From Prevotella sp. (GTDB lineage: Bacteria; Bacteroidota; Bacteroidia; Bacteroidales; Bacteroidaceae): a stretch of 64,000 nt of DNA. The stretch lies in the NCBI GenBank assembly GCA_041855685.1, contig JBHAEQ010000035.1, positions 63,151 to 127,150 on the forward strand, given 5' to 3'. Numbering within the stretch: the first letter of the stretch is position 1; the number at the start of each line of letters is the position of its first letter. The position numbers were made by a program, and so were the translations under genes. Shown piece after piece: positions 1-64,000 of this stretch. The notes under the pieces were generated by a model that worked only from the letters and a program-made list of their open reading frames with translations, was not told the origin of the DNA and ran no database searches.

Positions 1-846
1 GTTGCCGGTGTAGCTGTTATAGCCTATTCCACCGTTTACTGCATCGCGCATGTTGTACTTGAACTGGAAGTCGAAAGCCGCACTTCGTTTTTCAGTGTAG
101 TTTATCCAAGTTTTTATGGCATCGTTGCTGTCCCAGTATTCACCAATAGAATATTGAACGCCTGCATAGTCGTTGTAATCACGAATGCGTGAAGCATAGA
201 ATCCTTTCACCATGTCATAGCGGAAACCTGTGTAGCCAATATCTTCAAGCAGATACTTCAAGTAAGCCTTAACAATCTTCTGTACATTTTCTGATTTATG
301 GTCCAAATCACGCATTCCTGACCAGTCTTCACCTTCGTCATTGTTCTGCGAAAGTTGATAACCGTTTTGGTCTGCCCATGCCTTTGCCTTACCGCCATCA
401 TCGTTGGCACAGATGTCAGTGCTCTGCATCTGATAAGTCACGCCCTTGTAGGTTTCGGCAGGAAAATCAACCCAGTTTGATGCGTTCTTGCGATGGTTTA
501 TCACAACATCGCCGATAACGCCCGTACCTTTGCTCTTAAGAGTTTTAATCATAGAACGTAGTTCAGCCTCGGTTCCGAATGCGGAATTTTGGTTGAAATA
601 ATAGAGGGGATCATATCCCATAGAAGAGTAACCGCCTGTAAAACCTGACTGTGGAACCCAAATAAGAGAGAAATATCTGCTTAGTTCGTCAGCCTGTTTT
701 TCAAAAGTTGCCCATTGAGTATCATCAAATGAATCCCAATGAAATGCCTGAAGCATGACTCCTCCATAATTGGTAGGCCATCCGTTGGCAAAAGTAGATA
801 AAGGCATAAGTAGTGCAAATGCCAAGGATAAAAGTAGTTTTTTCAT
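1..846 (-). CDS. GH13 alpha-amylase, secreted; partial, runs off the window start
   Basis: Manual translation from ATG at 846: MKKLLLSLAFALLMPLSTFANGWPTNYGGVMLQAFHWDSF, with GH13 regions ADVVINH, GFRYDMVKGF and GEYWD in frame. Absent from the ORF track because the stop lies outside the window. Confidence 0.9.
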   Translation of the reverse strand, partial: MKKLLLSLAFALLMPLSTFANGWPTNYGGVMLQAFHWDSFDDTQWATFEKQADELSRYFSLIWVPQSGFTGGYSSMGYDPLYYFNQNSAFGTEAELRSMIKTLKSKGTGVIGDVVINHRKNASNWVDFPAETYKGVTYQMQSTDICANDDGGKAKAWADQNGYQLSQNNDEGEDWSGMRDLDHKSENVQKIVKAYLKYLLEDIGYTGFRYDMVKGFYASRIRDYNDYAGVQYSIGEYWDSNDAIKTWINYTEKRSAAFDFQFKYNMRDAVNGGIGYNSYTGN

Positions 847-894
847 AATTTTCTTTTTGTTATTTCGTTTTATGTCGGTTGTGATTTTATTTGA

Positions 895-902
895 CAAAGG
901 TA
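895..902 (-). promoter_or_regulatory. Bacteroidetes -7 promoter box (TACCTTTG) for the amylase gene
   Basis: Matches the TAnnTTTG consensus about 50 nt upstream of the ATG. Confidence 0.6.
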
Positions 903-986
903 ATATAAAAAAACAAATAACTATAATTTAATCAGTTGATTTAATAAAAAGTATATGCAAACGTTGCCATTTTCACTCTTTTTAGC

Positions 987-994
987 TAACTTTG
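987..994 (+). promoter_or_regulatory. -7 promoter box (TAACTTTG) for purL
   Basis: Consensus TAnnTTTG followed by CA, 28 nt upstream of the purL ATG. Confidence 0.7.
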
Positions 995-1022
995 CAATCA
1001 AACATATTCACATTATCACACA

Positions 1023-4000
1023 ATGATAACATTCTTCAAAACCCCAAGCAACAGTATTATTGCTACTCAAGTTGACCACAAACTTGAGAATGAGGAGACT
1101 AACAAACTTTGTTGGCTCTATGGAGGTGCCTCCCTTATTGAGAAAGAGTATTTGGATGGTTGCTATGTAGGCCCACGCCGTGAAATGATTACTCCTTGGA
1201 GTACAAATGCCGTTGAGATTACGCAGAATATGCATCTTAGCGGCATTTTGCGTATAGAGGAATATTTCCCTGTAAGTTCAAAAGATGCAGATTATGACTC
1301 TATGCTCCAACGAATGTATGAGGGTCTTGACCAAGGGATTTTCACTGTTGATATTAAACCGGAGCCTATCAAGCACATTGAGAATCTGGAAGAATACAAC
1401 GAACAGGAGGGATTGGCTCTGTCTGCAGATGAAATAGAATACCTGCATACGGTGGAGAAAGACTTGTGCAGGCCGCTTACTGATTCGGAAGTGTTTGGTT
1501 TTGCACAGATAAACTCTGAGCATTGTCGTCACAAAATATTTGGTGGCACATTCATCATTGATGGTGAGGAGAAAGAAAGTTCGCTCTTCCAGATGATAAA
1601 GAAAACCACTGCCGAAAACAAGAATAAGATTCTCTCCGCTTATAAAGATAATGTGGCATTTGCTGAAGGTCCTGTTATTGAACAGTTTGCACCGGCAGAC
1701 CATTCAAAGCCTGATTATTTTAAGACTAAGGAGGTAAAGAGTGTTATCTCACTTAAGGCTGAGACACATAACTTCCCTACAACTGTTGAACCGTTCAATG
1801 GTGCTTCAACAGGTACTGGCGGTGAAATTCGCGACCGTATGGGAGGTGGAGTCGGCTCATGGCCATTGGCAGGAACTGCTGTGTATATGACTTCATATCC
1901 CCGCAAGGAAGGCGATGTTCAGCCATGGGAGAATATGCTGCCGGTAAGAGAATGGTTGTATCAGACTCCAGAGCAGATACTAATAAAAGCCTCTAATGGT
2001 GCTTCTGACTTCGGTAATAAGTTCGGTCAGCCTCTTATCTGCGGTTCTGTATTGACTTTCGAACATCAAGAGAAAGATGAGAAATATGCCTACGATAAGG
2101 TTATAATGCTTGCAGGAGGTGTAGGTTATGGTACGGAACGCGACTGTCTGAAAGGTAAACCGCAACAAGGAAACAAGATTGTTGTAATGGGTGGTGAGAA
2201 CTACCGCATAGGTCTTGGTGGTGGTTCGGTATCGTCTGTAGAAACAGGAAGATACTCTTCCGGCATAGAACTTAATGCTGTGCAGAGAGCTAATCCTGAA
2301 ATGCAGAAACGTGCATACAATGTTATTAGAGCATTGTGTGAAGAAGACGAAAATCCTATTGTCAGCATACACGACCATGGAAGTGCCGGACATGTTAACT
2401 GCTTGTCGGAGCTTGTAGAGGAATGCGGCGGTCTTATAAAGATGGATAGGCTGCCCATTGGTGATAAAACGCTTTCTGCAAAGGAAATTATTGCAAATGA
2501 GAGTCAGGAACGTATGGGACTGCTCATTGATGAAAAAGCCATTGAGCGTGTGCAGCAGATTGCCGACCGCGAGCGTGCACCTATGTACACCGTTGGTGAA
2601 ACCACTGGTGATGCTCGTTTTGCTTTTGAACAGGCTGATGGTGTTCGTCCGTTTGACCTTGCCGTGGAACAGATGTTCGGTTCTTCGCCAAAGACTGTGA
2701 TGGTTGACAAGACCGTGGAAAGGAAATATGAAGTTGCAATATACAAAGAGAGCGAGATTGATACGTATCTGAAGAATGTACTTCGACTGGAGGCTGTGGC
2801 TTGTAAGGACTGGTTGACTAATAAGGTTGACCGCTCGGTATCAGGTCGTGTAGCTCGTCAGCAATGTCAGGGTGAACTACAACTGCCATTAAGTGACTGT
2901 GGTGCTGTGGCTCTGGATTATAGAGGACGCAAAGGTATAGCAACTGCTATCGGACATGCTCCTCAAGCAGCCCTTGCCGACCCTGCAGCCGGCAGTGTGC
3001 TGGCAGTAGCCGAATCATTGACTAACCTTGTTTGGGCGCCTATGGCAGACGGTATGGACAGCATATCACTATCAGCAAACTGGATGTGGCCATGCCGTGC
3101 TCAAGAAGGTGAAGATGCTCGTCTGTATGAAGCGGTAAAAGCATTGTCAGACTTCTGCTGCGCCTTACAGATAAATGTTCCTACAGGTAAGGACTCTCTG
3201 TCAATGACACAGAAATATCCTAATGGCGAGAAGATTATTTCTCCGGGAACAGTAATCGTTTCATCGGGTGGTGAGGTAAATGATGTTCGTAAGATTGTAT
3301 CTCCGGTAATGAAGAACGTTACTAACAGCCGTTTCTATCATATTGACTTCTCGTTTGATGAATTGCAATTAGGAGGCTCTGCATTTGCTCAGACGCAGGG
3401 CAAGGTGGGAAGCGATGTTCCTACAGTTAAGAATCCTGAATATTTCCGCGATGCCTTCATGGCAGTTCAGGAATTGATAAAAGAAGGACTTGTTCTTGCC
3501 GGACATGATATATCGGCTGGTGGACTTGTTACAACCTTGCTTGAAATGGCATTTGCCAATACAAAGGGAGGCATAAAGGTAAGCCTTGATAAAATTCAGG
3601 GTACTGATATTGTTAAGGCTTTGTTTGCAGAAAATCCCGGAGTTGTAATACAGGTCAGTGACGAGAACAGTGCCCGAGTTAAGAAAATACTCGAAGATGC
3701 CGGTGTGGCATATATTAAAATAGGTGTACCACAGGGACAGAGAGTATTGACAGTAGAAAAGGAACATCGTACTTTCGACTTCAATATTGACGACATGCGC
3801 AAAGTGTGGTATGAGTCTTCATACCGTATGGACCGCCGTCAGAGTTTCAATGGCAAGGCTAAAGAACGACGTGATAATTTTGGTAAACAGCCGGTGGAAC
3901 TTGTTTTCAGTGAACAGTTTACTGGTCGTCTTAGTCAGTATGGTCTTGACCCTGACCGCAAAACAGCAAGTGGTATTCGTGCTGCTGTTATTCGTGAGAA

Positions 4001-4751
4001 GGGCACAAACTCAGAGAGAGAAATGGCATACGCATTCTGGCTTGCAGGATTTGATGTGAAAGACGTTACGATGACCGACCTTATTACTGGTCGTGAGACT
4101 CTGGAAGATGTCAATGTGATTGCTTTCTGCGGCGGTTTCTCAAATTCCGATGTACTTGGTTCTGCTAAGGGTTGGGCGGGAGCATTCCTGTTTAATCCAA
4201 AGGCAAAGGTTGCTATCGATAATTTCTATGCCCGCAAGGATACATTGTCATTGGGTGTTTGCAACGGTTGTCAGTTGATGGTTGAACTTGGACTGCTTAA
4301 TCATACTGGTGCAGTGAGCGACTCCCGCGACTATGCACAGATGCTTCATAATGACTCGCATAAGTTTGAATCAACATTCATAAGCCTTGCTATTCCTCAT
4401 AACAACAGTGTTATGCTCGGAACACTCGGCGGTTTCAAGATAGGCTGCTGGGTTGCTCATGGTGAGGGTAAGTTCCGCCTGCCGCTGGACGAGCAGGAAT
4501 ACAATATTGTTGCAAAATACAATCAGAAAGAATATCCCGGCAATCCAAACGGTTCTGACTATAATGTTGCAGCAGTATGCAGTAAGGACGGTCGTCATTT
4601 GGCAATCATGCCTCATCCCGAACGTACATTCTTCCCTTGGCAGAGTGCTTTCTATCCACAAAGCAGAGTTGCCCATGACGAGGTTACACCTTGGATAGAG
4701 ATGTTCGTAAATGCTCGTATCTGGGTAGAGAAACAAATGAAAAACCAATGA
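1023..4751 (+). CDS. purL: Phosphoribosylformylglycinamidine synthase (large fused type)
   Basis: 1242 aa; motifs QINSEHCRHKIF, KAETHNFPT, IHDHGSAG, glutaminase GGFSNSD, GVCNGCQ and MPHPER. Confidence 0.98.
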   Translation: MITFFKTPSNSIIATQVDHKLENEETNKLCWLYGGASLIEKEYLDGCYVGPRREMITPWSTNAVEITQNMHLSGILRIEEYFPVSSKDADYDSMLQRMYEGLDQGIFTVDIKPEPIKHIENLEEYNEQEGLALSADEIEYLHTVEKDLCRPLTDSEVFGFAQINSEHCRHKIFGGTFIIDGEEKESSLFQMIKKTTAENKNKILSAYKDNVAFAEGPVIEQFAPADHSKPDYFKTKEVKSVISLKAETHNFPTTVEPFNGASTGTGGEIRDRMGGGVGSWPLAGTAVYMTSYPRKEGDVQPWENMLPVREWLYQTPEQILIKASNGASDFGNKFGQPLICGSVLTFEHQEKDEKYAYDKVIMLAGGVGYGTERDCLKGKPQQGNKIVVMGGENYRIGLGGGSVSSVETGRYSSGIELNAVQRANPEMQKRAYNVIRALCEEDENPIVSIHDHGSAGHVNCLSELVEECGGLIKMDRLPIGDKTLSAKEIIANESQERMGLLIDEKAIERVQQIADRERAPMYTVGETTGDARFAFEQADGVRPFDLAVEQMFGSSPKTVMVDKTVERKYEVAIYKESEIDTYLKNVLRLEAVACKDWLTNKVDRSVSGRVARQQCQGELQLPLSDCGAVALDYRGRKGIATAIGHAPQAALADPAAGSVLAVAESLTNLVWAPMADGMDSISLSANWMWPCRAQEGEDARLYEAVKALSDFCCALQINVPTGKDSLSMTQKYPNGEKIISPGTVIVSSGGEVNDVRKIVSPVMKNVTNSRFYHIDFSFDELQLGGSAFAQTQGKVGSDVPTVKNPEYFRDAFMAVQELIKEGLVLAGHDISAGGLVTTLLEMAFANTKGGIKVSLDKIQGTDIVKALFAENPGVVIQVSDENSARVKKILEDAGVAYIKIGVPQGQRVLTVEKEHRTFDFNIDDMRKVWYESSYRMDRRQSFNGKAKERRDNFGKQPVELVFSEQFTGRLSQYGLDPDRKTASGIRAAVIREKGTNSEREMAYAFWLAGFDVKDVTMTDLITGRETLEDVNVIAFCGGFSNSDVLGSAKGWAGAFLFNPKAKVAIDNFYARKDTLSLGVCNGCQLMVELGLLNHTGAVSDSRDYAQMLHNDSHKFESTFISLAIPHNNSVMLGTLGGFKIGCWVAHGEGKFRLPLDEQEYNIVAKYNQKEYPGNPNGSDYNVAAVCSKDGRHLAIMPHPERTFFPWQSAFYPQSRVAHDEVTPWIEMFVNARIWVEKQMKNQ

Positions 4752-5278
4752 TTTGGATTTTATTTAAGACATTCTTCAAAATAGGCATAGTCACTTTTGG
4801 TGGTGGCTATGCCATGATTCCTTTGATAGAAGCCGAAGTGGTAGATAAACATAAATGGATAGAGAAAGAACAATTTCTTGATTTGATAGCCATTGCACAG
4901 ACTTGTCCTGGTGTTTTTGCAATAAACATAAGTACATTCGTGGGTTTCAAGCTAAGGAAAACAACAGGTGCTGTTATTTCTTCAATAGGAACAGCTCTTC
5001 CTTCTTTTCTGATTATTCTACTCATAGCAATGGTGTTCAGGCAGTTTCAGGATATTCCTTGGGTGGAAGCGTGTTTCAAAGGCATACGTCCGGCTGTGGT
5101 TGCACTTATAGCCGTACCAACGTTTAATCTGGCTAAGAGTGCAGGTATAAACATTTATACGTGCTGGATTCCTATTGTTAGTGCATTGCTGATATGGCTT
5201 GTAGGAGTAAATCCTATATTAATAATTATAGTGGCTGCTCTTGGAGGTTATCTATATGGCTCTTTCATGAAATCATAA
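4748..5278 (+). CDS. chrA: Chromate transporter family, short-chain ChrA subunit 1
   Basis: TFGGGYAMIP and AQTCPG motifs; the probable start ATG at 4748 overlaps the purL stop. Confidence 0.88.
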   Translation: MIWILFKTFFKIGIVTFGGGYAMIPLIEAEVVDKHKWIEKEQFLDLIAIAQTCPGVFAINISTFVGFKLRKTTGAVISSIGTALPSFLIILLIAMVFRQFQDIPWVEACFKGIRPAVVALIAVPTFNLAKSAGINIYTCWIPIVSALLIWLVGVNPILIIIVAALGGYLYGSFMKS

Positions 5279-5314
5279 ACAAGGGAAAGGTGATTCTCCT
5301 TTCAATACTACGAT

Positions 5315-5890
5315 ATGATATTTCTAAGTCTTTTTATAACATTTTTCCAGATAGGTCTTTTCGGATTCGGCGGAGGATATGGCATGTTGTCGCTTATTCA
5401 AACAGAGGTGGTGGTGAGGCACAGCTGGCTTACAACGGCTGAATTTACGAATATAGTGGCAATAAGTCAAATGACCCCTGGACCTGTAGGAATAAACTCG
5501 GCAACCTATTGCGGATATGTAGCTGTGCATAATGCCGGATATAGTAACGCTATTGCTATGCTTGGCTCTCTTACAGCTACATTTGCCTTAATGCTGCCAT
5601 CTTTGATTCTGATGATTCTTATATCAAAGATGTTTCTTAAATACATGAATGCACCTGTTGTTACTAATGCTTTCATGGGGTTGCGTCCTGCGGTAGTTGG
5701 TTTATTGGCTGCGGCAACACTATTGTTGATGAATCGTGAGAATTTCTCACTACCGTCAATTAACATGTGGCAATTCTGCATAAGCGTAGGACTATTTGCT
5801 GCAACATTCGTAGGAACAAAGTATGTAAAGGTGAACCCTATAGCTATGATAGGTCTTTCTGCATTTGCAGGATTGATGCTTCTTTATTAA
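5315..5890 (+). CDS. chrA: Chromate transporter family, short-chain ChrA subunit 2
   Basis: FGFGGGYGM and SQMTPGPVGINSATY motifs; paired with the upstream paralog. Confidence 0.88.
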   Translation: MIFLSLFITFFQIGLFGFGGGYGMLSLIQTEVVVRHSWLTTAEFTNIVAISQMTPGPVGINSATYCGYVAVHNAGYSNAIAMLGSLTATFALMLPSLILMILISKMFLKYMNAPVVTNAFMGLRPAVVGLLAAATLLLMNRENFSLPSINMWQFCISVGLFAATFVGTKYVKVNPIAMIGLSAFAGLMLLY

Positions 5891-5898
5891 AATTATTC

Positions 5899-6420
5899 AT
5901 GCTTATGAGAAAGAAAAGTAGAGAGATGGATGCCGCTTTCGCTTTTGAGGTGCTTGACCGTGCTCCTTTCGTAACGGTAAGTTTTACAATGCCCGACGGA
6001 TCTGCTTATGGATTGCCGCTTTCGCTTGCACGTACTGACGAGCAGACTTTTTATTTCCATTGTGCTTTAGAGGGTGACAAACTTGATGCCATTGCCCGTA
6101 ATCCGCATGTATGCCTGTCGGCTGTAACAAAATGCAAACCCACAGTCGGACCTAAAGACAACTCTTTCACAATGGAATACAAATCAGCTGTGGCATTCGG
6201 TGAAGCCGAGTTGGTAACCACCGAGGAGGAAAAGATTAAGGGACTTCGCGCTATATGCCAGCGTTTCCTGCCCCATCACATGCCGGCATTTGATGAGGCT
6301 GTGGCACGTAGTCTTGACAGAACGGCAGTTGTTAGAATAACATTAATACAATCGCCGACAGGTAAACGTAAACAGTACGACCGTGGAGGTAATGAGATGA
6401 AATATGGAAGAATGGAGTAG
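5899..6420 (+). CDS. Pyridoxamine 5'-phosphate oxidase-like / Nim-family flavin-binding protein
   Basis: FYFHCALEGDKLD, YKSAVAFG and C-terminal TGK motifs; real start probably ATG 5899 or 5905. Confidence 0.75.
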   Translation: MLMRKKSREMDAAFAFEVLDRAPFVTVSFTMPDGSAYGLPLSLARTDEQTFYFHCALEGDKLDAIARNPHVCLSAVTKCKPTVGPKDNSFTMEYKSAVAFGEAELVTTEEEKIKGLRAICQRFLPHHMPAFDEAVARSLDRTAVVRITLIQSPTGKRKQYDRGGNEMKYGRME

Positions 6421-6510
6421 TGACTTTACTGCCACGCCTATGACAGCAGTACTGTTACAACTATGGTGGTCACCTTATGGTTAGTTGTCAGGTTTCTTAT
6501 AAAACTTAGG

Positions 6511-7179
6511 TTATGGTATTGTTATTGACTTGGTTTTTAATCCGTCGTAGGTATAGATATTGATGTTTATGACATCGCCCGTTAGGAATAAGTTCCTGTC
6601 AATAGGAATGCTGAGATAAGCCGTAGAGGAATAATGTTCCGGCACACCGTTTTGGCTGTGGTATAATGTAAGGCTGTATTTGCTGTTGTTTGTTGTGTCG
6701 CCACTATTCTTTTTTAGCATGATTCCTAATTTGTGCATGCTGTTTTGACTATCATCGGCTGCACCAACTTTCAACTTCAACCCAAGGTTGATATATTTGC
6801 CGTTTTCGCTTATCCATATGCTATTCCATATTACAGGATCTTGCTTCTGCATAGTAAGTAGTGGTGTCTGTTGCGGAATGCACACATAAACAGGATTTAC
6901 ATTTCTGAGGAGTGTAGTGTTTGTTCCTTTGTCGTCATAATAGACAAGCGCTCTGTATATAGTATCTGCCTTTAATCCATTTATTGCTACAGGTCTTTCC
7001 AATGTAAGTTCCCTGTCATCATCAGTGATGAAAGCCACAGCTTTTGATTCGTTATTTGTGCGGAGCATTGCAAAATCAGAGGTGAGATAAGAATATTCAC
7101 CATCCCCCTGATTGTATGTGTCGTTTGTACATGTTGCAAAAAGAATTGCGGATAGTATCAGGCTTAAATACTTTCTCAT
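6511..7179 (-). CDS. NigD-like lipoprotein
   Basis: Lipobox FATC; RALVYY, DPVIWNSIW and YINLGL segments resemble the NigD-like protein at 9411. Confidence 0.65.
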   Translation of the reverse strand: MRKYLSLILSAILFATCTNDTYNQGDGEYSYLTSDFAMLRTNNESKAVAFITDDDRELTLERPVAINGLKADTIYRALVYYDDKGTNTTLLRNVNPVYVCIPQQTPLLTMQKQDPVIWNSIWISENGKYINLGLKLKVGAADDSQNSMHKLGIMLKKNSGDTTNNSKYSLTLYHSQNGVPEHYSSTAYLSIPIDRNLFLTGDVININIYTYDGLKTKSITIP

Positions 7180-7193
7180 AAGTATGACATTAT

Positions 7194-8357
7194 TTATTTG
7201 GTTGCCTCGAGATAGTTTCTAAGCGGGTTGGCATACATGTTCAGCATCTTCTCCATTAAGAAAGCATTGTCCTTATTAGGAATGTCAATCTTTTCGAGTT
7301 GTCCTTTCAGATATTTTTCAAATTTAGCTTTGTCTTCAATTGTGTAGTGGCTTACAAAATCAAGAGTTCCGTTAAGAGTATCCAAAGCTATGTAGTTATT
7401 AGGATAGAGTTTGTAATTGCTGTGTATGGCTTTGTCTATACGTCGTGCTACTTCAGGATAAAGTTCCTGAGCTTGCATACCGTCTAATCCTTCTAACCAC
7501 AAATTTATGCATGGCGCTGTTTCATAATGTATGTGTCCTTTGAATCCCATTATTCCTACCTTCATGTTTTCAAGGTCGTCCTGCCTGCTCTTTTTGTATG
7601 CAGGATTATCGCGTTTAAGTTGGAACTCCTTTGCTTTGAGATAGTCGCATGGGTCGTATTCGTAGCTTATAGTAAGTGGAACAATGTTTATTTCCTTCAG
7701 CGACTCAACGTGACTTCCGTCGCCGCCGTATGCCAGCATCTTCAGCACGCTTTCCTGAGTTCGGTCGTTAGAATCTTTAGCTCTTCCCTCACGTTGTGCA
7801 ATCCATACGTGCTCCTTCTTTTCGTTCACAGCAAAGTGTATGTACTCGCTCATTGTTATCGAACTTTTCATCATCTCCTTTGGAGTTAATGAGCGCCGCA
7901 CAACAAATGCCTTGTTCATCTTTACAAGCGTTTTAATCCAAGGATATATCAGCAGATTGTCGCCTATGGCAATCTCACATGTCGTAGGTGAACCTGCTTC
8001 AATGAGTTTAACGTCCAGAATAGCAGAGTCTAAAACGATGTCTCTATGATTGCTTAAAAATATGTATCGCTTATCCCATGTATTGTGTGGGTCGTTGTGG
8101 AAAGTACAGCCTGTGGAGCATTTCTTCAACATTATCTTCACTATAGGCATCATAAAGCGTATTTGGAAACTCAGAGGAGTTTTAATGCCTATAAAAGCAA
8201 GTTTAAGAAAACCTCTTCTCATGAAAGCAGGAAGCCATGGAGTAAAGGTTTTGAGTACATGCTTGAATTGTCGGTCGTCCATCAGTTTGTTGAACGCTTC
8301 CTGCATCTCGCCCTTTGTATAAGGACGTATATCATCAAAATCAGATAATTTAGCCAT
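7194..8357 (-). CDS. Glycerol-3-phosphate / 1-acylglycerol-3-phosphate acyltransferase (PlsB/PlsC superfamily)
   Basis: NHRDIVLD (HX4D) motif, then IAQREGRAKD and IVPLTISYEYDP. Confidence 0.88.
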   Translation of the reverse strand: MAKLSDFDDIRPYTKGEMQEAFNKLMDDRQFKHVLKTFTPWLPAFMRRGFLKLAFIGIKTPLSFQIRFMMPIVKIMLKKCSTGCTFHNDPHNTWDKRYIFLSNHRDIVLDSAILDVKLIEAGSPTTCEIAIGDNLLIYPWIKTLVKMNKAFVVRRSLTPKEMMKSSITMSEYIHFAVNEKKEHVWIAQREGRAKDSNDRTQESVLKMLAYGGDGSHVESLKEINIVPLTISYEYDPCDYLKAKEFQLKRDNPAYKKSRQDDLENMKVGIMGFKGHIHYETAPCINLWLEGLDGMQAQELYPEVARRIDKAIHSNYKLYPNNYIALDTLNGTLDFVSHYTIEDKAKFEKYLKGQLEKIDIPNKDNAFLMEKMLNMYANPLRNYLEATK

Positions 8358-8400
8358 AACGAAATAGTTTTGTATTATTACTGTTAACCACTGCTGTGGC

Positions 8401-9174
8401 TTATTCCTCTACTGTGGCAATGATTGTTTCAATGCCAAGTTCCTCAAGTTTGCGTATTATAGATGGTGACACATTACTGTCGGTTATAATCATGTCAATA
8501 TCGTCGATGTTGCCTATTTTGGCAAAACTTCTTCTTCCAAACTTTGACGAGTCAGCCAATACAATAGTTTTCTGTGCCGCTTGCATCATTTTTTGGTTAA
8601 GTTCAGCCTCGCGCATGTCGGTTGTTGATAGTCCATATTCAAAATCAATACCATCGACGCCCAGATAGAATTTAGTAAATGAGAATCCTGAAATTACTCT
8701 TTCTGCATATTGTCCTACAACCGACAGGCTGCTGTGTCTTAGCAACCCTCCCAACTGAATGATTTCTACGAAATTCTCGTGTGCTAATATGCCTGAAGCT
8801 TCGAGCGATGCAGACACAACGGTCAGCCTGTAGCTTGTATGAATGTTGCGGGCTAAAGCATGCACGGTGGTTCCTGATGCCAAGGCTATTGAATCCTCTT
8901 CGGTTATAAGACTGGCTGCAGCCTTGCCTATTGCCATCTTTTCGTTTGGAGCAAGCTTCTCTTTCTCGTTTACAGAGCGGTTGCTTGCAAAAGGATTTAT
9001 GCGCTTTGCACCGCCATGACTGCGATACAACTTACCCTCACGCTCAAGTTCTGTCAGGTCCTTGCGAATGGTTACCAGCGACACATCAAGCATTTGTGCT
9101 AAATCAGTGACTTGTATGAAATCAAACTTCACCAGCTGGTCAAGAATAAACTCATGCCTTCCTTCCTTTGTCAT
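8401..9174 (-). CDS. DeoR/GlpR family transcriptional regulator
   Basis: N-terminal HTH VSLVTIRKDLTELE, then RSHGGA, ASGTT and LADSSKFG; 257 aa. Confidence 0.93.
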   Translation of the reverse strand: MTKEGRHEFILDQLVKFDFIQVTDLAQMLDVSLVTIRKDLTELEREGKLYRSHGGAKRINPFASNRSVNEKEKLAPNEKMAIGKAAASLITEEDSIALASGTTVHALARNIHTSYRLTVVSASLEASGILAHENFVEIIQLGGLLRHSSLSVVGQYAERVISGFSFTKFYLGVDGIDFEYGLSTTDMREAELNQKMMQAAQKTIVLADSSKFGRRSFAKIGNIDDIDMIITDSNVSPSIIRKLEELGIETIIATVEE

Positions 9175-9410
9175 AGTGCTGTCCGCTTATATATTTCCCG
9201 CAAAAATAGTTCTTTTTATTTATATAATATAATATAAGGTGAAAATATAGGGAAAGTTAACACTCTTTCCACAGGCGTGGAAAGAGTCTGGTAATACCTG
9301 TGACAAAAGATGATTAGCGAAATTTAACACAACTTTTTGTTCTTTTTATGCAAGTTATTTAGATATTTGTACTTTATATAGGCAGTTAATCGAATATAAA
9401 TTGTAATGAC

Positions 9411-10151
9411 ATGAAAAGGTTAGATTTGTTTTTAGCGACATTCGGGCTTATAGCAACAGCTTTCTGCCTCCAGTCGTGTTTAGGTGATGATGACGAGAAG
9501 ATGATTGCCTATCCTAATGCTCTGGTTACGGTAAAACCAAATGCCGACAATACACATTTTTACATGCAGCTTGACGAGAACACTACTCTGATGCCTACTA
9601 ACATGAAAGCATCGCCATTCGGTACAAAGGAAGTCAGGGCACTTGTAAACTATTCAAAGTCAGCAAAAGATGCAGGGCATTACAGTCAGGCTGTTACAGT
9701 GAACTGGATTGACTCGATACTTACCAAGCGCATGGCACCAAATGCCAATGACGAGGAAAATGTAAAGCTCTACGGCAACGACCCTGTTGAGATTGTCAAC
9801 GACTGGGTCACTATAGCCGAAGACGGGTATCTTACTCTTCGTTTCCGTACCCGTTGGGGAGTAGGAGTTAAGCATGTGCTGAATCTTGTGCATAGGACCG
9901 ATGCCAATACACCGTATCTCGTGACGTTCTATCATAACGCTAAAGGCGATGTTGGAGGGAGGGTAGGTGATGCACTTGTTGCATTCAAACTCGATGACCT
10001 GCCCGACACACAGGGAAAAACGGTTGACCTTACGCTGCAATGGCAGTCGTTCTCCGGAGTGAAAACGACAACATTCAAATACTGTACGCGCAAGGCAACG
10101 CTGTCAAAGGCAATGCTCGTAAGCAAGGATGTAGAGAATAATATCGAATAG
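9411..10151 (+). CDS. NigD-like lipoprotein
   Basis: Lipobox LQSC followed by LGDDDE; RALVNY, GNDPV and YLTLRF; first gene before the ECF sigma. Confidence 0.8.
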   Translation: MKRLDLFLATFGLIATAFCLQSCLGDDDEKMIAYPNALVTVKPNADNTHFYMQLDENTTLMPTNMKASPFGTKEVRALVNYSKSAKDAGHYSQAVTVNWIDSILTKRMAPNANDEENVKLYGNDPVEIVNDWVTIAEDGYLTLRFRTRWGVGVKHVLNLVHRTDANTPYLVTFYHNAKGDVGGRVGDALVAFKLDDLPDTQGKTVDLTLQWQSFSGVKTTTFKYCTRKATLSKAMLVSKDVENNIE

Positions 10152-10157
10152 TAGAAA

Positions 10158-10727
10158 GTGATTTTTATAGGGAGTAAAGAAGAACGCTTGGTAAAACAGC
10201 TTCGCAACGAAAACAACGGTGCGATGCAGGAGTTCTATTCCCTATATGCCGATTACCTGACAGGAGTATGCTCAAGATATATTGTGAATGACGAAGACAT
10301 TAAAGATGTCTTGCAGGATTCGTTGGTAAGCATATTTTCCAATATACGCAGTTTTGATTATCGTGGAGCAGGCTCGCTTCAGGCATGGGCGGCAAAGATA
10401 GTTGTAAACCAATCGCTGAAATTCCTGAAAGAAAAGAAGCGTAATGAGTTCGCAAGTCTTGACTGGGATATTGTTGATGAGACGGAACAGGACGACCCGC
10501 CAATAAGCGATGTGCCGCCAGACGTTATACACCGTATGGTTTGCGAACTCCCGACAGGCTATCGCACAGTATTCAACTTATATGTATTCGAGAATAAAAG
10601 CCACAAGGAAATTGCCGACTTGCTCGGAATAAAGAAGGACACATCATGCTCGCAGTTCAGCAGGGCAAAGAACCTGCTCATAAAAAAATTAACCGACTAT
10701 TATAAATTAAAACAGAACTCACGATGA
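10158..10727 (+). CDS. ECF sigma-70 factor (EcfO/Das-like)
   Basis: DVLQDSLV (region 2), LPTGYRTVFNLYVFENKSHKEIADLLGI and SRAK (region 4). Confidence 0.93.
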   Translation: MIFIGSKEERLVKQLRNENNGAMQEFYSLYADYLTGVCSRYIVNDEDIKDVLQDSLVSIFSNIRSFDYRGAGSLQAWAAKIVVNQSLKFLKEKKRNEFASLDWDIVDETEQDDPPISDVPPDVIHRMVCELPTGYRTVFNLYVFENKSHKEIADLLGIKKDTSCSQFSRAKNLLIKKLTDYYKLKQNSR

Positions 10728-11959
10728 AGGAAGAGACAAGAAAAGAATGGCAAAGCAAAATGGCAGGTTTCAAGAAATCTGCCCCTCCTGTGTCGTGGGA
10801 TTATATTGAGAAATCATTAGCGAGTAAGAGTCCTTCGAGCAAGGCAATTCCACTTTGGCTGAAAGTGTCGGGAGTTGCAGCAATACTATTATTGGTGTTA
10901 GGTGTAGGTTTACGTTTTTTCAATCCAGAATCGGAATCAACAAACCGGCAATTGGCAAATAACGAAAAACATATGCATGCCATAGAGTCTGAAACACAAG
11001 AAGAGAATAACCCTATAGAAGAAAGGATAGGCTCTTCAGTCATAAAGAAAATACTTAATGTATATGATTCAGAACTTATTGCTGAAAATACATCAGCCCC
11101 GGTAACTAAAATAGAACTTGATGATGTGAAGGAAGACAATGCGGGTGTTGTAGATAATTCTCAATCGGAACAACAGGCAGAGGCACAAGACAAAGAAAAA
11201 CATGTTGCAACAAAAAAGGGCAATGACTATACGGAAGAACCAATGAAACACAATTTCAATCGTTCATCTGTTAGTAGCGGCAGGCTTACGGCTAAAGCCT
11301 ATATGTCGAACATGGGGGGAGGTGCAAGTACTACTACGAGCATGAATACCATGATGACATCAGCTAATCCGTATGGTATATACAATGACGAGATGAATGT
11401 TAAAGACAGAATGTATTTAAATGAGGGCAAACCCGAGATTGAAGAAGAAATAAACCATCGTCAGCCCATACGCTTTGGCGTGTCGATTCGTTATAACATT
11501 AATAGTCGCTGGAGTGTAGAAAGTGGTTTGACATATACTCTGCTTGTTTCTGATTTGACACGTAAAATCAGTGGTTATACCTATACTACAGAGCAGAGAC
11601 TCTCTTATGTGGGACTGCCTGTAGGAGTAAGTTACAGCATATGGCAGAACCGGCATTTCAATATCTATGCTTCCGTAGGTGGAATTATAGAGAAGATGGT
11701 GAATGGAAAACAAACAACACAAATTACCAATCAGCCTTCTGCCGGACTAAGCGAGACAACCGGTGTGAGTATCCACCCGTTGCAACTATCGCTGAACGGT
11801 GGAATGGGAGCTGAATACAACATCAACAAGAGTATAAGTGTTTATGCAGAGCCGGGCATGGCATACCATTTTGACAACGGAAGTGATATTTCAACATTAT
11901 ATAAGGATAAGCCTCTTGGCTTCAATCTCAACTTAGGACTAAGATTCAATTTCAAATAA
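10724..11959 (+). CDS. Dual-membrane-spanning anti-sigma factor (Reo/Dma-like) with C-terminal beta-barrel
   Basis: Short N-terminal domain, one TM (WLKVSGVAAILLLVLGVGL), long E/K/N-rich linker, alternating beta-strands ending GLRFNFK; overlaps the sigma stop. Confidence 0.8.
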   Translation: MKEETRKEWQSKMAGFKKSAPPVSWDYIEKSLASKSPSSKAIPLWLKVSGVAAILLLVLGVGLRFFNPESESTNRQLANNEKHMHAIESETQEENNPIEERIGSSVIKKILNVYDSELIAENTSAPVTKIELDDVKEDNAGVVDNSQSEQQAEAQDKEKHVATKKGNDYTEEPMKHNFNRSSVSSGRLTAKAYMSNMGGGASTTTSMNTMMTSANPYGIYNDEMNVKDRMYLNEGKPEIEEEINHRQPIRFGVSIRYNINSRWSVESGLTYTLLVSDLTRKISGYTYTTEQRLSYVGLPVGVSYSIWQNRHFNIYASVGGIIEKMVNGKQTTQITNQPSAGLSETTGVSIHPLQLSLNGGMGAEYNINKSISVYAEPGMAYHFDNGSDISTLYKDKPLGFNLNLGLRFNFK

Positions 11960-11972
11960 ACGTAACAACATT

Positions 11973-12461
11973 ATACACAAGAAAATCATTCTTCTCGGCA
12001 CAGTTGTATTCTGTGCCATTATCCTCTGCACGGCATGTTGCGGCAGTAAAACATTAAATAAAAATACGGCTTCATCAGTAGATGGCACATCTGCAACCAA
12101 CATCGACTATACCATTGCCATGAACTACTTCTTTCGCAATGATGCGAAGATACCGGAGAATCCTAAAATAACAACCCGCAAACAATTCGACAGCCTATTT
12201 GGCATGGCGACAACAATGGGTGAGAAAGGCAAGCCGACAGCCATAGATTTCGACAAACAGTTCGTAATAGCAGTAATAACGAATGAGACAAGCGTTGACA
12301 CAGAACTCTTGCCACTGGCACTGACAAAAAGCGGTGGCAAATTGACTTTCCATTACAAACACACAGAAGGTGAACAGCTTACCTACGTAATGCAGCCTAT
12401 TCTGCTGGTGATAGTCGATAAAAAGCACGACGCATCGGTAATGCTTGCGCCTCGCAATTAG
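11973..12461 (+). CDS. Hypothetical lipoprotein; ATA where the start codon is expected
   Basis: The frame of the 12120 ORF is open upstream and reads (I/M)HKKIILLGTVVFCAIILCTACCGSK, a lipoprotein-type signal, from ATA at 11973. Confidence 0.6.
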   Translation: MHKKIILLGTVVFCAIILCTACCGSKTLNKNTASSVDGTSATNIDYTIAMNYFFRNDAKIPENPKITTRKQFDSLFGMATTMGEKGKPTAIDFDKQFVIAVITNETSVDTELLPLALTKSGGKLTFHYKHTEGEQLTYVMQPILLVIVDKKHDASVMLAPRN

Positions 12462-12658
12462 CAACAAAAACATCTTGATTTTCAAATACCATGTAAAAAC
12501 CGCTTCTCGGTAAACTATATTCAAAACTATTTTATACTGAGAATTTTGCAAAGAAGATGTATCAAAACAAAATGGTACATCTTTTTTTTATTGCAGAACT
12601 CCCGACTTTTCACTGCTCTTTGCATCATACGTAAAAGCGCTCCGCCGATAGTAGCCCC

Positions 12659-12727
12659 CAAGGGTGTTTAACACTAACGGTCAAGGGTGTTTAACACTAA
12701 CGGTCAAGAGTGTTTAACACCAATGGC
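12659..12727. repeat. Three tandem 23-bp repeats (caagggtgtttaacactaacggt)
   Basis: Two identical units and one variant, directly adjacent with no spacers. Confidence 0.92.
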
Positions 12728-12894
12728 GAAGAAGGTGTGTCAAGTTTGATATATCCTATTTTGATATTAACACTTGCAATTAACAGCAATCCATAGAACA
12801 ACGAGGTGATTTTGCCGCACGGCAAGTGAAGCATCTCCCCGCATTTCTTGCCACATTTTCATGCAAATTCTTTTACTTTATAAACAATTTATGT

Positions 12895-12902
12895 TATCTT
12901 TG
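12895..12902 (+). promoter_or_regulatory. -7 promoter box (TATCTTTG) for the fructan regulator
   Basis: TAnnTTTG-CA, 24 nt upstream of the ATG. Confidence 0.7.
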
Positions 12903-12926
12903 CAACGTAAACTATAATAAATACCA

Positions 12927-14507
12927 ATGATGTCTTCAGTCTTCAAACAATGGATTTTCATCATCATAGCTCTACCTTTCCTACTGACATCATGTCATGA
13001 CAAGGGCAAGAAGTATGTGATAGGCGTGTCGCAGTGCTCGTCTGATGTCTGGCGTGACAAGCTCCGTGAAGAACTCGTCATGGCTACTTACCTCAACGAC
13101 GATGTAGAGATAAAATATGCCTGCGCATACGACGACCCTATAGTTCAGGCACGTCAGATAGACTCATTGGTAAACGAAGGCATAAACCTGCTTGTTGTAT
13201 CGCCGGAACAGATGCAGAGCATAACACCCGCCATCAACAATGTTTATGACAAAAACATTCCCGTCATACTCTTCGACCGTAAGACCGACTCCGAGAAATA
13301 TACCGCATTTATGGGTGCCGACAACTATCTCATAGGTGAACTCATAGGAAAATATGTGGCAGAACGATTGGGAGGAAAAGGAAATATAGTGGAAATAGGT
13401 GGACGGAAGACATCGTCGCCTGCCATAGAACGTACGCGTGGATTCAGAGACGTAATCGATAGATACCCCGACCTGCATATCGTAGGCTATGACGATACCG
13501 ACTGGACACCGGCATCAGGAGAAAAAGCCATGCGCAGTATTCTCAAACACTACACAGGAAGAATAGACTGTGTCTTCGGAGGCAACGACCGCATGGCAGT
13601 GGCTGCCAGAAAGGTGATGAAGCACATGGGAAGAGACAGCGACGACATCATATACGTCGGAGTTGACGCATTGCCCGGTAAAGACGGGGGTATGCAGCAG
13701 ATAGAAGACGGTATCCTTAGCGCCTCGGCAATATACCCTACTCATGGCGACGAGATAGTAAATTTGGCAGTTGATATAATCGAGGGATGCTCTTTTGAGA
13801 AAGAAAATCTGCTGCAGACGGTGCTTGTAACAAAAGACAACGCAAGACTACTACTCATGCAGAACGAGGAACTGATACGAAAATTCCATTATCTCGAGAT
13901 AATGCATCAGCGTATAGACAAGACATTGCAGCAACTCGGAACACAGAATATTCTGCTTTATACATTCATACTCATAACAATTGTCGTGTCCATGCTCCTG
14001 ATAATCATCATCAGAGCATACAGGCAGAAGCACGTGCTCAATATCAGTCTGGAGCAGGAAAAAGAAAAAGCCGAACGCCAGCGTGACGAACTTGAAGAAC
14101 AATGCGACAAACTAATAGAGGCAAGCCTCGCCAATGAAAGAGCAGACGACGCATCATTCTGGCAGGAGCCAAATGTTCAGGAAGAAAGTTCGTTCATGAG
14201 AAAGTTCGACAAAGTAGTGAAGGAAAACATCTCTGACTCCGACCTCAGTGTTGAGGCTATAGGTTCAAAGATGGGCTTTTCCCGTGTGCAACTCTACCGC
14301 AAGGTAAAAGCCCTTACAGGCATGTCGCCCGTGGAATATGTCCGCAAACGCCGTCTTGACAAAGCCCGCACCCTTCTGTCCGACACCTCAATGAGTATTT
14401 CCGAAACCGCCTATAAGGTTGGTTTCTCTTCACCCAGCTATTTCACCAAGTGCTACAAGGACGAGTTTGGAGAGAATCCTAAAAGTTCCAAAGAGAAAAG
14501 TTCATAA
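12927..14507 (+). CDS. Periplasmic sugar-binding domain + TM + AraC HTH regulator (BT1754-like, lacking kinase and receiver)
   Basis: Type I PBP motifs IGVSQCS, LLVVSP and FGGNDRMA; TM at about aa 342-365; AraC end GFSRVQLYRKVK and GFSSPSYFTKCYK; no H-box, ATPase or receiver sequence. Confidence 0.85.
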   Translation: MMSSVFKQWIFIIIALPFLLTSCHDKGKKYVIGVSQCSSDVWRDKLREELVMATYLNDDVEIKYACAYDDPIVQARQIDSLVNEGINLLVVSPEQMQSITPAINNVYDKNIPVILFDRKTDSEKYTAFMGADNYLIGELIGKYVAERLGGKGNIVEIGGRKTSSPAIERTRGFRDVIDRYPDLHIVGYDDTDWTPASGEKAMRSILKHYTGRIDCVFGGNDRMAVAARKVMKHMGRDSDDIIYVGVDALPGKDGGMQQIEDGILSASAIYPTHGDEIVNLAVDIIEGCSFEKENLLQTVLVTKDNARLLLMQNEELIRKFHYLEIMHQRIDKTLQQLGTQNILLYTFILITIVVSMLLIIIIRAYRQKHVLNISLEQEKEKAERQRDELEEQCDKLIEASLANERADDASFWQEPNVQEESSFMRKFDKVVKENISDSDLSVEAIGSKMGFSRVQLYRKVKALTGMSPVEYVRKRRLDKARTLLSDTSMSISETAYKVGFSSPSYFTKCYKDEFGENPKSSKEKSS

Positions 14508-14530
14508 TTGTTCAACGCAGAATATAAATT

Positions 14531-14626
14531 ATGTTGCATATAGTAGTATTAATGTTTCAAAGTAACATATTTGTGTATATTTGAAACATTATTGTTTGCT
14601 AACCTTCTTGATTTAGATTAATTTTG
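14531..14626 (+). promoter_or_regulatory. susC promoter (-33 TTTG 14595-14598; -7 TAATTTTG 14619-14626) with upstream operator-like repeats
   Basis: 20-nt spacer between boxes; perfect 11-bp inverted repeat at 14551-14561 and 14580-14590. Confidence 0.7.
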
Positions 14627-14678
14627 TCAGCGAACTAATAATTCGCATAATAACAAATTAAATTAATAATTAAGAACA

Positions 14679-17600
14679 ATGCAACAAAAGTTTTTCATCA
14701 GTATGTTTATGCTGCTAATCTCTGTTGTTCCGTCAATTGCACAGACAATACAGGTTAGCGGAACTGTTGTGTCTCTTTCTGATGGCGAACCACTCATCGG
14801 AGCCTCGGTTTTCGAGACAGGTACAAACAAGGGTACAGTGACCGATATTGACGGCAATTTTGTACTTGAAGTTAATTCCTCTTCAACTATCACTGTTTCG
14901 TATGTGGGTTTTCAGACCCAAACTCTCAAACCTCAACCTGTCATGACCATAAGCATGGTTGATGAAGCTGAACTTCAGGAAGTAGTTGTAACCGGATACA
15001 TGACAGAAAAGAAGTCAGACCTCACGGGTGCAGTGTCTGTAGTAAAAATTAAAGATGTGGCAGACGTACCCACAGGCAATGTAATGCAAGCCTTGCAGGG
15101 ACGCGTGGCTGGTATGAATATTACGACTGACGGCACACCTGGTGGTGGCAATACATCTACTTTAGTGCGTGGAACTACCACCATCAACAACTCATCTCCT
15201 CTATATGTAATAGACGGCATGCCTACACGTGATAACGTCGGATCAATAATATCAAGCGGTGATGTGGAATCTATTCAGGTATTGAAAGATGCTTCATCTG
15301 CTGCAATCTATGGTGCGCAGGCAGCAAATGGTGTCATCATTATTACCACTAAGCGTGCCAAGAAAGGTGAGATAAAGGTGGATTTTAGTGCCTCACTCAC
15401 AGCACAAACATTCTCTACAGGCGTTGATATGCTCAACACACAACAATGGGCTAACGCTTATTGGCAAGCTTATCAGAATGCTAATGGTGGCAATAATCCG
15501 TCATCACAATTATTTGGCAACGGTAACACTCCGGTCATAGCAAGTACTTATAAGAGCGGAGATAAGACCATGACTCTCTCTGATACTGACTGGGCTGAAG
15601 AAATTTATTCCACAGCCCTCTTACAAAACTATAACCTCACATTATCACGGGGAGGAGAGAACGGAGGCTCATCTGTGAGTTTCAACTATATGAATCATGA
15701 TGGAATGGTGCGCAATACAGACTACGAAAGTTTCAATACACGCATATCTGGAGATTATCATTTCTTGAATAACAAGTTGCGCATCGGTGAGAATGTAGCC
15801 GTGAGCCACTGGACACAACATCATGCTCCAAGTGGAATAGAAGAACTCATTTATAAACTCCAACCTATGGTTCCTGTGTATGCAACAGATGGTAGCTATG
15901 GTGGTGGATACGTAGATATTCTCAATGATAGTGCAAATCCTATACGACTCACAGACAATGAAAAGGACAACAAGCACACCTATTGGCGCATATTCGGTAG
16001 TGCATATGCGGAAGTTGAACCTATTACTAACCTTATACTCCGCTCCACTTTCGGTGTAAACTACTATCATGACAACAATTCCACCTTTATACCTAAATGG
16101 CAAGAAGGAGCACGCACTGTTGATACTAATGAACTTGCATCAAATAATTCAAGCCAATTTAACTGGGTGTGGACTAATCAGGCTCAGTATAGTTTTACTC
16201 TTGGACAGCATTCTTTCACAACTCTCTTAGGCATGGAAGCTAAGAAAGAGAAATATAACTATTTATATGGCTATGGCACAGGATTAAGATATGAAGATCT
16301 TGACTATCGTTATTTGAGCGCAGTGACATCTGGCAAGAATGTGGATGGTACAAGCAACACTTACTCAATGGTGTCATACTTTGGCAAGATAAACTACACA
16401 TTTGCTGATCGTTATTTAGCAAGTTTCACACTACGTCGCGATGCCTCAAGTCGCTTTGGCAGAAACAAGAACTCTGGTTATTTCCCATCAGTAAGTGCAG
16501 GCTGGCGTATAAGCAGTGAGAAATTTATGGCATCTACAAAGTCTTGGCTTGATGATTTGAAGCTTCGCGCCTCATGGGGTATCAATGGTAATGACCAGAT
16601 TGACAATTCTGCTACTTACAGCCTTTTCTCCAACTCACTAAATAATGGCGGTTATAATCTCAATGGCGATAACTCCACTCTCACAGCAGGAACAATCCGC
16701 ACACACAGCGGTAATAATAACCTCCGTTGGGAGCAGACACGTCAAATAAATGTTGGTTTCGATGCAACACTGCTAAACAACCGTCTTATTGTGGGCTTTG
16801 ATTTCTTTGATAAGCAAACAAAAGACATGCTCTATGAACCAGCTTATGCAGGTGTAGTGGGTGAAGGTGGCTACTCTTATCAGAATGTGGCAGCCATGAA
16901 CAATAAGGGTTATGAAGTCACACTGACATGGCGTGACAATATAAAAGACTTTAATTATGAGATAACTCTTAATGGTGCATTCTATAAAAACAAGATAACA
17001 GAACTCCCAGAAGCAGTGTATTACACTTGGGGGTGCGGTAATGGAGTAGATATAAGTAATGTAGGTTATGCTTATGGTTCATGGTTAGGCTATACGACTG
17101 ATGGTGTGTTCCACACTGACAACGAAGTAACAGAATACAATTCTAAGTATAATGTGCAGTATGGTCAGCCAGGAGTAGGCAGGTTAAAGTATGTTGATAC
17201 CAACGGCGACAACATCATCAATGCTTCAGACCGTGTAGTATTAGGTTCAGACCAACCAAAGTTTATAGGTGGTCTCACTCTCTCTGCCAACTATAAAGGC
17301 TTTGACCTCAGTCTCTTCTTTAATGGAATGGTGCGCAAGGCATGGAATAATTCAAAGTATTACACTGATCTTTGGGCTTACTGGATAGGCAATCACTCCA
17401 CAAGACTAATGGAGGCTTATGATGCATGGAATAATTACACCGCCACTGGAGTTTATAATTCTGATGTGCCGGCACTCACCACATCTACCGCAAATAATGA
17501 GAATGGAAGTTCTGACTTTTATGTGGAGAATGGTAATTACATTAAACTAAAGACATTCACGCTTGGTTACACTCTGCCAAAAAGCTTACTCAAAAAGTGT

Positions 17601-17741
17601 TTCATTCGCAATCTTAGAGTGTATTTCCAAACACAAAATCTCTTCACAATAACATCTTACACAGGTGCAGACCCTGAAGGATTGGGCTATAGATACCCTA
17701 TGCCACGCACATTTACATTTGGACTTAATATTGGTCTTTAA
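14679..17741 (+). CDS. susC: SusC-like TonB-dependent transporter (fructan PUL)
   Basis: GTVTDIDGNF, VLKDASSAAIYGAQAANGVIIITTK, C-terminal YPMPRTFTFGLNIGL. Confidence 0.96.
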   Translation: MQQKFFISMFMLLISVVPSIAQTIQVSGTVVSLSDGEPLIGASVFETGTNKGTVTDIDGNFVLEVNSSSTITVSYVGFQTQTLKPQPVMTISMVDEAELQEVVVTGYMTEKKSDLTGAVSVVKIKDVADVPTGNVMQALQGRVAGMNITTDGTPGGGNTSTLVRGTTTINNSSPLYVIDGMPTRDNVGSIISSGDVESIQVLKDASSAAIYGAQAANGVIIITTKRAKKGEIKVDFSASLTAQTFSTGVDMLNTQQWANAYWQAYQNANGGNNPSSQLFGNGNTPVIASTYKSGDKTMTLSDTDWAEEIYSTALLQNYNLTLSRGGENGGSSVSFNYMNHDGMVRNTDYESFNTRISGDYHFLNNKLRIGENVAVSHWTQHHAPSGIEELIYKLQPMVPVYATDGSYGGGYVDILNDSANPIRLTDNEKDNKHTYWRIFGSAYAEVEPITNLILRSTFGVNYYHDNNSTFIPKWQEGARTVDTNELASNNSSQFNWVWTNQAQYSFTLGQHSFTTLLGMEAKKEKYNYLYGYGTGLRYEDLDYRYLSAVTSGKNVDGTSNTYSMVSYFGKINYTFADRYLASFTLRRDASSRFGRNKNSGYFPSVSAGWRISSEKFMASTKSWLDDLKLRASWGINGNDQIDNSATYSLFSNSLNNGGYNLNGDNSTLTAGTIRTHSGNNNLRWEQTRQINVGFDATLLNNRLIVGFDFFDKQTKDMLYEPAYAGVVGEGGYSYQNVAAMNNKGYEVTLTWRDNIKDFNYEITLNGAFYKNKITELPEAVYYTWGCGNGVDISNVGYAYGSWLGYTTDGVFHTDNEVTEYNSKYNVQYGQPGVGRLKYVDTNGDNIINASDRVVLGSDQPKFIGGLTLSANYKGFDLSLFFNGMVRKAWNNSKYYTDLWAYWIGNHSTRLMEAYDAWNNYTATGVYNSDVPALTTSTANNENGSSDFYVENGNYIKLKTFTLGYTLPKSLLKKCFIRNLRVYFQTQNLFTITSYTGADPEGLGYRYPMPRTFTFGLNIGL

Positions 17742-17778
17742 TCATCTGAACATCTACAAATATAAAAAGACGAAAACT

Positions 17779-19581
17779 ATGAAAGTAAGAAATATATTCC
17801 TAAGCATAATCGTAACAGCGTCAACACTTACTGGCTGTAACGAATCAAGTTTTCTTGATAATCCTCCACAAGGTGTAGTGAGTGAATCTGTACTAAAGAC
17901 CGCTGATGGAGTGGAAGAACTCTGCACCGCTGCATACGCAGCATTGATGGGACCAAATCCACAAGACTGGTCTGTATGGTGGTATCCTGTAACTCACTGG
18001 ACTACGGGTGCTGTACGTTCTGACGATGCCCTCAAAGGCGGAGGAGGTACAGGTGATGGTAATGAAACACATAGATTAGAGATCTTTACTCTCGATGCTA
18101 CTGACGGTGTTACAGACTCTAAGTGGTATCACTTGTATGTGAGCGTGCAACGTTGCAACTCTGCATTAAAGGTGCTCAATGAGACTTCTACAGATGCAGT
18201 TCCACTCAAAGATCAGCGCATAGCAGAGATGAAAGTACTTCGTGCCCATTATTTCTTTGAACTCCAACGAATGTTCAATAAGATAGTATGGTTTGACGAG
18301 AATGTTACCGAACAAGAGGTATCGTCTATTCCTAACACAGAATACTCTCGTGAACAATTATTAGATCTCATAGCCGCTGATATAGAAAACAGTCTTGTTA
18401 ATCTTCCAGAGAGCCAAGGCGAAGAAGTGGGACGTGTGAATCGCTGGATGGCAAAGGCTTATCTTGCAAAAGTATATCTTTATAGAGCTTATGAACAAGA
18501 TCCAAACACTCACGCTGTGACAAACATCAATGCAGAGTATCTTAATAAGGTAGTAACACTTTGTCAAGATATACGCAACAGTGGAAAGTACGGTCTCTTT
18601 GAGGATTTCCAAGATCTTGACCTTGTGAACAATGACAATGGCAAGGAATGTATATGGGATATACAATTCTCTATGAATGATGGTTCTAACAGTGCAGGAC
18701 GTGTCAACTGGAGCATGTTGCTTAATGCACCGCAAGGACCTTACTCTGGAGATGGTTTCTTTCTACCATCGCAAGACTTAGTCAACTCTTTCCAGACTGA
18801 CAATGACGGACTTCCACAGTTTAACTATCAATCTCTCCCTGACTTTGACCAAGTAACTGTAACTAATGATGTTGTGACAACAAGCAATAACAGTCACACT
18901 GTTGACCCACGTTTAGACTTTATCATAGGTCGTCCAGGTGTAACATGGAAGACTTACACCGAATCGCCTTGCCTCGCTACATGGGTAAGAGATCGTGGCA
19001 CATATGGTTATCACACTTCAAAACGTTTCTTTGTATCACCAGAATCATCTGAAATGTACAAGGGATGGCCTTGGGGTGCAAGTGCTCTCAACTGGCACAT
19101 GATACGTTATGCACACATTTTATTGTGGGAAGCTGAAGCACTTGTAGAACTTGGTCGTCATAACGACGCTCGTCCTTTGATAAATCAAATACGCCAGCGT
19201 GCTAAGCAGTCTTCATATGTAAAGGCATGGACAAATGGCAATTATAATGGCAATTGTCCTAACTACGATGGATTTGCAGCTAATTATGTAATCAACGAAT
19301 ACCCTGAAAATGGATGGACACAAGACTATGCTCGTCAGGCAGTGCGCTTTGAGTCAAGAGTGGAAACTGCCTTGGAAGGCGAACGATTCTTTGATCTTGT
19401 GCGCTGGGGTGTGGCAAGTAGTGTGATGAACAACTTCTTTGCTCGTGAGAAAACCTCACGTGTTTACTATGAGGGAGTTACATTCAAATCAGGAAAAGAC
19501 GAATATTTGCCAATCACTAATAATCAATACAAGTTCTCTGGACAGAACTATGAGCAAAACCCTGGTTACGCTCCATTCTAA
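17779..19581 (+). CDS. susD: SusD-like glycan-binding lipoprotein
   Basis: Start MKVRNIF (ATG 17779), lipobox LTGC, LRAHYFFEL, EGERFFDLVRWG and QNPGY end. Confidence 0.95.
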   Translation: MKVRNIFLSIIVTASTLTGCNESSFLDNPPQGVVSESVLKTADGVEELCTAAYAALMGPNPQDWSVWWYPVTHWTTGAVRSDDALKGGGGTGDGNETHRLEIFTLDATDGVTDSKWYHLYVSVQRCNSALKVLNETSTDAVPLKDQRIAEMKVLRAHYFFELQRMFNKIVWFDENVTEQEVSSIPNTEYSREQLLDLIAADIENSLVNLPESQGEEVGRVNRWMAKAYLAKVYLYRAYEQDPNTHAVTNINAEYLNKVVTLCQDIRNSGKYGLFEDFQDLDLVNNDNGKECIWDIQFSMNDGSNSAGRVNWSMLLNAPQGPYSGDGFFLPSQDLVNSFQTDNDGLPQFNYQSLPDFDQVTVTNDVVTTSNNSHTVDPRLDFIIGRPGVTWKTYTESPCLATWVRDRGTYGYHTSKRFFVSPESSEMYKGWPWGASALNWHMIRYAHILLWEAEALVELGRHNDARPLINQIRQRAKQSSYVKAWTNGNYNGNCPNYDGFAANYVINEYPENGWTQDYARQAVRFESRVETALEGERFFDLVRWGVASSVMNNFFAREKTSRVYYEGVTFKSGKDEYLPITNNQYKFSGQNYEQNPGYAPF

Positions 19582-19600
19582 GTAATTCAAAGCAAACTGA

Positions 19601-19634
19601 AACTGTGGGAGTCTAAACATGTACTCCCACAGTT
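19601..19634 (+). terminator. Intergenic stem-loop between susD and GH32
   Basis: Perfect 12-bp inverted repeat AACTGTGGGAGT / ACTCCCACAGTT with a 10-nt loop and no U-tract. Confidence 0.7.
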
Positions 19635-19665
19635 AAGTACACTAAGATTAACAACTTCAACAACA

Positions 19666-21378
19666 ATGACAATGAAACAATTTTCTATTCTTTGTTCCCT
19701 CTTTCTCTCCTTATATATAAATAATGTGATAGCAGGAGACATTAAGGGCAATGACATACATTTCCTACGGCAAGAACAAAGCATGATAAACATCACTGCT
19801 CAGAGTGAGTATCTACTCATACCAGTAGAAGAAGCGCAAGAGAACAGCCACATAAGAGTGATACAAAACAATAACTGCATCAAGGAGTTCAATGTAAAAT
19901 TAGCAGTCAATCGCATTGATTATTATGTACCTCTGCTGCTCAACATCCTTGGTAGTAAAGATGCTATCTTAGATATTCACCTTAACAATAACAATGCAAA
20001 AGGTGTAGATACAAAGGATTTTATATGCTGGAAAGAACTCAAGTATTCAAGTACTTTTGACACAACAAATATAGAAAAGTACCGTCCTGCTTATCATCAC
20101 ACCCCGTTGTGGGGGTGGATGAACGATCCTAACGGTATGTTTTATAAAGACGGTGTGTGGCATCTGTATTATCAGTACAATCCTTATGGTTCGCAATGGG
20201 AGAATATGACATGGGGGCACTCTACTTCTACAGACCTTGTGAACTGGACCTTTGAAGGCGAAGCCATAGAGCCTGATGCTCTTGGCACTATTTTCAGCGG
20301 TTCGTGTGTAGTAGATAAAAACAATACTGCTGGATTCGGAAAAAATGCCGTTGTGGCAATGTACACATCAGCTGGTAAGAGTCAGACACAGAGCCTTGCA
20401 TATTCAGTAGATGGCGGAAAGACTTTCACGAAGTATGCTACCAATCCTGTGATAACGTCTGATGTTCCTGATTTCCGTGATCCCCACATGTTCTGGCATG
20501 AGCAAACTGGCAAGTGGATACTCATTCTTGCAGCAGGTCAACACATGGAAATATTCTCATCTGACAATCTAAAACAATGGACTTATGAGAGTAGTTTTGG
20601 CGAAGGCTATGGCAATCATGGTGGAGTGTGGGAATGTCCTGACCTCTTCCAGATAGGCAATAAGTGGTTCTTACTATGCAATATCAATCCCGGTGGTCCT
20701 TTTGGTGGTAGTGCAACGCAGTATTTTGTTGGTAGGTTTGACGGAAAGGAATTCGTATGTGAGGACTCACCGTTGGAGACGAAGTGGATGGACTATGGCA
20801 AGGACCATTATGCAACAGTTAGTTTTGACAATGCTCCGGAAGGACGTCGTGTTGTAATTCCATGGATGAGCAACTGGCAGTATGCCAACCAAGTGCCTAC
20901 GAAGCAATTTCGCTCTGCCAATGGCTTGCCTCGTGATATAAGCAGCTTTGATTACAAAGGTGAGACTTACCTCAAGATACTACCTTCAAAAGAGCTGGAT
21001 GCCATAAGAGGAACAAAGACGAATGTTCTTCATGCAACTGCAGAGATAGTAGTAACAATCAAAGGTAATACCACCATCACCCTGAGTAATGACAAAGGCG
21101 AGCAAGTAGTTATGACTTACAATGATAAGGATGAGACTTTCTCTATGGATCGCACACAGAGCGGTGATGTTAGCTTCAGCAATGACTTTCCTGTTGTTAC
21201 AACAGCTCCAACTCATGGAAAGATAAGTGCACTGCGTATATTTATAGATAATAGCAGTATAGAAGTGTTTGACACTGGGGGTAAGATGGTAATGACCAAT
21301 CTTGTATTTCCCACCTCGCCTTATAATAAGCTAAGCACCACGGGCAAGGCTAAGGCTATGATATATGACATTAAATAA
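19666..21378 (+). CDS. GH32 beta-fructofuranosidase / exo-fructanase with N-terminal DUF4980-like domain
   Basis: Catalytic motifs WMNDPNG, FRDP and WECP; signal peptide. Confidence 0.95.
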   Translation: MTMKQFSILCSLFLSLYINNVIAGDIKGNDIHFLRQEQSMINITAQSEYLLIPVEEAQENSHIRVIQNNNCIKEFNVKLAVNRIDYYVPLLLNILGSKDAILDIHLNNNNAKGVDTKDFICWKELKYSSTFDTTNIEKYRPAYHHTPLWGWMNDPNGMFYKDGVWHLYYQYNPYGSQWENMTWGHSTSTDLVNWTFEGEAIEPDALGTIFSGSCVVDKNNTAGFGKNAVVAMYTSAGKSQTQSLAYSVDGGKTFTKYATNPVITSDVPDFRDPHMFWHEQTGKWILILAAGQHMEIFSSDNLKQWTYESSFGEGYGNHGGVWECPDLFQIGNKWFLLCNINPGGPFGGSATQYFVGRFDGKEFVCEDSPLETKWMDYGKDHYATVSFDNAPEGRRVVIPWMSNWQYANQVPTKQFRSANGLPRDISSFDYKGETYLKILPSKELDAIRGTKTNVLHATAEIVVTIKGNTTITLSNDKGEQVVMTYNDKDETFSMDRTQSGDVSFSNDFPVVTTAPTHGKISALRIFIDNSSIEVFDTGGKMVMTNLVFPTSPYNKLSTTGKAKAMIYDIK

Positions 21379-21406
21379 TAACTAAACCTATAAATATCCT
21401 TTAACA

Positions 21407-22564
21407 ATGAGTAAGAATAATAAATTCGCTATCATCGTTGTAATGTTCTGCTTCTTCACAATGGGCTTTGTTGACCTTGTGGGAATTGCTAGCAATTATG
21501 TGAAGGAAGATCTTCAATTGAGCGACTCTGTGGCTAACATCTTTCCTTCGTTGGTCTTCTTCTGGTTTCTAATCTTCAGTGTGCCCACAGGCATTTTGAT
21601 GAACCGTATTGGCAGGAAGAAGACAGTACTTTTGTCTCTTGTAGTGACTGTACTGTCGCTCATGTTACCACTATTCGGCAAGTCGTTCATAGTTATGCTT
21701 CTTGCATTCTCGCTGCTTGGCATAGGTAATGCTTTGATGCAGACATCGCTCAATCCTCTTGTGACAACGGTATTTGGAGGTGGAAGGAATCTTGCTTCCA
21801 CTCTCACCTTCGGACAATTCATAAAGGCGATTGCATCATTTCTTGCACCTTATCTTGCCATGTGGGGTGCAATAGGGATTATTCCCACATTAGGACTTGA
21901 CTGGCGAGCACTCTTTGCCGTTTATTTTGTAGTGGGAACTATTGCCACAGCTCTTCTTGCTGTCACTCCCATCACAGAAACACCCATCGAGGGCAAAGCA
22001 TCGAGCATTATGGACTGTCTGCGGCTGCTGGGCAAACCTATAGTACTGTTGACATTCCTTGGTATAATGTGTCATGTGGGCATTGATGTAGGTACGAATA
22101 CCACTGCTCCTAAGATTCTGATAGAACGTCTTGGAATGACTCTTAACGAAGCTGCATTCGCAACATCGCTTTATTTTATATTCCGCACGGTGGGCTGTCT
22201 CACAGGAAGTTTCTTCCTCAGAATCCTGCATACTCGTACTTTCTTCATTGTGTCGGTATTGATGATGGCTTTGTCAATGGCAGGACTGTTCTTTGGTACA
22301 AGTAAACTTGTGCTTTATACTGCCATTGCACTTGTGGGATACGGCAACTCTAATATATTCTCGATGTGCTTTGCCAATGCCCTGCAATCTGTGCCTGACA
22401 AGCAGAACGAAGTTAGCGGACTGATGATTATGGGACTGTTTGGTGGTACGATATTCCCACTTGTAATGGGATTTGCAAGCGATGCCATCGGACAGGCTGG
22501 AGCAGTGTTGGTAATGCTCATGGGAGTGGTATATTTGTTTACTTATATTAATAAATTGAAATAG
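21407..22564 (+). CDS. MFS sugar (fructose) permease
   Basis: About 12 hydrophobic segments, GILMNRIGRKKT MFS loop motif; lies between GH32 and fructokinase. Confidence 0.9.
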   Translation: MSKNNKFAIIVVMFCFFTMGFVDLVGIASNYVKEDLQLSDSVANIFPSLVFFWFLIFSVPTGILMNRIGRKKTVLLSLVVTVLSLMLPLFGKSFIVMLLAFSLLGIGNALMQTSLNPLVTTVFGGGRNLASTLTFGQFIKAIASFLAPYLAMWGAIGIIPTLGLDWRALFAVYFVVGTIATALLAVTPITETPIEGKASSIMDCLRLLGKPIVLLTFLGIMCHVGIDVGTNTTAPKILIERLGMTLNEAAFATSLYFIFRTVGCLTGSFFLRILHTRTFFIVSVLMMALSMAGLFFGTSKLVLYTAIALVGYGNSNIFSMCFANALQSVPDKQNEVSGLMIMGLFGGTIFPLVMGFASDAIGQAGAVLVMLMGVVYLFTYINKLK

Positions 22565-22567
22565 TGT

Positions 22568-23443
22568 ATGAAATATGTAATAGGAATAGGTGAAGCTCTT
22601 TTCGACTGTCTTCCTGAAGGAAAGAAACTCGGTGGAGCGCCGGCAAACTTCGCTTATATGGCAGGTCAGTTCGGACTTGACACCATGGCTGTAAGTGCAA
22701 TTGGAGATGATGAGTTAGGGCATGAAATACAAAGGCAACTTGGAGAGAAGCACCTTAACTCAGAGCTTGCAATTGTGCCTTTTGAAACAGGTTCTGTGCA
22801 GGTAACACTTGATGCAGCGGGTATTCCTCAATATGTCATTAAAGAAAACGTGGCATGGGATAATGTGCCTTATACTGACAAATTGAAGAGGATAGCACAA
22901 AATACACATGCTGTGTGTTTTGGCTCGCTGGCGCAGCGCAGTCTGACGACACGCCAGACAATAAAGTCATTTCTTGATGATATGCCTGATGATGAATCTG
23001 TACTGAAGATTTTCGATATCAACCTGCGTCAGAACTTTTATTCAAAGGAGGTTATAGAGGAAAGCCTACAGAAGTGTAACATTCTAAAGATAAACGACGA
23101 GGAACTAACCATTCTTGCTGATATGTACTCGTGGAATTGTATTAGTTTCAAGGACCAATGCTGGATTCTGCTTGCCAAGTATGCATTGAAAATGCTTATT
23201 CTTACCTGCGGTACAGATGGTAGTTATGTCTTTACACCTGGTGGAGTATCATTCCAACCAACTCCTAAGGTTGATGTGGCTGACACTGTTGGAGCTGGTG
23301 ATTCGTTTACAGGCTCGTTTGTAGCTTCGATTTTGAAAGGTAAGACTGTAGCCGAAGCACATCAAAGGGCTGTAGAAGTAAGTGCTTTTGTGTGCACACA
23401 AGACGGAGCTATGCCTGTGTTGCCGCAGAACTTACTTTTTTAA
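22568..23443 (+). CDS. PfkB-family carbohydrate kinase (fructokinase)
   Basis: GGAPANF and DTVGAGDSF PfkB signatures; fructan PUL context. Confidence 0.92.
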   Translation: MKYVIGIGEALFDCLPEGKKLGGAPANFAYMAGQFGLDTMAVSAIGDDELGHEIQRQLGEKHLNSELAIVPFETGSVQVTLDAAGIPQYVIKENVAWDNVPYTDKLKRIAQNTHAVCFGSLAQRSLTTRQTIKSFLDDMPDDESVLKIFDINLRQNFYSKEVIEESLQKCNILKINDEELTILADMYSWNCISFKDQCWILLAKYALKMLILTCGTDGSYVFTPGGVSFQPTPKVDVADTVGAGDSFTGSFVASILKGKTVAEAHQRAVEVSAFVCTQDGAMPVLPQNLLF

Positions 23444-23448
23444 CTGTA

Positions 23449-23526
23449 TAAAAAAGGAGGCTGCCTTCACAGGCAGCCTTCCTATATTTTTTAGTTAATT
23501 AAGGTACGATTGTAAATCAGGATAAC
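23449..23526 (-). ncRNA. Candidate ~78-nt small RNA
   Basis: Minus-strand -7 box TACCTTTG (23538-23531) and CTTG 20 nt upstream; predicted +1 at G23526; ends in the hairpin plus U6; no ORF inside. Confidence 0.55.
23451..23490. terminator. Bidirectional intrinsic terminator
   Basis: GGAGGCTGCCT-tcac-AGGCAGCCTTCC hairpin with an A-run on the left and a T-run on the right. Confidence 0.88.
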
Positions 23527-23804
23527 GATGCAAAGGTATGCATTTAATTTGGTTTTTGCAAGAAAAAAATAGAACTTTTTTGATGGCGTTTGGTTGTGTG
23601 CGTACACAACTTGATATTTTAACAATTAGGAAAGAACAACACCTGAAAATATCTCTATTATTGATATAAAACAAAAAGTTTTGTTGTAAGCTTATCCACC
23701 TTTCCATTCGTTCTTTTTCCGGCAGTTCGTCCATTTTTATCGGCTCAGTCGAAATTTAGTGTGGGAGCTTTCAACTTGAGTTTAAGGAGTTAAGAGGTTA
23801 GAGA

Positions 23805-23830
23805 GTAGGGACATACCCTGTGTCTGTCCG
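23805..23830. repeat. REP-like element (GTAG + GGACA...TGTCC hairpin)
   Basis: GTAGGGACATACCCTGTGTCTGTCCG; the GTAG tetranucleotide before a short palindrome is the REP signature. Confidence 0.5.
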
Positions 23831-24112
23831 CACAGAAACAATAAAATCGGGAATAATATTGACATAAAGGAAGATTAGGAGAATTGGTGGTTCATGATTT
23901 GGTTGTTTGGTCGTTTAGTTGTTCGTGTTTTAGCGGACAACAATAAAACTATTTATTCTCCATTAAATTTCGAATGAGCCTTTTATCCCAAATCTCATTA
24001 TATTCCGAACTGATATGCGGATGCAAGCAGTCGGGCAAGCCTGTAGATAAAAGCATAAGAATTAAGTCTGTAGTCTAATGACTGGTTTGGGGGTAATTTG
24101 ATTGCTATGTAC

Positions 24113-24148
24113 AAAAAACCGCAACACCAATTTTTACAGGTATTGCGG
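24113..24148 (-). terminator. Intrinsic terminator of the rluD-ddl operon
   Basis: Minus-strand hairpin CCGCAAUACC...GGUGUUGCGG followed by U6, 64 nt after the ddl stop. Confidence 0.8.
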
Positions 24149-24211
24149 AATGTTTTTATGTTCTCAGTTTTAACCTCTGGTAATAAAACTTTAGATTTCG
24201 CTTTTCTTTGC

Positions 24212-25204
24212 CTATTCCTCAAATTGATTTTCTACAATCTCGGTCAATACATCTTTTATATCCAATCCTGCCGCTTTCACCTGCTGAGGTATGAATGAGG
24301 TTATTGTCATGCCCGGGGTGGTGTTTATTTCAAGCATGTTGATTTTGTCTTGTCCATCGGCATCTTTTGATATTATATAGTCCACACGTATTATTCCATT
24401 GGCATGTAAGATGTCGTAGATGCGACTTGTCTCCTTTGCCACGCGTTCTGCGGTATCAGACGATAGTCTTGCAGGAGTTATTTCTTCCACCTGTCCGTTG
24501 TATTTTGCATCATAGTCGAAAAACTCATTGTCGGTTACAACTTCAGTTGCAGGCAGTACAACAGTTTTATTGCGAGTTTTATAAGCTCCTTGTGATATTT
24601 CTACTCCTTCGATAAAACTCTCAATCATAACCTCGTCACTTTCGGAGAAAGCCAGGCGCAGTGCTTCGTCAATGTCGTCAATACTTTTAACCTTGCTCAC
24701 TCCAAAGCTGGAACCGTCAGCGGCCGGCTTTACGAAACATGGCAATCCCAGTCTGTCTATAATCTCCTCATTGGAAGGACGGGTATCACCGTTGCGAACC
24801 AGAATCGACTCTGCGACGTTTACATTAAAAGCTTTGAGATAATTATTTAGGGCGAACTTGTCGAAGGTGAGAGCTTCAACCAACACTCCACTGGTGGAGT
24901 AGGGTTTACCCAGAAGTTCAAAATAGCCTTGTAGTACACCATTTTCGCCTGGTGCTCCATGCACGGTTATATAAACATAATCAAACTCATGCTTCACACC
25001 TTCAATCTCATAGCTGAAATCATTAAGATTTATCGGTGCACGTCTGTTGTCATCAAGGTGTACCTGCCAGTCGAGTCCTCGTATTTCTACAATTTTTACA
25101 TCATAGCGCTGTTTGTCGAAAAAAGAATAAAGGCCTGCGCCTGAGCGCATTGATACACCATACTCTGATGAATCGCCTCCACAAATAATTGCTATATTCC
25201 TCAT
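24212..25204 (-). CDS. ddl: D-alanine--D-alanine ligase
   Basis: MRNIAIICGGDSSE, VHGAPGENG, FVKPAADGSSFGV and LEINTTPGMT; start at ATG 25204. Confidence 0.96.
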   Translation of the reverse strand: MRNIAIICGGDSSEYGVSMRSGAGLYSFFDKQRYDVKIVEIRGLDWQVHLDDNRRAPINLNDFSYEIEGVKHEFDYVYITVHGAPGENGVLQGYFELLGKPYSTSGVLVEALTFDKFALNNYLKAFNVNVAESILVRNGDTRPSNEEIIDRLGLPCFVKPAADGSSFGVSKVKSIDDIDEALRLAFSESDEVMIESFIEGVEISQGAYKTRNKTVVLPATEVVTDNEFFDYDAKYNGQVEEITPARLSSDTAERVAKETSRIYDILHANGIIRVDYIISKDADGQDKINMLEINTTPGMTITSFIPQQVKAAGLDIKDVLTEIVENQFEE

Positions 25205-25223
25205 ATTTATATAATAAACCTTA

Positions 25224-26267
25224 TTAAAATGCCACTCCAAGTACTACGCCACATTCTTTGTTGGAGAAGTTGGCCGCAATCTGGAAGTGCTTGTATTCAT
25301 ACGCTGTTCTTATTCCTGCAATAAAGTATGTGTTGCTTTCAAGTACTTTGCTTCTGTAGCCTTTAATTTTTGATTCCCCTCCAAGTACACCGATGTATGG
25401 CGTGAAAACCATGCGGCTACAAATGTTACCGTATCTGAAAGCAGGACCTGCTTTGAAGACGAATATTTGCTGAAGATAGTCATCTTCCGTATGACTTCCA
25501 ACGCCACAACCCAAATATAGCCCTTTGAGAGTAGTGTCAAGCAGAACCATGTTTATAGGCATGCGTCGTGAGAAATCATTACCTCCAAAGCGTGAATACA
25601 TGTGCCCCATGCCAAAAGCCAAAGATGTTGTATTGTTCCAACCAAAGATGTTGTGCCGCAGTTTTGTATCGCCAAATATTGTTTTACTGGTTATTTTAGG
25701 CAAGGACTTGTCTTTTCTGTCGCTTTTAAGGCTTGCGCAGGTTTCACCTACTGCCAAGGCAAATCTATTGCTCTTTGTGTGTACGTTATATGTCTCGCCT
25801 TCCATAAAGAATGTCAGAGAGGTTACTTTTCCACCTACAATGTTGAGCAGAGCGTCTTGTGATATTTCATATTGAGGGCACACCTGTTCGTACTGAAAGG
25901 AATATCCAAATGGAATAAAACCGTACAAAAATAAGAATGATTGTTTTTCCTTGGTTAAATCATAGTTTTTATTGCAGTTAAGAACAATCTCTTTCCCGTC
26001 TTCAAATTTCACAGCCAATTGCTCTCCTATTGCAATATTTCCAACTCCTTTTCTGTCTTTGATGATGAAACAGAGTGTGTGTATGGTATCAATTTTGTTG
26101 ACCATGGTGTTGAGCTGCACAGTGCATAGTGAATTTTTCCTATCCCATACTGTCACATTCTCTGATGTCAATTTGGTGTGGGACGTGTTCGTATTAGGCA
26201 CCTCTTCTTGTGCTGATAGGAAAGTTGAACTTATCACAGCAAATAGAAAAAAAATAAACTTTTTCAT
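25224..26267 (-). CDS. Hypothetical exported protein, probably two domains with a C-terminal beta-strand-rich part
   Basis: 347-aa ORF with signal peptide, overlapping the rluD stop; no family recognised. Confidence 0.7.
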   Translation of the reverse strand: MKKFIFFLFAVISSTFLSAQEEVPNTNTSHTKLTSENVTVWDRKNSLCTVQLNTMVNKIDTIHTLCFIIKDRKGVGNIAIGEQLAVKFEDGKEIVLNCNKNYDLTKEKQSFLFLYGFIPFGYSFQYEQVCPQYEISQDALLNIVGGKVTSLTFFMEGETYNVHTKSNRFALAVGETCASLKSDRKDKSLPKITSKTIFGDTKLRHNIFGWNNTTSLAFGMGHMYSRFGGNDFSRRMPINMVLLDTTLKGLYLGCGVGSHTEDDYLQQIFVFKAGPAFRYGNICSRMVFTPYIGVLGGESKIKGYRSKVLESNTYFIAGIRTAYEYKHFQIAANFSNKECGVVLGVAF

Positions 26268-27334
26268 TTTTCAAATGTATCTCTTGTCGTTCCTTTTACG
26301 TAGTTCCGCCATTTTTCTATAAGCAGGCTTAAGTCGTCAGGTGGCTCAGAAGTGAAATCCATCTGCTGTTTAGTCTTTGGGTGCACAAATCCTAATGTGC
26401 GTGCATGTAATGCTTGACGGGGACAAAGTTCAAAGCAGTTCTTTATGAATGAGCGGTATGTACTACTTCTCTCGCCTCTTAACATCTCCATTCCGCCATA
26501 TCTCTCATCTCCGAAGAGAGGATGACCAATGTGCCGCATGTGAGCTCTTATCTGGTGGGTTCTGCCAGTTTCGAGTATGCATTCTACAAGTGTCACATAA
26601 CCGAAGCGTTCTATTACCTTGTAGTGTGTTACTGCCGGCTTTCCTATATCAGAATCTGGCTCTGCCACTGTCATGCGCAGGCGGTCCTTTGGGTCGCGTG
26701 TTATATTTCCCTCTATGGTTCCGCTGTCTTCAACAAAATGTCCCCATACAAGTGCGTTGTATGAGCGGTGTGTTGTTTTGTTGAAGAACTGTGCACCGAG
26801 CGACGTCTTAGCTTCAGGTGTCTTTGCGACAACCAGCAGCCCTGATGTGTCCTTGTCTATACGGTGTACAAGACCGACTTCCGGGTCGTTAGGGTCGTAT
26901 GAAGGAACATCTTTCATGTAATATGCCAATGCATTGACAAGTGTTCCTGTAAAGTTGCCTACTCCCGGGTGCACAACAAGTCCTGCGGGTTTGTTTATAA
27001 CCAACAGTTCACTGTCTTCGTAAACAATGTCAAGAGGAATGTTCTCCGGCAGAATAGAAGTGTCGTGGCGTGGACGGTCAAGCATGAGCGTTACTACATC
27101 TCCTGCTCTCACCTTGTAATTGCTCTTCACAACTTGGTCGTTGACATGAACGAACCCTGCATCGGCAGCTTTCTGTATGCGGTTGCGCGATGAATGTTGC
27201 AATTTCTCAACCATGAACTTATCAACTCTTACAGGAGTCTGCCCAGGGTCTGCAACAAGTCGGAAATGCTCATAGAGTTGCTGTTGCTCGTCTTCAACCA
27301 GCTCCTCTGTATCTAAAAATATATTGTTGTCCAT
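26264..27334 (-). CDS. rluD: RluA-family 23S rRNA pseudouridine synthase with S4 domain
   Basis: VINKPAG, VHRIDKDTSG, TGRTHQIRAH and RQALHA. Confidence 0.95.
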   Translation of the reverse strand: MDNNIFLDTEELVEDEQQQLYEHFRLVADPGQTPVRVDKFMVEKLQHSSRNRIQKAADAGFVHVNDQVVKSNYKVRAGDVVTLMLDRPRHDTSILPENIPLDIVYEDSELLVINKPAGLVVHPGVGNFTGTLVNALAYYMKDVPSYDPNDPEVGLVHRIDKDTSGLLVVAKTPEAKTSLGAQFFNKTTHRSYNALVWGHFVEDSGTIEGNITRDPKDRLRMTVAEPDSDIGKPAVTHYKVIERFGYVTLVECILETGRTHQIRAHMRHIGHPLFGDERYGGMEMLRGERSSTYRSFIKNCFELCPRQALHARTLGFVHPKTKQQMDFTSEPPDDLSLLIEKWRNYVKGTTRDTFEK

Positions 27335-28002
27335 TAAGGTATTTCCTCGAAATCATCAATATCGCCGTTCTGACTGTCGTAATCGTAATTATTACTATTG
27401 TCGCCGCTGACATTATGATCGATGTAATGAATTGAGTCGGTTTCAGAAAGAGAACCGTTACCTACTTGAATAATAAGAGTTTTGTTTATGGAAATCTTAT
27501 CGCCCGATACTACCTGATAGCCATCGACGGTAACTCCATAAACCCAGTCTTTTTCTCCTGTAACATATTGTGGATTGCCAACTTTGAAGCCCATAGCCTT
27601 TAGTTTAGCCGTAGCCTCACGCAAAGAACTGTTCTGCACAACATCAGGCAGAGTAAGTGTAGGTGTACTTGATGCATTTACTGTAATTGTGATTGTATGA
27701 CCTTCCTTCACTTTAGAACCTGCAATAGGTTTCTGCTCAAGTACACAGTCGGCAGGAAGTTCCTTGACATATCCAGTGTCAATTACTTCAATGTTAAGTT
27801 TGGCTTCTGTTATAATGCGTCTGGCTTCCGTCATCGACTTATGTGTGAGATTAGGAATCTCTACAGCCTGTCCATGCTTTGTATATATGTTAAGACCTAT
27901 CTTTACAGCAAAGACAAGCGCAGCAACTACAGCCGCCATGGCAAGCAAATTGCCCCAAAGGTAAAGACTGCAAAACTTTTTCATGAATTCTGATGTCGTC
28001 AT
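27334..28002 (-). CDS. PASTA domain membrane protein
   Basis: N-terminal TM, then PASTA repeats (IPNLTHKS, VLEQKPIAG, LPDVV). Confidence 0.88.
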   Translation of the reverse strand: MTTSEFMKKFCSLYLWGNLLAMAAVVAALVFAVKIGLNIYTKHGQAVEIPNLTHKSMTEARRIITEAKLNIEVIDTGYVKELPADCVLEQKPIAGSKVKEGHTITITVNASSTPTLTLPDVVQNSSLREATAKLKAMGFKVGNPQYVTGEKDWVYGVTVDGYQVVSGDKISINKTLIIQVGNGSLSETDSIHYIDHNVSGDNSNNYDYDSQNGDIDDFEEIP

Positions 28003-28029
28003 AAACTAAAGAAGATACCGCTTATTAAA

Positions 28030-28073
28030 CAAAAAGCAGCTCTCAGGCTGGTAAAGACTGATGCTGCTTTTTG
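28030..28073 (-). terminator. Terminator after rpmH
   Basis: CAAAAAGCAGC...GCTGCTTTTTG inverted repeat. Confidence 0.7.
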
Positions 28074-28105
28074 TCGTCGTGAGTGACGTAATGCTAAGGA
28101 AAATA

Positions 28106-28261
28106 TTATTTTCCGTGATTCTCGTCTGATACTGTAAGCTTCTTGCGGCCACGAGCACGACGGCTTGCCAGTACACGACGACCATTTTTAGTTGCCATTC
28201 TCTCACGGAAGCCGTGCTTGTTTACGCGGCGACGGTTGTGTGGCTGAAATGTTCTTTTCAT
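28106..28261 (-). CDS. rpmH: 50S ribosomal protein L34
   Basis: Manual translation [51 protein letters not shown] (51 aa); too short for the ORF track. Confidence 0.98.
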
Positions 28262-28332
28262 CTTCTTATATATTTATTGTTATTATGCATGGGTTAATGG
28301 AAATGATTTCGCAACCATTCCGATTTGGACTG

Positions 28333-28432
28333 CAAAATTAATCATTTCTTTTGAAACAACCAAGAATTCTTTGAAAATTAGTCACTTTTCTGTATTTTTT
28401 TTCATATATGACAAAGATTATTAGTAACTTTG
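28333..28432. promoter_or_regulatory. Divergent promoters for rpmH (-, TAATTTTG 28340-28333) and efp (+, TAACTTTG 28425-28432)
   Basis: Two consensus -7 boxes facing opposite ways. Confidence 0.7.
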
Positions 28433-28477
28433 CATGCGAAATGAATAAAATCTCAAATTAAATTAAGATAATAGACA

Positions 28478-29044
28478 ATGATTGGTTCACAAGACATTAA
28501 GAAAGGTACTTGTATCCGTATGGACGGCTACATTTGGGTATGTATTGATTTTCAGCATATAAAGCCTGGTAAGGGTAATACCGTTATGCGTTGTAAGTTC
28601 AAGAATGTTGTTGATGGCAGAGTGTTGGAGCGTACTTGGAATGTTGGTTTCAAACTTGAAGACGTTGTTATTGAACATCGCGACTATCAATTCCTTTACC
28701 AAGAGGGTGAAGACTATATATTCATGAGCCTTGAGACTTTTGAACAGGCACCTATTGCTAAGGACCTTATCTCAGGTGTGGAGTATATGAAAGAAAGTGA
28801 TATCGTTACAGTTGTAAGTGATACAACTGACGGAACTGTTCTTTATGCAGAAATGCCTATAAAAACAAACCTTCGTATTGCACACAGTGAACCTGGTATT
28901 AAAGGCGATACAGCAACTAATACTTTGAAACCTGCTACATTGGAGACTGGTGCAGAGATAAGAGTACCTCTTTTCATCAATGAGGGCGATCTTATCACTG
29001 TTGACACTCGTGATGGAAGCTACGTAGGTCGTGTAAAAGAATAA
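28478..29044 (+). CDS. efp: Elongation factor P
   Basis: FQHIKPGKG, PGIKGDTA and VPLFINEGD motifs. Confidence 0.98.
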   Translation: MIGSQDIKKGTCIRMDGYIWVCIDFQHIKPGKGNTVMRCKFKNVVDGRVLERTWNVGFKLEDVVIEHRDYQFLYQEGEDYIFMSLETFEQAPIAKDLISGVEYMKESDIVTVVSDTTDGTVLYAEMPIKTNLRIAHSEPGIKGDTATNTLKPATLETGAEIRVPLFINEGDLITVDTRDGSYVGRVKE

Positions 29045-30057
29045 TGCGCTTTTCAGTAGTCGTTCCTGTATTCAACCGTCCTGATGAAATTGACGAGTTG
29101 TTAGAGAGTTTGACAACGCAAACTTTCAAGGGCTTTGAGGTCATAATCGTAGAGGATGGGAGTCAAGTTCCTTGTAATGAGGTCTGTCTGAAATACAACG
29201 GCAAACTGGATATTAAATATTACGCAAAAGAAAACTCCGGACCTGGTCAGAGTCGCAACTATGGCGCTGAACGGGCTTCTGGAGATTTTTTGTTGATCCT
29301 TGACAGCGATGTTGTTCTGCCAGTAGGATATATGCAGGCTGTTGAAGATGAATTGCAGCGTAAGGACAGCGACGCCTTTGGTGGTCCTGACACTGCTCAC
29401 CCTATGTTCACACCTACTCAGAAAGCAATATCATATTCAATGACATCGTTCTTTACAACAGGTGGAATACGCGGAGGTAAGAAGAAACTGGATAAGTTCT
29501 ATCCCCGTTCCTTCAATATGGGAATACGTAGAGAAACCTATAAAGAACTTGGAGGATTCTCGGAAATGAGATTCGGTGAAGACATCGACTTCTCCATACG
29601 TATTTTCAAGGCAGGTTATAGATGCCGCTTGTTCCCGAAAGCATGGGTGTGGCACAAGCGCCGCACCGATTTCAGGAAGTTCTGGCGTCAGGTGTATAAC
29701 TCCGGCATAGCACGCATCAACCTGTATAAGAAATACCCTGAGAGTCTGAAGATTGTTCATCTTCTGCCTATGCTGTTCACTCTTGGAAGTGCAGCCTTGG
29801 TACTTGCGGCAATCATATTGCTTATTACCAACCCCGCTCTGGCAATAGTAGCAGTAAGTCCGCTCTTACTATATTCACTGATAATATTCATCGATTCTAC
29901 ACAGAAAAGTAAGAGTATGAAAGTAGGGATGTTGAGTATTCCAGCTTCCTTTGTTCAGCTTACAGGCTATGGCGCAGGATTCATAAATGCTTGGTGGAGG
30001 CGCTGTGTTATGAGTGACACTGAATTTTCTGCATTCGATAAAACTTTCTATAAATAA
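29044..30057 (+). CDS. GT2 family glycosyltransferase
   Basis: VVVPVFNRPDE, EDGS, LDSDV and GEDIDFS; C-terminal TM segments. Confidence 0.92.
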   Translation: MRFSVVVPVFNRPDEIDELLESLTTQTFKGFEVIIVEDGSQVPCNEVCLKYNGKLDIKYYAKENSGPGQSRNYGAERASGDFLLILDSDVVLPVGYMQAVEDELQRKDSDAFGGPDTAHPMFTPTQKAISYSMTSFFTTGGIRGGKKKLDKFYPRSFNMGIRRETYKELGGFSEMRFGEDIDFSIRIFKAGYRCRLFPKAWVWHKRRTDFRKFWRQVYNSGIARINLYKKYPESLKIVHLLPMLFTLGSAALVLAAIILLITNPALAIVAVSPLLLYSLIIFIDSTQKSKSMKVGMLSIPASFVQLTGYGAGFINAWWRRCVMSDTEFSAFDKTFYK

Positions 30058-30063
30058 CGTATT

Positions 30064-30750
30064 ATGGGTAAGCTCGCTATAACTCAATGGGCAGAAGAAG
30101 ACCGACCACGAGAGAAACTGCGTGACCTTGGTCCCGAAGCGCTTAGCAAAGCCGAGCTTTTGGCAATACTCATAGGGTCAGGTACTCCTAAGAAAAGTGC
30201 TGTGGCACTTATGCAGGAGATACTGCACGATTGTGGCGACAACCTCAATACACTCGGGAAGATGAGTCTGCACAATCTTATGCAGTATAACGGTATAGGC
30301 GAGGCAAAAGCCATAACCATTCTTGCCGCCTGTGAAGTGGGCAAGCGTCGGCAGCGAGAGAAAGTAGAGGAACGAGTCAACCTTAATTCAGCAGAGAATA
30401 TATATAATTACATGCACACATTCATGCAGGACCTTGATGTTGAGGAGGCATGGGTGTTGCTTATGAATCAAAATTTCAAACTCATAAAGAGTCAGAGATT
30501 GTCTCATGGAGGTATAAGTGAAACTGCTGTAGATGTTAGGCTGATACTTAAAGAGGCACTGCTCTGCAATGCCACAATATTAGCACTTTGCCACAACCAT
30601 CCCAGTGGTGGTACAACGCCAAGCAGGGAAGACGATAAGTTGACACAGCGGGTAAAGGCTGCCTGCGACACAATGAGAATTTATTTTCTCGACCATATAA
30701 TAGTGACCGATGGTAGTTTCTACAGTTATCGCGAAACAGGAAGATTATGA
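30064..30750 (+). CDS. radC: RadC / JAB-MPN domain protein
   Basis: DRPREKL, ELLAILIGSG, HNHPSG...PSRED and LDHIIV. Confidence 0.95.
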   Translation: MGKLAITQWAEEDRPREKLRDLGPEALSKAELLAILIGSGTPKKSAVALMQEILHDCGDNLNTLGKMSLHNLMQYNGIGEAKAITILAACEVGKRRQREKVEERVNLNSAENIYNYMHTFMQDLDVEEAWVLLMNQNFKLIKSQRLSHGGISETAVDVRLILKEALLCNATILALCHNHPSGGTTPSREDDKLTQRVKAACDTMRIYFLDHIIVTDGSFYSYRETGRL

Positions 30751-31067
30751 CAATAGAAGAAAAAATACATATAGAGACAAGGATTGTAGATGCCCTGAAG
30801 ACTGTCTATGACCCTGAAATCCCAGTTGATATATATAACCTCGGACTTATATATAAGGTAGATTTACAAGATGACGGCACACTGGATATTGACATGACGC
30901 TCACTGCCCCCGGCTGTCCTGCAGCCGACTTTATTATGGAAGACGTTAGGCAGCGGGTCAGCAATATTGAGGGTGTAGAAAGTGCAAACGTTAACCTTGT
31001 GTTCGAGCCTGAATGGGACAAATCAATGATGAGTGAAGAGGCACGAGTTGAATTGGGATTCGACTAA
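30747..31067 (+). CDS. DUF59/SufT-like Fe-S cluster assembly protein
   Basis: VYDPEIPVDIYNLGLIY, MTLTAPGCP and FEPEWDKSMM. Confidence 0.9.
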   Translation: MTIEEKIHIETRIVDALKTVYDPEIPVDIYNLGLIYKVDLQDDGTLDIDMTLTAPGCPAADFIMEDVRQRVSNIEGVESANVNLVFEPEWDKSMMSEEARVELGFD

Positions 31068-31134
31068 TTCTATAAGTAAAAGTGATTGAAATTACAAGAT
31101 AGATTAAATAGAAACCAGACAAATCAGAGAATAC

Positions 31135-31902
31135 ATGAAACCAGTATATTTTATATCTGATGCCCACTTAGGCTCATGGGCACTTGAGCATCGACGTACA
31201 CATGAGCGCCGATTAGTCCGATTCCTTGACGAAATAAAGAACAAGGCGGGTGCTGTATATATGCTTGGAGACATGTTTGATTTCTGGTACGAATGGAAAT
31301 ATGTTGTTCCAAAGGGTTACACACGCTTCCTCGGCAAGGTGTCGGAGCTTACCGACATGGGAGTAGAGGTGCATTTTTTTACCGGCAATCATGATATCTG
31401 GGCATTTCATTATCTGGAGAAGGAATGTGGAGTTATTATGCACTGCGAACCTCTGACAACAGAAATATACGGCAAGGAATTCAGGCTTGCGCATGGCGAT
31501 GGTCTTGGCGATCCTGACAAGAAGTTCAAACTTATAAGGAGCATCTTCCATAATAAAATATGCCAATGGTTGTTCTCTGTATTTATTCACCCTAACATGG
31601 CTCTTAAACTTGGCATGTCGTGGGCGAAACACAGCAGATTGAAGCGCTCTGGAGGTATGGAACCGCCTTATCAAGGTGAAGATAAAGAACACCTTGTTTT
31701 ATATACAAAGGAATATATGAAGTCGCACCCCGACGTAGATTTCTATATCTATGGTCACCGCCATATTGAACTCGACCTTATGCTCACCTCGTCTATACGT
31801 ATGATGATTATAGGCGACTGGATTTCACATTTCACATATGCAGTGTGGGACGGAGAACACATGTTCCTCGAAAACTATGTAGAAGGCGAGACCCAGCCTT
31901 AG
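31135..31902 (+). CDS. lpxH: UDP-2,3-diacylglucosamine diphosphatase
   Basis: Calcineurin-like motifs ISDAHLG, LGDMFD, TGNHD, HGDGL and YGHRH. Confidence 0.88.
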   Translation: MKPVYFISDAHLGSWALEHRRTHERRLVRFLDEIKNKAGAVYMLGDMFDFWYEWKYVVPKGYTRFLGKVSELTDMGVEVHFFTGNHDIWAFHYLEKECGVIMHCEPLTTEIYGKEFRLAHGDGLGDPDKKFKLIRSIFHNKICQWLFSVFIHPNMALKLGMSWAKHSRLKRSGGMEPPYQGEDKEHLVLYTKEYMKSHPDVDFYIYGHRHIELDLMLTSSIRMMIIGDWISHFTYAVWDGEHMFLENYVEGETQP

Positions 31903-31923
31903 AGAATGCCGTAGGCAAAGGTC

Positions 31924-33231
31924 CTACAGCAAATCAGTAAGGAGGTTGAGTTTTATACCGTTACTTCCCTTTATAAGAATATAGTGGTTGTGCGGCTTTG
32001 CTTCATGCAAGGCAGTCTTAACCTCTTCTACATCGTGAAACTTGCGGAATGCGCATTCTGTCTTCCCAAATTCCTCACCAACAAGCCACACTTCCTTAAA
32101 ACCTGCATAGGCAAGAATGTCGGCAATCTTCTGATGTTCTGCCTCCGATGAGATGCCAAGCTCACGCATATCGCCAAGAATTGCTAACTTAGGTTCATCT
32201 ACTGCCATGAGTCTGAAGTTCTCTATGGCAGCTGCCATACTTGTAGGATTTGCATTGTAAGCATCGACTATCAGTTTGTTCTGTGCTGTAACAGTAAGCT
32301 GTGAACGATTGTTGCTTGGCTGATACTCTTCCAATGCAGTCTGAATATCATCATCGCTTACACCGAAGTATCTGCCCACGGTAACCGCTGCCAGAATGTT
32401 AGCCAAGTTATAAGTGCCTATAAGATGTGTGCGTATATTACGTTTTCCCTCTAATTCCACAACGAGGAAAGGGTTGCAACCTGCCACTCTGCCGTTAACA
32501 TAAGGCAGGGTTCTTACTTTCCTCTCCTCTGCCATCTGGCAAAGGTCAGTGTCCTTTGTGTTTAGGAATACAAACGCATTGGTTGTTTCTTTCTCTTGGC
32601 TTTTTGCTGTTGCCATATAGTCGTATAGCTCGCCCTTAGTGGCTTTAACTCCTTTAAAACTCCCGAATCCCTGTAAATGCGCTCTGCCCACATTGGTAAT
32701 AAGTCCGCATGTAGGTTCTACTGTTTCAACAAGAGTCTTTATGTCGCCAGGATGGCTTGCACCCATTTCCACTACGGCAATGTCGTGTTCGGGTGTCATT
32801 CTGAACAAAGTCTTAGGCACACCCACATCATTATTGAAATTGCCCAAGGTGAAAAGCACATTATATTTCTTTCCTAACACAGCGGCAATAAGTTCCTTGC
32901 TTGTAGTCTTGCCGTTAGTGCCGGTTATGCCTATTACTGGTATATTGAACTGTCGGCGGTGTTCACGTGAAAGGTCCTTGAATGTTTGCAGAACGTCGTC
33001 AACAAACAGTAGTCTTCCGTCATCGGCACTGCCTCCTGTCAATGCAACAGCCTGCTTGTCGTCAACCACAGCGTATGCACACCCTTTCTCAAGTGCACTT
33101 ACAGCAAACTTATTACCGTCGAACGATTCCCCTTTAAGTGCAAAGAATATAGAACCCTCAGGGCAGTCGCGGCTGTCGGTTGTAATTACAGGATGCTGTT
33201 TATACAGCTCATACAGTTTCTTAATATCCAT
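31924..33231 (-). CDS. murF: UDP-MurNAc-tripeptide--D-Ala-D-Ala ligase
   Basis: TDSR, GITGTNGKTT, GNFNNDVG, EMGASH, DAYNANP and KGSNG; real start MDIKK at 33231 with a TAATTTTG box at 33257-33250. Confidence 0.96.
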   Translation of the reverse strand: MDIKKLYELYKQHPVITTDSRDCPEGSIFFALKGESFDGNKFAVSALEKGCAYAVVDDKQAVALTGGSADDGRLLFVDDVLQTFKDLSREHRRQFNIPVIGITGTNGKTTSKELIAAVLGKKYNVLFTLGNFNNDVGVPKTLFRMTPEHDIAVVEMGASHPGDIKTLVETVEPTCGLITNVGRAHLQGFGSFKGVKATKGELYDYMATAKSQEKETTNAFVFLNTKDTDLCQMAEERKVRTLPYVNGRVAGCNPFLVVELEGKRNIRTHLIGTYNLANILAAVTVGRYFGVSDDDIQTALEEYQPSNNRSQLTVTAQNKLIVDAYNANPTSMAAAIENFRLMAVDEPKLAILGDMRELGISSEAEHQKIADILAYAGFKEVWLVGEEFGKTECAFRKFHDVEEVKTALHEAKPHNHYILIKGSNGIKLNLLTDLL

Positions 33232-33318
33232 ACAATCAGTTTTATGGCACAAAATTACTGCAAATGCACGAGAAAGCCAAACTATTAAATGCAAAACTTT
33301 CGTAAGCTCAATATTAAT

Positions 33319-33355
33319 GAGGGTGTGCCAAAGGTTTAACTTTTGACACACCCTC
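33319..33355. repeat. Palindromic REP-like/terminator element GAGGGTGTGCCAAA...TTTTGACACACCCTC
   Basis: Near-perfect inverted repeat; a degenerate copy lies at 12732-12757. Confidence 0.75.
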
Positions 33356-33405
33356 TCTTAAACTCTTAATTTAGTTTCCCAATTAGTTGCCTGTTAGCAA
33401 TCATG

Positions 33406-34122
33406 CTATTGATAAATCAAAGTTGGACTGAAGACAAAGGAACCGTCCTTGACAAATATATTACTAAGTTCCATCGACTTGGAGTGGTATTTCAGTACGA
33501 GAATTCCATCTTCGTTTGGCGCCCAATAGGTGTCATTGCCACTGGCATATACCACACCGTTGAAATTGAAACCACCTATACCGTCGAGATGGATGGCATA
33601 GCGCTGCATTAATTCGGAATATTGAATGCTTAGTGTGCCTTCCACCGTGAAGTCTGCATCGAAATGTTTTAAATCAGTCCAAGCAACCTGTGGGATTTGA
33701 CCCAAAGGCTTGCCGGCATAAACCCAGAGATTGTATGCATACCATCCATCGAAAGCCTCTGCTTCTGTGACGAAGTCATCGCCGGAGGAGGTTGCCTTCA
33801 GTTTGAATTTACCAGTGCCCATTCCTGTTCGGGTGTTGACATTGCCCGTCATTTCGAGTCCCTTGTGATTCATTGAGAAATTACCTTCGGCATCGAGGCT
33901 CAGTGTGCGGTTTTCAAAGGCGTCGATGGTGGCATAGCAGCGCTTGTTTGTAGGGAAGCGTATTTCCACCACACCTTTCAGATCGTGAATACCCTCGAGA
34001 TCGAAGTCATAAGTCTCCATGTTGCTCACGCTGTCTTCAAGGTCTTACGGAGGCGTGGCGTTGTCTATGCGGTTCACGGTGAGCGTTTTTTGTCCATCAA
34101 TGGCACTGAGACCGAACTTGCC
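33406..34122 (-). pseudogene. 5'-truncated gene fragment with an internal stop
   Basis: The frame of the 207-aa ORF continues upstream past TAA (34045-34047) as GKFGLSAIDGQKTLTVNRIDNATPP to another stop at 34123-34125; no start or signal peptide. Confidence 0.45.
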
Positions 34123-34194
34123 TTATTCCTATTTGTACTTGTTGTTATAATCAGTGAATCCTCTATATTAATATGCCGAAATAGGCTTTCGGGT

Positions 34195-34306
34195 CATGTT
34201 TCTCAATTAAGGTGCACATGTTTCCCAATTGCGGTGCATGTGTTTCCCAATTGAGGCGCATGTGTTTCTCAATTGCGACGCATGTGTTTCCCAATTGGGA
34301 AACATG
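34195..34306. repeat. About five tandem 22-bp repeats ending in a perfect 20-bp palindrome
   Basis: Unit about catgtgtttcccaattgcggtg; last unit extends to TGTTTCCCAATTGGGAAACA. Confidence 0.92.
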
Positions 34307-34412
34307 ATAGGACTAATTGTTTATGGAAATTAAAGTCGTGCTTTGACAGATGTTTATGATAAGGTTCCGCAGATGATATAGATGATATTCGTTGATGCAA
34401 GTGCCTGAAAAT

Positions 34413-34450
34413 GAATTAGGGAGCAACTCTGCTTGAGCGCTCCCTAATTC
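34413..34450. terminator. Hairpin closing the small-ORF transcript
   Basis: GAATTAGGGAGC...GCTCCCTAATTC perfect 12-bp stem. Confidence 0.8.
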
Positions 34451-34644
34451 TTGTGTTATCCTTTTAATAATACCTCAATTATCTGTTTGAATGTATTTTA
34501 TAATATGTGCAACGTGTTGAAACGTTGTTTTAAATTTAATTTAAGACCTTCTTGAGACTGTTTATTTTGTGCTTGTTCTCAATGTAAGGTCGTTGCTACT
34601 AACTTTATGAACACTCATTCCTGCCATGGGAATAGAGTAGTTAC

Positions 34645-34731
34645 TTATGCCTTGCAGTTAAGCATCAGCTGGATTATATCTGAATCCAGACGGCGGTTAG
34701 CTTTCTTGATAATGTTTACAATCTTCTTCAT
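34645..34731 (-). CDS. Small ORF 2 (28 aa) MKKIVNIIKKANRRLDSDIIQLMLNCKA
   Basis: ATG after an A/T-rich Bacteroidetes-type leader (aagttaattATG); MKKI start shared with small ORF 1. Confidence 0.55.
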   Translation of the reverse strand: MKKIVNIIKKANRRLDSDIIQLMLNCKA

Positions 34732-34822
34732 AATTAACTTTCTTTCTAATTTAAACAATAGGCTCTTTTGTTGTGTGTTATCCTGTTTTTTTTAGAGCCG
34801 TTCTCTTTTTTTTAACTCCGCT

Positions 34823-34903
34823 TTATTTCAATGGAATCATGCCTGTAGGCAGAAACGCATTTGAGTTGAAAGCCTTTTTAAGAGTACTCTTAATCTTTTT
34901 CAT
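34823..34903 (-). CDS. Small ORF 1 (26 aa) MKKIKSTLKKAFNSNAFLPTGMIPLK
   Basis: First ATG downstream of a consensus promoter; A/T-rich leader (tactattATG); lysine-rich amphipathic N-terminus. Confidence 0.62.
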   Translation of the reverse strand: MKKIKSTLKKAFNSNAFLPTGMIPLK

Positions 34904-35008
34904 AATAGTACAAATATTTCAATTTAACATGTGCCCCATGTGTGTGTTGTTATCCTGTTCGTGTTTCATGGAGGGGCGTTAACCATGCTTGGAACTCATT
35001 TCCGAGTG

Positions 35009-35202
35009 CAAAATTACTATGATTTCAATGATTGGCATAATATTTCTACTACTTTTGGCTTTATCAGCTTGTTTCATTGATAAATATCCAAAAAAGCGTG
35101 TTATTAATTCTTTAATGACTAATATCAACAGGGTTAAAACCTTGTAATGTCAAAAACATGCTGTTGATTTCTTGTTGTTTACATAAACATTTTGTAATTT
35201 TG
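35009..35202. promoter_or_regulatory. Divergent promoters: minus TAATTTTG (35016-35009) for the small ORFs, plus TAATTTTG (35195-35202) for the 35240 operon
   Basis: Two exact -7 consensus boxes. Confidence 0.7.
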
Positions 35203-35239
35203 CCGTGATTAAAAACTTATTGTGATTAGAATATTTATT

Positions 35240-35434
35240 ATGAGTAATAACTTTCCTCCTGTAAGCAGTGGTTTCAAAATAGGTGCTGTCTTAGGTATTA
35301 TTATCGGTGCAGCGGCAGGCTTTCTTACCGACAGGTTCAATGTGTTCATGCCATTAGGTATATGTGTTGGACTATGCTTGGGACTTGTATTCGATGAAAT
35401 TAAGAATAGAAAAGAGAATAATGATGAAGAATAA
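35240..35434 (+). CDS. Small glycine-zipper membrane protein
   Basis: GAVLGIIIGAAAG and GICVGLCLG GxxxG repeats; probable start ATG 35240. Confidence 0.65.
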   Translation: MSNNFPPVSSGFKIGAVLGIIIGAAAGFLTDRFNVFMPLGICVGLCLGLVFDEIKNRKENNDEE

Positions 35435-36335
35435 CTTTCTTTTGGCGGCTTTGCTGCTTGTTGTTGGCATAGGCTCTGTCAATGCTCAATTGTTGTATAA
35501 GATTTCAGGCAATAAACTCGAAAAGCCTTCTTATATAATAGGTACTTATCATGTGGCAAATGCCAAATTCATAGATTCTATAGCAGGAGCTTCTGAAGTG
35601 CTTAAGAATGTAGAGCAGGTTTATGGTGAGGTTCTTGCTGGCGAAATGACTAATCCTGCCAATATGCAGCTCATTCAGGACGCAATGATGCTTCCTGATG
35701 GTAAGACTCTGAAGGATGTATTGACAGAAGAACAGTATGGCAGGCTTAACAAGTATCTGATGAAAACAATGAATGCCGACCTCAGCAATCCTATGGTGGC
35801 ACAGAGTTTTGGCAGAATGACTCCGGCAGCATTGTGTATGCAGTTGACTGTGATTGCGGCTATTAATAAAGAAGGTGCGGCATTCGACCCTGCTAATATC
35901 ATCGACATGTTTTTACAAAAGTATGCTGTTGATAATAATAAACCGGTAGGAGCTTTTGAAACCTTGGAGTTTCAGCTGAACACTGTATATAAAGGTGCGA
36001 CTCTGGAGCGTAGTATAGAAACTCTTATGTGCTTAGTTGATAATCCAGACTTCTACGACCTTACACTCACCGAAATTCGTGATGCTTATTACAAGCAGGA
36101 CTTGAAGGCTTTACAAGACCTTAGTGACATGAAGCTTAACACCAGTTGCGACCCTTCTGATGCGGAAAAGGATGCACTCATATATAATCGTAATGCCGAC
36201 TGGCTTACCAAAATGCCTGCTATAATGTCTAAGTTGTCAACACTCTTTGCCGTTGGTGCCGGTCATCTGACAGGTGAACGTGGAGTTATTGAAGGGTTGA
36301 AGAAGGCAGGCTATACAATAGAGGCAGTAAAATAA
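35421..36335 (+). CDS. TraB/GumN (Tiki-like) family protein
   Basis: Signal peptide, LLYKISG, SYIIGTYH, FETLEFQ, RNADW and FAVGAGHL. Confidence 0.9.
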   Translation: MMKNNFLLAALLLVVGIGSVNAQLLYKISGNKLEKPSYIIGTYHVANAKFIDSIAGASEVLKNVEQVYGEVLAGEMTNPANMQLIQDAMMLPDGKTLKDVLTEEQYGRLNKYLMKTMNADLSNPMVAQSFGRMTPAALCMQLTVIAAINKEGAAFDPANIIDMFLQKYAVDNNKPVGAFETLEFQLNTVYKGATLERSIETLMCLVDNPDFYDLTLTEIRDAYYKQDLKALQDLSDMKLNTSCDPSDAEKDALIYNRNADWLTKMPAIMSKLSTLFAVGAGHLTGERGVIEGLKKAGYTIEAVK

Positions 36336-36342
36336 GAAAGCT

Positions 36343-36714
36343 ATGGGGTGCCTTGGTAACATAATCTGGTTGATATTCGGAGGGTTGGAAACAGCTCTTA
36401 TGTATTTTGCCTATGGTGTGGTATTGTGTTGTACAATAATAGGTATTCCTTGGGGCATACAGCTCATAAAACTTGGTTTATTGTGCTTATGGCCCTTTGG
36501 AACTCGTGCAACAGAAGGTTCTGATGCCGGTGGGTGTTTAGATTTGTTCTTCAGTGTAATATTCTTGCTGTGTGGAGGAATATTCATTTTCCTTACTCAT
36601 TTATTATCAGGCATATTGCTTTATATAACAATCGTTGGGATACCTTGGGGACACATGCATTTTCGCCTTGCCCGTTTAGCATTATGTCCTTTTGGTAAAG
36701 AACTTACTAGATAG
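36343..36714 (+). CDS. yccF: YccF-domain inner membrane protein
   Basis: GNIIWLIFGG, CTIIGIPWG, LWPFG repeated twice. Confidence 0.9.
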   Translation: MGCLGNIIWLIFGGLETALMYFAYGVVLCCTIIGIPWGIQLIKLGLLCLWPFGTRATEGSDAGGCLDLFFSVIFLLCGGIFIFLTHLLSGILLYITIVGIPWGHMHFRLARLALCPFGKELTR

Positions 36715-36765
36715 GCAGTGCTTGGGTATTATCATGGATTAGTATAAACAGAAGAAAAGTGACTT

Positions 36766-37197
36766 ATGGAAGAAAAAGTATGTATTGCCATGCTTGAGGA
36801 GCATGGCATTCGCCCTACAGCAAACCGCATTCTTATGCTCAAGACCTTGGCGGCAGAGGGAAGTCCCATGTCGATGAAGGAGCTTGAGTATAAGATTCTC
36901 ACTATCGACAAGTCAAATGTGTTTCGTTCGTTGATGCTTTTCAAGGAACGGCATTTAGTGCATGTGATAGAAGACGGTAATGGAGGGGTGAAATATGAAC
37001 TATGCTTCAGTCATGATGATGAGGAGGATGACGATGAGCATTTACACTTTTTCTGTGAACAATGTCACCGCACAATATGTATGCACGACACACCTCTGCC
37101 TCAAGTACATGCACCTGAAGGTTACGAACTGCGCAGTGCGAGTTTTCTGCTTAAAGGCATTTGCCCTGAATGCCTGCGACATAATGGCAAACGTTGA
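36766..37197 (+). CDS. Fur-family metalloregulator
   Basis: GIRPTANR, DKSNVFRSL, HLHFFCEQC and GICPEC (two CxxC motifs). Confidence 0.9.
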   Translation: MEEKVCIAMLEEHGIRPTANRILMLKTLAAEGSPMSMKELEYKILTIDKSNVFRSLMLFKERHLVHVIEDGNGGVKYELCFSHDDEEDDDEHLHFFCEQCHRTICMHDTPLPQVHAPEGYELRSASFLLKGICPECLRHNGKR

Positions 37198-37209
37198 AAT
37201 GGAATGTGC

Positions 37210-37797
37210 CTATAGGTCAATGCCGTAGCCTATGGTAAACATTATGCTGTGTTGATTTGCTGCTGGCGCATTATCTTTATAAACAGGAGTCAAACCATAG
37301 TTATATCGTAAGTCAAGTTCAAAGTTTCTGAAGTTATAGGAAATACCGGCAGGTATAGACAGAATAAACCTGTTAAGTATTTTATCGAAAGATTTTGAAA
37401 TGCGGATTGCAGGCTGTAAGCCGAGTTTGAAGTTCAAGCCAATATTACTTGTAGCAATAAGCATAACAGGTATGTTTATGTTGTCTGTATTGATGTTAAA
37501 TACGCCGAGATCATCAATAGGTTCAAATTTTGTTCCCATGCGGCTGTATAGCAATCCTCCGCTGAGAGCTATGACGTTGGAAATCTGATGCTGTAGTTCC
37601 GCACCTACAGTAAAACCTGTTTTGAATTTAGCATTTACATAATCGGCAGGTTGAATATCTGTATAAATCTTGTCGCTGCTATATTTTGAAAGAGAAATAC
37701 CGATACGTGGGTAGATAGTTGTAGTGCCGGCTGGTTTCTGTGCATGAATTGTTGTACAAATGAGAATAAGGATGATTATTACCAAAAACTTCTTCAT
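37210..37797 (-). CDS. Outer-membrane beta-barrel (porin family) protein
   Basis: Signal peptide, alternating strands, LDLRYNYGL, terminal GYGIDL. Confidence 0.8.
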   Translation of the reverse strand: MKKFLVIIILILICTTIHAQKPAGTTTIYPRIGISLSKYSSDKIYTDIQPADYVNAKFKTGFTVGAELQHQISNVIALSGGLLYSRMGTKFEPIDDLGVFNINTDNINIPVMLIATSNIGLNFKLGLQPAIRISKSFDKILNRFILSIPAGISYNFRNFELDLRYNYGLTPVYKDNAPAANQHSIMFTIGYGIDL

Positions 37798-37935
37798 AAT
37801 TGTATTGTTGTTTGTAAACGTTATTACTTAATAAACGTTGCAGTACTTTATTTATTGTCTATTATGTTATTTCCCGCATGAAATACCTTATTATAGGTAT
37901 TGTATAATTTCTGAATAATACATATCTTTGCAACT

Positions 37936-38050
37936 GCTTTTTAAGAAACACAAAGCTTATAAGGGAACAAGGAATGGTGACGTAGTGTTACGGAAACATT
38001 TCGCACGCAAAGCGCATTGCTCCATAAACGGGGTAATGCGCTTACGCTTG
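37936..38050 (+). ncRNA. Candidate small RNA or attenuated leader
   Basis: TATCTTTG box at 37923-37930, then about 110 nt ending in the hairpin AAGCGCATTGCTCC/GGGGTAATGCGCTT (38010-38043); only a 3-codon ORF inside. Confidence 0.35.
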
Positions 38051-38291
38051 GTTATTTTGTAGTTGTGCAAACGGTATAGCTGAAATATTTAGAAATAATC
38101 TTGAATGTTTATTGGATTTATTGTTTTTTTGCGTACTTTGTGTCTGATTCGTAGTGTCAATATAGCATGCGGCTAATTTTAACATCTACTTATATAGTGT
38201 ATTGTGTTATGTATGTTTTATTCTTATGATACAACTTAATTATTATTTTAGTATATTTATTTTAATGTTTTGTAGAAAAAAACATAGTAAG

Positions 38292-38319
38292 ACTAAGGGG
38301 TTTATTTCTTTTTTGCGAC
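38292..38319 (+). promoter_or_regulatory. Putative ECF-sigma promoter copy 1 (ACTAAGGG-N16-CGAC)
   Basis: Same motif and spacing as at 38919-38946. Confidence 0.55.
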
Positions 38320-38353
38320 TCGTAGAGCAAAGAACTATACAAAGAGTTGTGCT

Positions 38354-38911
38354 ATGAACATGAGTTCTGAAAAGCTCAAGGAGATGATTCATAAAGTTTC
38401 TGTAGATGATTCACAGGACGCTTTCAAAGAGATTTATCTATCTTTCTACTCTAAACTTCTACATCTTGCAATCTATTATGTCAAGTCGGAAGAAGTTGCA
38501 GAAGAGATAGTTCTTGATGTGTTTGGTGAAGTTTGGGAGAAAAGAGCTCGTCTTGCTGAAATTTATAATTTCAATGCTTATATATGTCAAATGGTGAGAA
38601 ATGTTTCTGTGAACTATATACGTAAGCAGTTGGATAGTCCCAGAACATTAGACGGACTTGACGAGCATTCTGTTTTCAGCGTAGGTGAAACGCCGGAATC
38701 AGACCTTATCTCTATGGAACTTATGAATAAACTTAATGATACTATTGAAACCCTGCCTGATAGGTGTAAACTTGTTTTCAAGCTCATAAGAGAGGAGAAT
38801 CTTAAATATAAGGAGGTGGCGGCAATGCTTAATATCTCGTTGAAAACAACAGAAGCTCATATGACACTTGCAGTGAAGAGGCTTAGAAAGGTAATAGAGC
38901 AAAACTTATAA
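38354..38911 (+). CDS. ECF sigma-70 factor (PUL-associated)
   Basis: AEEIVLDVFGEVW, LPDRCKLVFKL, YKEVAAMLNISLKTTEAHM. Confidence 0.93.
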   Translation: MNMSSEKLKEMIHKVSVDDSQDAFKEIYLSFYSKLLHLAIYYVKSEEVAEEIVLDVFGEVWEKRARLAEIYNFNAYICQMVRNVSVNYIRKQLDSPRTLDGLDEHSVFSVGETPESDLISMELMNKLNDTIETLPDRCKLVFKLIREENLKYKEVAAMLNISLKTTEAHMTLAVKRLRKVIEQNL

Positions 38912-38918
38912 GTATAGA

Positions 38919-38946
38919 ACTAAGGGTATTTTAGTAAATTAACGAC
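38919..38946 (+). promoter_or_regulatory. Putative ECF-sigma promoter copy 2 (ACTAAGGG-N16-CGAC)
   Basis: Immediately upstream of the anti-sigma ATG; identical spacing to copy 1. Confidence 0.55.
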
Positions 38947-38971
38947 AATAATAACATAACGACATAAAATC

Positions 38972-39934
38972 ATGATGAAGGATATAGACAGCATCATAGC
39001 CAGAATATTAGCCAAAGAAGCAAGTATGGAGGAGATTATTACTTTCGGTGAGTGGGTGAACGAGTCGGAGGAGAACCGGAAGACTGCTGATATTCTTGCA
39101 GAGTTCTGGCAATGCAGAGCCGAGCAAGATGATATGTATGCACAGACTTCATTCTGTAGGAACAAAGATCGTATTTTTGACAATGAGGATTCACGCAAGG
39201 CATCAGGTTCAAAGCGCAGCATTGGCAGGCTGTTGTTGTCTATTGCTGCTTCGTTTCTGGTCTTGCTGGTTGGATATTGGTATGTAAATTATAATGCTCA
39301 TTCAGAAACGTATGTACTTGTAGCTCAGGACAACGTAGAAACTTTCATGCTGCCAGATAGTTCAAAGGTTGTTTTGAATAAGAATAGCAAACTTACTTAT
39401 ACAGATCAGTTCCTTACAAAGAACAGAGCAGTAATGCTTGAAGGGGAAGGCTATTTTGAGGTTGTTGAAAACGCTGGACGCAAGTTTACTGTTGATGTTG
39501 GTGGTTCTCAAATAGAGGTGCTTGGAACTAAATTTAATATTGACGCTCGTAATGTGGCGGAACGAATTGTAACAACACTTATAGAGGGTTCTGTTATGTT
39601 TAGGAATGGTAAGCATGAGGAATTGATGTCTCCTAATCATCAACTTACGTACTATACAAAGACAGGGGTTTTAGATTATGTTGCTGCCGATGCCTATGTC
39701 AGTATAGAATGGAAGGATAATGTGTTTCGTTGCAAGTCTATGCGCATAGATGATTTGATGCAGGAACTTGGAGAGTATTACGGTGTTGATATAGAAGTTG
39801 ACAGTAGATATGATACAATCGTTGTTTCTGGTGCTTTCTCCAGAGATATGCCGCTTGAACGTGTGTTGGGTATAATTCAAAACAGTACCTATTTCAGGTG
39901 GAAGATAGATAACGGTAAAGTTAATATCTATTGA
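38972..39934 (+). CDS. FecR-family anti-sigma factor
   Basis: TM, then LPDSSKVVLNKNS, LEGEGYFEV and VLGTKFNI. Confidence 0.93.
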   Translation: MMKDIDSIIARILAKEASMEEIITFGEWVNESEENRKTADILAEFWQCRAEQDDMYAQTSFCRNKDRIFDNEDSRKASGSKRSIGRLLLSIAASFLVLLVGYWYVNYNAHSETYVLVAQDNVETFMLPDSSKVVLNKNSKLTYTDQFLTKNRAVMLEGEGYFEVVENAGRKFTVDVGGSQIEVLGTKFNIDARNVAERIVTTLIEGSVMFRNGKHEELMSPNHQLTYYTKTGVLDYVAADAYVSIEWKDNVFRCKSMRIDDLMQELGEYYGVDIEVDSRYDTIVVSGAFSRDMPLERVLGIIQNSTYFRWKIDNGKVNIY

Positions 39935-39994
39935 TACTTGCCAATCTGAAACATATAATAATATGTAGAACCTAAATATAAACAATTTGATGAC

Positions 39995-42900
39995 ATGACT
40001 AAAGACTTCAAACCTAAAGTCCCAGTGTTGGAAAGCATAAGATTGGGCGTTGTATTACTATGTGTAGGATTGTTGTCAATGGGAGTTATGAATGCTAACG
40101 CCCAGACTGCAATTAAAACACAGAAAGTGAAAGTGGAGAACGTGCAGATGTCTTTGCGCAACTTGTTCAAGATTATAGAAAGCCAGAGCAAGTACTTGTT
40201 CTTCTATGTAGATGCAGATGTGGAAGGGATTATGGTAACTCCACCGGCAAATCAAACAATATCCAAAGTACTCGATGCGGTGCTTAAGGATCACTCTCTT
40301 ACATATACTGTTGACGGTCGTAATATCAACATTTCTCGCAAGAAAATTGATGAAAAACAGCAGAAACAGCGAAAAGCGAAAGAAACCATAACTACTCGAG
40401 GTGTAGTAAAGGATAATGAAGGGAATCCTCTTCTTGGTGCTACTGTTGTTTTGAAGAATACTACAACAGGTGTTGTGACTGATGTTGATGGTAAGTTTTC
40501 TATTGATGTTCCTGCTGATGGAGTGCTTGTATTCTCATATATAGGCTTTGAGTCTCGTGAAATAAAAGTAGGTGGGCAGAATAATGTTATGATTGTACTT
40601 AAAGAAGAGCATAACTCTCTTGACGATGTAATAGTCATTGGTTATGGCACTCAGCGTAAGGTTGACGTAACAGGTTCTGTCTCTACTGTAAACATGAACG
40701 ACCTTAAACTTACTGTTGCCAGTAATGCTGGTGAGGCTTTGCAGGGACAGGTTGCTGGTGTTAATATCAGAAACAGCGGTTTGCCCGGAACAGGAGCCAC
40801 TATGTCGATAAGAGGTGTTACTTCGTTTGCTAATGTAGCACCGCTTATAATCGTTGACGGTGTGGAAAGTAATCTTAATAACATCAGTGCACAGGACATA
40901 GAGTCTATACAGGTATTAAAAGATGCCCGCGTGGCAGCAATATACGGCGTGCGTGGTTCTAATGGTGTTATTCTTGTTACAACAAAGAAGGGTAAGGCAG
41001 GTGCATTGCGTATTACATATAACGGTACGGCTGGTGTAACATTTCCATTAAGTGGTAATGTATATAATTTGGCAAACTCAGAAGAGTATATGAAAATACT
41101 CAATGTGGGACAGCCTTTCAATGAATTGTTTGCTAACGGTATGCCTGATTATCTCTATAATTCACCTTATGGAAGTGGTGTGGGATTGGAAGGTGATTCT
41201 CAAGTGGCAGCAAGTAATTATTACAGAGAAGATCCTAATAAAGGAAATAACTATCTTATACAGGCTGTGAATAAAAAAGGAACAGACTGGTTTCATGAAT
41301 CGTTCAAAAGAGCATTCTTTCATGAGCATAATCTCTCTGTTTCTGGTGGAGGTGAGAAATCACGCTTTTTCTTCTCTCTTGGTTTGCTTGACCAGAAGGG
41401 AACTCTCGTAGAGACTTTCCAAAAGAGATACAACATGCGTGTGAATACAGAGTTTAGCATAGGAAAATATATAAAAGTGGGAGAAAACCTAAACTTCTTC
41501 TATAGAAGCTATTTGCCAATGACAACAGGTTCGCAATATGGTATAATACCTAATATATATACTCTGCTGCCAATTATTCCTGTAAAAGATATTATGGGTA
41601 ACTGGGGTGGAACATGGATTGGTCCTCAGCTTGGTTCTGTCGGTAATCCAATAGCAATGCAGAGCCGCACAGCATCTAATTCGGATTATGATTCATATAA
41701 TATAATAGGTAATGTGTTTGCTGAAGTAAAATTACTAAAGGACTTCACATTCCGCACAAGTCTTGGTCTAAATAATTACAATACAATGTACCAGACCTTC
41801 ACAGGTGCACAGGCAGAGAATGCAGAGCTTAATACAAAGGTGAACTCACTTGTTTCTTATGCAAGTCAGGGAAGTACACTTACTTTCAATAATACATTGA
41901 ATTATAAGAAAGACTTTGGACTTCATAAACTGGATTGTCTTGTAGGTATGGAAGTTATAAAGACATATTCAAAGGGATTGAATGGTCAGTCAGATGATTT
42001 TTTCTCAGACAATAAGCACTATCTTCTGCTACAGAACGGTGAAGAAAGATTCCCTGCTTCCAGTAGTATGGGACATACTGCACTATTGTCTTACTTTGGC
42101 AGACTTGACTATAGTTATGCTGATAAATATCTTGTAGGTGTGACTGTCAGAAGAGATGGTTCTTCATATTTTGGTCCAGAGAATAGATTCGGAACCTTCC
42201 CGTCATTCTCATTAGGTTGGCGCATCTCACAGGAAAAGTTTATGAGTGGAGCAGAATGGTTGAACGATTTGAAAATACGATTGAGTTATGGAGTTCTTGG
42301 TTCACAGAATAATGTAACTGCTCAAAACCAGTATTCCACATATGCAAGCAGTCTGTATTATTCTGCATACGATATCTATGGCACAAGCAACTCTGTAGAA
42401 GTTGGAATGTACCGGCAGCGTATAGGAAACTCAGCCACAGGCTGGGAGGAGGATATTGTACAAAATGCAGGAATAGACCTTGTTGCCTTCAATAGTGCTT
42501 TGGAGTTTCAATTTGATGTATATAAAAAGAAGATTAACGGACTTCTTCTTACAGAACCATTGCCTTCTGTCATTGGTGCTTTGGTAACAGCTCCAACTGT
42601 AAATATTGGTGATATACAGAATGTGGGCTTCGATATATCTGCAAAATATCGCTTTAAGACAGGAGATTTCACTAATTCCATATCAGGTAATTTCTCGCAC
42701 TATAAGAATAAGATTGTAGATTTGCCCGATCCGGGTTATTTCACGTCAGGAACAGCACGTAATGAAGAAGGCTATCCTACAGGCATGTTCTATGGATATA
42801 AAGTTATAAAGCTGTTTGATAGTCAGGAAGAAGTTGACAATGCACCTACACAAGACGGTGCGGCTCCAGGTAGATTCCGATATGAGAATATTGATGACGA

Positions 42901-43459
42901 TAATGAGATTACTGCTTCCGACCGCCAGTATTTAGGTAGTCCTCATCCAGACTTTACATACGGTTTTATACTTAGCACACATTATAAAGGTTTCGATCTT
43001 TCTGCCCAGTTCTATGGAGTATATGGTAATACCATCTATAATAGAGTTAGAATGACTACGGAATTCTTCCAAAGTAATGTTACTGCCAATAAGAGTAGAG
43101 AACTTCTGAATTCCTGGACACCAGAAAACATAAACACTACAGTACCTAAGATTGAAAATGTACAGTCGTTCAGTACAACAAGTGCATTTAATTCGTATGC
43201 ATTGGAAAGTGGTTCTTATTTCCGTCTGAAGACTCTGACTATTGGATATACATTTGACCCAAATATTTCTTTTATGAAAAGATTACAGATTTCAAGTCTC
43301 AGATTGTATGTTCAGGCTGCTAATTTGTTTACTATCACTCCATATTCCGGGGCAGACCCTGATATCAGCGGTGGTTCTCCAGCAAACTTTGGAGTTGATG
43401 TGGCTACTTATCCTACTAATGAACGCAAGGTGAGTTTCGGTCTCACTGTTACGTATTGA
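39995..43459 (+). CDS. susC: SusC-like TonB-dependent transducer with N-terminal STN-type extension
   Basis: 1154 aa; LRNLFKIIESQSKYLFFY signalling extension, VLKDARVAAIYGVRGSNGVILVTTKKG, YPTNERKVSFGLTVTY. Confidence 0.96.
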   Translation: MTKDFKPKVPVLESIRLGVVLLCVGLLSMGVMNANAQTAIKTQKVKVENVQMSLRNLFKIIESQSKYLFFYVDADVEGIMVTPPANQTISKVLDAVLKDHSLTYTVDGRNINISRKKIDEKQQKQRKAKETITTRGVVKDNEGNPLLGATVVLKNTTTGVVTDVDGKFSIDVPADGVLVFSYIGFESREIKVGGQNNVMIVLKEEHNSLDDVIVIGYGTQRKVDVTGSVSTVNMNDLKLTVASNAGEALQGQVAGVNIRNSGLPGTGATMSIRGVTSFANVAPLIIVDGVESNLNNISAQDIESIQVLKDARVAAIYGVRGSNGVILVTTKKGKAGALRITYNGTAGVTFPLSGNVYNLANSEEYMKILNVGQPFNELFANGMPDYLYNSPYGSGVGLEGDSQVAASNYYREDPNKGNNYLIQAVNKKGTDWFHESFKRAFFHEHNLSVSGGGEKSRFFFSLGLLDQKGTLVETFQKRYNMRVNTEFSIGKYIKVGENLNFFYRSYLPMTTGSQYGIIPNIYTLLPIIPVKDIMGNWGGTWIGPQLGSVGNPIAMQSRTASNSDYDSYNIIGNVFAEVKLLKDFTFRTSLGLNNYNTMYQTFTGAQAENAELNTKVNSLVSYASQGSTLTFNNTLNYKKDFGLHKLDCLVGMEVIKTYSKGLNGQSDDFFSDNKHYLLLQNGEERFPASSSMGHTALLSYFGRLDYSYADKYLVGVTVRRDGSSYFGPENRFGTFPSFSLGWRISQEKFMSGAEWLNDLKIRLSYGVLGSQNNVTAQNQYSTYASSLYYSAYDIYGTSNSVEVGMYRQRIGNSATGWEEDIVQNAGIDLVAFNSALEFQFDVYKKKINGLLLTEPLPSVIGALVTAPTVNIGDIQNVGFDISAKYRFKTGDFTNSISGNFSHYKNKIVDLPDPGYFTSGTARNEEGYPTGMFYGYKVIKLFDSQEEVDNAPTQDGAAPGRFRYENIDDDNEITASDRQYLGSPHPDFTYGFILSTHYKGFDLSAQFYGVYGNTIYNRVRMTTEFFQSNVTANKSRELLNSWTPENINTTVPKIENVQSFSTTSAFNSYALESGSYFRLKTLTIGYTFDPNISFMKRLQISSLRLYVQAANLFTITPYSGADPDISGGSPANFGVDVATYPTNERKVSFGLTVTY

Positions 43460-43490
43460 AACAATTTTCATATTTAACAATTGAGAAAAA

Positions 43491-45239
43491 ATGAAATATA
43501 CAATAAATATTTTCGTACTTTTTGCAGTATTGTCTTTCTTTGCATGTAGTACAGACATGCTTAATGTAGCTCCGTATGGAGTGCTTGACGAGGAAGTATT
43601 GGCAAATAGAAAAGGTGTAGAGAAACTTCTGATAGGTTGTTATGCAACATTAGACGGGCAAGCTTCAGATGATTATTATGTATGGAACAACTACTGGGCA
43701 ACTGATGATGCACGAATGGGGTCTAATGCGGGTGTGAATGCTTTTGATGCCTTTTTGGTAAATCCTACATATAGTGAAATTGCTACTCGTTGGAAAACTC
43801 TATATGGCTTTGTCGGCAGATGTAATTCTGTTATCGGACTTTTGCCAGATGTTACAGATATGAGTGACATTGAGAAAGCTCAAGTTGATGCTCAGGCAAA
43901 GTTTATACGTGCTTATACCTATTTCTTCTTGGCTGTTATATGGAAGAATGTGCCATGGATAGACGAAACGATAGACTATGGAAAAAGAAATTTTTTCGTA
44001 TCAAATGTTGATGTAGATATATACTCTAAGATTGAAGAAGACTTGATTTTTGCTTCTGAGAATCTGCCAGAGACTTGGAATGAAATAGGTAAGGTCAATA
44101 AGTGGGCGGCAAAATGTATGCTTGCAAAAACTTATATGTTTCAGAAGAAATTTGCTCAAGCCAAGGAAATTCTGGATGATGTTATTGCTAATGGCAAAAC
44201 AACAAGCGGGCAAAAGTATGCTCTGAATGCAAAGTATAGAGATAATTTCCGTACAGCGACAAAGAATGGCCCTGAAGCTGTATTTGAAGTTCAGATGGCT
44301 GTTAATGACGGTACCACAAATGGAATTAATGGTAATCCAATGAGTTTTATGAATGGAACTTACGATGGTACTGCAAACAACGGATATGGCTGGTATCAAC
44401 CTACATTTGATTTGGTAGATGCATTCCAGACTGATGCTGTAACGGGACTTCCTCTCCTTGATAACTATTATGAGACTCCTATAGTAACCGACTATGGAAT
44501 GTCTTCAACAGAAAGGTTCAGAACCTACACAGGTACACTCGACCCTCGCCTTGACTGGTGTGTGGGTCGTAGAGGAATACCATATCTTGACTGGGGAAAT
44601 CATCCGGGAAAATCGTGGATTAGAAATCAAAACAATGGAGGACCGTATAGTAGTGTTAAGCATACCGCTGAAAAAGCAACCGCAGCTTCTGAACGACAAG
44701 GAACAAATAAAACAAGTGTTCCGTATGATGCTATTAGATTTGCAGATGTTCTTCTGTGGGCAGCTGAGTGTGAGGTAGAAGTAGGCAGTTTGGAAAAAGC
44801 AGAGGAGTATGTAAACATGATACGTCAGAGGGCTTCAAATCCCGACGGTTTTGTGAAGAAGTATTCTAATGGCTCTTTCTTGAGCAGCGATGCCGCAAAC
44901 TACAAAATAGGTCTTTATACTGGACAATTCAGTACTAATGGAAAGTCTTATGCGCGTAAGGCAGTAAGATTTGAGCGCAGGCTTGAGTTGGCTATGGAGC
45001 ATCATCGTTACTTCGACCTTTTGAGATATGATGGTAATGATTTCGATTTGGAAGAATATATGGATACATTCCTAAAGCGTGAAGGAGAAAGACTGACAAA
45101 TAGCCCTAATAACCTTTATCTACAAGGTGACTTTGTTAGAGGAAAACATGAACTATATCCTATTCCGCAAGTAGAAATCGACCGAAGTGTTAGACCTGAC
45201 GGCACTCCTGCTTTGATACAGAATCCAGGTTATAAATAA
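43491..45239 (+). CDS. susD: SusD-like lipoprotein
   Basis: Lipobox FFAC, FIRAYTYF, RFADVLLWAAE, ERRLELAME and QNPGY end. Confidence 0.95.
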   Translation: MKYTINIFVLFAVLSFFACSTDMLNVAPYGVLDEEVLANRKGVEKLLIGCYATLDGQASDDYYVWNNYWATDDARMGSNAGVNAFDAFLVNPTYSEIATRWKTLYGFVGRCNSVIGLLPDVTDMSDIEKAQVDAQAKFIRAYTYFFLAVIWKNVPWIDETIDYGKRNFFVSNVDVDIYSKIEEDLIFASENLPETWNEIGKVNKWAAKCMLAKTYMFQKKFAQAKEILDDVIANGKTTSGQKYALNAKYRDNFRTATKNGPEAVFEVQMAVNDGTTNGINGNPMSFMNGTYDGTANNGYGWYQPTFDLVDAFQTDAVTGLPLLDNYYETPIVTDYGMSSTERFRTYTGTLDPRLDWCVGRRGIPYLDWGNHPGKSWIRNQNNGGPYSSVKHTAEKATAASERQGTNKTSVPYDAIRFADVLLWAAECEVEVGSLEKAEEYVNMIRQRASNPDGFVKKYSNGSFLSSDAANYKIGLYTGQFSTNGKSYARKAVRFERRLELAMEHHRYFDLLRYDGNDFDLEEYMDTFLKREGERLTNSPNNLYLQGDFVRGKHELYPIPQVEIDRSVRPDGTPALIQNPGYK

Positions 45240-45257
45240 AAATAAGTTATAAGGGTT

Positions 45258-46124
45258 ATGAAAAGAAATATAATTTTATTGATAGGTGCTTTTGTTTTTA
45301 CTGCCATTATAGTTTCATGCGGTAGTAATGAAGATGATCCAATTCCACCTACGCCTAATCCTCCAAAACCAAATGTTACAGAAATTGACATAGACTTTAC
45401 TTTTGATTATGTCAATCAACGTGACGAACGCCCACTTATGCATTGTGAATCATATACGGACAAACAGAAGGACAGCTTGCAGACAGCATTTTTCTCTGCC
45501 CTTGCAAAAGTTGGTGATAAGCGTGGAAAGGTCGTGACTGCAGCTACATTTCTTGTAAGTTTAGACTATAGGATTCCTTATGGGCATGAGTGGAAGGTAT
45601 CAGATACTCGTGACTATGACTATGTGGGCCGCTATACAAAGAAAGGACTTTTCTTGAATGCTTTTACAGAGAATGGAGCAACACATAAACCTTGGGGGTG
45701 TCTTATTCCTACTCATGCAAGATATCCGCGTGCCACAATTGCCAACCTTGGTGATTACTATGAGAATGGGCTTCACTGCTCTTCGTTCATAGGCTGGGCT
45801 TTATATAATGGTGATGCCGTAACGGATATGAGTTTGTTGGAAAAAACTTATGCCAACGATTATAGGAAATTTCCTCGTACACAAGAAAAGAGTATTAAAG
45901 GTAATGTTGAACTTATCAGAGCTGGTGATTTGATAGGTTTCCCTGGTCATATTGCTATGGTGATAGGTGTTAAAGGCGATATTATCGTCTATGCCAGTGA
46001 GGAAGGAGGTTCTGCTTATCCCGGAAAAGGCTTGTCGTGGCTTACCTTTAATAAAAAAACAACCAATTTCGATACTTTCTCATATAAATACTTTATACAG
46101 ATGAATAATGTGTACGGAGATTGA
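45258..46124 (+). CDS. Surface lipoprotein with NlpC/P60-like (papain-fold) catalytic domain
   Basis: Lipobox IVSC-GSNEDD, Pro-rich linker, NGLHCSSFIGWALYNG and AGDLIGFPGHIAMVIG (Cys/His dyad pattern). Confidence 0.7.
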   Translation: MKRNIILLIGAFVFTAIIVSCGSNEDDPIPPTPNPPKPNVTEIDIDFTFDYVNQRDERPLMHCESYTDKQKDSLQTAFFSALAKVGDKRGKVVTAATFLVSLDYRIPYGHEWKVSDTRDYDYVGRYTKKGLFLNAFTENGATHKPWGCLIPTHARYPRATIANLGDYYENGLHCSSFIGWALYNGDAVTDMSLLEKTYANDYRKFPRTQEKSIKGNVELIRAGDLIGFPGHIAMVIGVKGDIIVYASEEGGSAYPGKGLSWLTFNKKTTNFDTFSYKYFIQMNNVYGD

Positions 46125-46193
46125 TATTAACTGTTTATCTCTTACTATAATTTTAAATTATCTATAATCATTACAAACTTAAAACCTACAATT

Positions 46194-47423
46194 ATGAAAA
46201 AGTGTGTTTTACTAATGTCTTTTGCTTTGTATGCAACATTGACAATTAATTCGCAACAGTATGTAAACCCATTGGAGCGTTGGGCTAACTACAATCTCGG
46301 TGATCTTAATTCATTTACAACAGGAGATGAGGATATTACAATCGGTAAATACTATCAGTATGGACGTAATGTCCCATTAGCCAGTGAGGGAGATGTTCTT
46401 TATTGGGCTAATCAAGGAGGACCATACGAAAATGGTTCACCTGCAAACTATCGAGTTTGGCATATACATCTTATTAATAGTTTTGGTACTACAGCCAATT
46501 GGTTTGCAACAGGTTCTGCTTCTGATACATGGGAAAGCATTGTAGCACAAACAGTTGCCAATGGTGCTCCTCCTGCAGGAACGTTTGAAGGCTATGACTA
46601 TACTGTGGCGGGTTATCAAGGAACTAACGGTGGTTCACCTGCCCCTGTGGGCTGGCATATACCAACTTATGCAGAGATGAAATCTCTAATAGCTGTAGTA
46701 GGATCTAATGATTTTGCTTATGCAACATTTAATGTTAATGATTACCAAGAAACCAGTGTGGATATTCTTGGCGATGGTGTTCCACAGAACTATACTTCTG
46801 ATTACAAGAGCAAGGATCAGTTTACAGTAGTGGCACGAAGATTTAAGGGCACTCCTTATGAGACAGCTTTTAGATATGAATATCAGGAAGTAGATGGATT
46901 CAATACCTTAGAGATTCGAGCTAAGCAGTCTGGCGGCGCAAGTATAGATGATATTGCTGGTTGGTCTGCCGCAAATTGGAGTGATGCAGTGGTAAGATAT
47001 TTCCCTGTTACAGGGTATCGTCGTTCAGGTAGTCCATATATAACCGCCACTTCAGAGGGATTCTATTGGGCAGGAGGTTCTTCAAAAGAAGACCAAGCCT
47101 ATGTAATAACTTTCAATAGTAATCGCCTGCGCGGTAGTTCACATGCAAGAAGTAATGCTTATGCTATACGGTGCGTGAAAAATTATGAAGGAACTACTGC
47201 CATAGAATCAGCCAAAACTGCAAATATTAATGTAAAAGCTGGAGATTCAAGAATTTCTGTCTATGGAAGTTCTTTGGCAGGTCAGGATGTTTATATATAT
47301 AACACGGTTGGTGCTGTTGTAAAGATGCAGAAAGCTAAAGCAAATACTTTGTCATTTGATTTGCAAAACGGATTATATGTTGTTAAAGTTGGTGATACAA
47401 GAGTGAAGGTTCTTGTAAAATAG
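46194..47423 (+). CDS. FISUMP (Fibrobacter succinogenes major paralogous)-like protein with T9SS-type C-terminal domain
   Basis: GKYYQYGRN, PAPVGWHIPTYAE, YFPVTGYR, GFYW and AYAIRCVK; C-terminus LQNGLYVVKVGDTRVKVLVK. Confidence 0.7.
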   Translation: MKKCVLLMSFALYATLTINSQQYVNPLERWANYNLGDLNSFTTGDEDITIGKYYQYGRNVPLASEGDVLYWANQGGPYENGSPANYRVWHIHLINSFGTTANWFATGSASDTWESIVAQTVANGAPPAGTFEGYDYTVAGYQGTNGGSPAPVGWHIPTYAEMKSLIAVVGSNDFAYATFNVNDYQETSVDILGDGVPQNYTSDYKSKDQFTVVARRFKGTPYETAFRYEYQEVDGFNTLEIRAKQSGGASIDDIAGWSAANWSDAVVRYFPVTGYRRSGSPYITATSEGFYWAGGSSKEDQAYVITFNSNRLRGSSHARSNAYAIRCVKNYEGTTAIESAKTANINVKAGDSRISVYGSSLAGQDVYIYNTVGAVVKMQKAKANTLSFDLQNGLYVVKVGDTRVKVLVK

Positions 47424-47456
47424 AAAACCACAAAGGATATTTATAAAAATAATACT

Positions 47457-48794
47457 ATGGGTAAAGTAATCAATAGAAGAGAATTTCTTAAAACTGCAGC
47501 TCTTGCAGGAACTGCACTTGCTGTGACTCCACAGGCTATTTTCAGTAAAAATATCTCTACGACTACACGTAAAGAGAAAATTGCTATAGGTGTAATAGGT
47601 GTGGGCAGTCGTGGAAGGCATCTGATGAAACTTGCGGCAAGGGAATCAAATGTTGTCGTGACGGCTATTTGTGATATAAATAAGGCTGCTATAGATTTAG
47701 CACAGGACATGCTTATAAAAGAAGGATGTAAAAAGGCTGAAGTTTATACAGGTAACGATTATGCATACCGTGAATTACTTGAACGTAAGGATATAGATGG
47801 TGTTATTATTGCAACAAATTGGGATTGGCATGTAGAAATGACTATTGACTCCATGCGTGCAAAGAAATATGTAGGACTGGAGGTGCCTGCCGCCATGACC
47901 ATTGAAGATTGCTGGAAACTTGTAGAGGTATATGAAGAAACAGGAACACATGTGATGTTCCTCGAAAACTGCTGCTACGATCGTGAATGTATGGCGGTGT
48001 TGCAAATGCTGCGTGAAAATCTGTTTGGTATTCCGATGCATGCAACTTGTGGTTATCGTCATTCGGCATGGGGAAGTGCAAAGTGGCTTAAGCCTATTGA
48101 TACTAATACAAAGTCTGAACACTTCGTAAAATATTCAATGTTACGTAATGCAGACCAGTATCCTACACATGGTATAGGTCCTGTAGCTAATTGGTTTGAT
48201 ATTAATAGAGGTAACAGATTCTTGTACCTAACATCTGTCGCAACGAAACCACAGGCAATAAATGAATATGCCAGACAACACAATAACGCTAATGCCAATG
48301 TCAAGTTTAAGCAAGGTGATATTGTTACAACGATTATCAAGACTGTTAAAGAAGAAACTGTTGTCATCAACTATGACAATTATCTGCCACGCCCATATTC
48401 TCGTGATTATTCTCTTCAGGGAACTAATGGTATCTGGAGTGGACTATATTTAGGCCGCGGTATATATATTGAAGGCAAGTCGCCCAAAGACAAGTGGGAA
48501 AAAGATAAAGCCTATGATGCCTATATGCAGAAATATGATCATCCAATGTGGAGAGATTTTTACGCTAAGGCACAAAATGCCGGGCATGGTGGTATAGACT
48601 TCTTTACAATAAAGGAATTCGTCAAGAGTGTCAGGGAGAATGCTTATCCTCCTATAGATATTTATGATGCAGTAACATGGAGTGCTATTATTCCACTTTC
48701 TGAAGCCTCACTGGCAAAGGGAGGTACCCCCGAGTTCTTCCCCGACTTTACAAAGGAAGCATGGAAGAAGCGTAAGCCTGCTTTTGGGTTGTAA
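47457..48794 (+). CDS. GH109-like NAD+-dependent glycosidase (Gfo/Idh/MocA) with Tat signal
   Basis: NRREFLKTAALAG twin-arginine motif; IGVGSRG Rossmann, LENCCY, YPTHG, GHGGIDF and DIYDAVTWS. Confidence 0.85.
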   Translation: MGKVINRREFLKTAALAGTALAVTPQAIFSKNISTTTRKEKIAIGVIGVGSRGRHLMKLAARESNVVVTAICDINKAAIDLAQDMLIKEGCKKAEVYTGNDYAYRELLERKDIDGVIIATNWDWHVEMTIDSMRAKKYVGLEVPAAMTIEDCWKLVEVYEETGTHVMFLENCCYDRECMAVLQMLRENLFGIPMHATCGYRHSAWGSAKWLKPIDTNTKSEHFVKYSMLRNADQYPTHGIGPVANWFDINRGNRFLYLTSVATKPQAINEYARQHNNANANVKFKQGDIVTTIIKTVKEETVVINYDNYLPRPYSRDYSLQGTNGIWSGLYLGRGIYIEGKSPKDKWEKDKAYDAYMQKYDHPMWRDFYAKAQNAGHGGIDFFTIKEFVKSVRENAYPPIDIYDAVTWSAIIPLSEASLAKGGTPEFFPDFTKEAWKKRKPAFGL

Positions 48795-48903
48795 TTTATT
48801 TTTAGCTTTGAACTTCACTACGCATGTGCGTAACTATGTATGTGCGTATGTGAAGTTTACCTGAATATTATCAGTTTTAACGATAAAAACTAATACTTCT
48901 ATA

Positions 48904-51177
48904 ATGTATAAAATACACCGTCTATCACTATTAACGCTCTTTGTAGGCTTGAGTATTCTCGCTTCATCTGCGCAGAAGAAATGGACTATTGATGATATTC
49001 TGCGTACAGAACGTATTGTATCTTTGGCAATGTCTCCTGATGGTGGGAGAGTGTTTTATCAGACCGGATTTACGGCAGACGGTTATTACCCGGTAAAACC
49101 TTCCAAGTTTTACACTGTAGATGTAGAGGGAAAGGAGGTTATAGAACTTGATATATCCAATGCACAGACTTCTCCAGTTCCTAATTCCCGGGTGCTTCGT
49201 TGGTCTTCAGATTCAAAGTTTATATCATATTATACTATGTCGGCAGGTGGGCAACGACAATTGTGGAAAATATCTGCAATTGGCGGAGAACCACAACAAG
49301 TGATATGTAATAGTCAGTCTATTTCAGAATATGAATGGTCACCTGACGGTCGCTATATAATTTATACGGTAGATGTACCAGTTTCGCAAGAAGAAATAGA
49401 CTATCGCCGTAAATGGGGAATTGTAATTTCTCCAGAAGAGAAGAAATGGCAGAGAAGAAAAGAAATTTGGATAAAGAAATTATTATCAGGAAATGTGTAT
49501 CAACTTACTGAGCCTGTAGTATTGACAAGAGGTCCAAAATGGTCTTTTGATAGTAATGCTGTTGCCTTCATAAGTGTTGATTCTACAGGAATTTCACAGT
49601 TGTATAAACTTCCTGTTGATAGTATTTGTAAGCCAGAACAGATTAGTCATGCAGTGGATAATGTACGTTTCTTTGCTTGGAATCCGTGTGATAATTCTAT
49701 TGCTTATGTTACATCGGAAACAGAAAAGATGCCTTATGTAAACTATCATGAAAATGCGCCATTTCTTCCTGGCTCTATTTGGCTCTATGGAAGTAATGGG
49801 AAGACAAAGCAAATAACAGAATCTTCTTTCCCCCAACTGAATAGCGTTGAATGGAACCATTCTGGTAATCAACTCGCTTTTATAGCTCAATCACCCGCAA
49901 CAGCAGCGCAAAAAGGTTACAATAGATATTTTCAACTGTATATGTATGTCCTTTCTGTTTCCGATGGAGAATTTAAGAAGATTGCTGATGGAATGGATTT
50001 CTTCAGGGGAGGTGAGAATATGACTTGGTCGGGAGACGATAAAGAAATATGGTTCGTTAATGGTGAAGGTGTTGGCTATAATTTGTTTGCGGCAGAAGTC
50101 GCTACAGGTAAGGTGCGACATGTTACTGTGGGTAAGGAATGTATAAATCTGCCAAGTTTCGATCATGCTTTCACAAGGGTTTCGTATTTACGGCAGAGTG
50201 TCAATCTTAAGCCTGATATTTATGTGTCAAATGTTACTTCTTGGAAACCACGATGCATTACTGATATAAATCCGTGGGTAAAAGATTATGCCAATGAAGA
50301 AGGCGAAATCATAAACTATCGTAATGAGGGTTGGGATATAGAGGCTTTGCTCATTAAACCGCCGGGTTTTGATAAACGTAAGAAATATCCTCTTATTGTT
50401 GTTGTCCATGGTGGTCCTAACTGGCATAAGCTAAATGAGTGGCAACCTGACTGGGAGCAATACCCTCTTAAGGCATATGCAGCTGAAGGATACGTTATGC
50501 TTTTTCCTAATTTTCGTGGTAGTGCAAATTATGGTGTTGACTTTATTAAAACAACGCATTATGATTTAGGCGGTCAAGACTATAGAGATGTTATGTGTGG
50601 GGTAGATTATCTTTTGAAACAAGGATATATTGACGAAAAGAGAATGGGAATTTGTGGTTGGAGTTATGGTGGATTTCTTACACCTGCTATAATCACTCGC
50701 ACCAACCGTTTCAAGGCGGCGCAGTTTGGAGCAGGACTCCCAAGTATAGAAGCTATGTACGGAAGTCTATGGACAGTAGAGCGAATATTGCATAAGGCAT
50801 TTGATGACTATCCTTGGAACAATGGCACAATGCATGTACAATATTCTCCACTCTATCATGCTCATAAAGTCAAGACATCTACCCTTATACAACATGGTGA
50901 TAAAGACCCGCGATGTCCTTTAGGAGGCGCAGTATTATTCTACAAAGCTCTTAAATCCTATGGAGTGCCAACTGTCTTGGAGATATATCCCGGCATGGGG
51001 CATAGTATTACTGAACCGTTATTGTATAAAAGAATTTTGACAAAAAATCTCGAATGGTTTAATAAATGGCTTAAGGATGACCGCTCTACATCTTTCGAAA
51101 CATCTTATCCTTATATACAATATCAGTCATGTAAAGATGAGAAAGCAAGTGATAGTATAACGAAATGCAAACATTAA
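48904..51177 (+). CDS. S9 family peptidase (prolyl oligopeptidase/acylpeptide hydrolase-like)
   Basis: Beta-propeller WSxD repeats, VHGGP, GWSYGG nucleophile, HGDKD and GMGH triad. Confidence 0.92.
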   Translation: MYKIHRLSLLTLFVGLSILASSAQKKWTIDDILRTERIVSLAMSPDGGRVFYQTGFTADGYYPVKPSKFYTVDVEGKEVIELDISNAQTSPVPNSRVLRWSSDSKFISYYTMSAGGQRQLWKISAIGGEPQQVICNSQSISEYEWSPDGRYIIYTVDVPVSQEEIDYRRKWGIVISPEEKKWQRRKEIWIKKLLSGNVYQLTEPVVLTRGPKWSFDSNAVAFISVDSTGISQLYKLPVDSICKPEQISHAVDNVRFFAWNPCDNSIAYVTSETEKMPYVNYHENAPFLPGSIWLYGSNGKTKQITESSFPQLNSVEWNHSGNQLAFIAQSPATAAQKGYNRYFQLYMYVLSVSDGEFKKIADGMDFFRGGENMTWSGDDKEIWFVNGEGVGYNLFAAEVATGKVRHVTVGKECINLPSFDHAFTRVSYLRQSVNLKPDIYVSNVTSWKPRCITDINPWVKDYANEEGEIINYRNEGWDIEALLIKPPGFDKRKKYPLIVVVHGGPNWHKLNEWQPDWEQYPLKAYAAEGYVMLFPNFRGSANYGVDFIKTTHYDLGGQDYRDVMCGVDYLLKQGYIDEKRMGICGWSYGGFLTPAIITRTNRFKAAQFGAGLPSIEAMYGSLWTVERILHKAFDDYPWNNGTMHVQYSPLYHAHKVKTSTLIQHGDKDPRCPLGGAVLFYKALKSYGVPTVLEIYPGMGHSITEPLLYKRILTKNLEWFNKWLKDDRSTSFETSYPYIQYQSCKDEKASDSITKCKH

Positions 51178-51183
51178 AATAAT

Positions 51184-53454
51184 ATGAAATATAGAAACTA
51201 TCTTTTAATACTTGTGTTAAATATATGTATGTCGTCTCATGCAGTAAATGCTGATGAACGATTAATAACTCTGAATACCAATAGTCTTTCAATGGTGTTG
51301 GAAGTAGATAAAGGTGGTACACTTCTGCATCGTTATTTCGGACAGCGTCTCACCGATTCTTCTCCTTTTATATCAAAGGTATTGTATCGTACATCTGAGT
51401 ATGGAACAAAGAATGAAGCTTACTCCACAATGGGAGGAAAGAACTTTAGAGAACCAGCTTTACGAGTTACACATTATGACGGAGACTTGAACACGGAGTT
51501 GGTGTTTATAAAAACAGAGAGAAACTTTGATTATGCTAAAGGTGTAGAACATCTTGTTGTCTGTCTCAAGGATAAAAAGTATCCTTTTGAAGTGAATCTT
51601 CATTATAATGCTTACAAAGAGGAAAATGTTTTCACCATGCACACTGAATTTATCAATAATGAACGTGGTGATGTGGTGTTGCATAATTATTATTCTTTCT
51701 ATCTTCCAATTGATGCACATAAATACTACCTTACGCATTTCTACGGTACAGCCACTACAGAGATGTCTATGGAAGAAACCTTGCTTTCCCATGGAGTTAA
51801 GAGTATTGAAACAAGGAAGGGCATTAGGTCAACTCATAGTGAAAATCCTTCATTCCTATTATCGCTCAATGCTCCATTGCAAGAAAATGAAGGTGAGGTC
51901 ATAGCAGGTGCTTTGGCATGGAGTAACAACTTCAAGTTAAACTTTGAATTGGATGAATTTAATACATTGAATATATGTTCAGGCATCAATCCTTATGCTT
52001 CAGAATACAGCGTGGCTAAAGGAAAGAGATTTGTCACTCCTACTATGGTTTATACTTATAGTAATAATGGTGCGGGAGATATAAGCCGACGTATGCATGA
52101 CTGGGCAAGAAAAGACGGGCTTTATGCTTCTAAAGAAGTGCGTCCTGTAGTGCTTAACAGCTGGGAGGGAGTTTATTTCGACTTTACAGAGAGCCGGTTA
52201 AAGGAAATGATAGACGGTGCTGCTTCACTTGGTATAGAGTTGTTTGTATTAGATGATGGTTGGTTTGGTAATAACTATCCTCGTAACAGTGCCAAAATGG
52301 GATTAGGCGACTGGCAGGTTAATAAGAAGAAACTGCCGAACGGTATTGATGCCTTGGCAAAATATGCTGTTAGTAAAGGAGTCAAATTTGGTATATGGAT
52401 AGAACCTGAAATGGTGAGTCCTCAAAGCGACTTGGCAAAAAAGCATCCCGAGTGGATAGTTAAAACTTCCGGACGCGATATTCCCAAGCGTCGTGAGCAA
52501 TGGGTACTTGACTTGGGTAATCCTAAGGTGCAGGATTTTGTATTTCAGGTGTTTGATTCTGTATTGAGTCTTTCTAAGGATATATCATACATAAAGTGGG
52601 ATGCCAACCGCCATATAGAATCTGTTGGTTCTTCATGGCTGCCTTCTGACAAGCAGACACATTTTTGGGTTGATTATACACATGGTCTTTATAGTGTATA
52701 TGAACGTATAAGAAAGAAATACCCCGAGGTTATTATTCAGGTGTGTTCTTCGGGCGGAGGAAGAGTAGAATTTGGTTCTTTGAAGTATCATCAGGACTTC
52801 TGGACAAGCGATAATACTGATGCTTTTAGCCGTGCATTCATACAATACGGCACCAATTTTATTTATCCTGCTATAGCCACAGGTGCTCATTTCTCACATG
52901 TCCCTAATCGTCACACAAAGAGAATTATACCAACTAAGTTTCGTATGGACATGGCAATGGCTGGACGTTTGGGCTTTGAAATGAAGCTTACCGACCTGAC
53001 AGGTGAAGAGGCGGAGACGTTGAAAGATGCTATAAAGGAATATAAAGACATACGAGATATTATCCAATTTGGAGATTTATATAGAATTTCCTCGCCTTAC
53101 GATGATTCCGGACTATATTCATTGATGTATGTAAGTAAGGATAAAAAGAGGGCTGTTTTTTACGCTTACTCTTTGAAATATCGTGGTTACTTGGCTACAA
53201 CAAATTTCAAATTAAATGGTCTGCTTGCCGACAGAAACTATTCTATAAAGGAACTTAATAATGCAAAGCCTTCGTTCTGGGCTGACGGTAAGAGTGTTAA
53301 TGGTGATTTCCTTATGAAAGCGGGATTGAATCCTAATCTCCAGAATATATATCAAAGTATGGTTTTATACATGGAGGCAACTGATGAAAATGTGGTTCCT
53401 GTTGTTGATGACAAGAACGACTCGAATGCCTTAGAGTCTGCCGAAAGTTTCTAA
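51184..53454 (+). CDS. GH36 alpha-galactosidase
   Basis: LNSWEG, FVLDDGWFG, YIKWDANR, CSSGGGR and WTSDNTDA. Confidence 0.93.
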   Translation: MKYRNYLLILVLNICMSSHAVNADERLITLNTNSLSMVLEVDKGGTLLHRYFGQRLTDSSPFISKVLYRTSEYGTKNEAYSTMGGKNFREPALRVTHYDGDLNTELVFIKTERNFDYAKGVEHLVVCLKDKKYPFEVNLHYNAYKEENVFTMHTEFINNERGDVVLHNYYSFYLPIDAHKYYLTHFYGTATTEMSMEETLLSHGVKSIETRKGIRSTHSENPSFLLSLNAPLQENEGEVIAGALAWSNNFKLNFELDEFNTLNICSGINPYASEYSVAKGKRFVTPTMVYTYSNNGAGDISRRMHDWARKDGLYASKEVRPVVLNSWEGVYFDFTESRLKEMIDGAASLGIELFVLDDGWFGNNYPRNSAKMGLGDWQVNKKKLPNGIDALAKYAVSKGVKFGIWIEPEMVSPQSDLAKKHPEWIVKTSGRDIPKRREQWVLDLGNPKVQDFVFQVFDSVLSLSKDISYIKWDANRHIESVGSSWLPSDKQTHFWVDYTHGLYSVYERIRKKYPEVIIQVCSSGGGRVEFGSLKYHQDFWTSDNTDAFSRAFIQYGTNFIYPAIATGAHFSHVPNRHTKRIIPTKFRMDMAMAGRLGFEMKLTDLTGEEAETLKDAIKEYKDIRDIIQFGDLYRISSPYDDSGLYSLMYVSKDKKRAVFYAYSLKYRGYLATTNFKLNGLLADRNYSIKELNNAKPSFWADGKSVNGDFLMKAGLNPNLQNIYQSMVLYMEATDENVVPVVDDKNDSNALESAESF

Positions 53455-53468
53455 TATATAATTTGAAA

Positions 53469-54734
53469 ATGATGGTAAAACAAGCAGATATAAAAAACAA
53501 TATACCCGAACATTTAATTCCTTGCAAGCAGAATGATGTGTTATTATTGCGATGTGCCCCGATTTCGGTTGTACGCATAGCCTTCATCGGACTTGGTCGT
53601 CGTGGAAAGCAGTCATTAAACAACTATGTGCATTTAGAAGGCGTGGAAATAAAAGCAGTATGCGACCTTAAGGAAGAAAATCTTTCTGAAGCACGCCGTA
53701 TATTGGAGAAGTACAATAAGAACCGTGCAGACGAATATACAGCTGCTGATGCATGGAAAAAGCTATGCGAACGGTCAGATATAGACTTGGTTTATGTATG
53801 TACAAGCATCAATCTTCATGCCGAGATTGCTGTTTATGCAATGGAAAACGGTAAGCATGTGGCAACAGAAGTGCCCATAGCAAATACAATTGCTGACTGT
53901 TGGAAAATAGTGAATGCCGCAGAAAAACATCGTCGTCATTGCATAATGCTGGAGAACTGCTGTTACGGGCGTTTTGAACTCGCAGCCCTTAACATGTGTT
54001 CTAAAGGACTCTTTGGTGATATAATTCATGCAGAAGGCGGTTATATTCATGATTTGAGAAACATGGATTTTGACAACCGCCCTGATTATACCGCTCGTTG
54101 GCAGACCTTTGGTAATCCTTATCCTACACACGGGCTTGGACCTGTCTGTCAGGCGTTGAATATTCACAGGGGCGACAGGCTGTCGTGGTTAGTCTCTGTT
54201 TCAAACAGGCAGTTTTGTTTTCCGCAGGTTTCAGACGGAAAGATTGATGACGAGTGTACGCTCGGTAATATAAACACCACCATTATAAAGACTGCAAAAG
54301 AGAAAACTATAGTTCTTCAACATGACATCTCCAGTCCCCGCCCTTATTCCCGCAACTATATGTTGAGTGGAACAAAAGGTTTTATTCAAAAAGAGGCACA
54401 ACCTGTAATGAAGTTTGAAAACGCAGGTTCTGATGAAGAGAATACAGTAGTAAGTCTGCTGGAGAAATATGAGCACCCTTTCTATAAAGCCAAAGGTGAA
54501 CAGGCAGTGGCTATTGACACTCATGAGGGCATGGACTTTATAATGGATTACCGCTTGATTTACTGTCTTCAGAATGGGCTGCCGCTTGATATGGATGTAT
54601 ATGATGCTGTCGAATGGTCGAGTATTGTAGAATTGACAGCTCAATCCATAAGGTCAGGCAATATTCCTGTTGCCATTCCCGATTTCACCCGAGGTGCATG
54701 GAATAAACTCTCAGGGTTGAGCTTTGCCGAGTGA
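53469..54734 (+). CDS. Second GH109-like Gfo/Idh/MocA enzyme, no export signal
   Basis: FIGLGRRG, MLENCCY, YPTHGLGP, HEGMDFIMDYR and DVYDAVEWS; hydrophilic N-terminus (starts TTG 53463 or ATG 53469). Confidence 0.85.
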   Translation: MMVKQADIKNNIPEHLIPCKQNDVLLLRCAPISVVRIAFIGLGRRGKQSLNNYVHLEGVEIKAVCDLKEENLSEARRILEKYNKNRADEYTAADAWKKLCERSDIDLVYVCTSINLHAEIAVYAMENGKHVATEVPIANTIADCWKIVNAAEKHRRHCIMLENCCYGRFELAALNMCSKGLFGDIIHAEGGYIHDLRNMDFDNRPDYTARWQTFGNPYPTHGLGPVCQALNIHRGDRLSWLVSVSNRQFCFPQVSDGKIDDECTLGNINTTIIKTAKEKTIVLQHDISSPRPYSRNYMLSGTKGFIQKEAQPVMKFENAGSDEENTVVSLLEKYEHPFYKAKGEQAVAIDTHEGMDFIMDYRLIYCLQNGLPLDMDVYDAVEWSSIVELTAQSIRSGNIPVAIPDFTRGAWNKLSGLSFAE

Positions 54735-54799
54735 TTGGTTCAGCATTTTATATGGTTATATAAAGCAATTTAATTATTAACTTTCAAAATACAAACATC

Positions 54800-54997
54800 A
54801 TGACAACTTTATTATTTATTGGCGGTATAGGTATGCAGGAAGTATTACTTATAACACTTGTCATTTTACTGCTTTTTGGCGGCAAGAAAATTCCTGAACT
54901 CATGAAAGGCATAGGCAAAGGCGTGCGCTCTTTCAAGGATGGACTGAAAGAAGTTGAGAAAGACATGGATATGACTGACAACGAAAAGGAAGCTTAA
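54800..54997 (+). CDS. tatA: Twin-arginine translocase TatA
   Basis: ILLLFGGKKIPELMKGIGKGVRSFK. Confidence 0.96.
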   Translation: MTTLLFIGGIGMQEVLLITLVILLLFGGKKIPELMKGIGKGVRSFKDGLKEVEKDMDMTDNEKEA

Positions 54998-55000
54998 GTT

Positions 55001-55798
55001 ATGAATGGCGAGGGACAAACCTTTTGGGAGCATCTTGATGTTCTACGTTCAATGCTGATAAGAATAGCTGTATTGACCGTGTTGCTTGCAGTAGCGGCAT
55101 TTTTCTTCAAGGAAGAGATGTTTTCCATAATCCTTACTCCCAAGGAATCAGAGTTTGTTACTTACAGACTACTGGCGAAGATTGGCATATTCAGCTCTCC
55201 TGATAATATGCCCGCCGGCTTTAGTGTCAGCCTTATAAACACTGGACTGGCACAACAGTTTATCATGCACATGCAGGCGGCAGTAAGTTTCGGATTCCTT
55301 TGTGCCTCGCCTTACATTCTCTATCAGCTGTTTCGTTTTGTCTCTCCAGCCCTTTATGCAGAAGAGCGCCGCTATGCCTTTCTTCTGGTAGGCAGCAGCT
55401 ATATAATGTTTATTCTCGGAGTAATGATAAGTTATTTCCTGATATTCCCTTTCACATTCCGCTTCTTAGGAACTTATCAGGTGAGTAGTGATATTGAGAA
55501 TATGATTTCCATAACATCCTATATGAACACATTCCTCTTTATGTGTCTTGCAATGGGAGTCATATTCGAAATGCCTGTTCTGACATGGTTGTTTGCAAAG
55601 TTCGGTTTTATAACATCAGACTTTATGAAAAACTACCGTAAACATGCTTATGTTGTGATTCTTATTCTTGCGGCAGTTATAACTCCTACATCAGACGTTG
55701 TAACGCTTATGCTTGTTTCACTACCGATGATTTTACTTTATGAATTGAGTATCGTTATTGCAGGAGCCGTTCAAAATAATTCATTAACTCCACCTTAG
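55001..55798 (+). CDS. tatC: Twin-arginine translocase TatC
   Basis: FWEHLDVLR, FVSPALY, FEMPV, AAVITP and LYELSI. Confidence 0.96.
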   Translation: MNGEGQTFWEHLDVLRSMLIRIAVLTVLLAVAAFFFKEEMFSIILTPKESEFVTYRLLAKIGIFSSPDNMPAGFSVSLINTGLAQQFIMHMQAAVSFGFLCASPYILYQLFRFVSPALYAEERRYAFLLVGSSYIMFILGVMISYFLIFPFTFRFLGTYQVSSDIENMISITSYMNTFLFMCLAMGVIFEMPVLTWLFAKFGFITSDFMKNYRKHAYVVILILAAVITPTSDVVTLMLVSLPMILLYELSIVIAGAVQNNSLTPP

Positions 55799-55813
55799 GT
55801 TATCACAGCCTTT

Positions 55814-56068
55814 GTGCTAAGTGCATTTCGTTACCACCAGTGCCACAACTATGGCACCACCAGTACCGTAACTATTTCCATTACCGGTTACGACACAACT
55901 CTTAACTGTGAGTACTCAGTTTATACCGCAGGAGGTGCGCATGCGGCATCAGGACGGCTTTCAAATCAAAATACAAAGATAGATTTGACAGATTATCCCA
56001 ATGGGGTGTATGTCCTTAAGATAAGACTTGGTGAAAAATCAACGTCGTGGAAACTCATCAAACGCTAA
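55814..56068 (+). pseudogene. 5'-truncated T9SS type-A sorting-domain gene fragment
   Basis: C-terminus IDLTDYPNGVYVLKIRLGEKSTSWKLIKR; no signal peptide or intact YPNP motif. Confidence 0.65.
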
Positions 56069-56086
56069 CCTGATTTTATAAAGCTT

Positions 56087-58329
56087 ATGATACCTATTTT
56101 AAATAAACGAGTAAATGCCGTATGCTTAACTCTTTATTTGTTTGTGCTGATAACGTATATCCGGATACACCCCTCATAACCACAACCAAGACAGTTGATG
56201 CATCAGTCGCTCTTGTTAAAACAGAAGACGCAGGAGGCCAGACAACCTATGAACTCCGTCCCAACGGTCAGCCTTCAAGTGTAATGGCACAGGGAGGCGT
56301 ATTGACAACATTCGGGTATGACGAGTTCGGACGCAGGACATCCATAGACGACCCGAGTGCAGGAATAAGGACATATACCGACAATTACAATCCTGACGGG
56401 ACAAGAATCCAGATGGAGACCGATGCGGCAGGAAATACAATTACTACGACAGGCGACATCTACGGCAGGGTGATACGTGTAGAACGTCCTGAGTTTAATA
56501 CAGATTACAGCTATGACCCTGACGGACGTCTGATCTCTGAAATCTCAACGAATGGTGTCAGGCAAATGTATTTCTATGATGAGTTTGACAGATTGCAAGG
56601 CGAGGAGAAGAATGTGGACGATCTGTCGTTTGCGAAGAGTTATACTTATGCCGACAGACTGCTGAAGCGCAAGGACATAGTCACCTATTCATATATGTTC
56701 TCTCCAAGCATGTTCAGTGAGGAATACATATATCAGAACGGTAATATAACACAAATGCCCAATGGTGGCACATTGTCATACGATGATGAAGACAGACCTT
56801 ATCAGGTAACCAGTCTCACACCTCTTGCTGCGTCACCTCCTGCTTCCGACCAGACGGTCAGCTATACGTCCTTCCTGCGTCCTTCTACAATAGCACAGGA
56901 CGGATTGGAATGCAGTTTTGATTATGATGCCGGAGGTGCCAGGGTTAAAATGTCGTTTAGCCTTACAGATTCTGATAGAGGTGACAACATTACATATTAT
57001 TTAGACGAATACGAGTATCACGGTTCTTCTGGCAGGCGCATACTCTATTTGGGAGGCGACGCCTATTCAGCGCCTGCTGTATTGGTAAGAACCTCGATGT
57101 CAACGGGCTGGAGTCTCTATTATATCTGCCGTGATTATCTTGGCAGTATCACCCACGTTGCATACAGCAGTGGTGAATTGAAACAGGAGCTGAGCTATGA
57201 TGCCTGAGGACGCCTGCGTAATCCTGACACCCATGAGATATATGCGCAGGGCGAAGAGCCGGAGTTGTTCCTTAACCGTGGCTATACCGGTCATGAGCAT
57301 TTGCAGCAGTTCGGGCTGATAAACATGAACGCCCGCCTTTACGACCCTGGCCTCGGCAGATTCCTATCTCCCGACCCATACGTACAGATGCCCGACTTCT
57401 CGCAGAGCTTTAACCGCTACTCATACTGCATGAACAACCCACTGAAGTATGTGGATAAGAATGGGGAGTTTCCGTTTCTCATTGCTGGTGGTATTATTAT
57501 TGGTGCTTATTTAGGTGGTACTATGGCTAATAAAGGAGAATTAAATCCTTTAAGCTGGAACTGGAAAGATGCTACTACCTATCTGGGAATCGGTTTTGGC
57601 GCAATTATGGGATATACTGCTTCTTACGGTTTTTAAAATCCAGGAACTATAGGTTATACTTTTGGAATAAACAACTCATGGGGTGCCGCTACATTAACTG
57701 TAGGAGGTACAGGTTTTGGAAGTGAATGGCGCTTTAGTTGGACAACAGTTGCAGATGGTGGCGGTCAAATTACAAATAAAGATTTTTCCAGTAGTACAAT
57801 TAATAGAAAAATAGACCGTTCTATCTCTGATGTAAGAGAGGAATGGGATAATAGTGCATTTGTGTATTCTAATATAGCGGCATCAACTCTTGCATTAAAC
57901 GATGCTACAGTTATAGGTATAGCAGATAATTTTCTTATTCCTATAATTTATGCGACTGCATCAACATATTGGCTTTATTCCAACCAAGAATTAATAGGAA
58001 AAAGAACAAGAGAAATAGCTCATTTAGTACAAAGTAATCTTACGTTGAAGCAAGGATTTACTTATGAACTGCGTCCAAAAACTTCTGGATATTATAGAAA
58101 TGTACACGGTGGAAGTGTTTACTTAACTCCAGATGACATTTGGAAGGATGGAGAAACAACACGAGGTTTGAATAGATATAATAATAACTCTTATGAAAAT
58201 ACATACATGATTATGTACCCTATATATTATGGAAATCAAATGGAAATTAAAATCAAGGAAAAAATTATGATTTATGGATATTATTTTAAGCATAATCATC
58301 TACCACCAGGAAATAAAATATTTAGATAA
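56087..58329 (+). pseudogene. Decayed Rhs polymorphic toxin with URI (GIY-YIG-like) nuclease-type C-terminus
   Basis: YD repeats, RGYTGHEHL, NARLYDPGLGRFLSPDP, NNPLKYVDKNG; ORFs 56122, 57265 and 57862 share one frame broken by TGA 57205 (SYDA*GR) and TAA 57634; signal-like start at 56087 is out of frame. Confidence 0.88.
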
Positions 58330-58354
58330 TAATTACAAATTTAACAAATAAATT

Positions 58355-58807
58355 ATGAAATTCGTTTTAAATTTTGTCCTATCGGGAGAATTTCATGCGA
58401 CATCTAAAAATTATGAGATTACAGACTTGGACAATAAATTAGAAGTTTATTTTAGAAGAAGGAATTATGGTGATGTAATTAAAAAGTACGTCATCACAAT
58501 TATGTGTGTACATCCCAAATATGACGATTTCTTCAAGGAAATGAGACCCAAATATACAGAAGACAAATGGATTAAATGTGTAGCTCCTTATGAGCCTGCT
58601 CGCATATATAGGCTATTAGACTTTTCACTAAAACTGGATTTTGAAACGTTTATAAATAGCAATACAGAAGAGGGATTGAAGATAATCGCTGCAGCGATTA
58701 TAGATAAGGTAAGCACTATGAAATATCCTGCAAAGACGAAAGGTTTTGACAAAGAACTATTCTTTGAAGACTTGAAACGATTTTTCAAACGACAGAAGTT
58801 GATTTAG
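58355..58807 (+). CDS. Probable cognate immunity protein (Imm44/Imm12-like)
   Basis: Intact 150-aa ORF 25 nt after the toxin stop; NYG...MCV.P..DDFFKE.RPKY...LDFETF...FDKELFFEDL pattern resembles immunity proteins of URI toxins. Confidence 0.7.
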   Translation: MKFVLNFVLSGEFHATSKNYEITDLDNKLEVYFRRRNYGDVIKKYVITIMCVHPKYDDFFKEMRPKYTEDKWIKCVAPYEPARIYRLLDFSLKLDFETFINSNTEEGLKIIAAAIIDKVSTMKYPAKTKGFDKELFFEDLKRFFKRQKLI

Positions 58808-58842
58808 TCTTAGTATTATTTTACAATTAAAATAATAGAGTT

Positions 58843-59314
58843 ATAAAACATTATCAGTTTATATTTGTCCTATTGGCGCTATGCGTCATTATAAGCTGCA
58901 GGCATATTGAAGATGAAAACCATCATTATACAATAACTTTCTATAACAAATCCGACAAAGAAGTGTACATATCTGAATCTGCAGAATATCCTGATACTAT
59001 TAATGTGGTAAACTATCATGTTTTAGGTCTGCCTGAGATATACAAAGTACTTCCTCAAGGTATTAATAAGACAGCTTGCAAAAAGCAGAGGAACTTATGA
59101 GACATTCTTTAAATATAGGAATGATACACTTATGATTTATGTATTTGATGCAGAGGTGTTAGAGAGAAATCAGAGGTATAATTATGATGCAGTTTTACAA
59201 AGATTAGATGTAAGTTTGAGGGATTTACAACATTGTAATTGGACAATAAGTTATCCGCCAACAGAAGCAATGAGGGACATAAAGATGTATCCACCATATG
59301 ATAGTTATAGATAA
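58843..59314 (+). pseudogene. Frameshifted lipoprotein gene
   Basis: (ATA)KHYQFIFVLLALCVIISCR lipoprotein signal; frame change near 59075-59085 joins it to SRGTYETFFKYRNDTLMIYVFDAEVLE...YPPTEAMRDIKMYPPY. Confidence 0.7.
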
Positions 59315-59376
59315 TAATTCTTAATCTTAACCCCAAATCTCATTAACCTAATTTAGATTAAAACGATTGCCAATTC

Positions 59377-59414
59377 CCGCTGAACATTCAACATATTGCT
59401 TGATTGTTCAGCGG
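59377..59414 (+). terminator. Hairpin after the Rhs/immunity cluster
   Basis: CCGCTGAACA...TGTTCAGCGG stem followed by TTT. Confidence 0.7.
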
Positions 59415-59682
59415 TTTGATTACATTACAATTACTTCCAAACTACCACCACAAGCGTGACAGTACCACTGTCCGCCTATAGGAGGGGACAGAGAAAAGAT
59501 ATTGCTATACCAAACTGTAGGCGTACTGATAGATAACAATCGTGTAACTACTCAGCAATAAAGATTATAGGGTGTTATTGAGAGTCAGTGAGTTACAAGA
59601 GTGGGTATATGAAAATTTTGGCAAATAGTATCATTTCTGAGCATTCTACTATAATAGTAAGTCTGCAAGTTTCTGATATTCA

Positions 59683-60209
59683 ATGCCTATGATTGCTAAG
59701 TAGTTACCTTCGTGTCAACAAAATGAAAATGTTGAAACTTTGTTATCGTCCGAAGATATTGTATGCGAAATTGGTTTTATTCACCCAAACCTAAACTCTG
59801 TTAACACACGTTCTATTGTTGATACTGATATTTTAGGCGCAGGAACCACTTTTGATCTTGTTGCCAGAATTGTGCGCCCAAAAACAGGTTGCAAAAAGGA
59901 CTCGGTTTGTGCGATGTCAGAATAATAGAGGGACCGATTCCAAGTCCTACTCCAGATTCAGAGGTTATAACCAGAGCATCTTCTGTGAAAAATGATAAAT
60001 ATGATTGTATTACGACTTGTAAATTTGATAATACAGGAAAGGGTGTAGCCTATTTCATATTAAGAGGGTCTCCAAGCAATCTGGGATTAGCAGTGGAAAC
60101 TATGCCTCCGGTCTGTGTTGACGAAGAAAGGCAGTTCAATCCTTATCATTCTTTTCGCAAGGGTAAATATATATGCAGTTATACTTCGCTTGTCGATATA
60201 AGAAAGTGA
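59683..60209 (+). pseudogene. Decayed gene remnant, possibly a lipoprotein
   Basis: MPMIAK*LPSCQQNENVETL... open to 59925, overlapping a second frame 59889-60209; no family recognised. Confidence 0.35.
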
Positions 60210-60223
60210 TATTATAAAATGTG

Positions 60224-60256
60224 GAGGAGGCACTTCAAAATGTGAAGTACCTCCTC
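60224..60256. terminator. Hairpin between the island remnant and the TonB receptor 3' end
   Basis: GAGGAGGCACTTCA-aaatg-TGAAGTACCTCCTC. Confidence 0.75.
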
Positions 60257-60344
60257 TGTATTAATATTGCTGCTTAGTATATCAGTTTCCCGATTATTAT
60301 TATCCCCAAATCATTAAACAGCAGATTTAATCCTTATGCTTTTC

Positions 60345-62693
60345 TTAGAATGTAACTCTTGTGCCGAGTGTCATGGTTCTTGGTGCTCCCCAGTATCCTC
60401 TGAATGAGTCAAGGTCGTGAGTGGAACCGTCGGTTCCACGCTCTATATATGAAGCATCAAGCAGGTTGTTGCATGTTGCGAATATGTTTATGCGTACATT
60501 GTCTGATACAGAGCCTTCCCAGCCGAATGTAGCATTAATAAGGTCATAAGCTGGTAATCGGTAGGCATCTTGAGCATCGGCTTTGGTGCGCGTTGATGGT
60601 TCAAAGTCGGCATACATGCGGGCATTGTGTTGCCAATCCAAATGAATGTATATTCCTTTGTACAAGCGGGCATCAGCTTGTGCGCCGAATTGTGTCTGTG
60701 GTGCATCTCCTACATGGAGTCCGTTGCTGTGAATAGAATATTCCTTGAGAGTTTCGCCGCTATATGAGTCGTAAATGATTGCATCGCCATTGCTTTTCCA
60801 TTTCCACGATGCTATCATGGCGTATGCTTTCAGCTTTAGCCAGCTTGCAGCTTGCTGGTAGGCAGAAATTTCTATTCCCTTGTGAAGGGCGTTGAGTCCT
60901 GTTATCTGGTATTTTTCCGTCGCTTCGTTGGCACGCTTTGCAAGGCTTACGGTAAGAGTCTTGTCTTTCCAAGAGGCAATATAGACTGAGGCTTCAAGTC
61001 CGCCGTCGTTCCATGATGTTCGTAGTCCTATTTCGCCGAGTATGTTCTTTTCGTTGGTGACATCTTTGGTTATTGACAGGTTGCTTGATGAGAGATATAC
61101 ACTGGCATAAGGCAGTCGGCTGCTGTAACCTGCATTGGCAAACACATCAACAGAAGGTGTTGAGGGCGTTGTTTGCATCAGGTGATAGAGAATGCCAGCT
61201 TTTATGCTTCCTCCCCAGCCGTGTGCCCATGCACTCTTTTTGCCTGTTATGTCGTTATGTCGTCGATAGTTTCCGTTGAACACTGCTGCTCCCAATGTGG
61301 TGCTTAAACTGCGGTTATTGTATTTTGCTTGTATGAATGCCGATGTGTGGTGGGTAGTTCTTCCATATCGGGCACCGGTGTAGTCACCTATTCCCACATT
61401 CTTCTTCGTAGTGCTGTCATACCAGTAGTCGCCACCGAGAAGGTCGAGAACTTTCATCTTTGACCATGTGTCGTAGTATTGATATTGCATTCCTACGGAG
61501 AGAGTTGCCTCGTTGGTGAGTTTGTAATCTCCCGAAACAATAGCTCCTGCCTGTGTATGTCCTGATAGATAGTCTATCAGTATGTTGTTTGACGCATTGC
61601 CTTCAGCAGTGGCGTTATTGCTGTTCTCCTCTATTACAGAGTTGAAGTCAATATGCCCATCGGCTGTTTGGTGGGCTATTATGCTCTTTTTGCCATATTG
61701 TCCGTATGTAGATCTGCCTCCTCCGTTGGCAATAGCCATGTAGATGGAGTTTTTCATTGAGAAGCGGCTGCCGTCGAGCAGATGCTGCAATGTGAAATAA
61801 GGTTTGTGATAATGATTGCGTGCTATGGAGTATTTGCTGCCGTAAAGATAGCCCCAGTTCTTGGAATATCCGCGTCCGAATCTGCTTATCTCGTCGGCAC
61901 TAAGCTCTGTATTGCGTTGGTCGTGCTCTTCGGGTGAGCCCAAAGCTGTGAATACTAAAGTGTTGGCGGCATTGAGCTGTTTGCTTGCAGAGAGCATGTA
62001 GGAAAATGTTTCTACGTCTGACACCTCTACGAACCCTTTGCCTTGTGTATATGAGAGCATGAGGTCAACATTCCAGTTGTCAGGTAGTTTGCCAGAAGAA
62101 AAGTTTAGCACTCCTTTGGTAAGTCCGTATTCTGTAGTTGTCAATCCGAATGAGCCGTTGGGATTTTCTCTGCCGGTCTTGGTTATTATGTTTACAAGTC
62201 CGCCCATTGATGTGTCGGCAAGCATTGAACCTCCTATGCCTTTCTGAATCTGTACGGCATAAGTTGCATCTGCCAATCCCATCCAGTTGCTCCAATACAT
62301 TGAGCCTGATGTGAGTCCTTGAATAGGAATGCCGTTAAGCATTATGGCAATGTTGTCCTGTTTGAAACCTCTCATGTTGAGCGAGGCATCGCCATAGCTT
62401 CCTGTTGTCGAGGTGGCATAGACTCCGGGTACGCCTTGCATCATCTCCACATAGTTGGGAGCAGCGGCATGCAGCCTGATATCACGTGGAGTGATAGTGG
62501 TCAGGGTGAGCGGTGTCACCTCTTCTTTACTAAAGTTTACACGAACCGATACCTCCTGAAGAGTAATAGGTGTATCGTTTGATAGAGAAACATGTACGGC
62601 ATCGTTTGTGCCGTCTTTCTTGCCTGTGCCCTCGGCACCTGCAAGTTGTGTGGACATAATCATGCCCAGCAAAACAACAAACTTTTTCATCAT
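60345..62693 (-). CDS. TonB-dependent receptor, non-SusC; candidate riboflavin/flavin transporter
   Basis: Signal peptide, plug GSYGDASLNMRGFKQDNIAIMLNGIP...YWSNW, terminal GTRVTF; directly under an FMN riboswitch. Confidence 0.9.
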   Translation of the reverse strand: MMKKFVVLLGMIMSTQLAGAEGTGKKDGTNDAVHVSLSNDTPITLQEVSVRVNFSKEEVTPLTLTTITPRDIRLHAAAPNYVEMMQGVPGVYATSTTGSYGDASLNMRGFKQDNIAIMLNGIPIQGLTSGSMYWSNWMGLADATYAVQIQKGIGGSMLADTSMGGLVNIITKTGRENPNGSFGLTTTEYGLTKGVLNFSSGKLPDNWNVDLMLSYTQGKGFVEVSDVETFSYMLSASKQLNAANTLVFTALGSPEEHDQRNTELSADEISRFGRGYSKNWGYLYGSKYSIARNHYHKPYFTLQHLLDGSRFSMKNSIYMAIANGGGRSTYGQYGKKSIIAHQTADGHIDFNSVIEENSNNATAEGNASNNILIDYLSGHTQAGAIVSGDYKLTNEATLSVGMQYQYYDTWSKMKVLDLLGGDYWYDSTTKKNVGIGDYTGARYGRTTHHTSAFIQAKYNNRSLSTTLGAAVFNGNYRRHNDITGKKSAWAHGWGGSIKAGILYHLMQTTPSTPSVDVFANAGYSSRLPYASVYLSSSNLSITKDVTNEKNILGEIGLRTSWNDGGLEASVYIASWKDKTLTVSLAKRANEATEKYQITGLNALHKGIEISAYQQAASWLKLKAYAMIASWKWKSNGDAIIYDSYSGETLKEYSIHSNGLHVGDAPQTQFGAQADARLYKGIYIHLDWQHNARMYADFEPSTRTKADAQDAYRLPAYDLINATFGWEGSVSDNVRINIFATCNNLLDASYIERGTDGSTHDLDSFRGYWGAPRTMTLGTRVTF

Positions 62694-62694
62694 T

Positions 62695-62803
62695 TTCTTC
62701 TTTCATCCAGACTTTAACTGTCGGTACCGTAGTTGCAACGGTTCGGCCTTATGGCTTGCGGACTATACCGCCGATCGGGAATTGCACCCTGCCCTGAAGA
62801 GTT
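62695..62803 (-). ncRNA. FMN riboswitch (RFN element)
   Basis: Minus strand UCUUCAGGGCAGGGUGCAAUUCCCGAUCGGCGGUAUAGUCCGC...CCGACAGUUAAAGUCUGGAUGAAAGAAGA matches the RFN consensus; P1 UCUUC/GAAGA. Confidence 0.96.
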
Positions 62804-62822
62804 AATATATAAAATTCGACTG

Positions 62823-62990
62823 CAAAGTTACGCTTTATTTGTAAGAAACACAAGTTATATGTAGATAAAAGTACTGTAATTATGTTGAAATCCTGCGTTG
62901 TATCATTAATTCGTATGTGGAAAAGGTTAATCAAAACAAAGGAAAAGCAGGTAATCGCTTTGCTGTTGTCAGAAAGTTTTGTTATCTTTG
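62823..62990. promoter_or_regulatory. Divergent promoters: minus TAACTTTG (62830-62823) for riboswitch-TBDT, plus TATCTTTG (62983-62990) for the M6 protease
   Basis: Exact -7 consensus boxes at the expected distances. Confidence 0.72.
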
Positions 62991-63012
62991 CATCAAATTA
63001 TATACATTTTTT

Positions 63013-64000
63013 ATGAGGAAGCAATTTACGGTAATACTTTTTATGTTTTGCACCATGTTGATGGCAAGTCCTGCTTTGAAGCAGTGGATTACAGTTACCA
63101 TGAATGACGGAACACAAATGAAGGTAATGCTTATTGGCGATGAATGGGGGCATTATTTCATTGCAGAGAATGGAAAGTATGTTGACGAACTTGATAACGG
63201 CACCTTCCATTATATCGATAATGCCATTGTTGAACGCAGAAAAGCTGTGCAGCGTAAAGCTCATATGCGGGCAGAGGCAAGAAGAAAATCAAGAAGTAAT
63301 GTACGAAAAGTTTCAGTACAGAACGATAGAGCACCACATTATATGAATTACCGTGGTGAAAAGCATGGCATTGTTATTCTTGCAGAGTTTTCTGATAAGG
63401 CGTTTTATAGTACAGAAACAGAATCAGCCAAAGCATATTACAATGCAATGTTGAATGAAGAAGGTTATAATGTGAATGGTGCTCCGGGTAGTGTTCATGA
63501 TTATTTCTGCGATATGAGCACAAATCTTTTTAGTCTCAAGTTTGATATTTTTGGTCCTGTTACTCTGAGTAAGAGTGCAACCTATTATGGAGGTACATCT
63601 TCTGGTGATTTGGAAGGTTTGGAATTTGTAGGAGAATTTATAACAGAGTCGGTTACCATTGCTGACAGTTTATTTGATATAGACTGGACAAAATATGACT
63701 GGGACGATGATGGCGAGGTAGATCAAGTGTTTGTCCTTTATGCAGGTTATGGCAGGGCAACAAATGGTCCGAAAGGTTCTATCTGGCCTCACGAATATAC
63801 TCTTACTGGTGTGAAGACAGACTTCAATACAGGTGGTGGTGCAATCATTCTTGATGAAGTAAAGATTGATACCTATGGGTGCAGTAATGAACTTGTTGGA
63901 AGAAGCGGCACAAAGAAAATGGGATTAGGCACCTTCTGTCATGAGTTCTCTCACTGCATGGGGCTTCCCGATACCTACAGCATGTCGGGTGATATGGATA
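63013..64000 (+). CDS. M6 family metalloprotease (immune inhibitor A-like); partial, runs off the window end
   Basis: MRKQFTVILFMFCTMLMASPA signal, DGTQ..V.LIGDE, VILAEFSD, IWPH and GTFCHEFSHCMGLPD (HExxH) in frame from 63013. Confidence 0.93.
   Translation, partial: MRKQFTVILFMFCTMLMASPALKQWITVTMNDGTQMKVMLIGDEWGHYFIAENGKYVDELDNGTFHYIDNAIVERRKAVQRKAHMRAEARRKSRSNVRKVSVQNDRAPHYMNYRGEKHGIVILAEFSDKAFYSTETESAKAYYNAMLNEEGYNVNGAPGSVHDYFCDMSTNLFSLKFDIFGPVTLSKSATYYGGTSSGDLEGLEFVGEFITESVTIADSLFDIDWTKYDWDDDGEVDQVFVLYAGYGRATNGPKGSIWPHEYTLTGVKTDFNTGGGAIILDEVKIDTYGCSNELVGRSGTKKMGLGTFCHEFSHCMGLPDTYSMSGDMD

What the first reader, a model, noticed from the sequence alone, without database searches (positions are those of the whole stretch)
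12927..14507. Hybrid two-component regulator that lost its kinase and receiver: a one-component transmembrane AraC sensor
The protein has the architecture of the B. thetaiotaomicron fructose sensor BT1754 (periplasmic-binding-protein sensor, coiled coil, TM). The post-TM helix (EQCDKLIEASL) runs through a short linker straight into the AraC HTH (EESSFMRKF), with no H-box, ATPase or receiver. The ORF is intact and the downstream PUL is complete, so signalling may be phosphorylation-independent, as in ToxR/CadC-type regulators.
Basis: partly seen in the sequence, partly recalled or inferred. Interest (0 to 1): 0.65.

Follow-up and report, generated by a model that had tools for sequence, protein, structure and literature searches.

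The report
Kinase-less membrane fructose sensor-regulator
This Prevotella gene encodes a membrane-spanning fructose sensor joined directly to a DNA-binding domain; it descends from a well-known two-component regulator that has lost its whole phosphorylation relay, and this stripped form is common, conserved and arose several times in gut bacteria.

Summary
Window 12927-14507(+) encodes an intact 526-aa protein with these parts in order:
- lipoprotein-type signal peptide;
- BT1754-like periplasmic sugar-binding domain (PDB 2x7x, E 8e-75);
- one continuous stalk/TM/cytoplasmic helix;
- 11-residue hinge;
- AraC DNA-binding domain.

It has no HisKA, HATPase or receiver. It heads a complete fructan locus (SusC, SusD, GH32, MFS, fructokinase).

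It is not an assembly oddity. Thousands of homologues share the architecture. Relatives fall into three classes: full HTCS (~900 aa), an intermediate lacking only the ATPase (~740 aa), and the short form. A tree plus an AU test (p 1.7e-64) shows the short form arose at least 3-4 times.

The evidence that it is functional:
- All regions are under purifying selection.
- Sensor residues invariant in full-length relatives are 86-100% kept.
- The DBD-side "latch" residues that bind the receiver in HTCSs have relaxed only in the short forms.
- A 21-bp-spaced ATGTTKCA repeat operator, unique in the genome, abuts the susC promoter, and similar sites occur in intermediate and full-length loci.

Most likely it is a phosphorylation-independent, ligand-gated activator. 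That function is inferred, not tested. The general kind is already known (SusR; BguR, 2026 preprint). This is a new PBP-AraC variant with a traceable deletion ancestry.

The parts
12895..12902 (+). Bacteroidetes-type -7 promoter box (TATCTTTG) of the regulator gene
   Evidence: Only TAnnTTTG match in 12462-12930, 25 nt before the ATG. Consensus match only, not tested.
12927..14507 (+). Regulator CDS, 526 aa: PBP sensor - TM - helix - AraC DBD (class S, clade S1)
12927..12995 (+). Signal peptide with lipobox (LLTSC; Cys23)
   Evidence: Cys23 is invariant in the 56-sequence alignment A1. It is present in 78 of 80 S/M/F sequences at that column. AF2 models a helix at 2-21.
13008..13841 (+). Periplasmic type-I sugar-binding (fructose-sensor) domain, aa 28-305
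   Evidence: Pfam PF13407. 2x7x E 8e-75. Of the 51 columns invariant in 49 F+M sequences, 88% are kept in clade S1. dN/dS 0.03-0.17.
13842..14138 (+). One continuous helix, aa 306-404: periplasmic stalk (306-343), TM (344-366), cytoplasmic signalling helix (367-404; EKEKAERQRDELEEQCDKLIEASLANE)
   Evidence: AF2 model has a single helix H306-404 with pLDDT mostly 84-92. The cytoplasmic helix is nearly invariant in S1. It aligns without gaps to the TM-to-H-box helix of the Phocaeicola coprocola HTCS (41% over 61 aa, E 1e-13).
14139..14171 (+). Flexible hinge, aa 405-415 (RADDASFWQEP); marks the deletion scar between the signalling helix and the DBD
   Evidence: AF2 pLDDT <50 at 403-415. Alignment junction.
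14172..14504 (+). AraC-type DNA-binding domain with two HTH motifs, aa 416-526
   Evidence: Pfam HTH_18/HTH_AraC. PDB 12aw (an HTCS REC-DBD fragment) E 2.9e-18. Seven helices in the AF2 model. dN/dS 0.01-0.18.
14531..14589 (.). Predicted operator: ATGTTGCA(14531-38)-N13-ATGTTTCA(14552-59), mirrored by AGTAACAT(14561-68)-N13-TGAAACAT(14582-89)
   Evidence: The pattern ATGTTKCA-N12-14-ATGTTKCA occurs once in the 2.63-Mb genome. Window scan. The same ++- geometry over 59-60 nt lies upstream of the first PUL gene in S1 and S4 loci, with variants in S2/M and F loci. The 21-bp spacing equals that reported for HTCS motifs (PMC3878776).
14595..14626 (+). susC promoter: -33 TTTG (14595-98) and -7 TAATTTTG (14619-26)
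   Evidence: Equivalent TAnnTTTG boxes lie 35-45 bp after the third site in the other loci. Consensus match only.
14679..23443 (+). Fructan PUL: SusC, SusD, GH32 (with DUF4980), MFS transporter, PfkB fructokinase
   Evidence: Pfam. The same gene set follows S, M and F regulators elsewhere.

Best explanation
The gene encodes a membrane-anchored one-component activator of the adjacent fructan utilisation locus. [quoted passage not shown] That deletion removed HisKA, HATPase and the receiver cleanly. It kept the periplasmic sugar-binding sensor, the stalk-TM-juxtamembrane signalling helix and the AraC DNA-binding domain.

Proposed mechanism (inferred): the protein is a homodimer. Fructose closes the periplasmic binding domain, and this changes the register or crossing angle of the paired 99-residue helices. 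The two AraC domains hang from those helices on 11-residue hinges. The change sets their spacing so that they occupy the 21-bp-spaced ATGTTKCA repeats that abut the -33 element of the susC promoter, and they then activate transcription. No phosphorylation is involved.

Loss of the receiver removed the REC-DBD latch that keeps HTCS DNA-binding domains off. Gating must therefore come from sensor-controlled geometry or proximity.

Shown here: architecture, ancestry, repeated origin, purifying selection, sensor conservation, latch relaxation, and a conserved, genome-unique operator. Inferred: fructose as ligand, dimerisation, activation, and the way the signal crosses the membrane.
For: Architecture without phosphorelay.
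Ancestry: three classes confirmed by Pfam, namely F = PBP-HisKA-HATPase-REC-HTH, M = the same minus HATPase, S = PBP-HTH. The deletion junctions map exactly to the HisKA start and the DBD start.
Spread: the best 120 of 7087 hits all share the S architecture. There are 32 S, 31 M and 17 F among 80 species-representative loci. At least 26 of ~400 family genomes in 6 genera carry the S form. About 40 of the best 150 representatives at 50% identity are S-length.
Independent origins: the tree needs 4 changes, of which at least 3 are forced by well-supported branches. The AU test rejects S monophyly at p 1.7e-64. The four clades have different linkers.
Function retained: dN/dS is 0.03-0.17 in the sensor, 0.01-0.18 in the DBD and 0.05-0.5 in the linker. 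Sensor columns invariant in F+M are 86-100% kept. The cytoplasmic helix is nearly invariant in S1.
Latch: SHIP, the acidic residue and the Lys are fixed in F/M (47/48, 46/48, 48/48). The DBD-side positions are relaxed only in S, in line with the latch model of PMC13292587.
Target: the operator is unique in the genome and sits next to the susC -33 element. It recurs in S, M and F loci with the 21-bp spacing typical of HTCS motifs.
Regulator position: every S locus with enough flanking DNA is followed by fructan genes. The window's genome has no other PBP-type sensor.
Precedent: BguR and SusR show that phosphorelay-free membrane regulators can activate PULs.
Against: There is no expression, binding or genetic evidence for any S-form protein. 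The S. copri htcs-Inu genetics most probably concern a full-length HTCS. Removing the REC latch is expected to make the DBD constitutively competent for DNA binding, so ligand gating is not guaranteed. Clades S2 and S3 have long disordered or short polar linkers, and these cannot transmit a rigid helical signal, so the helix-geometry mechanism cannot be general. The fructose-contact residues of BT1754 could not be looked up, so ligand identity rests on overall conservation and context. Dimerisation was not modelled.
Confidence: 0.68

Rival explanations
1. Constitutive activator. With the inhibitory receiver gone, the membrane-tethered AraC domains bind the operator all the time. The locus would then be controlled elsewhere, for example by catabolite control, sRNA or substrate uptake. 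The sensor would serve only for dimerisation or stability.
For: In HTCSs the unphosphorylated REC is what blocks the DBD, and breaking the latch gives constitutive DNA binding (PMC13292587). S forms lack REC, and their latch partner residues have drifted. S2/S3 linkers are disordered.
Against: The sensor domain is under purifying selection as strong as that on the DBD (dN/dS 0.03-0.17). It keeps 86-100% of the columns that are invariant in full-length sensors, including the cleft-type motifs. This holds in four independent lineages. A scaffold used only for dimerisation would not need them. The juxtamembrane helix is nearly invariant in S1.
Confidence: 0.14
2. Proximity-only (ToxR/CadC-like) gating. 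The ligand controls dimerisation or clustering of the sensor, and this simply brings loosely tethered DBDs together for cooperative binding to the repeats. The helix transmits no defined conformational signal.
For: Linker length and composition vary widely among S clades. The distance from TM end to the HTH motif is 62-133 aa, and S2 has a ~95-aa P/S/T/Q-rich stretch. The operator has 3-4 repeated sites, which suits cooperative binding. A low-confidence hinge precedes the DBD.
Against: In the window's own clade (S1) the cytoplasmic helix is almost invariant. It is the retained HTCS signalling helix, and its hinge is only 11 residues. This argues for a defined geometry in this protein. The two mechanisms are not mutually exclusive across clades.
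Confidence: 0.13
3. Regulated proteolysis. Ligand binding triggers cleavage at or near the membrane or hinge and releases a soluble AraC domain.
For: An exposed, low-confidence hinge at 405-415. Regulated proteolysis is known for other membrane-bound transcription factors (general knowledge).
Against: No protease gene is linked to any of the 32 S loci examined. The hinge sequence is not conserved between clades. Neither SusR nor BguR has been reported to need it.
Confidence: 0.03
4. Decaying remnant or assembly artefact with no regulatory role.
For: None beyond the missing domains. A few relatives do carry internal stops (G182 and G042; L049).
Against: The ORF is intact. Thousands of homologues have the same architecture. 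Purifying selection acts on every region. Position in front of fructan genes is conserved. It is the only BT1754-type sensor in a genome with a complete fructan PUL.
Confidence: 0.02

Closest known systems
BT1754 (HTCS_Fru) of Bacteroides thetaiotaomicron, the fructose-sensing PBP-type hybrid two-component system (sensor structure PDB 2x7x)
   Same: Homologous periplasmic sensor (E 8e-75), lipobox signal, stalk-TM-juxtamembrane helix, AraC DBD, linkage to SusC/D-GH32-fructokinase genes, and 21-bp-spaced repeat operators.
   Different: About 400 residues are missing. There is no HisKA/H-box, no HATPase, no receiver Asp and no SHIP latch, so no phosphorelay is possible.
[quoted passage not shown]
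   Same: HTCS-type periplasmic sensor, one TM, a helical linker and a cytoplasmic DBD in one chain, with no phosphorelay domains. Encoded next to the PUL it controls, with a conserved motif upstream of the first PUL gene. Genetically shown to be an activator.
   Different: BguR has a double beta-propeller + Y_Y_Y sensor and a GerE/LuxR-type HTH, is 940 aa, and is from marine Flavobacteriia. The protein here has a PBP sensor and keeps the HTCS's own AraC DBD. Its deletion ancestry, an ATPase-less intermediate and multiple origins are directly visible.
SusR of B. thetaiotaomicron (starch utilisation system regulator)
   Same: Inner-membrane one-component sensor/activator of a PUL. It binds a sugar in the periplasm and activates without phosphotransfer (PMC3878776).
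   Different: Unrelated sensor and DNA-binding domains. Predicted operators have 67-77-bp spacing. Only a sub-threshold DUF6377 hit over the TM/helix region (E 0.018).
ToxR / CadC-type transmembrane transcription regulators
   Different: Opposite topology: they have an N-terminal cytoplasmic OmpR-type winged-helix DBD and a C-terminal periplasmic sensor. There is no homology in any domain.

Membership tests
Hybrid two-component system (HTCS), BT1754 type | Periplasmic sugar sensor (COG1879/Peripla_BP_4) followed by a TM segment | tested here: met
   Pfam PF13407 E 3e-43; 2x7x E 8e-75; TM at 344-366
Hybrid two-component system (HTCS), BT1754 type | HisKA dimerisation/phospho-acceptor domain with H-box histidine | tested here: not met
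   No PF00512 hit at E<=1; H-box motif in 0/32 S sequences against 45/48 in M+F
Hybrid two-component system (HTCS), BT1754 type | HATPase_c catalytic domain | tested here: not met
   No PF02518 hit; G2 box in 0/32 S, 0/31 M, 17/17 F
Hybrid two-component system (HTCS), BT1754 type | Receiver domain with phospho-acceptor Asp and SHIP latch | tested here: not met
   No PF00072 hit; D(V)MMP and SHIP motifs in 0/32 S
Hybrid two-component system (HTCS), BT1754 type | C-terminal AraC-type DBD | tested here: met
   PF12833 E 1.5e-22, PF00165 E 2.3e-13
Membrane-spanning one-component PUL regulators (SusR, BguR) | Periplasmic sensor, single TM and cytoplasmic DBD in one chain, with no phosphorelay domains | tested here: met
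Membrane-spanning one-component PUL regulators (SusR, BguR) | Encoded beside the PUL, with a conserved motif upstream of the first PUL gene | tested here: met
Membrane-spanning one-component PUL regulators (SusR, BguR) | Required for substrate-dependent induction (activator shown genetically) | not testable with these tools
Membrane-spanning one-component PUL regulators (SusR, BguR) | Sequence homology to BguR (propeller/Y_Y_Y + GerE) or to SusR | tested here: not met
   No Reg_prop, Y_Y_Y or GerE hit; only DUF6377 at E 0.018, below cut-off. The kind is shared, the families are not.
ToxR/CadC-type transmembrane regulators | N-terminal cytoplasmic OmpR-type winged-helix DBD, TM, C-terminal periplasmic sensor | tested here: not met
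   The domain order is reversed and the DBD is AraC type
AraC/XylS family | About 100-aa DBD with two helix-turn-helix motifs | tested here: met
   Pfam; seven-helix domain at 416-524 in the AF2 model

The most novel reading that the evidence does not exclude
The phosphorelay of BT1754-type HTCSs may be dispensable for ligand gating. On this reading the sensor-stalk-TM-signalling-helix module alone can switch a pair of AraC domains on and off. Evolution has then shed the relay repeatedly in steps: full HTCS, then an ATPase-less form that keeps His, Asp and latch, then sensor-helix-DBD. The M forms would be stable intermediates whose DHp-REC works as a purely allosteric clamp, or one phosphorylated in trans. 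The S forms would be natural minimal transmembrane switches that show how HTCS sensors move their output domains.
Probability: 0.35. Interest if true: 0.75.

Novelty: new variant of a known kind. Interest (0 to 1): 0.55.

Why it matters
HTCSs are the main glycan sensors of gut Bacteroidota, and how they pass a signal across the membrane to DNA is still unresolved.

This family offers a natural deletion series in a sensor whose ligand and structure are known. The series runs from the full relay, to a form without the ATPase, to a form with no relay at all. It has replicated origins, a conserved operator, and a visible relaxation of the receiver-DBD latch.

This makes two questions directly testable in fructan loci that matter for Prevotella/Segatella ecology in gut and rumen:
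- Is phosphorylation in HTCSs needed for more than releasing receiver inhibition?
- Can sensor-driven helix geometry alone gate transcription?

It also corrects annotation. These proteins are labelled only 'substrate-binding domain-containing protein'. HTCS domain searches would miss them, so fructan PULs may be scored wrongly as lacking a regulator. Minimal sensor-TM-DBD switches are also attractive parts for engineered fructose biosensors.

Tried and rejected
1. I asked whether the genetically characterised S. copri htcs-Inu (required for inulin growth and fructose signalling) is an S form, which would have given direct functional proof. This was rejected as unlikely. It was found by an HTCS domain search. 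A same-genus genome whose layout fits the DSM 18205 description has an 898-aa full-length form, offset from GH32.
2. Fructose-contact residues of BT1754: the Sonnenburg 2010 paper is not held. I used conservation of columns invariant in F+M instead.
4. Organism name through identical proteins: no names in the clusters and no record for P0122. Earlier notes call the genome a Prevotella.
5. The sigma-70 promoter/terminator scan was uninformative, with counts equal to the shuffles. I used Bacteroidetes -7/-33 consensus matching instead.
6. Synteny of flanking genes (NigD/ECF cassette) between S- and F-bearing congeners: no shared flanks found in the short loci available.
7. Literature searches for a prior description of kinase-less BT1754-type regulators found none. 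BguR was found only through an earlier scan note.
8. Supplements of the EMBO J paper are not held.

Full report
**Observation.** Window 12927-14507 (+) is an intact 526-codon ORF. [quoted passage not shown] It finds nothing for HisKA, HATPase_c or Response_reg, even at E<=1. The best solved relative is 2x7x, the periplasmic domain of the B. thetaiotaomicron fructose sensor BT1754 (E 8e-75, residues 30-344). The C-terminus matches the DBD part of an HTCS REC-DBD structure (12aw, E 2.9e-18). Downstream on the same strand lie SusC, SusD, GH32 with DUF4980, an MFS transporter and a PfkB fructokinase, which together make a complete fructan PUL.

**Anatomy.** An AlphaFold2 model built on 56 homologues is confident (mean pLDDT 86.9). 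It shows the following:
- an N-terminal hydrophobic helix ending in a lipobox (LLTSC; Cys23 is invariant);
- the two-lobed binding domain;
- a single unbroken helix from residue 306 to 404, covering the periplasmic stalk, the membrane segment (344-366) and 38 cytoplasmic residues;
- an 11-residue hinge of low confidence (405-415);
- a seven-helix AraC domain (416-524).

The cytoplasmic part of the helix (consensus EKExAERQRDELEEQRDKLIE) is almost invariant across the clade, far more conserved than a spacer needs to be.

**Spread.** A search of 5.8 billion proteins gave 7087 hits. The best 120 are all 515-588 aa, with the same two domains and no phosphorelay domains. Where named, they are annotated only as 'substrate-binding domain-containing protein'. 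A scan of species-representative genomes returned 80 loci in three clean size classes, which Pfam confirms:
- **F** (882-923 aa): PBP-HisKA-HATPase-REC-AraC, the canonical HTCS.
- **M** (727-761 aa): the same without the HATPase domain.
- **S** (481-575 aa): PBP-AraC only.

All three classes occur within the window's own genus. Some genomes hold two classes a few kb apart, each in front of its own SusC/SusD pair. In about 400 good genomes of the family, 184 have a BT1754-type sensor. By my count of the listed rows, at least 26 genomes in 6 genera have the S form. Among the best 150 representatives at 50% identity from 1.84 billion proteins, roughly 40 are S-length, 8 are M-length and about 90 are F-length. 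The window's own genome has the S form as its only PBP-type sensor.

**Ancestry.** In the alignment, the S deletion begins exactly where HisKA begins and ends a few residues before the first DBD helix. The query's TM plus cytoplasmic helix aligns without gaps to the TM-to-H-box segment of the Phocaeicola coprocola HTCS (41% over 61 residues, E 1e-13). The query's helix ends ('EASLA') where that protein continues 'EATHA|KLAFFTNVSHD'. A maximum-likelihood tree on the shared columns needs four changes of the S state, and at least three are forced by well-supported branches. The four S groups are:
- the query's clade S1 (21 sequences, support 99);
- a pair (S2) nested inside the M clade;
- a Muribaculaceae-labelled clade (S3);
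- a Paludibacteraceae-labelled clade (S4), sister to the Bacteroidaceae F forms.

An AU test rejects a single S clade (delta lnL 122, p 1.7e-64). The junctions also differ. S1 keeps the charged helix, S2 has a ~95-residue Pro/Ser/Thr/Gln-rich linker, S3 has a short polar one, and S4 has a short coiled segment. The M class can only be explained by deletion from F. It still has the H-box (28/31), the receiver Asp (31/31) and the SHIP motif (31/31), but no ATP-binding G2 box (0/31).

**Evidence of function.**
- Pairwise dN/dS within S1 is 0.03-0.17 for the sensor, 0.01-0.18 for the DBD and 0.05-0.5 for the cytoplasmic linker.
- Of the 51 sensor columns invariant in all 49 F+M sequences (including the 2x7x sequence), 86-100% are kept in each S clade. 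These include the QCS-D-WR, DN, R, W, ND, D and YPT motifs typical of sugar-binding clefts.
- Every S locus with enough flanking DNA is followed by fructan genes.

**Loss of the latch.** Gao et al. (JBC 2026, PMC13292587) show that in HTCSs the unphosphorylated receiver clamps the AraC domain through a C/SHIP-D.K latch, and that breaking the latch gives constitutive DNA binding. Here the DBD-side latch positions are fixed in F and M (acidic residue 46/48, Lys 48/48). They have drifted only in the receiver-less S clades: position 420 is E/Q/R, G, S/C/N or A/D/E, and Lys459 becomes Arg in six S sequences and in no other. This fits a latch that is under selection in F/M and defunct in S.

**Target DNA.** Between the regulator and susC lie ATGTTGCA-N13-ATGTTTCA (14531-14559) and a mirrored pair, AGTAACAT-N13-TGAAACAT (14561-14589). 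These end 5 nt before a -33 TTTG, which is followed 20 nt later by a -7 TAATTTTG. The direct-repeat pattern occurs once in the whole 2.63-Mb genome. The same two-direct-plus-one-inverted arrangement over 59-60 nt precedes the first PUL gene in many S1 loci and in an S4 locus. Variants occur in S2 and M loci (AATCGTTCA ... TGAACGATT) and in F loci of Bacteroides, Phocaeicola and Prevotellaceae. The 21-bp spacing is the one that Ravcheev et al. inferred for HTCS operators (PMC3878776). The output side of the system therefore seems unchanged; only the coupling between sensor and DBD has changed.

**Mechanism (inferred).** The protein most likely acts as a homodimeric, phosphorylation-independent activator. 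Fructose binding in the periplasm alters the paired long helices. This sets the position of the two hinge-tethered AraC domains, so that they can occupy the repeats next to the -33 element. The near-invariance of the retained signalling helix in S1 supports defined mechanical coupling for this protein. The disordered linkers of S2 and S3 suggest that proximity alone can suffice in other lineages. Because the inhibitory receiver is gone, constitutive activity is the main rival, and the strong conservation of the sensor argues against it. The S. copri htcs-Inu genetics probably concern a full-length form.

**Comparison with what is known.** The protein fails the HTCS definition on three of five features, so it is a derivative and not a member. 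It belongs in kind with the membrane-spanning one-component PUL regulators. These are SusR and BguR; the latter was described in a 2026 preprint (10.64898/2026.01.10.698779), where deleting it abolishes growth on laminarin. It is homologous to neither: BguR has a propeller/Y_Y_Y sensor and a GerE DBD. ToxR and CadC are only loose analogues with the opposite topology. I found no paper describing kinase-less BT1754-type regulators. Earlier agents of this scan noted the same family in other genomes. I confirmed their main claims independently here.

**Verdict.** This is a new PBP-AraC variant of a recently recognised kind of regulator. It stands out for its visible stepwise and repeated descent from a well-studied HTCS. 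Interest is moderate to high for specialists in Bacteroidota glycan sensing, and the decisive experiments are straightforward.

Noticed in passing
L027:9980-12178, L050:9899-12199 and 29 further loci (L028-L057, L061): Class M regulators: BT1754-type HTCSs that lack only the HATPase domain. They keep the H-box His (28/31), receiver Asp (31/31) and SHIP latch (31/31). They form one clade in rumen/gut Bacteroidales, and each sits in front of SusC-SusD-GH32-GH32. How a relay without its ATPase is phosphorylated, if it is at all, is open.
   Followed up: partly
window 12659-12720: A 23-bp tandem repeat (CAAGGGTGTTTAACACTAACGGT, 2.7 copies, 97% matches) lies about 200 bp upstream of the regulator gene. 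The same unit occurs in tandem at one other place in the genome (G000:C51:33029-33069). Possibly a binding array for another factor.
   Followed up: partly
window 12927-12995 and all S/M/F homologues: The N-terminal signal ends in a lipobox whose Cys is conserved in 78 of 80 sequences of all three classes. BT1754-type sensors are therefore probably lipid-anchored at the N-terminus with a single true TM helix, not two-TM proteins.
   Followed up: partly
In S. copri a different sRNA (SrcF) is repressed by fructose through the inulin HTCS, so an sRNA link to this locus may be worth testing.
   Followed up: no
L096 (G008:C1:6000-25999), L097 (G010:C99:72000-91999): Some congeners carry two BT1754-type regulators of different classes 5-13 kb apart (M+S, F+S). 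Each precedes its own SusC/SusD pair, which suggests two fructan loci with differently wired regulators in one cell.
   Followed up: partly
L007, L008, L010, L013, L018, L079: Records titled Faecalibacterium, Bifidobacteriaceae, Spirochaetota, Gemmiger or Clostridium carry typical Bacteroidales SusC/SusD fructan loci. They cluster inside the Prevotella-type S1 clade, so the MAG records are probably mis-binned or mislabelled.
   Followed up: no
L049:548-2731; G182:C24:19895-21436; G042:C18:180407-181942: A few homologues are interrupted: a broken M-type gene in L049, and an S-type reading frame with one internal stop in each of G182 and G042. These are either occasional decay or sequencing errors.
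   Followed up: no
window 9411-11959: A NigD-like lipoprotein, an ECF sigma factor and an anti-sigma-like protein with a C-terminal OMP beta-barrel lie upstream of the regulator (Pfam).
   Followed up: no

Follow-up and report, generated by a model that had tools for sequence, protein, structure and literature searches.

A short intergenic element on the minus strand of the window (the whole stretch of DNA analysed here, 64,000 nucleotides of a Prevotella sp. genome) is very probably a real gene for a regulatory RNA of ~77 nt. Judged by its sequence, it is one of three copies that its genome has of the ScnR157/ScnR112/BTnc060 family, and the most divergent of them; the family is among the most conserved small RNAs of gut Bacteroidales. 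We consider it fairly probable that the product is a trans-acting sRNA of ~77 nt, made from its own Bacteroidota-type promoter, which pairs through 5′ seeds with leader motifs and with a start-codon region, and that a micro-ORF transcript 11 kb away is its local partner. This would explain a pair of odd features in the window: an intergenic promoter-terminator unit beside a fructan PUL, and motifs in hairpin loops before two micro-ORFs. The sRNA gene and its signals are as follows.

23449-23526, minus strand: sRNA gene of ~77 nt, a divergent ScnR157/BTnc060 family copy
23518-23526, minus strand: 5′ seed GUUAUCCUG (sRNA nt 1-9), invariant in 24/24 aligned relatives and the exact complement of CAGGAUAAC
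23531-23538, minus strand: -7 promoter box TACCTTTG (TAnnTTTG), read from the sequence, 4 nt (CATC) before +1
23559-23562, minus strand: -33 element CTTG, with a 20-nt spacer to the -7 box; relatives have TTTG at the same 20-nt spacing
23594-23609, minus strand: perfect palindrome TTGTGTACGCACACAA, ~70-85 nt upstream of +1, a candidate operator that a scan also picked up as a hairpin
23450-23479, minus strand: intrinsic terminator, with stem 23479-23458, CU-GUGA-AG apex, CC and a U-run at 23455-23450 (TTTTTT)

The predicted +1 is G23526, with GTTATCCTG at 23526-23518 on the minus strand, and the sequence that follows CATC on this strand reads GTTATCCTGATTTACAATCGTACCTTAATTAACTAAAAAATATAGG. Given this +1 and the coordinates of the terminator U-run, the predicted RNA is 77-78 nt long. 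The window scan found terminator-like sites on both strands at 23450-23479, and the plus-strand side of this bidirectional terminator ends a convergent PfkB fructokinase gene of the GH32/MFS/PfkB fructan locus. The first-pass annotation of this DNA had proposed the promoter, the CTTG spacing, the +1 at G23526 and the bidirectional terminator, and every coordinate that it gave on the minus strand is correct. The -7 box and its 4-nt spacing are identical in about 30 relatives and in the other two copies in the genome, and a palindrome of the TGTGTnCGnACACA type stands at the same upstream distance in all three genome copies and in ScnR157-type orthologues (11/39 loci). The terminator apex, GCCUGUGAAGGC, is a GNRA loop closed by CU..AG and is followed by a U6 run, as is typical of the family. 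As in the family, the element has its own TAnnTTTG promoter, which places +1 on the G of GUUAUCCUG, a start confirmed only in S. copri, by annotation. The window sRNA is presumably transcribed in Prevotella sp. itself. Beyond the shared terminator, no functional link to the adjacent fructan PUL was found. This neighbourhood had raised the suspicion that the element might be SrcF, the fructan-regulated S. copri sRNA; SrcF is a different RNA, namely ScnR276 of 272 nt.

The element had been described as an orphan, which it is not. A covariance model (R1), made from 24 relatives with the window left out, matches 23526-23449(-) over its full length (model positions 1-89 of 89) with 46.6 bits and E=4e-7; a canonical copy scores 70.6 bits. 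The genome carries three copies, in the window and at C18:44622 and C54:49109, each consisting of TAnnTTTG, 4 nt and GTTATCCTGA. When the genomes of the genus were searched for the 18-nt 5′ motif, using the pattern GTTATCCTGAN{1,4}ACAATC, it was found in 369 of 401 genomes and in 181 of the 183 of high quality, usually in 1-3 copies each, and the reversed motif gave 0 matches in the same genomes. A search of relatives with the 201-nt locus returned short matches whose extent is precisely that of the -7 box plus the initial ~30 nt, and at the matching loci the motif lies behind the same promoter and before a separate terminator. Short matches were also all that a DNA search of relatives for whole-locus conservation of either the sRNA locus or the micro-ORF locus returned.

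In the alignment of the 24 relatives a 5′ region of ~55 nt, GUUAUCCUGAA[A/U]ACAAUCUUUUUACCUUAA...ACUAAUACCUAUUGA, is almost invariant and unstructured, and its first block, GUUAUCCUGA, is invariant in the genus. No conserved structure was detected in the first 58 alignment columns; covariation is seen instead in the terminator, where compensatory changes are found in 9 of the 12 stem pairs and every apex is a GNRA loop (GUGA, GAGA or GCGA) with CU..AG as its closing bases. Across the order, the model found the RNA in 27 of 301 sampled genomes, representing 18 of 209 genera. Here a core, ACAAUCUUUUUUACCUUAA..UAAUACCUAUUGAAAACC, is conserved and the extreme 5′ end varies, being nnUAACCUAAAAC in most families and GUUAUCCUGAAAAC in the family of the window.

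Members of this family have been described before under separate names. ScnR157 was reported from Segatella copri HDD04 as an intergenic sRNA that is expressed throughout growth and strongly conserved in Segatella, with partly conserved synteny; it was detected by Northern blot, with a probe whose forward/riboprobe primer is CAGTTATCCTGAAAACAATCTTTTTACCT, in S. copri and three further Segatella species, and it belongs to the sRNAs with the strongest down-regulation in human stool (El Mouali et al., bioRxiv 10.1101/2024.04.05.588293). Table S2 of the same preprint places srna157 at 1456361-1456504(+), with a 5′ end at 1456361 annotated from dRNA-seq, and srna112 at 994958-995042(+) (10.1101/2024.04.05.588293). 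Neither a function nor a target is assigned to ScnR157 there, ScnR112 has an entry of its own as a distinct sRNA, and sRNAs are said to be little conserved beyond the S. copri complex (10.1101/2024.04.05.588293). In one genome of our set, G296, the family motif starts at C1:1456361 and C1:994956. Given these starts and the srna157 and srna112 coordinates, G296 is evidently the S. copri assembly of the preprint, and ScnR112 is therefore a second copy of the same family; HDD04 has a third at about 778,150. In G296 position C1:1456361 is the G of GUUAUCCUG, so that this G is the annotated 5′ end of ScnR157, and the seed stands at the very 5′ end of the RNA in this relative. A transcription start downstream of the seed, which the first-pass annotation had named as a finding that would speak against it, is thus not what the S. 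copri annotation gives.

The candidate partner within the window lies 11 kb from the sRNA gene.

35009-35016, minus strand: promoter box TAATTTTG of the micro-ORF transcript (candidate target or decoy), read from the sequence
34933-34977, minus strand: leader hairpin 1, with CAGGAUAAC at 34957-34949 in its loop, ~45 nt before micro-ORF 1 (34903-34823)
34761-34799, minus strand: leader hairpin 2, with CAGGAUAAC at 34785-34777 in its loop, ~45 nt before micro-ORF 2 (34731-34645)
34455-34485, minus strand: site 3, AGGAUAAC/AGGATAAC at 34462-34455 with UAAUUGAGGUA upstream, just before a terminator hairpin at 34450-34413

The two micro-ORFs have 26 and 28 codons. The 9-mer CAGGATAAC occurs exactly three times in the window, at 23518-23526(+), 34777-34785(-) and 34949-34957(-). 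When the transcript 35005-34400(-) was folded, sites 1, 2 and 3 were unpaired with mean probabilities of 0.70, 0.88 and 0.79, as compared with 0.48 for the whole transcript; in the predicted fold sites 1 and 2 lie in hairpin loops and site 3 in an unpaired stretch. The complementarity of the first 9 nt of the sRNA to sites in both leader hairpin loops, together with the 8-mer at 34462-34455, had been noticed at first pass and is borne out by the sequence and by this fold. Both sides of the putative interaction are predicted to be accessible, the sRNA seed by its unstructured 5′ region and the sites by their unpaired probabilities of 0.70-0.88. Sites 1 and 2 would each form a 9-bp seed duplex of -14.1 kcal/mol. 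The best duplex between the window sRNA and the transcript is predicted at site 3, with 8 bp, 11 bp (one of them G.U) and 3 bp and an energy of -23.7 kcal/mol; 200 shuffles gave a mean of -15.8, a standard deviation of 2.3 and a minimum of -23.2 kcal/mol. At this site the window copy pairs through nt 1-8 and, uniquely to this copy, through UACCUUAAUUA.

The leader of micro-ORF 2 and the first codons of the ORF are 77% identical over 74 nt (E=5e-8) to the leader of an exported-protein gene in a related genome, G090. The G090 locus contains two AGGATAAC motifs, one of them in the loop of a GGGGC...GCCCC hairpin, before a gene whose 119-aa product has a signal peptide. We considered whether the micro-ORF locus is a decayed copy of such a gene and rejected it: hmmsearch at maximum sensitivity gave only E>0.3, and the similarity stops at the leader and the MKKI start. 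Elsewhere in the genome, the leader of tRNA(CAU) on contig C41 bears one further perfect seed match. Outside the sRNA genes, the intergenic CAGGATAAC sites of the genome are only the two duplicated leaders and this tRNA leader.

Taken by itself, this genome does not lift the match above chance. The first-pass annotation had warned that a 9-mer can recur by accident, and rightly so for this genome alone: 0.49 matches are expected within the window and 2 of 100 shuffles reach three. Leader sites 1 and 2 are not independent, because both belong to a duplicated unit. Genome-wide, 5′ regions show no enrichment of AGGATAAC, with 7 sites where shuffled 8-mers average 4.5; a complementarity scan found nothing beyond chance, and on or close to the starts of the 1975 called genes there are about four matches of at least 12 nt. 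It is the evidence from relatives that raises the observation above chance.

The state of the window copy itself has to be weighed here. Of the family blocks GUUAUCCUGA, ACAAUCUUUUUACCUUAA and ACUAAUACCUAUUGA, it has the first complete, the second in part (ACAAUC-G-UACCUUAA) and the third reduced to AACUAA; in the R1 alignment it shows deletions in the blocks at nt 19-23 and nt 40-50, and it is without much of the nt 10-28 seed. Its exact variant, GAUUUACAAUCGUACC, is absent elsewhere in the genome and metagenome collections, except for one Bacteroides match that sits inside a coding region. Being unique and having lost much of the nt 10-28 seed, the variant could be drifting. The copy might then be a decaying, poorly expressed or non-functional duplicate, with the canonical copies on C18 and C54 doing the work and the 9-mer match simply inherited from the family; its score of 46.6 against 70.6 bits and its -33 element, CTTG in place of TTTG, fit this as well as its uniqueness and its deletions do. 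However, the copy has kept intact the promoter box, the spacing, the +1 context, the first 10 nt, ACAAUC, UACCUUAA, AACUAA, the upstream palindrome and the whole terminator with its GNRA loop, and the copy-specific UACCUUAAUUA extends the pairing with site 3 beyond all 200 shuffles. We regard such a duplicate as unlikely.

The evidence from relatives comes mainly from one gene. Throughout the genus, tandem clusters of the motif all lie in the 5′UTR of orthologues of a ~119-aa exported protein, 30-50 nt before the AUG, with seed-type sites of the form AGGAUAAC/AGGAUAAU; among these genes is G116:C1:1014193-1014543. To remove ascertainment bias, the loci were collected by a profile search with the protein, which matched in 101 of 151 genomes; 67 loci were examined, 61 of them main-family leaders. 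In these 61 leaders AGGATAAC is the most widespread 8-mer, occurring in 42 of them, at 69 sites, with as many as five copies in tandem; the promoter box TACCTTTG comes behind it with 23. As at the window sites, it often lies inside a hairpin loop, and the copies of a tandem array are 12-17 nt apart. Among the leaders without the perfect 8-mer, 18 of 19 have a one-base variant: AGGATAAT (ten times), GGGATAAC (four), AGGGTAAC (three), AGGATGAC (once) and AGGTTAAC (once). All but AGGTTAAC are A>G or C>U changes that keep a G.U pair with GUUAUCCU, though only a few independent events lie behind these wobble-compatible variants, and transitions are in any case the most frequent kind of substitution.

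A second kind of site overlaps the translation start. In 39 of the 61 leaders the stretch -30..+24 around the AUG contains 12 nt or more that are perfectly complementary to sRNA nt 10-28, such as AUG-AAAAAGAUUGUUUU, or AAGGUAAAAAGAUU-AUG (in DNA, AAGGTAAAAAGATT-ATG) in the S. copri group. Overall, the complementarity to the sRNA exceeds that of 99% of the leader's own dinucleotide shuffles in 89% of leaders, with a median z of 5.5. The idea of a 5′-seed sRNA with a repeated leader target, put forward at first pass, is supported by these relatives. The co-conservation of seed and target motif, whose lack would have counted against that idea, is likewise seen, in an invariant GUUAUCCUGA on the one side and AGGATAAC in 42 of 61 leaders on the other. 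A single-site count of AACAGGATAACA in 301 genomes was uninformative, since many of the matches lie inside one conserved coding gene.

The partner protein is listed in databases as 'hypothetical protein [Prevotella sp.]' and belongs to no Pfam family. It shows weak hints of similarity to LTXXQ/CpxP (E 0.015-0.03); a PDB sequence search gave no match, and Foldseek with an AlphaFold model (mostly helical, pLDDT 69) gave no significant match. Upstream of many of the genes encoding it stands TTAAACC-N~14-GCGTCAAAG, which we take to be similar to an ECF sigma-factor promoter (AAC / CGTC). The motif repeats lie downstream of the predicted promoters, i.e. inside the transcript. A profile search did not find the gene in the genome of the window, which is 93% complete.

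Antisense matches were also found beyond the genus. In a Bacteroides-like genus (g26) the orthologous leader carries UUUUCAAUAGGUAUUAGUUUUU, a perfect 22-nt complement of the third sRNA block, as well as GGUAAAAAG directly after the promoter. The matches of two genomes are strong by comparison with shuffled sequences: dG -44 kcal/mol and z -7.9 (0/1000 shuffles) in G652, and z -7.6 and -5.7 in G532. In another family (f131), G650 has a near-perfect complement of ~24 nt to CUAAACAAUCUUUUUGCCUUAAAG with z -5.5. In G530 the sRNA begins with AGAUAACCUAAAC and the leader has GUUUAGGUU in place of CAGGAUAAC. Both sides have changed together, UAUCCUG with CAGGAUA in Bacteroidaceae against UAACCUA with UAGGUU in family f131, which is one lineage contrast. 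Orthologous targets retain more complementarity than chance would give, and sRNA and leader have both changed. Because the order of the blocks in the leaders differs from that in the antisense of the sRNA, the blocks are separate sites and not an inverted copy of the gene, and this is the strongest argument that pairing with the exported-protein leader is what is conserved. In most other families no homologue of the exported protein is detectable, and the complement expected in family f2 was not enriched there in a motif test. A check of 24 genomes from outside the family revealed no TTAGGTTA repeated in tandem; the arrays are confined to the genus.

The leader motif might instead be read in cis. 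According to this explanation AGGAUAAC is an element recognised by an RNA-binding protein, by the ribosome or, as DNA direct repeats, by a transcription factor, and its complementarity to the sRNA is incidental. This would account for the flanks of the motif, which are conserved as AAC-AGGAUAAC-A although AAC...A cannot pair with the sRNA, and the tandem copies 12-17 nt apart do look like direct-repeat operators. On the other hand, the repeats are transcribed, the same leaders have 12-14 nt complementary to the second sRNA block at the AUG, the observed variants keep G.U pairs, and in other lineages the leader of the same gene matches different blocks of the sRNA, with a perfect match over 22 nt. 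Taken together, these observations make an incidental match quite improbable.

A further explanation is that the family mainly binds or titrates a protein, in the manner of CsrB or 6S RNA, so that the 55 invariant nucleotides are a protein interface and the pairing with mRNA is secondary. The ~55 unstructured nucleotides are near-invariant across the genus, and ACAAUCUUUUUACCUUAA..UAAUACCUAUUGA across the order, which is more than most seeds need. The sRNA is also more widespread (181 of 183 genomes) than its proposed target (51 of 74), and other targets or functions must therefore exist. Yet no repeated protein-binding motif or structured domain is present, and the antisense matches in one orthologous leader are highly significant in three lineages, so that we assign this explanation very little likelihood. 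Finally, it is scarcely credible that a real sRNA merely shares its 9-mer by chance with an unrelated duplicated leader: the shuffles that reach three matches and the absence of genome-wide enrichment would allow it, but leader 2 is homologous to the motif-bearing exported-protein leader of G090 and its motif lies in a hairpin loop, as in many relatives.

The preferred reading, pairing through 5′ seeds, can be put as follows. The unstructured 5′ region of ~55 nt would be a set of base-pairing seeds, and the terminator hairpin the only other part of the RNA. Its nt 1-9 (GUUAUCCUG) would pair with (C)AGGAUAAC motifs exposed in the loops or unpaired stretches of mRNA leaders, and nt 10-28 with sequence around the start codon; most species of the genus have sites of the two kinds together in the 5′UTR of a single gene, that of the ~119-aa exported helical protein. 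The likely consequence is an occluded translation start, a destabilised mRNA, or both, with up to five upstream sites adding binding capacity. Homology, anatomy, conservation and complementarity, with its statistics, are what the sequences show; pairing in vivo is predicted, and the direction of regulation is deduced from sites that lie where translation starts. In the genome of the window, which lacks this protein, two homologous leader hairpins are kept before the ORFs of 26 and 28 codons, together with the bipartite site 3. The local partner would then probably be the micro-ORF transcript, which may be a regulated target or a decoy for titration of the three sRNA copies. For the family as a whole, we propose the exported-protein leader as a conserved and testable target: with a conserved partner and defined pairing sites, the function could be examined directly in the tractable S. 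copri or B. thetaiotaomicron.

The multi-site leaders may themselves be titration devices, an idea that we regard as speculative and rather unlikely. In most species, an inducible mRNA with as many as five seed sites, whose promoter we take to be of ECF type, would bind away an sRNA that is constitutive and abundant, and would thereby de-repress the other targets of this sRNA; in the genome of the window the protein part would have been lost and the three-site micro-ORF transcript kept as a dedicated decoy, to whose site 3 the divergent local copy has co-adapted.

Sponges and decoys of sRNAs are familiar from enterobacteria, for example the tRNA-spacer 3′ETS-leuZ and SroC. The micro-ORF transcript resembles them in offering several sites complementary to the seed while coding for little or nothing, and the tRNA precursor leader of the same genome with its own perfect seed match is a second point of likeness. 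It differs in that its sites could equally be ordinary regulatory sites for the micro-ORFs.

GibS and other Bacteroides 5′-seed sRNAs reportedly use a conserved single-stranded 5′ region to pair with translation-initiation regions, and do so without Hfq. The mode of action proposed here for the window family, a 5′ seed on a translation-initiation region, would be the same. There is no sequence relationship to GibS (RF04182), whose model gives 23.4 bits against a gathering score of 115 and matches the terminator only. The window family also differs from GibS in its several seeds and in leaders that carry as many as five sites in tandem. FopS (RF04319) was rejected as an identity for the window RNA, with 22.6 bits against a gathering score of 56 and a match carried by the terminator.

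In the literature searched, neither a function or target of the ScnR157/ScnR112/BTnc060 family nor experiments on pairing or regulation for any of its members are reported. BTnc060 of B. thetaiotaomicron, called an 'uncharacterized candidate', has been validated by Northern blot, has isoforms, depends on growth phase and is up-regulated in cells adhering to mucus. A check against Rfam had been recommended at first pass. At gathering thresholds the whole window yields only an FMN riboswitch (62691-62805) and no sRNA family; below them, in addition to the match to R1, the BTnc060 model (RF04184) aligns with the window RNA at 35.3 bits (E=2e-4), over model positions 61-213 only and short of its gathering score of 228.9. 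Bacteroides-like relatives from the same GTDB family score 168-192 bits with this model, and S. copri ScnR157 itself only 68.5 bits, which suggests that the cut-off delimits close Bacteroides relatives of the 213-nt form and not the wider family. The ~95 nt at the 3′ end of the Rfam consensus are the same RNA, with GuuauCCUGAAAACAAUCUUUUUACCUUAAAA..ACUAAUACCUAUUGAAAAC and the terminator. The differences lie upstream: the 213-nt Rfam model includes ~118 nt that are missing from the window, and its upstream palindrome is of the ATATGTTnnnnAACATAT type, as against the TGTGTnCGnACACA type in the window.

ScnR157 resembles the window copy in layout. The promoter is arranged in the same way, the 5′ end is the same GUUAUCCUGAAAACAAUCUUUUUACCU as read from the probe primer, and the terminator hairpin carries the same CUGUGAAG apex as the window copy. 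The window copy is shorter, 77 nt as compared with ~90 nt to the first terminator of ScnR157 (annotated at 144 nt); it has GAUUUACAAUCG-UACC where ScnR157 has GAAAACAAUCUUUUUACC, and it is without most of the CUAAUACCUAUUGA block. The present analysis joins ScnR157, ScnR112 and BTnc060 as one family.

All three copies of the sRNA in the genome carrying the window, together with the ScnR157-type orthologues, have in common the palindrome TGTGTnCGnACACA, located about 70-85 nt before +1. In this genome the perfect or near-perfect palindrome is found at the following positions:

Window, 23594-23609: palindrome upstream of the window copy.
Contig C18, ~44525-44545: palindrome upstream of the C18 copy.
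Contig C54, ~49025-49045: palindrome upstream of the C54 copy.

In copies of the other type, including the BTnc060-like loci, ATATGTTnnnnAACATAT is present at about -55 in its place. Each motif may be an operator, and the two would answer to different regulators.

One open reading frame overlaps both the promoter and the 5′ half of the window sRNA:

Window, 23495-23734, minus strand: ORF of 79 codons starting with ATG.

DNA-level conservation of this locus was not found in the relatives, and the ORF is therefore unlikely to be a gene. Elsewhere in the window, positions 48855-48909 (plus strand) show a weak sense-strand likeness to the 5′ region of the sRNA (19 bits, E=0.079; GUUUACCUGAAUA...AAAAACUAAUAC), located in a PUL intergenic spacer directly 5′ of an ATG at 48904. 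Since both the TAnnTTTG box and the terminator are missing at this site, the likeness is probably due to chance.

Apart from the sRNA genes and the two duplicated leaders of the micro-ORF transcript, the genome contains only one other intergenic CAGGATAAC, which is outside the window and immediately downstream of a TACCTTTG promoter:

Contig C41, 14066-14077, minus strand: AACAGGATAACAA, within the 5′ leader of a tRNA(CAU) gene.

This may be a decoy site in a tRNA precursor. Most intergenic matches to AGGATAAC in the genome come from a dispersed repeat of ~190 nt (...GCAAATATGAGAAAATAGAAGCATTAGGATAACC...), present in at least 10 copies (for example, C3:21218, C19:30800, C20:10017 and C33:30196), which is unrelated to the AGGATAAC leader motif. 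A different repeat lies between the terminator of the micro-ORF transcript, the candidate target or decoy, and the next gene (33406-34029), which has no match in Pfam:

Window, 34195-34319: tandem array with a 22-nt period, unit CATGTTTCCCAATTGAGGTGCA, ~4.7 copies, 86% matches.

In the relatives, a conserved element resembling an ECF sigma-factor promoter, TTAAACC-N~14-GCGTCAAAG, precedes the tandem AGGATAAC arrays located 5′ of the ~119-aa exported-protein gene (loci L089-L094 and L102-L117). Other orthologues of this gene, which form a second group, carry TAnnTTTGCAcCGTCAAAAG instead. Downstream of the exported-protein gene in one relative (genome G090, locus L040, 2022-2930) is a lipoprotein-type peptidase gene with a HEIAH motif, which by eye looks M48-like.

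Three copies of the sRNA family are present in S. copri HDD04 (assembly G296, assigned by inference):

C1:1456361, 994956 and ~778150: sRNA-family copies, loci L132-L134.

The S. copri preprint (10.1101/2024.04.05.588293) enters ScnR157 and ScnR112 as separate sRNAs, and reports little sRNA conservation beyond the S. copri complex. In contrast, ScnR157 shares homology with the 3′ portion of BTnc060 from Bacteroides.

Follow-up and report, generated by a model that had tools for sequence, protein, structure and literature searches.

The short sequence AGGAUAAC occurs three times on the minus strand within 510 nt of the window, which is the whole 64,000-nt stretch of Prevotella sp. DNA analysed here (GenBank assembly GCA_041855685.1, contig JBHAEQ010000035.1, positions 63,151 to 127,150). 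These copies are probably target sites of a small RNA (sRNA), a reading we would put at roughly 60%. The RNA that carries them would then be either the regulated mRNA of two micro-ORFs or a decoy for that sRNA.

The mechanism we propose is as follows. In 5' leaders of Prevotella and Bacteroides, AGGAUAAC would act in cis as an RNA element, and a core multicopy sRNA would dock on it with GUUAUCCUG, its single-stranded 5' end. Nucleotides 10-23 of the sRNA could pair, within the ribosome footprint, with target codons 2-6 (AUG-AAAAAGAUUGUUUU), and nucleotides 24-31 with UUAAGGUA beside the hairpin that holds the motif. This would control translation initiation, most simply by repression, and possibly mRNA stability too. 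The expression of both RNAs, their pairing and the direction of the regulation are inferred from sequence.

The window transcript is predicted to be around 595 nt long, and consists of two tandem leader paralogs followed by a long tail. Its features are listed in Table 1. Judging from the -7 box, transcription would start near 35004-35001. A single -7 box is weak evidence, since the pattern it matches is found 83 times in the window, where 64 matches are expected.

Table 1 Coordinates of the features of the minus-strand transcript and of the sRNA gene in the window.
Feature	Position in window	Strand	Sequence or details	Basis
Candidate Bacteroidota -7 promoter box	35009-35016	-	TAATTTTG, about 25 nt upstream of hairpin 1	match to pattern TANNTTTG
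Hairpin 1	34933-34977	-	GCCCC(uc)CAUG / CAUGGGGC; A/C-rich loop holding AACAGGAUAAC; GCCCC 34977-34973 with GGGGC 34937-34933, CAUG/CAUG extension optional	fold; one of 21 covarying leaders
Motif copy 1	34949-34958	-	ACAGGAUAAC; AGGAUAAC core at 34956-34949	sRNA nt 1-9 fully complementary to CAGGAUAAC
Micro-ORF 1	34823-34903	-	26 aa, MKKIKSTLKKAFNSNAFLPTGMIPLK, ATG at 34903	ORF call
Hairpin 2	34761-34799	-	GGCUCU / AGAGCC; 27-nt loop holding AACAGGAUAAC; GGCUCU 34799-34794 with AGAGCC 34766-34761	fold; one of 21 covarying leaders
Motif copy 2	34777-34786	-	ACAGGAUAAC; AGGAUAAC core at 34784-34777	sequence and sRNA complementarity
Micro-ORF 2	34645-34731	-	28 aa, MKKIVNIIKKANRRLDSDIIQLMLNCKA, ATG at 34731	ORF call
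Site 3, bipartite	34454-34479	-	UUGAGGUA 34478-34471 and AGGAUAAC 34462-34455	sRNA complementarity
Third motif copy	34453-34462	-	AGGAUAACAC, 2 nt before the terminator	
Intrinsic terminator	34408-34450	-	16-bp G+C-rich stem, then AUUUU	fold
sRNA paralog sC35	23447-23538	-	-7 box TACCUUUG at 23538-23531	promoter, 5' end, terminator, covariance-model match

A preliminary description of this locus had noted a repeated hairpin-loop motif 45 nt before each micro-ORF, different stems around the same loop core, and a third copy of the motif before the terminator. All of these are present on the minus strand. From the end of the motif to the AUG there are exactly 45 nt in both units, and from its start 55 nt. 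The arms of hairpin 2 are unrelated to those of hairpin 1. Both micro-ORFs start with MKKI. The two units align at about 57% identity, with the loop core and AUUAUGAA as their longest identical blocks. After duplication, they have retained an identical 11-nt loop core and the exact 55-nt spacing. Both are also paralogous to the leader found in a gene family for exported proteins of 119 aa.

Compared to shuffled sequences, the terminator region (34405-34500) is very stable, with a z of -6.8, and hairpin 2 is more stable as well (z = -2.3). Hairpin 1 on its own is no more stable than its shuffles (z = 0.06). Support for the hairpins comes from the comparison with related leaders, described below, and not from folding energy.

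Searches with the locus itself returned little. An Rfam scan yielded only chance-level miRNA-like matches and no curated cis-regulatory family. By DNA similarity, the two-unit locus was not found in 40 relatives, where the sole match was a chance-like one in an enolase leader. A sequence-only model of the units turned up 2 useful relatives among 200 genomes. Neither micro-ORF has a protein family match or homologs elsewhere.

The surroundings hold some other elements. A 22-bp unit with a palindrome-like TTTCCCAATTGGGAAA/TTGAGAAAC is repeated in tandem 4.7 times at 34195-34297, in what looks like an operator array. It sits between the terminator and a 207-aa gene of unknown function (33406-34029, minus strand), for which an exact-protein look-up gave no further contigs. 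Further away, at 62691-62805 on the minus strand, there is an FMN riboswitch (102.6 bits).

By its count alone the motif does not stand out in the window. AGGATAAC is present 4 times in the window where 1.76 are expected, and because 12 of 100 shuffles also reach 4, this count alone is weak evidence. The clustering is significant however: given 114 occurrences genome-wide per 5.3 Mb, three same-strand copies in 510 nt are expected about 0.011 times. The window transcript also has 3 seed sites of -11 kcal/mol or better, which none of 300 dinucleotide shuffles match.

AGGATAAC is also part of two repeats in this genome, which contain it for unrelated reasons. One is a dispersed intergenic repeat, ..GCAAATATGAGAAAATAGAAGCATTAGGATAACnTTTTnGTTATC.., with 8 listed copies (C3:21225, C19:30800, C20:10024, C33:30196, C33:80843, C49:151966, C50:5734 and C54:16383). 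The other, CTATAAGGATAACTATTGTTATCTTTG, has about 5 copies. Two more leaders in this genome carry AGGAUAAC some 20 nt before a start codon, each downstream of a TAACTTTG box: one at C50:34348 (+), before a 128-aa signal-peptide protein, and one at C31:34265 (-), before a 157-aa protein. A motif-seeded RNAduplex scan of the genome gave mostly long-loop artefacts in coding DNA, and was left out of the ranking.

The preliminary description raised the possibility that the loop is a site for an sRNA seed, and pointed to 23449-23526. A member of a near-universal multicopy sRNA family does lie there, and its invariant 5' end opens with nine bases that exactly complement the motif. This genome has three paralogous genes for the sRNA, one of them in the window, each with a canonical promoter, an RNA starting with GUUAUCCUG and its own terminator. 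The string CAGGATAAC occurs 39 times in the genome, and in 3 of these cases it is the reverse complement of TAnnTTTG-(4-5 nt)-GTTATCCTGA. In the window, the RNA would run from G23526 (GUUAUCCUGAUUUACAAUCGUACCUUAAUUAACUAA...) to a terminator U-run near 23447. Both loops hold CAGGAUAAC, which is perfectly complementary to nt 1-9 of all three paralogs; for motif copy 1 this amounts to 9 bp and -14.1 kcal/mol.

A covariance model, R1, was built from the three copies in this genome. It matches 381 of 401 Prevotella genomes, and 181 of the 183 high-quality ones, with 1-5 copies in each. By these matches the predicted sRNA is a near-universal, core multicopy gene of the genus. A near-identical gene or core is found in a sister genus.

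Thirty sRNA loci were aligned. A canonical -33/-7 promoter precedes a conserved G, and the bases between the -7 box and this G vary, so that conservation starts exactly at the G of GUUAUCC. From there GUUAUCCUGAAAACAAUCUUUUUACCUUAA is near-invariant: the next 30 nt are the same in 29 of the 30 loci, the remaining one (L062) having a single change at nt 12. The terminator stems differ between loci. The sRNA is predicted to be about 80-120 nt long, and its first 50 nt are unpaired in the predicted centroid fold.

In another genus the sRNA has a variant 5' end, GAUAACCUA, in 9 of 10 genomes. A single-copy homolog with the variant 5' end GAUAACCUAAAACAAUCUUUUUACC is located at G776:C1:3967049-3967150 (L194), and there is one in 8 other genomes of that genus. 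Separately, this genome has another sRNA-like unit at G000:C18:82958-83064 on the minus strand (L004), with a TAATTTTG box, an internal hairpin and a terminator. It is a weak match to the Rfam family BTnc060 and lacks the GUUAUCCUG seed.

For an sRNA target site one expects an uninterrupted complement of 7 nt or more to a part of the sRNA that is conserved and unpaired. Here it spans 9 nt, the site is both conserved and accessible in leaders of orthologs and paralogs, and the window transcript has 3 seed-complementary sites.

The complementarity does not end with the motif. In many genes of a family of 119-aa proteins, codons 2-6 (AAAAAGAUUGUUUU) are complementary to nucleotides 10-23 of the sRNA (AAAACAAUCUUUUU) over 14 of 14 bases. 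Nucleotides 24-31 (UACCUUAA) complement UUAAGGUA, which neighbours the hairpin in about half of the leaders of these genes, and precedes it there. In enterobacteria, pairing within the first five codons blocks initiation.

Shorter complements of this kind are found in the window. Codons 2-4 of unit 1, AAAAAGAUU (34900-34892), complement sRNA nt 15-23, and AAGAAGAUUGU of unit 2 (34728-34718) complements nt 13-23. In unit 2, GAUUGUAAA (34723-34715) is complementary to UUUACAAUC, a divergent block of the sRNA paralog encoded in the window itself. At the level of nucleotides, complementarity to the next block of the sRNA accounts for the MKKI start that the micro-ORFs share. In site 3, UUGAGGUA complements UACCUUAA of the sRNA and AGGAUAAC complements GUUAUCCU, with a pairing energy of -17.1 kcal/mol for the genus consensus and -23.7 kcal/mol for the paralog sC35.

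On the mRNA the complementary blocks are permuted, and this rules out one continuous helix per sRNA molecule. Either separate sRNA molecules would have to occupy the permuted blocks, or the pairing would need a topology that is not contiguous.

In the genus in which the sRNA starts with GAUAACCUA, no clear leader motif was found to change along with the seed. Motif scans there were at noise level, and the tandem pattern stood at control level. There is a single suggestive case: the glnB-amtB spacer in three variant-seed genomes contains AGGUUAUCAGGUA..AAAAGGUAAACGUGAUUAUG, complementary to the variant seed and to UUUACCUU. In the genome studied here, amtB was not detectable. One-mismatch variants that preserve pairing number 5 (1.5 expected) and those that break it 6 (9.5 expected), which is too few to decide.

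The motif is by no means restricted to this locus. In 401 Prevotella genomes, AGGATRAC is found 30-50 nt before ATGAARAAGATT in 53 cases, against 0 for the reversed control. When looking for two copies followed by ATGAARAA in one genome per species (185,579 species), 119 stretches emerged. Of the 80 of these that were listed, about 50 are from Prevotella or Prevotellaceae and a few from Bacteroides. In the sister genus a simpler pattern gave 92 matches versus about 36 for the control, which was counted by hand, or roughly 2.5-fold. Recurrent micro-ORF leaders are again found behind the motif there.

After dereplication there were 82 leaders, with 171 copies of the motif in the sense orientation and 1 antisense. 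A leader usually has 2-4 copies, irregularly spaced with distances such as 12, 16, 21 and 22 nt. The strand bias and irregular spacing argue for an RNA-level rather than a DNA-level element. Over these leaders the motif logo is (A/U)(C/A)AGGAUAACAA, and the full consensus (A/U)CAGGAUAACAA. Position -1, which pairs with G9, is a C in 62% of cases. Position -2, which pairs with A10, is a U in 37%, where the background is 24%. The two bases after the motif are A in 87% and 82%, and this AA is unexplained by pairing if the sRNA starts at G1.

The genes behind such leaders mostly belong to the family of about 119 aa, whose members carry a signal peptide and match neither Pfam nor NCBIfam. The others are small outer-membrane beta-barrel proteins and conserved micro-ORFs of 24-34 aa. 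A conserved protein of about 31 aa with a C-terminal M(A/L)(R/K)MYNY-like motif is found behind AGGAUAAC leaders in Prevotella (L106, L149, L150, L131), and a 24-aa peptide, MKKLRKLFRHFGEADKNIWGYVML, in Bacteroides (L136 and other Bacteroides rows).

Many of the 119-aa genes (L022, L023, L027, L083, L133 and others) lack a canonical -7 box and have TTTAAACC..(~15 nt)..GCGTCAAAGA instead. This resembles an ECF-sigma promoter, a hint that the target family may be part of an envelope-stress regulon. There is also a conserved AAAGAAAGGA 8-12 nt before the AUG in several leaders (L024, L025, L036, L042, L201-L208). Being complementary to the 3' tail of 16S, it is a Shine-Dalgarno-like box, an unusual feature in Bacteroidota.

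The leaders in which the motif sits in a hairpin come in two classes. The first comprises some of the 119-aa-gene leaders; their layout is ..(UUA)AGGUA-stem-loop-stem-GAGUAAAGAAAAGAAAGGA..AUG, and the loop holds the motif. The second consists of the two units in the window and three close relatives. Together the 21 leaders have 16 distinct stem pairs, for example GGGGC/GCCCC, GGGACC/GGUCCC, GGAGCC/GGCUCC, AGGACU/GGUUCU and GGCUCU/AGAGCC.

To the preliminary description, the same loop in different stems pointed to selection on RNA structure. The comparison supports this, since the stems covary across the leaders, even though hairpin 1 alone is not unusually stable. Out of 126 cells, 117 are paired (93%), compared to a mean of 95 (75%) with permuted partners, and 5000 permutations never attained 117. 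Choosing the 5' anchor anew within every permutation again gave 0 out of 5000.

Loop length ranges from 14 to 102 nt across these leaders. With such variation the hairpin is not a ligand-binding fold, and display of the motif seems to be the only role of the stem. The sites are probably kept accessible in one of two ways: leaders that are A-rich and unstructured carry them in tandem, or a hairpin holds them in its large loop, with the sequence of the stem being free.

The main rival to the sRNA reading is that the motif is the site of a sequence-specific, CsrA-like RNA-binding protein, with the sRNA complementarity either coincidental or competing. The preliminary description had left the choice between an sRNA seed and such a protein. 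The comparative data support the sRNA seed, its first option. CsrA and RsmA bind GGA in hairpin loops, and here too there is a loop-exposed GGA that is repeated in leaders. The core is highly invariant, 2-4 tandem copies per leader are typical of protein sites, and the conserved AA extension that pairing leaves unaccounted for would fit as well. Yet the conserved core is much longer than a CsrA site, the loops are large and variable where those of CsrA are hexaloops, and tblastn found no CsrA, Hfq, ProQ, CspA or RRM homolog in this genome, which is 93% complete. For CsrA the query was the E. coli protein, and nothing matched at E <= 1. These absences agree with a report that S. copri has no known sRNA chaperones (bioRxiv 10.1101/2024.04.05.588293). 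An exact 9-nt complement of the 5' end of a core sRNA, accompanied by two further blocks, is moreover unlikely to arise by chance. All in all we consider a protein site unlikely.

Somewhat less probable still is that no RNA acts in trans, and that the motif works purely in cis on translation or stability in the leaders of highly expressed envelope proteins, for example as a ribosome standby site, an enhancer or an rRNA-complementary box. Its A-rich unstructured context upstream of start codons and its link with genes for exported and outer-membrane proteins would suit this, and the 23S rRNA of a relative contains the 9-nt complement UUAUCCUGU; this assembly itself has no rRNA. At -12.0 kcal/mol that match is no better than what shuffled motifs achieve (mean -9.8, best -13.2), however, and 16S offers only a 7-mer. 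Such an element would also leave unexplained why the sRNA starts with the exact complement, and why its next blocks match the start-codon region. About as improbable is that the window locus is a decaying remnant, made up of the duplicated 5' ends of a lost 119-aa gene, in which the motifs have no function. No recognisable 119-aa gene was found in this genome, the micro-ORFs are without family match and not conserved elsewhere, and the locus was not found in 40 relatives by DNA similarity. Decay is hard to reconcile with an identical loop core, exact spacing and complementary stems in units of only ~57% identity, or with a third bipartite site and an intact promoter box and terminator. One relative, furthermore, retains both the full gene and a micro-ORF paralog. 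Direct repeats near promoters could finally be a DNA operator for a transcription factor, downstream of the promoter. With a 171:1 strand bias, irregular repeat spacing, and copies that sit in hairpin loops with compensatory stem changes, this is very improbable.

The sRNA reading leaves two options for the window RNA, a regulated micro-ORF mRNA or a decoy, because the leader paralogs precede only micro-ORFs, and because there is a third site. Elsewhere, conserved micro-ORFs behind the motif favour real small proteins in general. A coding role is therefore conceivable for the micro-ORFs in the window too, although these have no homologs.

A much bolder version of the sRNA reading can also be formulated, but we regard it as doubtful. 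The 595-nt RNA would then be a dedicated decoy that sets the level of free sRNA, and the first sRNA sponge in Bacteroidota. The sRNA would engage its targets through three circularly permuted blocks, which together span all 31 nt of its conserved 5' region, forming a pseudoknot-like or multi-molecule complex without a chaperone. The predicted sponge would consist of two duplicated target leaders plus a bipartite site.

Sponges for sRNAs are known from enterobacteria, where examples are the chbBC spacer for ChiX, SroC and 3'ETS-leuZ. An RNA with several sites for one seed and little coding content could titrate the sRNA in the same way. The putative decoy described here would differ from them in being built from duplicated target leaders that retain their start codons. 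No description of a sponge in Bacteroidota was found in the literature, and in a 2026 review the word "sponge" does not occur (PMC13750123). Searching the literature for the motif or the seed string gave only unrelated siRNA and primer papers, and no description of either.

Among Rfam families the best relative of the sRNA is BTnc060 (RF04184) from B. thetaiotaomicron, to whose 3' half it is homologous. The core of the sRNA, CGUUAUCCUGAAAACAAUCUUUUUACCUUAA...CUAAUACCUAUUG, and its terminator are shared with model positions of about 120-213 of BTnc060, and the core is also present in the Rfam consensus. Only the 3' half aligns (model about 90-213), and scores remain below the gathering cut-off of 228.9 bits: the best copy reaches 52.1 and the window copy 26-31. 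Both the 30 aligned loci and the sister genus show a near-identical core with an intrinsic terminator behind it. The sRNA here is multicopy and starts at its own canonical promoter. BTnc060 is described as an uncharacterised, growth-phase-dependent sRNA that is up in mucus-adherent cells (bioRxiv 10.1101/2025.09.08.672848). No published target of it was found in the literature.

FopS and GibS of B. thetaiotaomicron, with their susC leaders, are similar in several ways (PMC11697453). They also have multicopy paralogs, canonical promoters and a conserved 5' seed, and in a phylum that lacks Hfq they pair with envelope-protein mRNAs close to the start codon. In Bacteroides, FopS acts beside start codons. 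The targets proposed here add repeated identical upstream sites, or a loop-presented site, to the start-codon site. As identities of the sRNA, FopS and GibS were rejected, since scores stay below the cut-offs of the Rfam families RF04319 and RF04182: 22.6 bits versus 56, and 21.8-23.4 bits versus 115. RbpB, which counteracts FopS (PMC11697453), has no detectable homolog in this genome. SrcF of S. copri was rejected as the partner as well, as it is a different RNA of 272 nt.

What would be new here are the first predicted targets for an uncharacterised sRNA of the Bacteroidaceae. To our knowledge, very few sRNA-target pairs have been described in Bacteroidota, a phylum without Hfq, and Prevotella and Segatella have no known sRNA chaperones. 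With this analysis, a near-universal sRNA of Prevotella and Bacteroides, of unpublished function, gains a predicted recognition motif, a target family and a candidate decoy. Its predicted primary targets are the 119-aa exported proteins, small outer-membrane barrels and conserved micro-ORFs. For a leader motif that is widespread in rumen and gut Prevotella, this provides a candidate explanation. The function of BTnc060-type sRNAs would also become testable in B. thetaiotaomicron, where genetics exist.

Follow-up and report, generated by a model that had tools for sequence, protein, structure and literature searches.

Do two tandem ORFs of fewer than 30 codons, both opening with MKKI and lying between a promoter and a terminator of their own, encode micro-proteins, or does their gene-like look have another source? 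The question is raised by ~590 nt on the minus strand of the window (the whole 64,000-nt stretch of Prevotella sp. DNA analyzed here), in which a sequence-only reading had picked out the two ORFs as unannotated micro-proteins and had named regulatory, membrane-active, and type I toxin-like functions as candidate roles. We examined the unit and its neighborhood, the leaders upstream of the two ORFs, a complementary small RNA, and the peptides, and we weigh below what each of these says about the part of the locus that is likely to be functional.

The transcription unit and its neighborhood

The −7 box, TAATTTTG (35016 to 35009, minus strand), matches the Bacteroidota consensus TAnnTTTG as read in the sequence and predicts a transcription start at about 35003 to 34999, with GCACUCGGAAAU as the 5′ end of the transcript. 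In blastn searches of 400 genomes of the genus, the promoter together with the initial transcribed sequence, TAGTAATTTTGCACTCGGAAA, recurred over 21 to 31 nt at 90 to 100% identity in ~25 other genomes, and one copy of a promoter of this type in a related genome precedes the RNase P RNA; it therefore looks like a strong ordinary promoter. Related genomes (loci L144, L148, and L150) also display a conserved promoter-proximal transcribed element, GCACUC(A/G)GAAAUCA(G/U)AGACGUGCGCC, which is sometimes duplicated and is found once 5′ of the RNase P RNA. The unit is closed by an intrinsic terminator (34408 to 34450, minus strand) that consists of a perfect 12-bp inverted repeat (34413 to 34424 and 34439 to 34450) followed by AUUUU, with a folding z score of −7.6; a simple terminator scanner had passed over this hairpin solely on account of its loop of >8 nt. 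The complete 599-nt transcript is more stably folded than its shuffled versions (z = −4.2), and a scan of the plus strand at the locus for promoters and terminators recovered weak consensus matches only. Thus, the consensus promoter and the terminator that had been described as bracketing ~590 nt were both verified in the sequence, and the locus is a plausible self-contained transcription unit.

Mini-ORF 1 (34903 to 34823, minus strand; 26 codons plus stop; MKKIKSTLKKAFNSNAFLPTGMIPLK) has the start region AUUAUGAAAAAGAUU, and mini-ORF 2 (34731 to 34645, minus strand; 28 codons plus stop; MKKIVNIIKKANRRLDSDIIQLMLNCKA) has the start region AGAAAGAAAGUUAAUUAUGAAGAAGAUUGU; the latter would yield 37 aa if the TTG at 34758 were taken as the start. 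Both peptide sequences agree, in the DNA and in the ORF list, with those of the sequence-only reading, which had further held that the unit contains only these two. That part did not stand, as there are additional ORFs of 21 aa on the minus strand and of 34, 62, and 69 aa on the plus strand; within the unit, however, a start region like that of a real gene is found at the two MKKI ORFs only. The probability of at least 25 to 27 sense codons after an ATG at the local composition is 0.12 to 0.14, so that the ORF lengths are at chance level, unlike the start regions, which lie far beyond chance (genome-wide E = 3e-5 for unit 2). The 1.2-kb gap around the unit has no ORF of >70 aa and no tRNA in a tRNA scan, and the Rfam 15 covariance models gave no match at E values of up to 1 in 33000 to 36500, the sole Rfam match in the window being an FMN riboswitch.

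Downstream on the minus strand is a tandem array of a 22-nt unit (34195 to 34319; ~4.7 copies) with the perfect palindrome TTCCCAATTGGGAA. A second array of this unit occurs in another intergenic region of the same genome (G000:C8:221-407), and such arrays are possibly operator arrays or small repeat elements. The array is followed by a 207-aa ORF (33406 to 34119, minus strand), which is a pseudogene derived from an 856-aa secreted protein, truncated at its 5′ end and with an internal deletion: it joins residues ~117 to 184 and ~685 to 856 and has an in-frame stop 5′ of its ATG. An intact 856-aa paralogue is encoded on another contig (G000:C13, ~74.5 to 77.1 kb), and a search of 150 other genomes from the genus did not recover the pseudogene fragment. 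Next in gene order is MurF, while the opposite strand upstream of the unit encodes a 70-aa glycine-zipper protein, TraB/GumN, YccF, and Fur. The neighboring TraB/GumN has no relative of >52% identity in the genus or in metagenomes (near-identical records lie outside the search set), and the regions of relatives that are syntenic to its neighborhood are free of the leader motif described below.

Leader cassettes and the ScnR157-type small RNA

Each mini-ORF is preceded by a hairpin that presents the same 9-nt motif in its loop. Leader hairpin 1 (34933 to 34977, minus strand) has the stem GCCCC(UCCAUG)/(CAUG)GGGC and a loop with CAGGAUAAC at 34957 to 34949; its folding z score is −2.3, and 3 of 200 shuffles were as stable. 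In leader hairpin 2 (34761 to 34799, minus strand), the stem GGCUCU/AGAGCC closes a 27-nt loop with CAGGAUAAC at 34785 to 34777 (z = −5.4; as stable in 0 of 200 shuffles). In both units, the motif lies in the hairpin loop at exactly −53 nt from the ATG and precedes AUUAUGAARAAGAUU. There is also a third site of this kind, near the end of the unit (34455 to 34481, minus strand), where AGGAUAAC at 34462 to 34455 is preceded by UAAUUGAGGUA at 34481 to 34471. The predicted unpaired probabilities of the three motifs are 0.65, 0.88, and 0.47. The 2.6-Mb genome has 22 occurrences of the string AGGATAACA, of which three are on the sense strand of the unit; no other noncoding sites of this kind exist in the genome.

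Counterparts of these leaders emerged from comparisons across the genus. When the gap was compared by blastn with 400 genomes of the genus, the matches were short and fell only on the promoter, on either start region, or on the hairpin 2 loop. The best of them is the leader of a real gene for a 119-aa signal-peptide protein (genome G090), which matches unit 2 over 74 nt with 77% identity and has a hairpin, GGGGC[..ACAGGAUAAC..]GCCCC, ~50 nt before AUUAUGAAGAAGAUUGUU. A family of secreted (signal-peptide) proteins of ~119 aa has members, often one to three per genome, in 258 of the 401 genomes of the genus, but a tblastn search showed it to be absent from the present genome. No Pfam or NCBIfam model matches this family; it has two L(T/D)xxQ-like motifs, which may resemble those of Spy/CpxP-type periplasmic proteins. 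Among 32 sampled leaders of the family, 30 contain AGGAUAAC/AGGATAAC in one to five copies each. In one class of leaders, with many examples, a hairpin presents the motif in its loop at a distance of −50 to −56 from the ATG, and the stems are unrelated and differ between species. The leaders of the family (loci L169 to L198, L142, and L156 of related genomes) have up to five tandem CAGGAUAAC sites.

A local search with a DNA profile of the family that covers leader and coding sequence recovered unit 2 with an E value of 1e-6 and unit 1 with an E value of 0.008 (34962 to 34892), and both alignments stop at about codon 5. With a profile of the leader alone (nhmmer, 2.63-Mb genome), the single significant match is unit 2 (34788 to 34718; E = 3.2e-5); unit 1 on its own is a weak profile match and agrees only around the ATG. 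The start-region consensus is AAAGAAAGGAAnnAAUUAUGAARAAGAUUGU, and the start region of ORF2 equals the family consensus. The units thus have in common with the family leaders the motif, its display in a hairpin, the distance of about −50 to −56 between motif and ATG, the start region, and the first four to five codons. They differ in that orphan ORFs of 26 to 28 codons take the place of the family coding sequence and in that two cassettes stand in tandem in a terminated unit of their own. No family coding sequence follows the cassettes, as the best match of the protein profile against the six-frame translation has an E value of 1.6, and there is no synteny between the family loci and the window.

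The motif CAGGAUAAC is the exact complement of GUUAUCCUG, the invariant 5′ end of a small RNA, and the complementarity amounts to a predicted 9-bp seed. The window itself contains a gene for this RNA (23450 to 23538, minus strand), with a promoter, TACCTTTG, at 23538 to 23531, the 5′ end GUUAUCCUGAUUUACAAUCG, and a terminator formed by GGAAGGCUGCC/GGCAGCCUCC and followed by U6. The RNA encoded there (~23526 to 23450, minus strand; 5′ end GUUAUCCUGAUUU; strong terminator) lies ~11 kb from the mini-ORF unit and is a diverged variant (GAUUUACAAUCG...). It is one of three genes of the type in this genome, the others being at G000:C54:49104-49215 (+) and G000:C18:44621-44720 (+). The junction TTTGCANCGTTATCCTGA of the small RNA was recovered from 147 of the 401 genomes, as against 3 for a reversed control pattern. 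Of 30 loci from other species, 28 show no variation over the first 30 nt (GUUAUCCUGAAWACAAUCUUUUUACCUUAA), whereas the remainder of the RNA varies.

We identify this RNA with ScnR157 on the basis of a riboprobe primer, YEO_233 (CAGTTATCCTGAAAACAATCTTTTTACCT), which matches the small-RNA 5′ sequence (C)GUUAUCCUGAAAACAAUCUUUUUACCU. ScnR157 is a constitutively expressed intergenic small RNA of Segatella copri that was mapped by dRNA-seq and detected on a northern blot; within Segatella its conservation is strong, and no target or function is named for it in its paper (bioRxiv 10.1101/2024.04.05.588293). The RNA studied here and S. copri ScnR157 share the 5′ sequence, a canonical promoter directly upstream, and conservation across the genus; what goes beyond ScnR157 as described is its link to the CAGGAUAAC leader repeats and to the mini-ORF transcript, which is inferred here. 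Another candidate, SrcF, was rejected, as it is a different RNA of 272 nt.

At the third site of the unit, UAAUUGAGGUA complements the UACCUUAAUUA stretch of the small RNA encoded nearby, so that a two-part duplex of −23.5 kcal/mol is predicted as the best RNAduplex site. We considered whether the leaders in general pair in this bipartite way (UUAAGGUA plus motif) and rejected the idea, since the feature is found in just four to five of the 32. Single motifs occur in the leaders of other genes for secreted or envelope proteins in related genomes. In the present genome, one AGGAUAAC lies ~22 nt before the ATG of each of two ordinary genes (G000:C50:34348 [+] and G000:C31:34258 [−]), one of which encodes a signal-peptide protein, and both are candidate targets of the small RNA. 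These single motifs, elsewhere and in this genome, suggest a regulon of exported proteins; because there are other candidate targets in the genome, retention of the small RNA would not depend on the mini-ORF locus.

Taken with the profile matches, this complementarity makes it very probable that the two units are copies of a genus-wide leader cassette complementary to ScnR157. The MKKI starts are thus start modules inherited from real genes, and hence their convincing look. A literature search with the leader 9-mer returned nothing relevant, and the leader motif, its link to the small RNA, and a mini-ORF transcript derived from such leaders were not found described in the literature searched. 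The small RNA is already known, and we class the locus as a putative small-RNA target or dual-function transcript.

Peptide, decoy, or relic

On this basis, we propose that the ~590-nt minus-strand unit is a stand-alone transcript of two tandem leader cassettes and a third, isolated binding site. It would be transcribed from the strong promoter, and both mini-ORFs would be translated because each inherits a complete start module; the small RNA would pair with the loop motifs and thereby set the translation of the ORFs or the stability of the RNA. The ORFs themselves would be lineage-specific stumps, in which the start region and the first four to five codons are common to real genes and the other 21 to 23 codons are lineage specific. 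We put the probability that the unit is transcribed, that both mini-ORFs are translated, and that small-RNA pairing sets translation or stability at about 0.6. Both units keep the motif, the hairpin, the spacing, and the start region, and the rest has diverged beyond alignment; therefore, the RNA cassette is probably what selection maintains, and the selected, functional part is probably this cassette rather than the peptides.

Searches with the peptides were blank throughout. An exact look-up in a collection of 15 billion proteins did not find ORF1, ORF2, or the 37-aa form of ORF2, and the last of these has 0 matches among 1.84 billion representative proteins. Tblastn searches with both peptides in their own genome and in 65 related metagenome loci gave self-hits and noise only, and the ORF bodies have no DNA match by blastn in 400 genomes of the genus. 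Conservation at the amino acid level, which had been suggested as a check, was accordingly not seen in the own genome or in those 65 loci, and the supposed likeness of the PTGMIP ending to small Bacteroidales peptides found no confirmation in the same searches. It had also been surmised from the continuation of another frame that ORF2 was once longer. Read-through of the ORF2 frame, however, scores a mere 0.4 bits when compared with the related protein family, a value that 66% of shuffles equal. By eye, ORF2 could be taken for a decayed gene of the family (ANRRL and, in frame downstream of ORF2, VFIKLVATTLH* against the C-terminal half), an assignment that we rejected in view of the profile E value of 1.6 and the same 0.4 bits.

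The in-frame codon usage tells a somewhat different story. From codon 6 to the end, the log-ratio is 0.27 for ORF1 (P = 0.05 to 0.07) and 0.345 for ORF2 (P = 0.02 to 0.03), as against a real-gene mean of 0.215; these scores are in the top 5% (ORF1) and 2 to 3% (ORF2) of shuffles and in the top 7% and 3%, respectively, of intergenic short ORFs. The combined P for gene-like usage in the two ORF bodies is ~0.01, and in each ORF the coding frame outscores the other two. Beyond MKKI, the two peptides share the pattern [LI]KKA..N..L....I.L (P = 0.05), whereas the DNA of their bodies is not alignable (P = 0.45). Codon usage and shared pattern hint that the peptides may matter after all. Folding of a hairpin within the ORF2 body does not reach significance (z = −0.09). 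Neither peptide has a run of ~15 to 20 hydrophobic residues, the longest uncharged runs being polar (AFNSNAFLPTGMIPL) or 8 residues long (IIQLMLNC).

These data bear most directly on the possibility that ORF1 and ORF2 are selected genes for functional micro-proteins, which would be basic, helix-prone cytoplasmic peptides under the control of the small RNA. The complete start modules from real genes on both ORFs speak for it, as do codon usage in the range of real genes (top 3 to 7% of intergenic or shuffled short ORFs), a marginal likeness of the peptides that is not matched by likeness of their DNA, and an ORF2 body that shows no significant RNA structure; yet there is no homologue in any collection searched (as the 37-aa form for ORF2 among the 1.84 billion proteins), the ORF lengths are those expected by chance, and the neighboring DNA is decaying. 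What remains of the micro-protein proposal is that translation is likely, given start regions homologous to those of genes and mildly gene-like codon usage, while the homologues that it called for were not found, and we regard peptide function as a tentative reading that is on balance unlikely. A membrane-active peptide or a type I toxin-antitoxin-like locus is extremely unlikely: small size, basic N termini, and a complementary small RNA are all that favor it, but the hydrophobic stretches of both peptides are too short to cross a membrane. Moreover, the small RNAs are encoded in trans, 11 kb off and on other contigs, and the predicted pairing is ~50 nt 5′ of the start codon; the small RNA itself is conserved across the genus as a presumed regulator, with complementary sites in the leaders of ordinary secreted-protein genes.

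If the RNA rather than the peptide is what counts, the transcript might be a decoy that titrates ScnR157-type small RNAs via its three complementary sites, with the ORFs being incidental. Three seed-complementary sites in one nongenic transcript behind a strong consensus promoter would suit such a sponge, and so would motifs that are predicted to be mostly unpaired, the extended complementarity of the third site to the neighboring small RNA, and a genome with three copies of the small RNA that is devoid of the usual target gene with multiple sites. A decoy, however, needs the motif alone, so that neither the conservation of the start region nor the spacing of exactly −53 would be accounted for, and the two-part pairing element, present in so few of the leaders, is not general; we consider this reading quite doubtful. 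Drift offers another account, in which the unit, without function, is what deletion has left of one or two secreted-protein family genes in a decaying region. The family has been lost from the genome, the sequence that directly follows is a pseudogene of another gene (truncated and with an internal deletion), ORFs of these lengths are expected by chance, and gene-like codon usage could stem from a former gene. Against this, no coding trace of the family was recovered by the protein profile, by read-through of ORF2, or by the DNA profile, which ends at codon 5, and both units have retained the motif, the −53 spacing, the start region, and a stable hairpin whose stem differs between them, a pattern more in keeping with selection than with drift; a relic is thus somewhat improbable. 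Elements of these readings can be combined, in that two leaders of a lost secreted-protein gene may have been kept and duplicated as an exapted target mimic. Such a dedicated RNA, translated and serving as a decoy or in a dual function, would buffer all three small RNAs of the ScnR157 type; we offer this as a speculative and rather unlikely variant.

Relation to known systems

The proposed small-RNA-responsive transcript invites comparison with several classes of bacterial RNA. Dual-function small RNAs are known from SgrS/SgrT and RNAIII/hld, and six intergenic small RNAs of S. copri hold ORFs of <50 aa. Like these, the unit is a short terminated transcript with no long gene, in which small ORFs lie beside RNA interaction sites; it differs from the dual-function RNAs in having sites of the target type instead of the seed of a regulator and in being known here from sequence alone. 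Traps for small RNAs can arise from target sequences, as in the chbBC intergenic region, which traps ChiX. Several target-like sites for a small RNA acting in trans are likewise predicted in the present unit, but it retains a full start module, which a trap does not need. With type I toxin-antitoxin systems such as Hok/Sok, TisB/IstR, and Ibs/Sib, the locus shares a small ORF and a complementary small RNA, whereas it has no hydrophobic helix, and its small RNA, encoded elsewhere, is a conserved and presumed regulator of ordinary genes for secreted proteins.

Viewed as micro-proteins, the orphan ORFs are a weak lead. The locus nevertheless led to a concrete, testable target rule for ScnR157, an RNA strongly conserved in gut Segatella/Prevotella, namely, the predicted pairing of its 5′ end with a leader motif that is repeated one to five times. 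To our knowledge, Bacteroidota have neither Shine-Dalgarno-based initiation nor classical RNA chaperones, which bears on the control of translation by small RNAs in these bacteria. Multicopy seed sites 30 to 120 nt 5′ of the start codon would be unusual, and the mini-ORF transcript would be a natural minimal version of such an arrangement. Were the target-mimic reading true, the unit would become the first sponge for small RNAs to be described in Bacteroidota, and it would reveal the target code of ScnR157 (CAGGAUAAC repeats, up to five per leader).

A scan of 185,579 species genomes for the two-motif pattern recovered only unrelated tandem repeats of the ACAGGAT type. Some other repeats came to light in the genomes compared. 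In one related genome (G063; loci L151 and L152), there are two copies of a palindromic repeat, GCTTTCGCCATCT...CAGGATAAAA...AAATGGCGAAAGC, which is unrelated to the leader cassette. The present genome contains a repeated intergenic element, ...GCGCAAATATGAGAAAATAGAAGCATTAGGATAACC...AATGACGTACGTGCATACACC, in ~9 copies (e.g., G000, C3:21218, C19:30800, and C33:30196).
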